Source: an uncultured virus (IMG/VR IMGVR_UViG_3300006149_000009) | Lineage: Duplodnaviria; Heunggongvirae; Uroviricota; Caudoviricetes | Length of the DNA: 20,000 nucleotides | Direction: 5' to 3' (one strand) | IMG/VR virus record: IMGVR_UViG_3300006149_000009 | Part shown: piece by piece, positions 1 through 20,000 of the stretch | Layout of the letters: every line of letters begins with the position of its first letter | How positions within the stretch are numbered: position 1 is the stretch's first letter | Notes under the pieces: model-generated | The model's database searches: none | What the model saw: only the letters and a program-made list of their open reading frames with translations | Told to the model about the DNA's origin: nothing | Program-made: the position numbers and the translations under genes

Positions 1-2
1 AT

Positions 3-140
3 AAAGCCAAGCTCAAAAAAGGAAGTGTGGTGGAGGTTAAGAAAGTCACCACCGCTTGGGACGGAAGTATCTGGATTCAAATTAAATCCGGTTGGCTTCC
101 GGTTGTAATTAAAGATAAATACCGGATAAAAGCAGTATGA
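3..140 (+). CDS. C-terminal fragment of a probable phage endolysin (SH3-like cell-wall-binding tail); truncated by the window edge
   Basis: My translation of frame 3 is KAKLKKGSVVEVKKVTTAWDGSIWIQIKSGWLPVVIKDKYRIKAV*. The LKKG...V.V...W.....SGW pattern is typical of SH3b-like lysin C-termini. A hairpin follows the stop. Confidence 0.6.
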   Translation, partial: KAKLKKGSVVEVKKVTTAWDGSIWIQIKSGWLPVVIKDKYRIKAV

Positions 141-145
141 GGAGA

Positions 146-166
146 AGGGGCGGCATTACCGCCCCT
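146..166. terminator. GC-rich hairpin between convergent genes; probable terminator
   Basis: AGGGGCGG-catta-CCGCCCCT, a perfect 8-bp stem between the stop at 140 (+) and the stop at 177 (-). Confidence 0.7.
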
Positions 167-176
167 GCCATTCCTT

Positions 177-347
177 TTATGAATTACGTTCTGTATTTTT
201 ATGTTCATTCAGCTCTTTGATATACTTCTTTAGAACCAGATTAATGTACTGGCTAAGAGGACGGTCGTCCTCTTCTGCGAGGTCTCTTAGTATTAAAATT
301 ATATCTGAATCTATAGTGATGCTAATTTTGCTTTTCAATGGTTTCAT
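177..347 (-). CDS. Small ribbon-helix-helix (CopG/Arc-like) DNA-binding protein, 56 aa; not in the ORF track
   Basis: MKPLKSKISITIDSDIILILRDLAEEDDRPLSQYINLVLKKYIKELNEHKNTERNS*. An alternating beta strand (ISITID) is followed by the LAEEDDR.LSQYIN helix-helix pattern. A GGAGGT RBS lies upstream of the ATG. Confidence 0.85.
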   Translation of the reverse strand: MKPLKSKISITIDSDIILILRDLAEEDDRPLSQYINLVLKKYIKELNEHKNTERNS

Positions 348-630
348 AAATATCTACCTCCAATGTACAGTTTTAGAAAATTTGATTACGACATCGTGGG
401 ATTGCCAAAACAAGGTTACAACAAAAACGGCCTTGTGGAAACAGCTATAATAGTAAGAAAATCATTGGAATGAATTGCAGTTTACTACACCAACGCTATA
501 ATCGCCTCATTTACGCGTATTTGTATGTAGATAATGGGAATTGTATCAGAGGCATAAAAATGCCTATATAGGCTTATAAAACCTCTCAGAACGGCTCTCT
601 GTGGTAGAATCAGGAATATTATTTCACGTA

Positions 631-659
631 TTGACAGCGTTAAAGTATACGCATATACT
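631..659 (+). promoter_or_regulatory. Near-consensus sigma-A/sigma-70 promoter of the toxin-antitoxin operon
   Basis: TTGACA (631-636), 17-bp spacer, TATACT (654-659). An AAAGGAG RBS precedes the ATG at 708. Confidence 0.85.
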
Positions 660-707
660 AAAAGCAGAACAGATATACGATATCAATTCTGAAAGGAGTC
701 GAGAATC

Positions 708-1142
708 ATGGCATGTGTATTTGATGTAGCAAAATACATCCTTTGTCAATGTGGGAAAATGAGCACATGGAAACTCCAAAAGTTGTGTTACTATGCACAG
801 GCGTGGCATCTTGCGTGGACAGGTAATCCCATCTTCGCAGAAGATTTTCAGGCGTGGTCAAATGGCCCGGTATGCCCTGAATTATTCCATGCGCATCAGG
901 GGAAATTCTCTGTTGATATACAAGATATCATTAAAGGAGACGATAACAGCCTGAACGACGACGAAAAAGAATCAATTGATATCGTCCTTAATGGATACGC
1001 AGGCAGAGAACCTTATGACTTAAGGGAACAGACTCATGAAGAATCGCCCTGGAAAGATGCAAGAGGTGATTTACCGGATGGTGCACGATGCCAGAACGTA
1101 ATCACTAAATCTTCTATGGGGGAATACTATGGAAGCTTATAA
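708..1142 (+). CDS. Panacea-domain (DUF4065, SocA/GepA-like) antitoxin
   Basis: Contains the DVAKYIL...KLQKLCYYAQAW...F.AW..GPV.PELF and TH.E.PW motifs characteristic of the family. Confidence 0.9.
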   Translation: MACVFDVAKYILCQCGKMSTWKLQKLCYYAQAWHLAWTGNPIFAEDFQAWSNGPVCPELFHAHQGKFSVDIQDIIKGDDNSLNDDEKESIDIVLNGYAGREPYDLREQTHEESPWKDARGDLPDGARCQNVITKSSMGEYYGSL

Positions 1143-1145
1143 TCT

Positions 1146-1598
1146 ATGGCAAAGAAAATTTTAAAACAAAACAGAAAGCGCCATGAAAAGAAGATATCAG
1201 GCGAAATCAAAAACACTGATAGAGAGTGTCCCGTATGGGTATTTACAGATATAGACCGTTCAGGTAAGTTTGCATTTGATTTATCCCGGGATGATTTTGA
1301 ACATAAAGAAGTTCTTGAAAAGATGATTCATTATTCAAATATGACTTGGGCTGACATCAAAAAACAAACACATGATAATGGGAAATCAAAGCATCATTTA
1401 ATAGATTACGAGAAAATGTCTAAAGATGCGCAAGACAGACTAAAAGCAAAACATATGGAAGATGACAGCGACAGCATGTTCTCATTTGCTTTTAGAAACC
1501 TTTTGCGCATTATTGGAATTCGCAGAGGAAGAATGTTTCATATTCTCTGGTATGACCCTCTTCATGAGATATGCCCTTCTCAGAAGAAACACACATAA
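1146..1598 (+). CDS. Putative toxin partner of the Panacea antitoxin (possible RelE-like ribonuclease)
   Basis: Starts 3 nt after the antitoxin stop. It has a basic N-terminus and a C-terminal FSF...RIIGIR...FHILWYDPLHEICPS segment resembling RelE-type beta strands. The fold is inferred. Confidence 0.6.
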   Translation: MAKKILKQNRKRHEKKISGEIKNTDRECPVWVFTDIDRSGKFAFDLSRDDFEHKEVLEKMIHYSNMTWADIKKQTHDNGKSKHHLIDYEKMSKDAQDRLKAKHMEDDSDSMFSFAFRNLLRIIGIRRGRMFHILWYDPLHEICPSQKKHT

Positions 1599-1622
1599 GT
1601 TCCATAAATAATAGCATACAAT

Positions 1623-1657
1623 CATCCGGTATCTACAATAGGTGGCGGATGTTTTTT
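1623..1657 (+). terminator. Rho-independent terminator after the toxin-antitoxin operon
   Basis: CATCCG.TATCTA-caa-TAGGTG.CGGATG stem (with G-U pairs) followed by TTTTTT. Confidence 0.7.
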
Positions 1658-1746
1658 GTTTCACCTTTGTACCTATTCACATTCCAGTAATCCATGCGTA
1701 CAAATTTCATTGTTTGCTGGACACACTTTTCACCAGGAGGAATAAT

Positions 1747-2022
1747 ATGTATAGAATTATGATTGTAACTTCTCACCGGAACAACTATGAGTCTTTGTAT
1801 AAGTATTTGACAACTACTGTCGACGGGGTTGTTACTCCGGTCGAAATCGAGACAAAAGAACAGCTTGATGCAAGAATCGAAAAAATGCTGAATGAGGACG
1901 GATATGCAAAAAAAGATTTCATCGTAGTACAGGTCGTTGATTATTCTATCGACGCTACAAACTATACGGACGACGAACCTGCTCCAGACGATTCTACTAC
2001 GGATACCCAAGAGACTGAATAA
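1747..2022 (+). CDS. Small hypothetical protein with an acidic tail, 91 aa
   Basis: AGGAGG RBS at 1735-1740 and ATG at 1747, in frame with the track ORF 1642..2022. Protein runs MYRIMIVTSHRNNYESLYKY...DDEPAPDDSTTDTQETE. Confidence 0.75.
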   Translation: MYRIMIVTSHRNNYESLYKYLTTTVDGVVTPVEIETKEQLDARIEKMLNEDGYAKKDFIVVQVVDYSIDATNYTDDEPAPDDSTTDTQETE

Positions 2023-2061
2023 TACAGACCGTGCTAGAAATATAGCGTCGGGGCAAATAAG

Positions 2062-2100
2062 AAGGCAGATTAGCGTATAAGGCTAGTCTGCCTTTTTTTT
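2062..2100. terminator. Strong terminator at the convergence of the + and - blocks
   Basis: AAGGCAGATTAGC-gtataag-GCTAGTCTGCCTT followed by a T run (8 T from 2093). Confidence 0.85.
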
Positions 2101-2106
2101 AGCGAA

Positions 2107-3819
2107 TTAGCAAAGTGCTTCCTTTTTCCCAAATCGTACCTCACAGTCTTTCCGGAAAAACGACACCCCATAACAGTCTATGTTCCGATACCCCTCTGTG
2201 CGAAGCTCTTCCCTATATCTTTTTTCATATATCTGCTGCAATGCCTTTTCTGCATCGCTCTCCAAATCATCAATAGAATCTGATACCTTGACTTCCAGAA
2301 CAAATGACCTGCCCCGCAAAGAAGGGCTTCTCACCATAATATCAGACCTCCCGTACCCCGATTCCCGGTTGGATTTAACCAGATAATTTTCACTCTGACT
2401 TAAAATGCCAGTAAGAAATCCATGATAAAAATTTTCTGCGCTATCGTAAAAGCTAATGGTATAAGCAAGCTGCTCAGTCAGTATATTTGTCATCCTCTTC
2501 GCATTTCCATCTTCCAGTGCCTGGTACAAATCATGAAAGTTTTGTTTCTTTATTGTATTCTTAAACCAATTAAGAATCGTGTTCTGATAGACCGTCTTCA
2601 CTTCTATATTCGGAATTCGTGCCCGTAAAAAAACTGATGTCTCTTCGAAATATTCGCTTTCCTTCGTCAGATACCCCGTAAAGTAAAGAAAATTCCACAA
2701 ATTCTCATCACTGCTGTACATGTCCCCATAAGTGACTTCCTCATGAACCTGGATATCAAGAGTCTTTCCGCTCAAGAGCGCTTCAATCTGCCCCTTCGTT
2801 TCCCTATCAGCCTTGGCTATCATATCTTTAATAATATCATTTGAACTGGTATTAATCCAATATGGACGCGGAAATGCGTTGACGTCCGAATATAAATCAT
2901 ATAAAAACTTAATAACACTCCACGGGTTGTAAACCTCTGTATCTCCAAATAAATATCCGTCATACCATTCTTTCATTGTCGAAAAGCGGCTTTCTACTTC
3001 ATAATAGGACATCATTTGGCTCACTTCTGATTCTGTAAATCCAAAATGCTCACTGTACTTTTTATCAAGCACAGAAATAATGTTCAGATGATTCAACCCG
3101 GTAAATATACTCTCTTTTGAAATCCTCAGGCACCCAGTAATAACCGCAAACTGCAAATACTGATTTGTCTTTAAGGCAGCTTCAAACAACGAACGGATAA
3201 AGCTGACCATCTTTTCATAAAAGCCTCTAAAATATGCATTTTCTAATGGCACGTCGTACTCGTCAATTAGAATAACTGTATTCTTGCCAGTAATTTTGTA
3301 CATACATTGGCAGAAAAGCCGCAAAGAATTTCTTATTGCTTTTTCCTCACCCTGCCCCTCCGCAATATCAGTATACTCTTTATATTCTTTGTTGGATAGA
3401 CATTCTTTCCCGACTTCTATAATGCTCCTGTGCCTTTCAAACTCCGTGCTAACTGCATTTTGTATCATGTAATAAGCCATATCGTAGTTTTCCTGTTTCG
3501 CCGATTTCAAAGTCAGCTCAAACACAGAATACATTCCCATCTGGTTTGTGTAGCTTTCCCCGGCTTCCATAATCTTCATCCCCTGAAAAAGTTCTCTATT
3601 TTGCTCATTTCTTTTTTCGTTCCCGGTATCCTCAAAAAAATATCGGAGCATACTCATATTTAATGTTTTTCCAAAACGTCTTGGACGTGTAAATAGGTTC
3701 ACTTCCCCTTTCAAATCAAGTAATTCCTTAATCAGCATAGTCTTATCGACATAACAATAGCCATCTCTTATTATCTTCTCGAAATTGTCAACACCTACCG
3801 GCAATGGCTTCCTCATCAT
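2107..3819 (-). CDS. AAA-ATPase-like protein with a C-terminal PD-(D/E)XK nuclease domain (AAA-ATPase_like + PDDEXK_9 architecture)
   Basis: YVDKT, Walker A RPRRFGKT, Walker B ILIDEYD, WYDGY and YNPWS motifs; nuclease [11 protein letters not shown]...LEVK...ALQQI. A GGAGGT RBS is present. Confidence 0.92.
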
Positions 3820-3888
3820 CCTACCTCCATTTCATACCGTTTTCTATACCACATCCTACATCTCTTCGTTTTGCAAATGCGCTTGTTT

Positions 3889-5592
3889 CTATACAGCCTC
3901 ATACTGACCGCCCCCAATCAATACCTGTTTCCCTTGGAACGCAAACCCATACTTCCGAATTTTCTCTTTAGGGATTCCCTTCTCTATCAACGATACCTCA
4001 TACTGTTTCCTGTCTATCTGTTTTAAAGCTTCCTGCACAGTATCAGAAAGTTCCTTCTCATCCTCTGAATCCCGCACCTTAAACTCCAGAATGATTGCAT
4101 CATCGCCTTTTTCCCTAGGCTCCAGCATCACATCATACCGTCCGAAACCACTTTCACGGTTCGAAGTCAGGATATATCGGTCAGTCAAATCCACCATCAA
4201 CCCTAGGACAAAACCATGATAGAAACGCTCAGGCTCTTCCTCTGAGGGCTTTTTCCCAGTATCAAAATAACTAAACGTTGCCAATGCTACTTTGTTCATA
4301 TATACATTCATTGCCTTCAAATCATTTACTAAAAGTGCATTAATGAAATCATTGTAACTATCACTGTATTCTGTAAACCAGTCTTGAATCATCCCTTCAA
4401 ACATAATCTTCACTTCTTTATTTGTTAATGCTAGATAATAATAAACCCTCCCTGTGCGCTCTACAAATTCCGTCCTAACCGCTTTCAGATAGCCGCTTGC
4501 CAGCAGGAGGCTCCAGATAGTACTTTCTTTTCCTGTAAGCTGGTCATATAGAATTTGTTCGTCTATCTGCGCCTTTAGGATTCCCCCTTGCAACATCCGT
4601 TCAAATTCCTGCTTTACTTTTTTATTCCCCTCACGCAAAAGCTTCCCGGCCAGACTGTTAGAACTGGTATTTGCCCAGTATGGCCGAAATTGTCTCGTAT
4701 CCAGCAAATTGATAATAGACCACGGATTGTAAATGTCTGTCAGACTGCCAAAAGTAAACCCGTCATACCAGCTTTTTACATCCTGTTTCTTATTCGACAA
4801 ACCATATTCATCCAGTGCCGCAAATACTTCCTCCTCTGTAAATCCGAAACTGTCTACATATTCCTCCGAAGTGGTAGTCACCACTTTCAGGTTATTTAAG
4901 TCAGAAAAGATTGACTCTTTACTAACTCTTGTTATCCCCGTCATCACTGCACGTTCCAAGTATGGGTTCGTCTTAAATGTAGAATTAAACAAACTCCTTG
5001 TAAACTCGGCAAGCTCGTTCCAATACCCATTCACATAGGCTTCCTGCATAGGCGTATCATACTCGTCTAAAAGAATAATCACTTTCTCCCCGTAATAGCG
5101 GTACAGATAATCAGAAAGCATTTTTAAAGAAAGAGTCGCCATATAATCTTCCATCTCAGCAGAAATTCTGCAGAAATCTTCTTTTTCTCTGCTGTTGAGC
5201 ATATCTCCCTCAAGCAAAAAATCAAACTTGTTATATAATAACTGGATAATCTTACAAATCTTTTTCCGCGCTCCCAAAAATGTTGTTTCCTTCACATCAG
5301 AAAAACTAAGTGCTATAACTGGATACTTCCCCTGCAATTCCCTGTACTTCCCCTCTTGCCATATAAACAGCCCCTCAAACAAGTCACCCCGGCCTACATA
5401 TTTTACAGAAAAGAATTGTTCCAACATGCTCATATTCAATGTCTTCCCAAATCTTCTCGGTCGGGTAATTAGAGTTACACTATCCCCTCTTTCCCACCAT
5501 TCATGAATGAATGCTGTTTTATCTACATAAAAATAATTTTCTTTCCGAATCGTCTCAAAATCCTGATGTCCTATTCCTACTGTCCTTAGCAT
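3889..5592 (-). CDS. Second AAA-ATPase-like / PD-(D/E)XK nuclease paralog
   Basis: Same motifs: [41 protein letters not shown]...LEFK...ALKQI. Start moved to the ATG at 5592 (MLRTVGIG) because a GAGGTGG RBS precedes it and the 5661 start overlaps the promoter. Confidence 0.92.
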   Translation of the reverse strand: MLRTVGIGHQDFETIRKENYFYVDKTAFIHEWWERGDSVTLITRPRRFGKTLNMSMLEQFFSVKYVGRGDLFEGLFIWQEGKYRELQGKYPVIALSFSDVKETTFLGARKKICKIIQLLYNKFDFLLEGDMLNSREKEDFCRISAEMEDYMATLSLKMLSDYLYRYYGEKVIILLDEYDTPMQEAYVNGYWNELAEFTRSLFNSTFKTNPYLERAVMTGITRVSKESIFSDLNNLKVVTTTSEEYVDSFGFTEEEVFAALDEYGLSNKKQDVKSWYDGFTFGSLTDIYNPWSIINLLDTRQFRPYWANTSSNSLAGKLLREGNKKVKQEFERMLQGGILKAQIDEQILYDQLTGKESTIWSLLLASGYLKAVRTEFVERTGRVYYYLALTNKEVKIMFEGMIQDWFTEYSDSYNDFINALLVNDLKAMNVYMNKVALATFSYFDTGKKPSEEEPERFYHGFVLGLMVDLTDRYILTSNRESGFGRYDVMLEPREKGDDAIILEFKVRDSEDEKELSDTVQEALKQIDRKQYEVSLIEKGIPKEKIRKYGFAFQGKQVLIGGGQYEAV

Positions 5593-5632
5593 ATAAACCA
5601 CCTCTTTCCCTGCTCCTTTAAAACTTATACCC

Positions 5633-5661
5633 ATTTTACAGTATCCCCAAACAAAATGCAA
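5633..5661 (-). promoter_or_regulatory. Sigma-A-type promoter of the ATPase-nuclease genes
   Basis: On the - strand: TTGCAT, 17-bp spacer, TAAAAT. Confidence 0.6.
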
Positions 5662-5668
5662 TTAGATA

Positions 5669-5698
5669 AAGCCCTGAGGATTTTCCGCCTCAGAGCTT
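5669..5698 (-). terminator. Hairpin downstream of the recombinase gene; probable terminator
   Basis: AAGCcCTGAGG-attttccg-CCTCAGaGCTT stem with one mismatch and a short U-rich tail on the - strand. Confidence 0.55.
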
Positions 5699-5711
5699 AT
5701 ATATTTACTGC

Positions 5712-7289
5712 CTATTTGATTCTCCATATTAACCGTTCTATTTTGTTACTCCTGTATGTACAGGAGTCACTAATCAGAACGTTCTTGCTCAGCCCTAAGT
5801 CGCCTAACACCCGCATATAAATATCAATATTCCCTTCCTTATCCACTTCTATCTTTTGAATAATCTGCTTTAGCTGTTCATTAGTCATATCACGGACTGA
5901 AGTAATATCTTCCATATTTTTAAACGTTTTCTGTATAATGTTCTCCAACTGGCTGCCCTTGTCCAGATTGTGCTCCACTAGCTTCAAGTCATTTTCCAGC
6001 CGCTCTATCTCTTTTTTCGTCCCGCCAATTCTCTTATTCAGCTCTTCACGGCTAATCAGGTCATCCATATACATATCCATATACTTCTGGCGGGTTTTCC
6101 TCAACTTCGTCAGGCTATCCTCTAACTCTTTTCTGTAGTTTACATTTTCATCCTTCTCTTTATAAATTTTTGAAAACTCCTTCACCAAATACTCGGTAAC
6201 TTTCTTCTTCGATTTCAGCATTTGGGCGAAGTAGCACTCCAGCTCCAGAATCAACTCCTCTTCATCCAGCGTTACAGCATTTGGACAGCTATCTACCCCC
6301 TTACCATTACGCCCGGAACATACCCAGCGGACATAGGTATTTTTATATGTACGAGCTGTTCGCCGGAATGACCATCCGCATTCCTTACATTTAATTAATG
6401 TACTAAATAGGTATTTATTGCTCTGCCTCTCCCTATTCATACGGAAAGCCCTATGCCTGCCCGTTAAAATTTCCTGCGCTTTGTCAAACTGTTCTTGTTG
6501 GATAATGCACAAATCCGGCCTGTCTGTCACCAGCCACTCTGCCTCATCCTTATCCTTTCTTTCTCCTGTTAGAAAATCTGCCACTTCCTGCTTCCCATTG
6601 ATGATTTTCCCTGTATAAAGCTCGTTTGTCAAAATCCTACATATGGCGTTCTGGCTCCAGCGGCTATTCCGCTTTGTCCTAGACCCTCTTTCATTTAACA
6701 TGCTTGCAATTTTTGACGCGCCATAACCGCCTTCCGTATACCAGTCGTAAATCTGGTGGATAATCCTTTCCTCTTCTTTGTTGATTTTCATGTCGAAATA
6801 TTCTCCGGAAATTTTATCATAGCCGTAGACAATATTCGGGACTCTGCCTTTTTCCGCATTCATTTTCTTTCCAAACTTAATACGCTTTGAAGTATTTGCG
6901 CTTTCCTCCTGCGCCAGCGCCCCAAAAATAGTCAGAACAAACTCCGACTGCCCTAACACGGTCATATTGGCTGTAAGAAACGTCATCTCAATCCCCAATG
7001 CCTTTAATGTACGGACGCTCTGTAGCAAATCCACCGTGTTTCGTGCAAATCTGGAGATATCCTTGACTACTACCATATCAAACATGCCACGCTTCGAGTC
7101 CTCCATGAGCTGTTGGAATTCTTTTCGATTCTTGATTTTTGTACCGGAAATCCCTTCATCCGCATATACTCTTACGAGCTTGTGGCCATTTTTTTCTGTA
7201 TACTCCTGGAAAAATTTCTTCTGCGTTTCAAGGCTGTTTATCTGGTCACTTTTATCCGTAGACACCCTACAGTAAGCAGCTATATTCAT
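5712..7289 (-). CDS. Large serine recombinase (integrase)
   Basis: Catalytic YCRVST, DEGISG, KDISRFARN; recombinase domain YGY...ILTNELYTG; zinc ribbon CKECG...C...C; coiled coil. A GAAAGG RBS is present. Confidence 0.95.
   Translation of the reverse strand: MNIAAYCRVSTDKSDQINSLETQKKFFQEYTEKNGHKLVRVYADEGISGTKIKNRKEFQQLMEDSKRGMFDMVVVKDISRFARNTVDLLQSVRTLKALGIEMTFLTANMTVLGQSEFVLTIFGALAQEESANTSKRIKFGKKMNAEKGRVPNIVYGYDKISGEYFDMKINKEEERIIHQIYDWYTEGGYGASKIASMLNERGSRTKRNSRWSQNAICRILTNELYTGKIINGKQEVADFLTGERKDKDEAEWLVTDRPDLCIIQQEQFDKAQEILTGRHRAFRMNRERQSNKYLFSTLIKCKECGWSFRRTARTYKNTYVRWVCSGRNGKGVDSCPNAVTLDEEELILELECYFAQMLKSKKKVTEYLVKEFSKIYKEKDENVNYRKELEDSLTKLRKTRQKYMDMYMDDLISREELNKRIGGTKKEIERLENDLKLVEHNLDKGSQLENIIQKTFKNMEDITSVRDMTNEQLKQIIQKIEVDKEGNIDIYMRVLGDLGLSKNVLISDSCTYRSNKIERLIWRIK
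5734..5781. mobile_element. Candidate attP-type serine integrase attachment site inside the 3' end of the recombinase gene
   Basis: Perfect 9-bp inverted repeat ACTCCTGTA-[TG]-TACAGGAGT (5748-5767). Symmetry on the same axis extends to CGTTCT (5734-5739) / AGAACG (5776-5781). Confidence 0.7.
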
Positions 7290-7336
7290 ATCTGTATACC
7301 TTTCTATTTATTTTGTCGCACTCTGTCACTGCTTGT

Positions 7337-7365
7337 ATTGTAAGCTACGTAAACAAAAAAAGCAA
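7337..7365 (-). promoter_or_regulatory. Sigma-A-type promoter of the recombinase
   Basis: On the - strand: TTGCTT, 17-bp spacer, TACAAT. The -35 overlaps the upstream terminator. Confidence 0.6.
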
Positions 7366-7395
7366 GAGAGAATTGGATAAACGCTCTCTCCTGCT
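7355..7395 (-). terminator. Rho-independent terminator after the AT-rich cargo genes
   Basis: On the - strand: AGCAGGAGAG...CTCTCTTGCT stem running into a T tract. Confidence 0.7.
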
Positions 7396-7417
7396 CTGTA
7401 AGCTAACCTTTTATCTC

Positions 7418-7876
7418 CTAAAATCTATTCACTTCCTTTAAATATTCTGTAGCCTTTTCATTAGCAGATTTGAAATCAACTTGGGGCAATACTTCTTCAA
7501 TGTAATCTTTTAGGGAAATTTTTTTACTATTAATCTTTATCTCGATATCTGTCTTTTTCGTTAAGTTTCCGTTACTTAATTTGTCCAACACAATTATACA
7601 CTGTGCCTTCTCTTCATCACCAATTCTATCAAATATATTAAGTAACTCCAGTGATTCTTTAGCTCTTTCGCTACTTCTTTCTTCGATTTCCTTTTTGTAC
7701 TCTTCTTCACTTTTAAATTTTTTACCTTCTTGTTTAATCAAATTCTTTTGAGATTGCTTTAAACATAGTTCATACGCTTTCCCCATTAATTCTTTTTGAT
7801 AATCATCATCCAATTTTGAAAACAGCATTATCAATTCTTTTACTTTATCAGGATTAATATTCATCTCATTCCCCAT
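7418..7876 (-). CDS. Hypothetical all-helical charged protein with an internal repeat
   Basis: 152-aa ORF in AT-rich DNA, 25 nt downstream of the membrane protein gene. Two similar segments: ELIMLFSKLDDDYQKEL and ELLNIFDRIGDEEKAQC. Confidence 0.75.
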   Translation of the reverse strand: MGNEMNINPDKVKELIMLFSKLDDDYQKELMGKAYELCLKQSQKNLIKQEGKKFKSEEEYKKEIEERSSERAKESLELLNIFDRIGDEEKAQCIIVLDKLSNGNLTKKTDIEIKINSKKISLKDYIEEVLPQVDFKSANEKATEYLKEVNRF

Positions 7877-7901
7877 TATAAAAAAACAACACTTTACTAA
7901 T

Positions 7902-9248
7902 TTATTTTTCTTGATTTACGAAGGCTTCCCAATCATTAAACTTTATACGATTATAAAATACCATACCAAAATATGCAGACAGAAATGCAATAAATGTTAT
8001 TATACAAACATATACCATATTAAAAATGTTCATTTTATACCATACTAAAATAGAAGCTGAAAAAATGAAAGCAATTCCAGAAGTTAATTTGACTCTAGGT
8101 ATATTATTTACAATCCTTTGTTTTACTCTAAATATATGTGTATAATTTATAGTTCGCTTTTCTCTGTCGTTTATTATTTCTACATTATACTCATATGTTC
8201 CTCTTGCTATATCAAGTGAATGTCCATCTAATATGTTTTTATATTCTAACAAATCTGGAAATTTTCGTTTTAAACTCTCATAATTTTTTTTATTATACGA
8301 CGCCGAAATGTATACCCCCATGTCATTAATTTTTTTATCCATTATATTTCCAAAAATCAAGCTAATAACATATAAAATAATTGTAGTGATAGCAAATATC
8401 ACTGGAATTATTTTAGGCGAATCTTTAAGTCCAAACCAGTATTTTATTTTCTCATTATCCCCCTCAATAATAATTGTAATAATAATTGATAATATATTTG
8501 TCGTAATGGTAGAGATTTTCAAAGTTAATAAATAATTCTCATATCTATCGCGATGCATATATAAAATTTTCTGTAAATATCTCATGTCTTCTAACCGCTT
8601 TACTTTATCAAAAGAAATTTTACTTTTATGCCTTTCCGAAAAAACGTTGGAACCACTCTTATTTACAATTATTTGATAAGCAAAAAAATCTAACATTATA
8701 AAAAAATAAAGAATCAATGATTCCCACGCTAATAATATGGGAAAATTCAAATTGCATATAAACAAAATAATAACAGCAACGCTAACCATAACTAGTGCCC
8801 CAATAAATAATATATAACTTCTAATGACCTCTCTTTTATTATGAAGGGTAACCCTCTTTCCTCTTTTGATATTATCTTTGTATATATCCAGCGGAGATAT
8901 TAATTGCTCTGCCTTAATTTTATATCCATTTACAATTTCTGAAGGTGATTCATCATTTAATGCAGACAAATAATCTTTAACTATGTTCTTTTTTTTCCTA
9001 GTACTTTCAGAATTAATTAAAGCCATGATAACTGACAGCATAAATACAACTAATTCAATCATTGAAGGTGTTATATTCCAAAAACAAATTTTTTCATTAG
9101 AACTAAATGTACTCATAAAAACATATATGGTACAAACACCCATAGCAATAATTTCCAATAAAACTAAAAGCACCTCATGTATTCTCAACTTTTTTAATTT
9201 AGCAACGTAAACCGTTAAACTCTTTTCTTCCACTTTAACCCCCTTCAT
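7902..9248 (-). CDS. Hypothetical polytopic membrane protein (about 8 TM segments); true start may be the GTG at 9233
   Basis: A 448-codon ORF in very AT-rich DNA is unlikely by chance. It has four pairs of hydrophobic segments separated by basic loops. An AAGGGGG RBS-like sequence precedes the GTG. Confidence 0.8.
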   Translation of the reverse strand: MKGVKVEEKSLTVYVAKLKKLRIHEVLLVLLEIIAMGVCTIYVFMSTFSSNEKICFWNITPSMIELVVFMLSVIMALINSESTRKKKNIVKDYLSALNDESPSEIVNGYKIKAEQLISPLDIYKDNIKRGKRVTLHNKREVIRSYILFIGALVMVSVAVIILFICNLNFPILLAWESLILYFFIMLDFFAYQIIVNKSGSNVFSERHKSKISFDKVKRLEDMRYLQKILYMHRDRYENYLLTLKISTITTNILSIIITIIIEGDNEKIKYWFGLKDSPKIIPVIFAITTIILYVISLIFGNIMDKKINDMGVYISASYNKKNYESLKRKFPDLLEYKNILDGHSLDIARGTYEYNVEIINDREKRTINYTHIFRVKQRIVNNIPRVKLTSGIAFIFSASILVWYKMNIFNMVYVCIITFIAFLSAYFGMVFYNRIKFNDWEAFVNQEK

Positions 9249-9415
9249 CTAAAAGCAACATTTTAAAGCTATAAAATCTTTTCCATAATATTATAATATC
9301 ACTAAGATGATAGTAAATCAACAGGCTTCTGGTTTTTATATTACTAACACAACATTCATAAAACTTAATATCTTTGTCTTCTTTTCTATTCCTTCAGAAA
9401 CGCATATTACACCGA

Positions 9416-9441
9416 AAGCCGCTACACTCCTGCAGCGGCTT
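9416..9441 (-). terminator. Hairpin after the small ORF; probable terminator
   Basis: On the - strand: AAGCCGCTGCA-ggag-TGTAGCGGCTT with a weak U tail. Confidence 0.6.
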
Positions 9442-9454
9442 CCTATCTTTTCAT

Positions 9455-9610
9455 TTATTCATTACAGGCGCACTTCAATACCTCTTCTTTCAAGGCCTGT
9501 TCAAGCTTCTTTTTATTCGCCTCCATCAGTACCTTGATTATGTAATCAGCCGTGACTTCTGGCGTATTTGGATTATGAAAACGATAATTCAACTTTTTCT
9601 TTTTAGAAAT
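9455..9610 (-). CDS. Small 51-aa protein with probable ATT start; candidate recombination directionality factor; not in the ORF track
   Basis: AAGGGAGGTG RBS, 6 nt, then ATT. Protein is (M)SKKKKLNYRFHNPNTPEVTADYIIKVLMEANKKKLEQALKEEVLKCACNE*. An in-frame GTG at 9619 overlaps the RBS. I recall LNYRFHNPN-type small proteins upstream of clostridial serine recombinases, but this is unverified. Confidence 0.75.
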   Translation of the reverse strand: MSKKKKLNYRFHNPNTPEVTADYIIKVLMEANKKKLEQALKEEVLKCACNE

Positions 9611-9649
9611 AGCGGCCACCTCCCTTTTACTGCCCCTTTGCGTTTCTCT

Positions 9650-9678
9650 AACTTATGAAGCGAAATCCTGAAATAGTC
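9650..9678 (-). promoter_or_regulatory. Possible sporulation sigma-E (or sigma-K)-type promoter
   Basis: On the - strand: GACTATT, 14-bp spacer, CATAAGTT. The Bacillus sigma-E consensus is (G/T)(A/C)ATAxx-N14-CATAcaxT. Confidence 0.4.
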
Positions 9679-9726
9679 CTAAAGTTCGTCCGAAAAGTGA
9701 TTCAATTCATTTTACAGCCATGCTTG

Positions 9727-10275
9727 TCAGGAATGGACACTTTCCCACCTATTCCCGTCCTCCCATAATATAATCCTGCCAGCCTTTCTAGTCTTATCCA
9801 TATTAATTATCCTCTGATTTGATGACCCCCGGAACTTCAACATAATATCCGCCAGCTCATCTATATATTTTCCTTCCACAAGCACGTCTATCATCCCCAG
9901 GAAGTCATCTGTAGTCCCGCATCGGCAGTGTTCTTTATCATCCAGCAACTTTTCAAGTGTATATCCTGTATAGCACCATACATCTTTATCCGGGTATGTA
10001 CTCCTGATGCGGCGAAGCAGCCGCAGGAGCACGGGCTGGTTCTCTGGCTCCATTGGCTCTCCTCCCAGTAAAGTTATCCCTTGGATATATGGTCTGGATA
10101 ACAGTTCCATAATATGTTCTTGCGTTTCCTTCGTAAACAATGTCCCATACTGAAAATTCCATGTCTCCGGCTGAAAACAATTCTTACAATGATTCCTGCA
10201 TCCTGATACAAAAAGTGATACCCGGATGCCCGCCCCATTTGCAATGTCAAGGTCTGCTATCTTCCCATAATACAA
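9727..10275 (-). CDS. nrdG: Anaerobic ribonucleotide reductase activase (radical SAM)
   Basis: DIANGAGIRVSLFVSGC, CxxxCxxC (CRNHCKNC), LLGGEP and FRGSSNQR motifs. Start set at the TTG at 10275, just after the nrdD stop. Confidence 0.95.
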   Translation of the reverse strand: MYYGKIADLDIANGAGIRVSLFVSGCRNHCKNCFQPETWNFQYGTLFTKETQEHIMELLSRPYIQGITLLGGEPMEPENQPVLLRLLRRIRSTYPDKDVWCYTGYTLEKLLDDKEHCRCGTTDDFLGMIDVLVEGKYIDELADIMLKFRGSSNQRIINMDKTRKAGRIILWEDGNRWESVHS

Positions 10276-10276
10276 T

Positions 10277-12532
10277 TTACTCACCGCCCCCAAGATGCAC
10301 GTAACGTTCTTTGATTTCCTGCGTCCTTCCCTGGTTCCAGTCATTCGTGCCGATATACCCGCAAGTCCTGCGTGCGATATTCATTTTACTTTTGTCTCTA
10401 TTCCGGCAATAGGGACACTCCCATATAAGTTTCCCATCCTCATTCTCAACAATGGAAATCTCCCCGTCATACCCGCATACCTGGCAATAATCAGACTTTG
10501 TATTCAGTTCTGCATACATGATATGCTCATATATGTACTGCATAACCGCGAGTACAGCATCAACATTTCCATTCAAATTCGATGTTTCAATATAAGAGAT
10601 TGCTCCTCCAGGGCTTAACAACTGAAACTCTGCCTCAAATGCCAACTTTTCAAAAGCATTGATATGCTCCGCCACATGCACATGGTAAGAATTCGTGATA
10701 TATCCTTTATCCGTAATACCCTCAATTACCCCAAAACGTTTCTGCAGGCTCTTTGCAAACTTATATGTTGTGGACTCCAGCGGAGTCCCATACAGAGAAT
10801 AGTCGATATTCTCTGCCGCTTTCCATTCCCGGCATTTATCATTCATATACTGCATAACACGCAACGCAAACGGTTTTGCCTCTTCGTCCGTGTGACTCTT
10901 CCCGGTCATAGCCTTTACGCATTCGTACAGTCCGGCATATCCAAGAGAAATGGTAGAATATCCGCCGTAGAGCAGCCTGTCAATCGTCTCTCCCTTTTTC
11001 AGCCTTGCCAACGCACCATTCTGCCAATGGATTGGCGATGCATCTGATAACGTCCCAAGCAGCCTTTCATGCCTAAGGCGCAATGCCCTGTGGCACAGCT
11101 CCAGCCTTTCCTCAAAAATCCTCCAGAAAATTTCTTCCCTCGCATCCGCCCACTGTTCATCGTCCACATATGCACCCCCGTCTGTAGCCATCCTCTGTAT
11201 GGCAGACAGCGCTACATCCGGAAGGTTGATTGTTACAACGCCCTGATTAAAGCGGCCATAATATTTAGGTTTCCCATTTTCATCTACATACGGGGTCAGG
11301 AATGACCTGCATCCCATACAGGTATAACAATGCCCCTCACCATTCTTGTCAACTTTATTCTGGAGCATGATTTTCTCTGAAATGTAATCCGGCACTAGCC
11401 TCTTTGCAGAACACTTTGCACACAACTGGGTCAGATACCAATACTTGCTGTCCGGCGTAATATTATCTTCTTCCAAAACATAAATCAGCTTCGGAAATGC
11501 CGGGGTAATCCATACACCCTTCTCATTCTTTACGCCCTCATACCGCTGTCTTACCACTTCCTCAATAATCATAGCGAGGTCATTTTTCGTCTGCTCATCC
11601 CGGACTTCATTAAGATACATAAATACCGTAATGAATGGTGCCTGCCCATTTGTGGTCATCAGCGTGACAACCTGGTACTGTATAGTCTGTACCCCTTTGC
11701 GTATTTCCTCCCGCAGCCTTGCATCAACTATATTCATGTATTCCGATAGTTCAGCCTCACCCTGAGGTTCGCACCCAGTGAACGCAATGTATTCTTCCAT
11801 TACCTGTTGCTTAATTTTCTGGCGGCTTATATCAACAAACGGCGCTAAGTGCGCAAGGCTGATGGACTGCCCGCCATACTGGTTCGATGCCACCTGTGCC
11901 ACAATCTGCGTAGCCACATTGCAGGCGGTGCTGAAACTGTGGGGCTTTTCAATCATCGTATCTGAGATGACTGTCCCATTCTGGAGCATATCCTCAAGAT
12001 TAATCAGGCAGCAGTTAAACATGCGCTGCACAAAGTAATCTGAGTCGTGGAAGTGGATGATTCCCTCATCATCCGCATGGCGGATATCCTTTGGGAGCAA
12101 AAGGCGGGCTGTCATATCACGGCTTACCTCCCCAGCGATATAGTCCCTCTGTGTCGACTGGATGGCTGGATTTTTGTTGGAATTCTCCTGAATGGCAACC
12201 TCATTCACACCATCAACCAATGTCAGAATCTTCCCGTCTATCGTACTGCTGTTCCTCATCATTTCATGTTCGTGCCTGTACCGGATGTACGCCTTCGCGA
12301 TATCATACGCCTGTTCCACCATAAGTTCCATCTCAACATCATCCTGGATTTCCTCAACAGACAGTGCCTGGCTCCTTTCCCTGTACCGCGCATCCAGCCT
12401 ATCGGACACTAATACGGCAATATTTTGATACCCGCTGTCGCCAGTCACTTCTTTTACCGCCTTCTCAACTGCAGTTTGTATTTTACATTTCTTATACCGC
12501 TCTTCCTGGCCATTTCTTTTAATTACAATCAT
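10277..12532 (-). CDS. nrdD: Class III anaerobic ribonucleoside-triphosphate reductase
   Basis: N-terminal ATP cone (VIKRNG), IHFHD, NCCL, MGCRS, GRFNQGVVTINL, C-terminal zinc site CQVC...CPYC and glycyl-radical loop RRTCGYI. Confidence 0.97.
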   Translation of the reverse strand: MIVIKRNGQEERYKKCKIQTAVEKAVKEVTGDSGYQNIAVLVSDRLDARYRERSQALSVEEIQDDVEMELMVEQAYDIAKAYIRYRHEHEMMRNSSTIDGKILTLVDGVNEVAIQENSNKNPAIQSTQRDYIAGEVSRDMTARLLLPKDIRHADDEGIIHFHDSDYFVQRMFNCCLINLEDMLQNGTVISDTMIEKPHSFSTACNVATQIVAQVASNQYGGQSISLAHLAPFVDISRQKIKQQVMEEYIAFTGCEPQGEAELSEYMNIVDARLREEIRKGVQTIQYQVVTLMTTNGQAPFITVFMYLNEVRDEQTKNDLAMIIEEVVRQRYEGVKNEKGVWITPAFPKLIYVLEEDNITPDSKYWYLTQLCAKCSAKRLVPDYISEKIMLQNKVDKNGEGHCYTCMGCRSFLTPYVDENGKPKYYGRFNQGVVTINLPDVALSAIQRMATDGGAYVDDEQWADAREEIFWRIFEERLELCHRALRLRHERLLGTLSDASPIHWQNGALARLKKGETIDRLLYGGYSTISLGYAGLYECVKAMTGKSHTDEEAKPFALRVMQYMNDKCREWKAAENIDYSLYGTPLESTTYKFAKSLQKRFGVIEGITDKGYITNSYHVHVAEHINAFEKLAFEAEFQLLSPGGAISYIETSNLNGNVDAVLAVMQYIYEHIMYAELNTKSDYCQVCGYDGEISIVENEDGKLIWECPYCRNRDKSKMNIARRTCGYIGTNDWNQGRTQEIKERYVHLGGGE

Positions 12533-13085
12533 CCTGTATCTCCTTTTCTATGCTCTTCAAAATACTGTAAACATCATCCCATGATTTTGCCCTGATAATT
12601 CCATATTTCTCTTCCTCGAACTTGCGGTTATGCGGGACATCAAACAAAATTCCCCTGTAACTGCCACCGATAAGATTCCCCGGATAGTCGTCAACCAGGA
12701 CGTCCCCCATGACCATTTGCTTTCTCGAAGTTATTATCACATTTTCATATGGAACAAATGGGAAATGCCTCAGCAACACGTTCCTCATTTTCATCCTGAT
12801 GCTGTCATAATGCGATGCGGTCACAATCACTATATCGTGCCCTTCATCCATTAATTTCTTAATGTAATGTGCCGCGCCGGGCAGAGGCTCCACACTTTCC
12901 CACAAAGATTCTTCTAACAGCGGGGCATATATCTGCTCTTTCGATAATTCAGGGTAAGCTTTCTGCATGTCCCAGTCTTTAATATCATCCCGGCATACAC
13001 CTATACCATACCTGCCTTTAAGGCATCCTGTCCATGCATCCAAAAGCCCGCTGATTGTCTCGTCCATATCTACAAGAATTGTCAA
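12519..13085 (-). CDS. 5'(3')-deoxyribonucleotidase (HAD family, NT5C-like)
   Basis: ILVDMDET motif I, IVTA motif II, K...GDVLVDD motif III/IV, and PHN. Confidence 0.88.
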   Translation of the reverse strand: MTILVDMDETISGLLDAWTGCLKGRYGIGVCRDDIKDWDMQKAYPELSKEQIYAPLLEESLWESVEPLPGAAHYIKKLMDEGHDIVIVTASHYDSIRMKMRNVLLRHFPFVPYENVIITSRKQMVMGDVLVDDYPGNLIGGSYRGILFDVPHNRKFEEEKYGIIRAKSWDDVYSILKSIEKEIQDDCN

Positions 13086-13096
13086 TCCAACACCCC

Positions 13097-13924
13097 CTAA
13101 TCCAACAAATCAGCCATCTCCGCTGTCTCGCTACGTTCTGTCTTGAGCAGCTTCACATATCCGAAACGTGGATGTCCCTTCAATCTGTCTACTGCTTCCA
13201 TAAGCCCGCTGTTCTTCCTGAATACATCCGCATCGCACTGTCTGAAATCACCATTAAGCCATAAGGCCGAACCATCCCCAACACGACCAAGCAGCAACTG
13301 GATATGTTCTTTCGTCATATTCTCACATTCCGAGCAGATGATAATGGAGTTCTTAATATCGCGCCCCCGGATAAATCCGAGATGCACAATGTCAATTTTC
13401 CCCTGGCTTATCATGAAGCTTAACCCGTCAACCCCGCCCAGATGGTCAGCAAGCGGCATGGCAAAAGGAAGAAGTTTCTCATTATATGACCCCGGCAGAA
13501 ATCCGATGGGTTTTGAATCTTTCACCTCAATATTGTTCCTCACATATACGATTTTCTCAAATCTCTCCTGCTCTATGAGGTCAATTGCTGCTGCGCACAT
13601 CAGAAAATCCTTGCCTGTGCCAAATTTCCCCGCAATAATCTTGACAGTCATATAGTCGTCATACAGCATGTCGATGGCAAGATGCTGCTGAAGGTTCCTG
13701 GGTTTGACCTTCCCCATGAAATGCGTCTGGATTGTTTTGTAAGGAATCCTCCTCATCCCATACCCATCGCATTTGAACATATCAATTAAGTTTTCATTTT
13801 CATCCACGGCTATCATGTATTCGTTCTGGATACAGCCAAATGTGTTGTTTGATTCCGGGAGGTAGAGGTCATTGACCTCATCCCCGGATACTTTCATATT
13901 TTTAAAGCCAAGATACTCGCCCAT
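13097..13924 (-). CDS. phoH: PhoH-family ATPase (phage type)
   Basis: KPRN.QQ, GKFGTGKD, IGFLPG, FIRGR, ECEN, LLGRVG, GDFRQ and RSETA motifs. Confidence 0.9.
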   Translation of the reverse strand: MGEYLGFKNMKVSGDEVNDLYLPESNNTFGCIQNEYMIAVDENENLIDMFKCDGYGMRRIPYKTIQTHFMGKVKPRNLQQHLAIDMLYDDYMTVKIIAGKFGTGKDFLMCAAAIDLIEQERFEKIVYVRNNIEVKDSKPIGFLPGSYNEKLLPFAMPLADHLGGVDGLSFMISQGKIDIVHLGFIRGRDIKNSIIICSECENMTKEHIQLLLGRVGDGSALWLNGDFRQCDADVFRKNSGLMEAVDRLKGHPRFGYVKLLKTERSETAEMADLLD

Positions 13925-13934
13925 AAAAGCCTCC

Positions 13935-14576
13935 TTAAACTATGTCATCCATGTCGCAGTCTACACCCAAAATGTAATCGCAGAAACCTTTCTCCTTTGC
14001 CTCATCCGCAAAGAGATACCACTCCACACGAAGTTTGCTGTCGTATTCCTCTTCTGTAATATGGCTACGCTCAACCACGTACTGCCGGATGCGGGCTTCT
14101 ACTTTCTTCTGGAATTCCATCTTGTCCTGTGCTTTCGCCCCTGAATCCCAAATGAAGTTCGAACCATCATGCATAAGGAACTTCGCATTCGGAACTGCAA
14201 ACCGCTTATGCCCTGCAAGCCCGATAAGGAATCCCATGCTATACTGATATCCGAGATTGACCGTGTACACCGGGGTCTTGCTCCCTCTAATAACATCAAT
14301 CAGCTCAAACCCTGCGTCTATTTCTCCGCCATTGGATGCGACATAAAGGATAATCGGTTTGCGCTCTTCTATAGATTTCCCTTTGTCCTCTGCATTGTAC
14401 TGCATAATATGCTTCGCGATATTCCCGGCGGAAATCTGTTCAACGTCCGTATCCAGGAACAATTTCCTCTGCTTCAGGTCTTTTAAGTAAAACAGTTCCT
14501 CGACCATCCCTCCCGAAGTAAGAATCTCATCCAATGTAATATCAATGTCATAATAGCCCCTGTTATCTCTTTTCAT
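13935..14576 (-). CDS. ClpP-like protease subunit (phage-encoded)
   Basis: RKLFL, PIILYVASNGG, catalytic-position Ser in YSMG, His in FLMHDG, and ADEAKEKGFCD. Start set at the ATG 9 nt after the AGGAGG RBS. Confidence 0.88.
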   Translation of the reverse strand: MKRDNRGYYDIDITLDEILTSGGMVEELFYLKDLKQRKLFLDTDVEQISAGNIAKHIMQYNAEDKGKSIEERKPIILYVASNGGEIDAGFELIDVIRGSKTPVYTVNLGYQYSMGFLIGLAGHKRFAVPNAKFLMHDGSNFIWDSGAKAQDKMEFQKKVEARIRQYVVERSHITEEEYDSKLRVEWYLFADEAKEKGFCDYILGVDCDMDDIV

Positions 14577-14589
14577 AATTTTCATCCTC

Positions 14590-14961
14590 CTATTCGTGCC
14601 CGCATCCATATTCATAGTGCGGCATATCATCCAGTTCAAGCTGCCCAAGTTCCTGATGGTGCATAATCGCAAAGATATTCCACGCCGTAGCAGCCAAGTG
14701 GTCTTCATCTGTCATGCCCATTACATATTTGTCGAGATGCCGTTTCGCTGAATCTACATACCTTGAAAATGGCATACCCTTTTCCCAGTTACGGTCGGCA
14801 TATTTTTTTGCACCCTCTTCGTAATGCTGCGCCAGACGCCTCATTGCAAAAGGCGACACAAGGTCATATCTTCCCTTACCTGCATTTGGTTCCCTGACTG
14901 CCATCCCTTCCCCATACGACATACGTTCTCCGCTGTCATCGAGGTTTGTCTGTCCCCCCAT
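14590..14961 (-). CDS. dATP/dGTP diphosphohydrolase domain protein (DUF5664-like)
   Basis: GKGRYDL, GAKKYADRNWEKG, SAKRHL and EDHLAA.AWN motifs. Confidence 0.85.
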   Translation of the reverse strand: MGGQTNLDDSGERMSYGEGMAVREPNAGKGRYDLVSPFAMRRLAQHYEEGAKKYADRNWEKGMPFSRYVDSAKRHLDKYVMGMTDEDHLAATAWNIFAIMHHQELGQLELDDMPHYEYGCGHE

Positions 14962-14964
14962 TTT

Positions 14965-15534
14965 CTACACCCCCTTTTCATTTTGGGCTACAGATTTCTC
15001 TCCGCTGACGCCACAATATGCACGGTTCATCCCACAGCAGTTAAACTCATCACATAAACCGCCCCGGTATACACAGTTAGGAACAAGCAGTCCCTCAAAT
15101 TCAGGACTCGCTTTAACCACCTCGTCACATATCATCTGCACGATTTCTCTTGTTTCTTCTGAAGCCTGCATACACAGTCTTTTATGCGCGACTGTAATAA
15201 GCTCCTCTGCATTCATATACCAGCACATCGTTACCGGGGCGTTTTGCGGCGCGGTGTTCCTGTCATATTTATCCTGCCTGTCCACCCTCTGGGTAGAAAC
15301 AAACGGAGTCGCATGTACATGCCGTGCAAGATGGACAGAAACCCAATATGGGATGTCCGTCAGCTTAAAGCAGAACTGCAGGACACGAATCGGTGAATGG
15401 CCGGATTTTAACAGTTTCACTTTCCAGTCATGGCTCGGCGGAGCCACCCCCGTTTTTGACACCGTAACTAATGTACATGTCTTGCATAATGCCCAATCTT
15501 CTTCTGTTGGATGTTTTAATATCTCAAGTTTCAT
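14965..15534 (-). CDS. thyX: Short phage-type FAD-dependent thymidylate synthase (ThyX-like)
   Basis: GHSPIR, HL.RH...VSTQR (variant of RHRx7SxR), N..EL....KRLC..A..ETR and P.C...G.C.E...CG motifs. Confidence 0.75.
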   Translation of the reverse strand: MKLEILKHPTEEDWALCKTCTLVTVSKTGVAPPSHDWKVKLLKSGHSPIRVLQFCFKLTDIPYWVSVHLARHVHATPFVSTQRVDRQDKYDRNTAPQNAPVTMCWYMNAEELITVAHKRLCMQASEETREIVQMICDEVVKASPEFEGLLVPNCVYRGGLCDEFNCCGMNRAYCGVSGEKSVAQNEKGV

Positions 15535-15549
15535 CTCTTTCTCCTTTTG

Positions 15550-15566
15550 AATTATTTAATTATCTT
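15550..15566 (-). repeat. 17-bp intergenic motif, copy 1 (AAGATAATTAAATAATT on the - strand)
   Basis: Exact match to 19881-19897. Lies immediately upstream of the thyX RBS. Confidence 0.85.
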
Positions 15567-15570
15567 TATT

Positions 15571-18500
15571 TCACGTTTGAAACATCTTTGCGTAACTCGT
15601 CATGCGGAAATATTGCCCATCTATTTCATAGTTTTTACAATATATGATATCGCCTTTTTTCACCGGCTCTTTGTCATATACCCTGTTCAATACAGTAAAT
15701 CTGCTCTCTATTCCGCTTCCGATGGATTTTGTAACTACCGAAAAACCAAACTGCTTTTTATCTTTCTTACGTACAAGCACATACACATCAAGTACATATA
15801 GCTTCGGCCTGTCCTCCTCTTTGCCAGAAACATACCCCGCATATCCCATAACTTCTTCAAAATTCTGTACCTTGAGCAAAAGGCTTAAATCTTCCATATG
15901 CATAGCTTTTATAGCATCCTCTGTCTCACGTAGTATAGATTCGACATCCAACAGTGTATAACTTTTCGCTACACCTCCAGATTTCGTCATACCGACAGCA
16001 TACTTTGATACAATTGGCTCTAAAGCCGTCCCATCGACCTTTTCCTTATTGATTTTCTTCGCCTGCCCTTTCTTGAACATCCCGTAGAACAAGTCCGCAA
16101 TCCTTATCAGCTCCCTTTGGTTGCCAAATTCAGAGAAAAAGTCAATTTTAATGAGAATATCCAACTGCCTTGTGTTTAGTGAAGATTTTGTGTCAATAGC
16201 GGTAAGCACATCCACAAACCTGGTGTATTTTCCCTCGTGTGCTATACGGAATATCTCTTCTGCCACCCCTGAACTCATATATTTAATAGAAGAAATCCCT
16301 TTTGCTATGATATTCCTGTCCTTATCAAAGAAATATTCCCCTTTCGACACTCCCCACTTAGGCATTGTGACCTGGATGCCAATTTTATTAGCGTATGATG
16401 TTCCGCTCTTGATATCATCATCATTTGCGGCATTGTTTAGGAATGCTGTAATAAACTCCAGCGGAAAATAGTATCGGTAATATGCACAAAGATAACCCAA
16501 CAGGCAGTAAGCAATGCTATGATTATAGCCAAACTGATAGCTTGCACTATCTTCAATAATTTGTAAAAATTCTTTTGCTTCGCTTTCTGCAATCTCCCGC
16601 GGCTGAGGCGACTTATTACAATACCCTTCAAGGATAGACGGCATTGCCGCATCTAACCTATCTTTCTGCTTTCTTCCAATTGCCCGCCGGATATTATCAG
16701 CCTCGCTTCCAGACAGACCACAAATTTCCTGTAGGAATTTAATCGTGTCCTCCTGGTAAATCAGATAACCAAGGTTATCCTTCAGCAGCTCGTCGATTAT
16801 CGCAGATGGATTCTTATGCGGCTGTCTTGCCAATAACGCATCCCTATACGATGTCCCGGAAGGCCTGATACACGCTGTAACAATGGACATATCAAATATG
16901 CTCTTCGGCGCAAACCGCTTTAAACACTCAAACGCAAAAACCCCTTCAAACTGAAATATGCCAGATGGGTTCCGAACCATGCTTTCCCACACCCTTTTGT
17001 CGCACCAGTCTACCTCATGTGTCTTTGGATATGGCTTGCCCAGATAACGGCATGTGTCCCGGATTACCTGTACTGTCTTTAATATAAGGAAGTCATACTT
17101 CGCAAGCCCAGTATAATCATGGACATTTTCCATATCCAGCATCAGGCAAATCTCACCGTCCTTCTCAAATACCCCGAAGTTATCATTTAGTGTAATAGGG
17201 CTGATTACCATGCCTGCTGGATGTACGGATTGAGAAATCTTTGTCCCTAGAAGCCCGTCAAAGTAATAGAAAAGTTCCGGGTACTTCTGTTTTGTCTTGT
17301 CAGGGTCAGCTGCATACTCATCTTTAATCCTGGCGATATCCTTTAACGACCAGGGGTTATTTGGGACTTCTTTATCAAAGTATCTCCCTTCATGGGTATC
17401 CCATACTTTTTCGCCATTATAGTGCTCTGCGTTCCATTTCTTTGCCAGATACCGCCCCACTTCATCAATAACACCTTTATCCTGCAGCGTCCCAAACGAT
17501 GCTACGCGGGCTGTCCTATCCCGTCCAAACCGCTTGACGATATGTTCAAAAATCGCAGGCCGGTCAGACTCAACGCAATCAATATCAATATCCCCAATCT
17601 CTATACGGTCTTCATTACAAAACCGCGAGAATACCGTGTTCCATGTTTCAGGGTTTAGGTCGATAATATCCATTACATATGCTACCCTTGAGCCGCCAAC
17701 CGAGCCTCTGGCCGTCCCGATTGCCATTCCCTGCTCCTTGCACCACGAAATCAGTTCAGACATGGAAAGCATGAAACCATCCATCTCCAGTTTCCTGAAT
17801 ACACGCATCTCTTCTTCTATTGCCGTCCTGAACGCTGCCTCCTGACTTCTCGGAATAATTCCGGCCTCAAGCTTTTCGTCCAGTTTCCGATGCGCCGTTT
17901 CTGTAAATATCTTTGAATCCGCCTTCCTTGTTCCATACAGAATCGGATATTTGATAGAAGTATCAAGTTCGATATCTTCCGTCATATCATATAAAAGACG
18001 CGTATTGGAAATCGCCTGCATGTATTCATCTTCTGGCAAAGCGTTCTGTGCCCTAAACATCTCCACAAGCTCATCATACGTTTTATAGCTCAAGTCAAAG
18101 GCATCCTCATCCCCATACGACTTACCTTTTGCAGATATCAGCACCGAGCGGCATTCTGCCTTATACTTTGATGAGCTATGCGTGTCTGTGCCAGCTATTA
18201 ATGGCGTCCCAATATCTCGTGAAAGTTTCAGAAGCCGCCTGTTAAACGCAACCTGGTCTGGATGGTTATGTGGTTGTATTTCGAAAAAATCATACTTTCT
18301 TGCCAATTCCATATATCTTGGATGGTCTTCCGGCAGCTTATTCAGCGGTGATGCAAGACAGGCACTTGTCGATATGATGTTATCTGAAATGCCCAGAAAT
18401 TCATCAAACGTAATCCTATTGGTATAATAAGAATGCTCCTTATTACACGACAGGCTGACCAGCTTATTCAGTTCCATTACACCTTCCATATTCCTTGCCA

Positions 18501-18771
18501 TCAGCACCGTATGGTAGTTGTCACGTACTTTTGGTTCCAGCGATTCCGTTAAATAAATCTCTACCGAATGGATGTACCTTAACCCCGCCGCCTTACATGC
18601 CCCCCACTTTTCCGTCCAGTCCAACGGCTTCCCATGCTCAGATATGGATAACGTCTTCTGGCCATTTGCTACTGCTAACTCAATATAATCCTGGTACTTT
18701 GTACAGCTATCAAGCAGGCTCAATTCTGTATGGCAATGATACATTTCATACCACCTGCTATTTGAATCCAC
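15571..18771 (-). CDS. dnaE: DNA polymerase III alpha subunit (phage-type family C polymerase)
   Basis: PHP domain YHCHT...SLLDS, SEHG, TDTH; RGSVGGS; FSRF; catalytic DIDID; HPAG; KYDFL; GIFQFE; IRP; IYQE; AD..RRAIG. Start set at the GTG at 18771 after a GGAGGTG RBS. Confidence 0.95.
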   Translation of the reverse strand: MDSNSRWYEMYHCHTELSLLDSCTKYQDYIELAVANGQKTLSISEHGKPLDWTEKWGACKAAGLRYIHSVEIYLTESLEPKVRDNYHTVLMARNMEGVMELNKLVSLSCNKEHSYYTNRITFDEFLGISDNIISTSACLASPLNKLPEDHPRYMELARKYDFFEIQPHNHPDQVAFNRRLLKLSRDIGTPLIAGTDTHSSSKYKAECRSVLISAKGKSYGDEDAFDLSYKTYDELVEMFRAQNALPEDEYMQAISNTRLLYDMTEDIELDTSIKYPILYGTRKADSKIFTETAHRKLDEKLEAGIIPRSQEAAFRTAIEEEMRVFRKLEMDGFMLSMSELISWCKEQGMAIGTARGSVGGSRVAYVMDIIDLNPETWNTVFSRFCNEDRIEIGDIDIDCVESDRPAIFEHIVKRFGRDRTARVASFGTLQDKGVIDEVGRYLAKKWNAEHYNGEKVWDTHEGRYFDKEVPNNPWSLKDIARIKDEYAADPDKTKQKYPELFYYFDGLLGTKISQSVHPAGMVISPITLNDNFGVFEKDGEICLMLDMENVHDYTGLAKYDFLILKTVQVIRDTCRYLGKPYPKTHEVDWCDKRVWESMVRNPSGIFQFEGVFAFECLKRFAPKSIFDMSIVTACIRPSGTSYRDALLARQPHKNPSAIIDELLKDNLGYLIYQEDTIKFLQEICGLSGSEADNIRRAIGRKQKDRLDAAMPSILEGYCNKSPQPREIAESEAKEFLQIIEDSASYQFGYNHSIAYCLLGYLCAYYRYYFPLEFITAFLNNAANDDDIKSGTSYANKIGIQVTMPKWGVSKGEYFFDKDRNIIAKGISSIKYMSSGVAEEIFRIAHEGKYTRFVDVLTAIDTKSSLNTRQLDILIKIDFFSEFGNQRELIRIADLFYGMFKKGQAKKINKEKVDGTALEPIVSKYAVGMTKSGGVAKSYTLLDVESILRETEDAIKAMHMEDLSLLLKVQNFEEVMGYAGYVSGKEEDRPKLYVLDVYVLVRKKDKKQFGFSVVTKSIGSGIESRFTVLNRVYDKEPVKKGDIIYCKNYEIDGQYFRMTSYAKMFQT

Positions 18772-18836
18772 CGCATCACCTCCCGCTATTTTTATCCCCT
18801 GATTTGATTGGGCGTAAATCCGTAAAACTTCCACAC

Positions 18837-18862
18837 AAGGTATTGCAAATTTGCAACACCTT
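18837..18862. promoter_or_regulatory. 26-bp near-perfect palindrome between the primase gene and dnaE
   Basis: AAGGTaTTGCAAA|TTTGCAAcACCTT, with 12 of 13 pairs matching and no loop. Confidence 0.6.
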
Positions 18863-18878
18863 TGCAAAACGCTAAATC

Positions 18879-19859
18879 TTATCTATATCTCAGCCTCTGC
18901 CTGTAAAGTGTCTCAAATACATTCAACCCTTTATCAACTGGCGCATCTTTTTCATACAACAGATTATCCTTATCCCAAAGATACTCAACATTGACGTATT
19001 GCTTCAGCCGTCTGATATTATGGTCTTTTCTTATCTGAACGTCCTTATCAAGCGCAAATACCACCCTCACGCCAAGCCTCGCAAGCACCTTCATCTGTGC
19101 TGGATTTAAGTGCGATGTCAACAATGCCCCGGTATTTCGGATTCCCCATGAGTACGCCAGCAATACTGATTTGCATCCTTCGAACAGGATAACTTCATGT
19201 TTTGCCAGTATTTCTTCCATATTCTCGAACAGTCCGTATATTACATCCATTTCCCCCCATGAAGAAAAGTACGTGTATTTGCGCAGGTCTTTTTCTTTCC
19301 ATCCCGGGTCGAGCGTCCTGCCGCCGATGTTTACCATCTGCCCTTCCATATTATAGATAGGATATACCAAGCGGTTCGAAAACCCATCGTAGTACACTTG
19401 GAACCTATCGAGGGCTTCCTTTGAAATCCCCTCAGATTCCCAAACCGCAAGCTTCTCTCTGCGTTTTTCGTATCTCTCCATATAATTATCCGGAAATGCT
19501 TTTGCTTTGGATGCTTTTCTTCCTGACTTTTTATGCAAATACTTCCTACAAGCCGCCGTCGCCGCCATTTTCTGGCTTGGACGTATCTCCCCGTCATATC
19601 CCGCATACTCTTTCAGGATGTCTACAGCCTTTTTCGCACTGCATTTGTTGTAGAACTTCACGAACGTAAACACATTCCCGCCAATGCCGCTGGAGAAACA
19701 ATAGAAACTCTTCGTTTCCCCCCGCACAGAGAACGACGGCGTTTTTTCTGATGAGAAAGGGCTTAACCCCCAATGCTCACCGTTTTTCTCTTCAAGCTCC
19801 ACAAATTGGGATATATATTCAACAATATCTATGCAATTTATTAACTCTTCAAGTTCCAC
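18879..19859 (-). CDS. dnaG: DnaG-type DNA primase (CHC2-like N-terminal domain + TOPRIM)
   Basis: DIVEYI, PF..EKTPSFSV, YCFSSG.GGNVF, RLVYPI, GGR, KY; TOPRIM FEG and ALDKD...KD. Confidence 0.9.
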   Translation of the reverse strand: MELEELINCIDIVEYISQFVELEEKNGEHWGLSPFSSEKTPSFSVRGETKSFYCFSSGIGGNVFTFVKFYNKCSAKKAVDILKEYAGYDGEIRPSQKMAATAACRKYLHKKSGRKASKAKAFPDNYMERYEKRREKLAVWESEGISKEALDRFQVYYDGFSNRLVYPIYNMEGQMVNIGGRTLDPGWKEKDLRKYTYFSSWGEMDVIYGLFENMEEILAKHEVILFEGCKSVLLAYSWGIRNTGALLTSHLNPAQMKVLARLGVRVVFALDKDVQIRKDHNIRRLKQYVNVEYLWDKDNLLYEKDAPVDKGLNVFETLYRQRLRYR

Positions 19860-19880
19860 CGCCGCTTCCCCCTTTTTGCT

Positions 19881-19897
19881 AATTATTTAATTATCTT
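19881..19897 (-). repeat. 17-bp intergenic motif, copy 2
   Basis: Exact match to 15550-15566. Lies upstream of the primase RBS. Confidence 0.85.
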
Positions 19898-19903
19898 GAC
19901 TGG

Positions 19904-19999
19904 CTAATATGGAACATTAGGAATATGTTGCTTTGCCTGTTCGTATGATATCAGGTTCCCGTTAAACTGCAGGTCTATGTACTCACCCGCTGCGTGCTG
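19904..19999 (-). CDS. C-terminal fragment of the upstream gene, probably a DnaB-like replicative helicase; truncated by the window edge
   Basis: Open frame QHAAGEYIDLQFNGNLISYEQAKQHIPNVPY*. The helicase call rests on its position before the primase gene and a loose similarity to DnaB C-termini. Confidence 0.5.
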   Translation of the reverse strand, partial: QHAAGEYIDLQFNGNLISYEQAKQHIPNVPY

Positions 20000-20000
20000 C

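Follow-up and report, generated by a model that had tools for sequence, protein, structure and literature searches.

A serine-integrase unit predicted to split spoIIID in an SPbeta/c-st-like phage from the mouse gut

The window, that is, the whole stretch of 20,000 nucleotides that was analysed, is part of the near-complete, 119-kb genome of an SPbeta/c-st-like phage from the mouse gut. Large siphophages of this type exceed 100 kb and encode their own DNA polymerase III, a primase, an RdRP-type polymerase and a long tape measure protein, and the same set is found in the genome of the window phage. Its RdRP-type polymerase shares 40% identity with that of c-st and 26%, over half its length, with those of SPbeta-like phages, values that indicate likeness and not a taxonomic assignment. 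Within the window, a recombination unit is flanked by replication genes on one side and, on the other, by two AAA/PD-(D/E)XK genes that are followed by late-strand genes. The parts that the original prediction had named (integrase, attP, small ORF, promoters and cargo genes between phage modules) are all present, and the integrase, its leader, the cargo and the flanking genes are arranged as follows.

2107..3819, minus strand: second AAA-ATPase / PD-(D/E)XK gene (Pfam)
3889..5592, minus strand: AAA-ATPase / PD-(D/E)XK gene adjoining the P' arm of attP (Pfam)
5669..5698, minus strand: hairpin 3' of the integrase stop codon, putative terminator (z -3.3)
5712..7289, minus strand: large serine recombinase (integrase), 525 aa in the attP form (Pfam PF00239, PF07508, PF13408; PHROG 95, integrase)
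7319..7333, minus strand: degenerate attB-type half-site in the integrase leader, candidate operator, 29 nt before the ATG
7337..7365, minus strand: sigmaA-like integrase promoter, 17-nt spacer, 8/12 matches, at a position common to homologues
7359..7397, minus strand: hairpin with T-run between cargo and integrase (z -4.0)
7418..7876, minus strand: cargo ORF of 152 aa, no known family (113 homologues)
7902..9248, minus strand: cargo ORF of 448 aa with hydrophobic segments, 27% GC
9727..12532, minus strand: nrdG-nrdD, last genes of the phage replication run (Pfam)

The integrase, its leader and the cargo genes

The integrase is the only large serine recombinase of the 119-kb genome and displays the features of this class: Resolvase, Recombinase and Zn-ribbon domains, the catalytic serine near the N-terminus (S10), four cysteines at 301-335 and, in the fold model, the two long helices of a coiled coil (residues 379-461). 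In the integrase tree it groups with those of loci L006 and L007 (SH-aLRT 97), while the phage rows do not cluster (5 changes, a value as low in 68 of 500 shuffles, with starred branches forcing 2), a pattern that permits repeated exchange but does not demonstrate it. Of the sigmaA-like promoter attributed to the integrase in the original prediction, 45 of 87 homologous leaders carry a version with at least 9/12 matches (10.4 in shuffles); the window copy itself, with 8/12, falls under the threshold of the promoter scanner. The half-site next to it occurs in 28 of the 87 leaders, as opposed to 0.95 in shuffles, and the window copy, weak at 0.8 bits, stands at the modal distance of 29 nt upstream of the ATG. 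It is possible that it serves as an autorepression operator.

Both cargo ORFs are low in GC (27-29%, versus 45% in the replication genes), and family and homologue searches revealed no function for either. The 152-aa product has no match in Pfam, NCBIfam or PADLOC, its three named relatives being Lachnospiraceae-type hypothetical proteins. The 448-aa product gave only a SLATT match below cut-off and nothing informative in the Atlas, and other genes stand in its place in a sister phage (L213). Homologues of the AAA gene at 3889..5592 come after attL in small host elements, with 63-67% identity in L007, L031 and L037.

The attP site and the spoIIID target

The attP sites of serine integrases span about 50 bp and consist of two inverted arms flanking a 2-nt core, with an outer motif shifted by 5 bp relative to attB. 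The site found here lies within the integrase gene.

5734..5781, no strand: attP, inverted repeat I10 within the integrase 3' end, arms of 23 nt each (P 5759-5781, P' 5734-5756)
5757..5758, minus strand: crossover dinucleotide CA, supplied in attB by positions 1 and 2 of the spoIIID His37 codon (junction alignments)

The two arms are 83% complementary and 2 nt apart, all 33 P' arms compared have the CA, and P' has a 5-nt spacer between its GTAAC and GAACG blocks that is absent from the B' consensus. With a profile derived from host junctions only (68 attR and 27 attL), the site scores 58.6 bits and is unique in the phage, the next independent site scoring -6.3.

The target was sought in 92 loci with a related integrase, 80 of them host loci. 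Of the 80 host loci, 66 have the 3' half of spoIIID next to the end of the integrase (68 of all 92 loci), as do 39 of the 45 host loci whose integrase shares at least 65% identity. The spoIIID halves correspond to Pfam positions 1-36 and 37-81, with neither gap nor overlap, the cut falling at the His37 codon, and a full-length spoIIID match exists in only 3 of the 80 host genomes. In these host loci the integrase family is thus found at an in-frame split of a mother-cell sporulation gene, one that is under sigmaE control in C. difficile (PMC3789822). The split site is established by comparison of relatives; for the window phage, the attP sequence points to spoIIID as the probable target, at which it would integrate in the same manner.

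The general model of the original prediction, a sporulation-gene-intervening unit with a sigmaA-driven integrase and a putative small directionality factor under a mother-cell sigma, is supported, with homologues that split spoIIID. Its proposed target, sigK, has a precedent in sigK phages such as PhiS63 (PMC3442830) and drew on a resemblance of the minus-strand crossover, ACATA, to a sigma-factor motif. ACATA does read across attP, but its source is the Val-His codons of spoIIID (GTA CAT A). The sporulation ORF found at the att sites of homologues is spoIIID and not sigK. No sigK-like motif occurs within 600 nt of the integrase stop in any of the 92 loci, so that the unit does not belong with the sigK-intervening skin elements. 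In view of this result and of the spoIIID halves at the junctions, sigK was ruled out as the target, its probability being negligible.

A candidate directionality factor and an excision-specific tail

Two further elements, a small ORF with its own signals and the last codons of the integrase, may bear on the direction of recombination.

9414..9443, minus strand: terminator-like hairpin 3' of the 54-aa ORF (z -3.8)
9455..9619, minus strand: candidate recombination directionality factor, 54 aa, basic, pI 9.2
9650..9678, minus strand: sigmaE-type promoter of the 54-aa ORF, with -35 GACTATT (9672-9678), 14-nt spacer and -10 CATAAGTT (9650-9657)
5712..5756, minus strand: integrase codons 512-525 plus stop, a 14-residue tail encoded only in the excised (attP) state (P' arm comparison)

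Homologues of the 54-aa ORF are present in 55 of 80 host loci and in 1 of 136 control loci, and went undetected in 10 of the 49 host loci having at least 6 kb upstream; no family was found for the protein in Pfam, PHROGs, NCBIfam, PDB or the Atlas. The model of its complex with the integrase scored 0.73 (best control, 0.00), and the mark applied to such models is passed by 116 of 157 solved pairs and 2 of 215 mismatched pairs. The model runs had at least 82% of contacts in common, with a partner pLDDT of at least 73. The modelled contacts fall on integrase residues 339-375, 451-476 and 485-496, residues 10-18 of the small protein pairing with 486-493, a strand in the fold model. Verified factors attach where the zinc domain meets the coiled coil and frequently contribute a beta strand, and false positives have also been reported for such predictions (PMC12286644). 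The 54-aa protein, a candidate directionality factor, is placed by the model at the site of verified ones.

The promoter of the small ORF scores 24.0 bits with a sigmaE profile constructed without the window sequence and is the top site of the 20-kb window (next, 11.5). The two-box motif with fixed 14-nt spacing recurs in 34 of 54 small-ORF homologues, versus 2.2 in shuffles, and the same geometry is seen in 19 of 26 host spoIIID promoters, 4 of those with CTA. The window -35 also has CTA where ATA is canonical and fails a strict ATA rule, the relaxed pattern having been chosen after the data were seen. Of the sigmaE/K-like promoter originally proposed, the sigmaE part fits in spacing, but the sigmaK pattern was found upstream of 0 of 54 homologues and sigmaK control was rejected. 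Co-occurrence, promoter motif and complex model agree with one another in pointing to a possible directionality factor under a mother-cell sigma.

Because attP lies within the integrase ORF, the protein stops at residue 511 when integrated and gains 14 residues when excised; the stop of the integrated form would be supplied by the host His-Lys codons. This addition of a conserved 14-residue tail upon excision is the new observation made here, and an excision-specific tail as a control layer of serine integrases was not found in the published literature searched. Of the 33 P' arms, 19 encode a tail of precisely 14 residues, which ends in any of three different stop codons, and 15 of 28 host attL junctions do so as well, where 1.0 was expected; it is not kept in the other 13, and in the phage attP of L086 a stop follows at once. 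Read-through of the spoIIID 5' half, or use of the third frame, was rejected as a cause of the conservation, lengths there being scattered. The preferred role, held tentatively and at slightly under even odds, is that of a degradation signal limiting re-integration; a docking element tuning the binding of the directionality factor is the rather unlikely alternative. As to a strand that would block the factor's site, fold model residues 499-525 have pLDDT below 50, with the tail in only 4 of 58 alignment rows, and the model speaks neither for nor against docking.

Integration-excision cycle, alternatives and known systems

The best explanation, with a probability of about 0.8, is that a temperate SPbeta/c-st-like phage with a mouse-gut Lachnospiraceae host carries a functional unit for integration and excision, which splits spoIIID and is represented in the window by its free (attP) form. 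The recombinase, expressed from the sigmaA-like promoter, would recombine attP with the spoIIID attB, crossing over at the CA with which the His37 codon begins, and so interrupt the gene. The sigmaE promoter would then drive the 54-aa protein, whose predicted binding at the zinc-domain/coiled-coil junction would switch the integrase to excision, probably in the sporulating mother cell, restoring spoIIID. A second source of the transcript may be read-through from the nrdD-nrdG run at lytic induction, as for sprB of SPbeta; no terminator was found in the 108-nt gap between that run and the small ORF. A broader proposal, somewhat less than evenly probable, is a widespread gut-clostridial phage system that splits spoIIID, which would make excision a sigmaE-only checkpoint ahead of sigmaK. 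Recombination would itself alter the integrase, integrated and excised DNA encoding two isoforms, and the tail, either as degradation signal or as directionality-factor modulator, would enforce one-way excision in the mother cell and set a post-infection lysogeny window.

Searches for integrated copies relied on assembled contigs, which drop rare forms. No attL or attR of the window phage was found, attP being intact in its contigs in all 4 runs compared, and scanning a metagenome collection for either attP arm yielded only one further attP and a junction (L212) that was rejected as that of an unrelated comM element matching one arm. A related element (contig of run X3) carries 33 of 35 nt of P' and diverges from the window precisely at the crossover point, where spoIIID 5' sequence takes over. 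A distant relative, G054 (86.5 kb, with tape measure and RdRP-type polymerase), ends at attR and the spoIIID 3' half, and the attP-form unit exists also in contigs of unrelated phages (L084, L085, L088). It counts against the best explanation that all 31 same-contig host elements measure 55 kb or less and that 52 ORFs taken from the larger of them matched no virion-protein family in Pfam. Searching IMG/VR prophages with the two spoIIID halves gave 26 and 33 loci, among which a related recombinase adjoins the 3' half only in L222 (= L087). In L242 the tail at attL is intact, yet the site neighbours lysis genes that belong to another prophage, and L218 was rejected as a further prophage of this kind since it carries other recombinases.

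It is conceivable, though improbable, that the unit is a passenger, the captured excised circle of a small spoIIID element, in a phage that does not integrate or uses the 271-aa tyrosine recombinase that it also encodes. The unit's gene order is indeed a circular permutation of that of the L007 element (attL, AAA gene, small ORF, integrase), the integrase grouping with those of L006 and L007 points the same way, none of the 77 viral loci that have a related nrdD carries the unit close by, and attP is the sole form observed. Against this, the unit has kept its integrase, the two arms, the tail, the small ORF and the promoter intact, it stands between replication and late arms, and G054, itself integrated at spoIIID via the serine unit, also encodes a homologue of the tyrosine recombinase; besides, an origin by capture is compatible with use today. 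More improbable still is that spoIIID is targeted but excision is stochastic or only stress-induced, the small ORF being expressed otherwise. The failure of the window promoter under the strict ATA rule would suit this, as would the yin element, which PMC10747680 describes as excised at all time points. The recurrence of the 14-nt spacing in homologues and its sharing with host spoIIID promoters argue for sporulation control, and hosts having only spoIIID halves need excision for making SpoIIID.

Only halves of spoIIID are seen in 17 of 96 Lachnospiraceae species representatives having the gene (about one in six), so that for many gut commensals sporulation, and transmission along with it, may hinge on this recombination. 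Full-size phages in several unrelated lineages provide the vehicles wanting in small chromosomal spoIIID elements, integrase, attP, attB and candidate directionality factor form a kit ready for testing, and the excision-specific tail hints at a further control layer of serine integrases.

As described in the accessible portions of the publications cited here, SPbeta in spsM of Bacillus subtilis (SprA, SprB; PMC4191935) is likewise a large phage whose serine integrase splits a mother-cell gene, the small factor being encoded last in a phage operon and transcribed also from a sigmaE/K-type promoter of its own, whose -35 is imperfect. The RdRP-type polymerases of the two are distant kin (the 26% given above, over half the length). 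In contrast to the window phage, its target encodes a spore-surface enzyme and not a regulator, SprB is acidic (PMC5025042) whereas the window factor is basic, and those portions describe no recombination-dependent integrase tail. The skin of Clostridioides difficile (CD1231, CD1234; PMC5025042) also has a sigmaA-driven recombinase at the element edge, with three Pfam domains in common, and a small factor under sigmaE. It differs in its target, sigK, in being defective where the window element is a near-complete phage, and in CD1234, which is acidic, has 72 aa and requires SpoIIID besides sigmaE, a dependence that a spoIIID-splitting element cannot have. A skin-like element in spoIIID was reported in a single genome, that of Ruminiclostridium cellulolyticum; the target gene is shared, and the part of that report available (bioRxiv 10.1101/2022.02.25.481979) does not describe site, factor, promoter or phage. 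A listed representative of LSR cluster26 (PMC10083194) has the same N-terminal sequence as the window integrase, its target genes being given as NA, and neither SpoIIID nor PF12116 occurs as a string in 8 supplement files of that study. Mycobacteriophage BPs (PMC4557955) offers a parallel to the tail, as its attP lies inside an ORF whose free form has a longer C-terminus; there, however, the ORF is the repressor, with a separate integrase and a proven ssrA-like tag, whereas in the window phage it is the serine integrase itself.

Probable integration site in spoIIID

The original prediction had described the parts of a sporulation-gene-intervening phage unit and proposed sigK as its target. All of these parts were present in the window when ORFs, inverted repeat, domains, promoters and hairpins were checked; those needed here are:

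5712-7289 (-), integrase, a large serine recombinase of 525 aa
5734-5781, attP, inside the integrase 3' end
5759-5781, P arm of attP
5734-5756, P' arm of attP
7902-9248 (-), cargo ORF of 448 aa
9455-9619 (-), small ORF of 54 aa, candidate recombination directionality factor

A protein search with the integrase gave 7,048 matches, and the best 120, which were examined, were 74-82% identical to it (one partial match, 69%), most of them stopping at the residue equivalent to T511. With a 27-sequence alignment, the best 80 of 586 host loci and 14 viral loci were collected. The integrase end continued into the 3' half of spoIIID in 66 of these 80 host loci, and in 68/92 over all loci examined, while no sigK-like motif (the motifs being taken from general knowledge) occurred within 600 nt of the integrase stop in any of the 92. 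Inspection of the host genes flanking the closest integrase homologues thus yielded spoIIID halves and no sigK, and the proposed target has to be replaced. The 14 host loci lacking an adjoining 3' half included some with intervening DNA (L007), some in reverse orientation, some at a contig end and some in which an intact spoIIID lies at another place. Among the pieces tested, two 5' halves corresponded to positions 1-36 of the Pfam SpoIIID family and three 3' halves to positions 37-81. When the 80 host genomes were searched in full, SpoIIID had a full-length match in three (G006, G039, G216), no match in one and partial matches in the remainder.

Crossover maps to the CA in the spoIIID His37 codon, a dinucleotide invariant in 33/33 arms. 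Under a profile built solely from 68 attR and 27 attL host junctions, the window attP scored 58.6 bits, compared with -6.3 for the next-best site in the phage and -13.6 for the best attB-like site. The inverted repeat, lying within the final codons of the recombinase gene, is intact and no spoIIID fragment was found anywhere in the 119,039-nt phage, so the window represents the free attP state. A contig from sequencing run X3, belonging to a related element, shares 33/35 nt with P' and diverges at 5761, beyond which its reverse complement reads, by translation, as the spoIIID 5' half. No attL or attR junction of exactly this phage was found in run contigs or in searches for its arms. Overall, there is good support for a real integration unit directed at spoIIID on a full-size phage. 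The degenerate 23-nt pattern of the window attP also fits an arm of an unrelated element in comM (L212:4001-4023).

Host elements and phage carriers

Both spoIIID halves lay on one contig in 31 hosts, separated by 2.0-55 kb (median 12.6 kb). Among 52 ORFs from the larger of these elements, Pfam recognised families of sugar use, acyl transfer, helicases, kinases and AAA proteins and one YqaJ-like domain, but no virion family. An even sample of 151 genomes of the family to which the L007 host belongs gave a SpoIIID match in 97, by hand count full-length in 79 and as halves only in 18; without the centre genome, 17/96 matching genomes show only halves, 13 of them both, figures that incomplete assemblies may inflate or depress. 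Tandem arrangements were also seen: spoIIID 5' halves, every copy accompanied by a separate promoter and attL, follow one another on one contig in L108 (1638, 8326, 13163) and L105 (two sites), and at L037:9629 an attP-like hybrid site behind the integrase precedes a second AAA gene, giving two elements in tandem.

The virus record is a single sequence with an estimated completeness of 98%, encoding terminase, portal, tape-measure and tail proteins, together with DNA polymerase III, primase and nrdD-nrdG. Its integrase region was found in 20/24 runs among those listed (11 studies, mostly mouse gut), with 14 runs marked as potential sources of the DNA. The portal is split over two ORFs (L120:1713-3597 and L120:3569-5681), each matching one half of a single PHROG, and the terminase region is likewise in two ORFs, with frameshift, intron or assembly error as options. 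Three ORFs of ~290-310 aa with a common N-terminus lie far apart in the phage in both orientations (two copies in L123, one in the L122 region), and a Panacea-domain antitoxin gene at 708-1598 (+), followed by a 150-aa ORF, probably forms a toxin-antitoxin pair.

The window-type recombinase and attP also occur on viral contigs L084 (63 bits), L085 (56) and L088 (45), with L086 at ~20 bits; the first three share few other genes with the window phage within 10 kb. A further phage genome, G054 (86.5 kb, 54% complete), terminates in attR and the spoIIID 3' half, carries a tape measure and an RdRP-type polymerase, and, of 87 ORFs compared, has 13 that match the window phage, among them the integrase; it is a distant integrated relative. 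As the window phage also encodes a tyrosine recombinase, it could integrate through this enzyme instead of the serine unit, but G054 shares it. The protein (271 aa, G000:C1:58302-58823) is possibly a regulator, as in SPbeta.

A related nrdD was present in 77 viral loci, none of which has a window-type unit close by. Judged by eye, that slot is occupied in some of them by another serine integrase or by a tyrosine integrase; L137:15300-16826, L140:15343-16869 and L143:13615-15120 look like a different serine recombinase. Sister contig L213 shows 99.6% identity across 6.2 kb, with other genes replacing the 448-aa cargo. In an integrase tree of 89 rows (L002, L066 and L092 excluded), the window integrase clusters with the mouse-gut Lachnospiraceae elements L006 and L007 (SH-aLRT 97), which suggests Lachnospiraceae as the host family. 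The distribution of the unit over these carriers fits, short of proof, the exchange of recombination units described in the accessible text of PMC6957869. Intact spoIIID homologues without this recombinase occur on many viral contigs (L216-L274) and in phage vB_CpeS-CP51.

Promoters and the candidate directionality factor

According to the available part of PMC3789822, a -35 ATA denotes sigmaE and AC sigmaK, the -10 being common to both. The strict sigmaE pattern was found in 12/54 small-ORF upstream regions (1.3 expected) and the sigmaK pattern in none of the 54. A relaxed pattern allowing CTA, chosen after data inspection, matched 34/54 (2.2 expected), the window included; host spoIIID promoters share this geometry in 19/26, with CTA in four. 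The predicted sigma-E/K-like promoter fits the sigmaE spacing, and the sigmaK pattern finds no support in these regions. In C. difficile and B. subtilis, sigK is activated by SpoIIID (PMC3789822, same portion), which makes sigmaE by itself the logical trigger as well.

An attB-type half-site lies past the -10 box in 28/87 integrase leaders (L004-L092; 0.95 expected) and in 1/54 small-ORF leaders, which suggests possible integrase autorepression; the window copy, at 7319-7333, is degenerate. A SpoIIID-box-like motif, defined by a consensus that we assumed and did not find in the published literature searched, occurs in 22/54 small-ORF upstream regions (5.7 expected), often directly past the -10 box (e.g., L008, L013, L020, L023), and is absent from the window small-ORF promoter. 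Where present, it could allow restored SpoIIID to shut off the directionality factor.

The 54-aa ORF has homologues in 55/80 host loci, and in 39/49 of those whose upstream sequence covers 6 kb or more, in comparison with 1/136 control loci; the single control is G054. In an independent scan, 4/4 non-self viral matches were contigs bearing the recombinase. In the database the family comprises 3,174 proteins, with no Pfam domain in the 120 listed, and no solved structure resembles the protein by sequence, integrase-factor complexes themselves being known. A complex model of the small protein with integrase residues 280-511 scored 0.73 (best control 0.00), with contact agreement of at least 82% and partner pLDDT of at least 73; the score mark was reached by 116/157 solved and 2/215 mismatched pairs, counts only roughly valid with the alignments used here. 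Small-protein residues 10-18 run along integrase strand 487-492 at the zinc-domain/coiled-coil junction. Integrase binding is thereby supported at the level of prediction.

The integrase tail and comparison with known systems

At 52/68 attR junctions an in-frame TAA exactly at the junction terminates the integrase, and at 11/68 a CAC His codon lets the frame read on. With attP intact, the frame extends through P'. Read in this frame, 19 of 33 P' arms add exactly 14 residues (host attL 15/28; phage attP 4/5). Position 522 is tryptophan in 20 arms and position 524 I or V in 22, while the stop codon at 526 is TAA in 11, TAG in seven and TGA in two. Shuffling the bases past the arm gave a mean of 1.0 cases of exactly 14 residues (maximum 7 in 2,000 trials). 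The pattern recurs in the L031 arm, outside the set of 33, and in protein P0106. Synonymous variation, among junctions that are not independent of each other, argues for selection on a tailed protein that host elements would produce only after excision. A fold model did not resolve the tail structure. During infection, integration has to be carried out by the tailed integrase, so the tail is no simple block to it; the tail may be a degradation signal, compatible with infection and mother-cell excision, for which phage BPs offers a precedent (PMC4557955, in the part available).

In the literature searched, mostly without subscription papers, a spoIIID-interrupting element appeared in a single sentence (bioRxiv 10.1101/2022.02.25.481979, available text) and no att-encoded serine integrase tail was found. 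The accessible portions of PMC5025042, PMC5595907, PMC10747680, PMC13141910, PMC10083194, PMC12823448 and PMC3442830 name other targets or none, and a string search of the supplements of PMC12286644, PMC10083194 and PMC6957869 returned just one family representative, its target absent.

Among named phages, the RdRP-type polymerase is closest to that of c-st (40% identity) and Enterocloster phages (38%), whereas SPbeta-like phages reach 26% over half its length. The stretch between nrdG and the small ORF showed no terminator, which would allow lytic read-through of the kind demonstrated for sprB of SPbeta (PMC4191935, accessible text). The interface modelled for the 54-aa protein is the one bound by verified directionality factors in the available text of PMC12286644, which acknowledges false positives. 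The window unit is a variant of the sporulation-gene-intervening kind, carried on a full-size phage and combining a spoIIID target with a candidate directionality factor and an excision-specific integrase tail.
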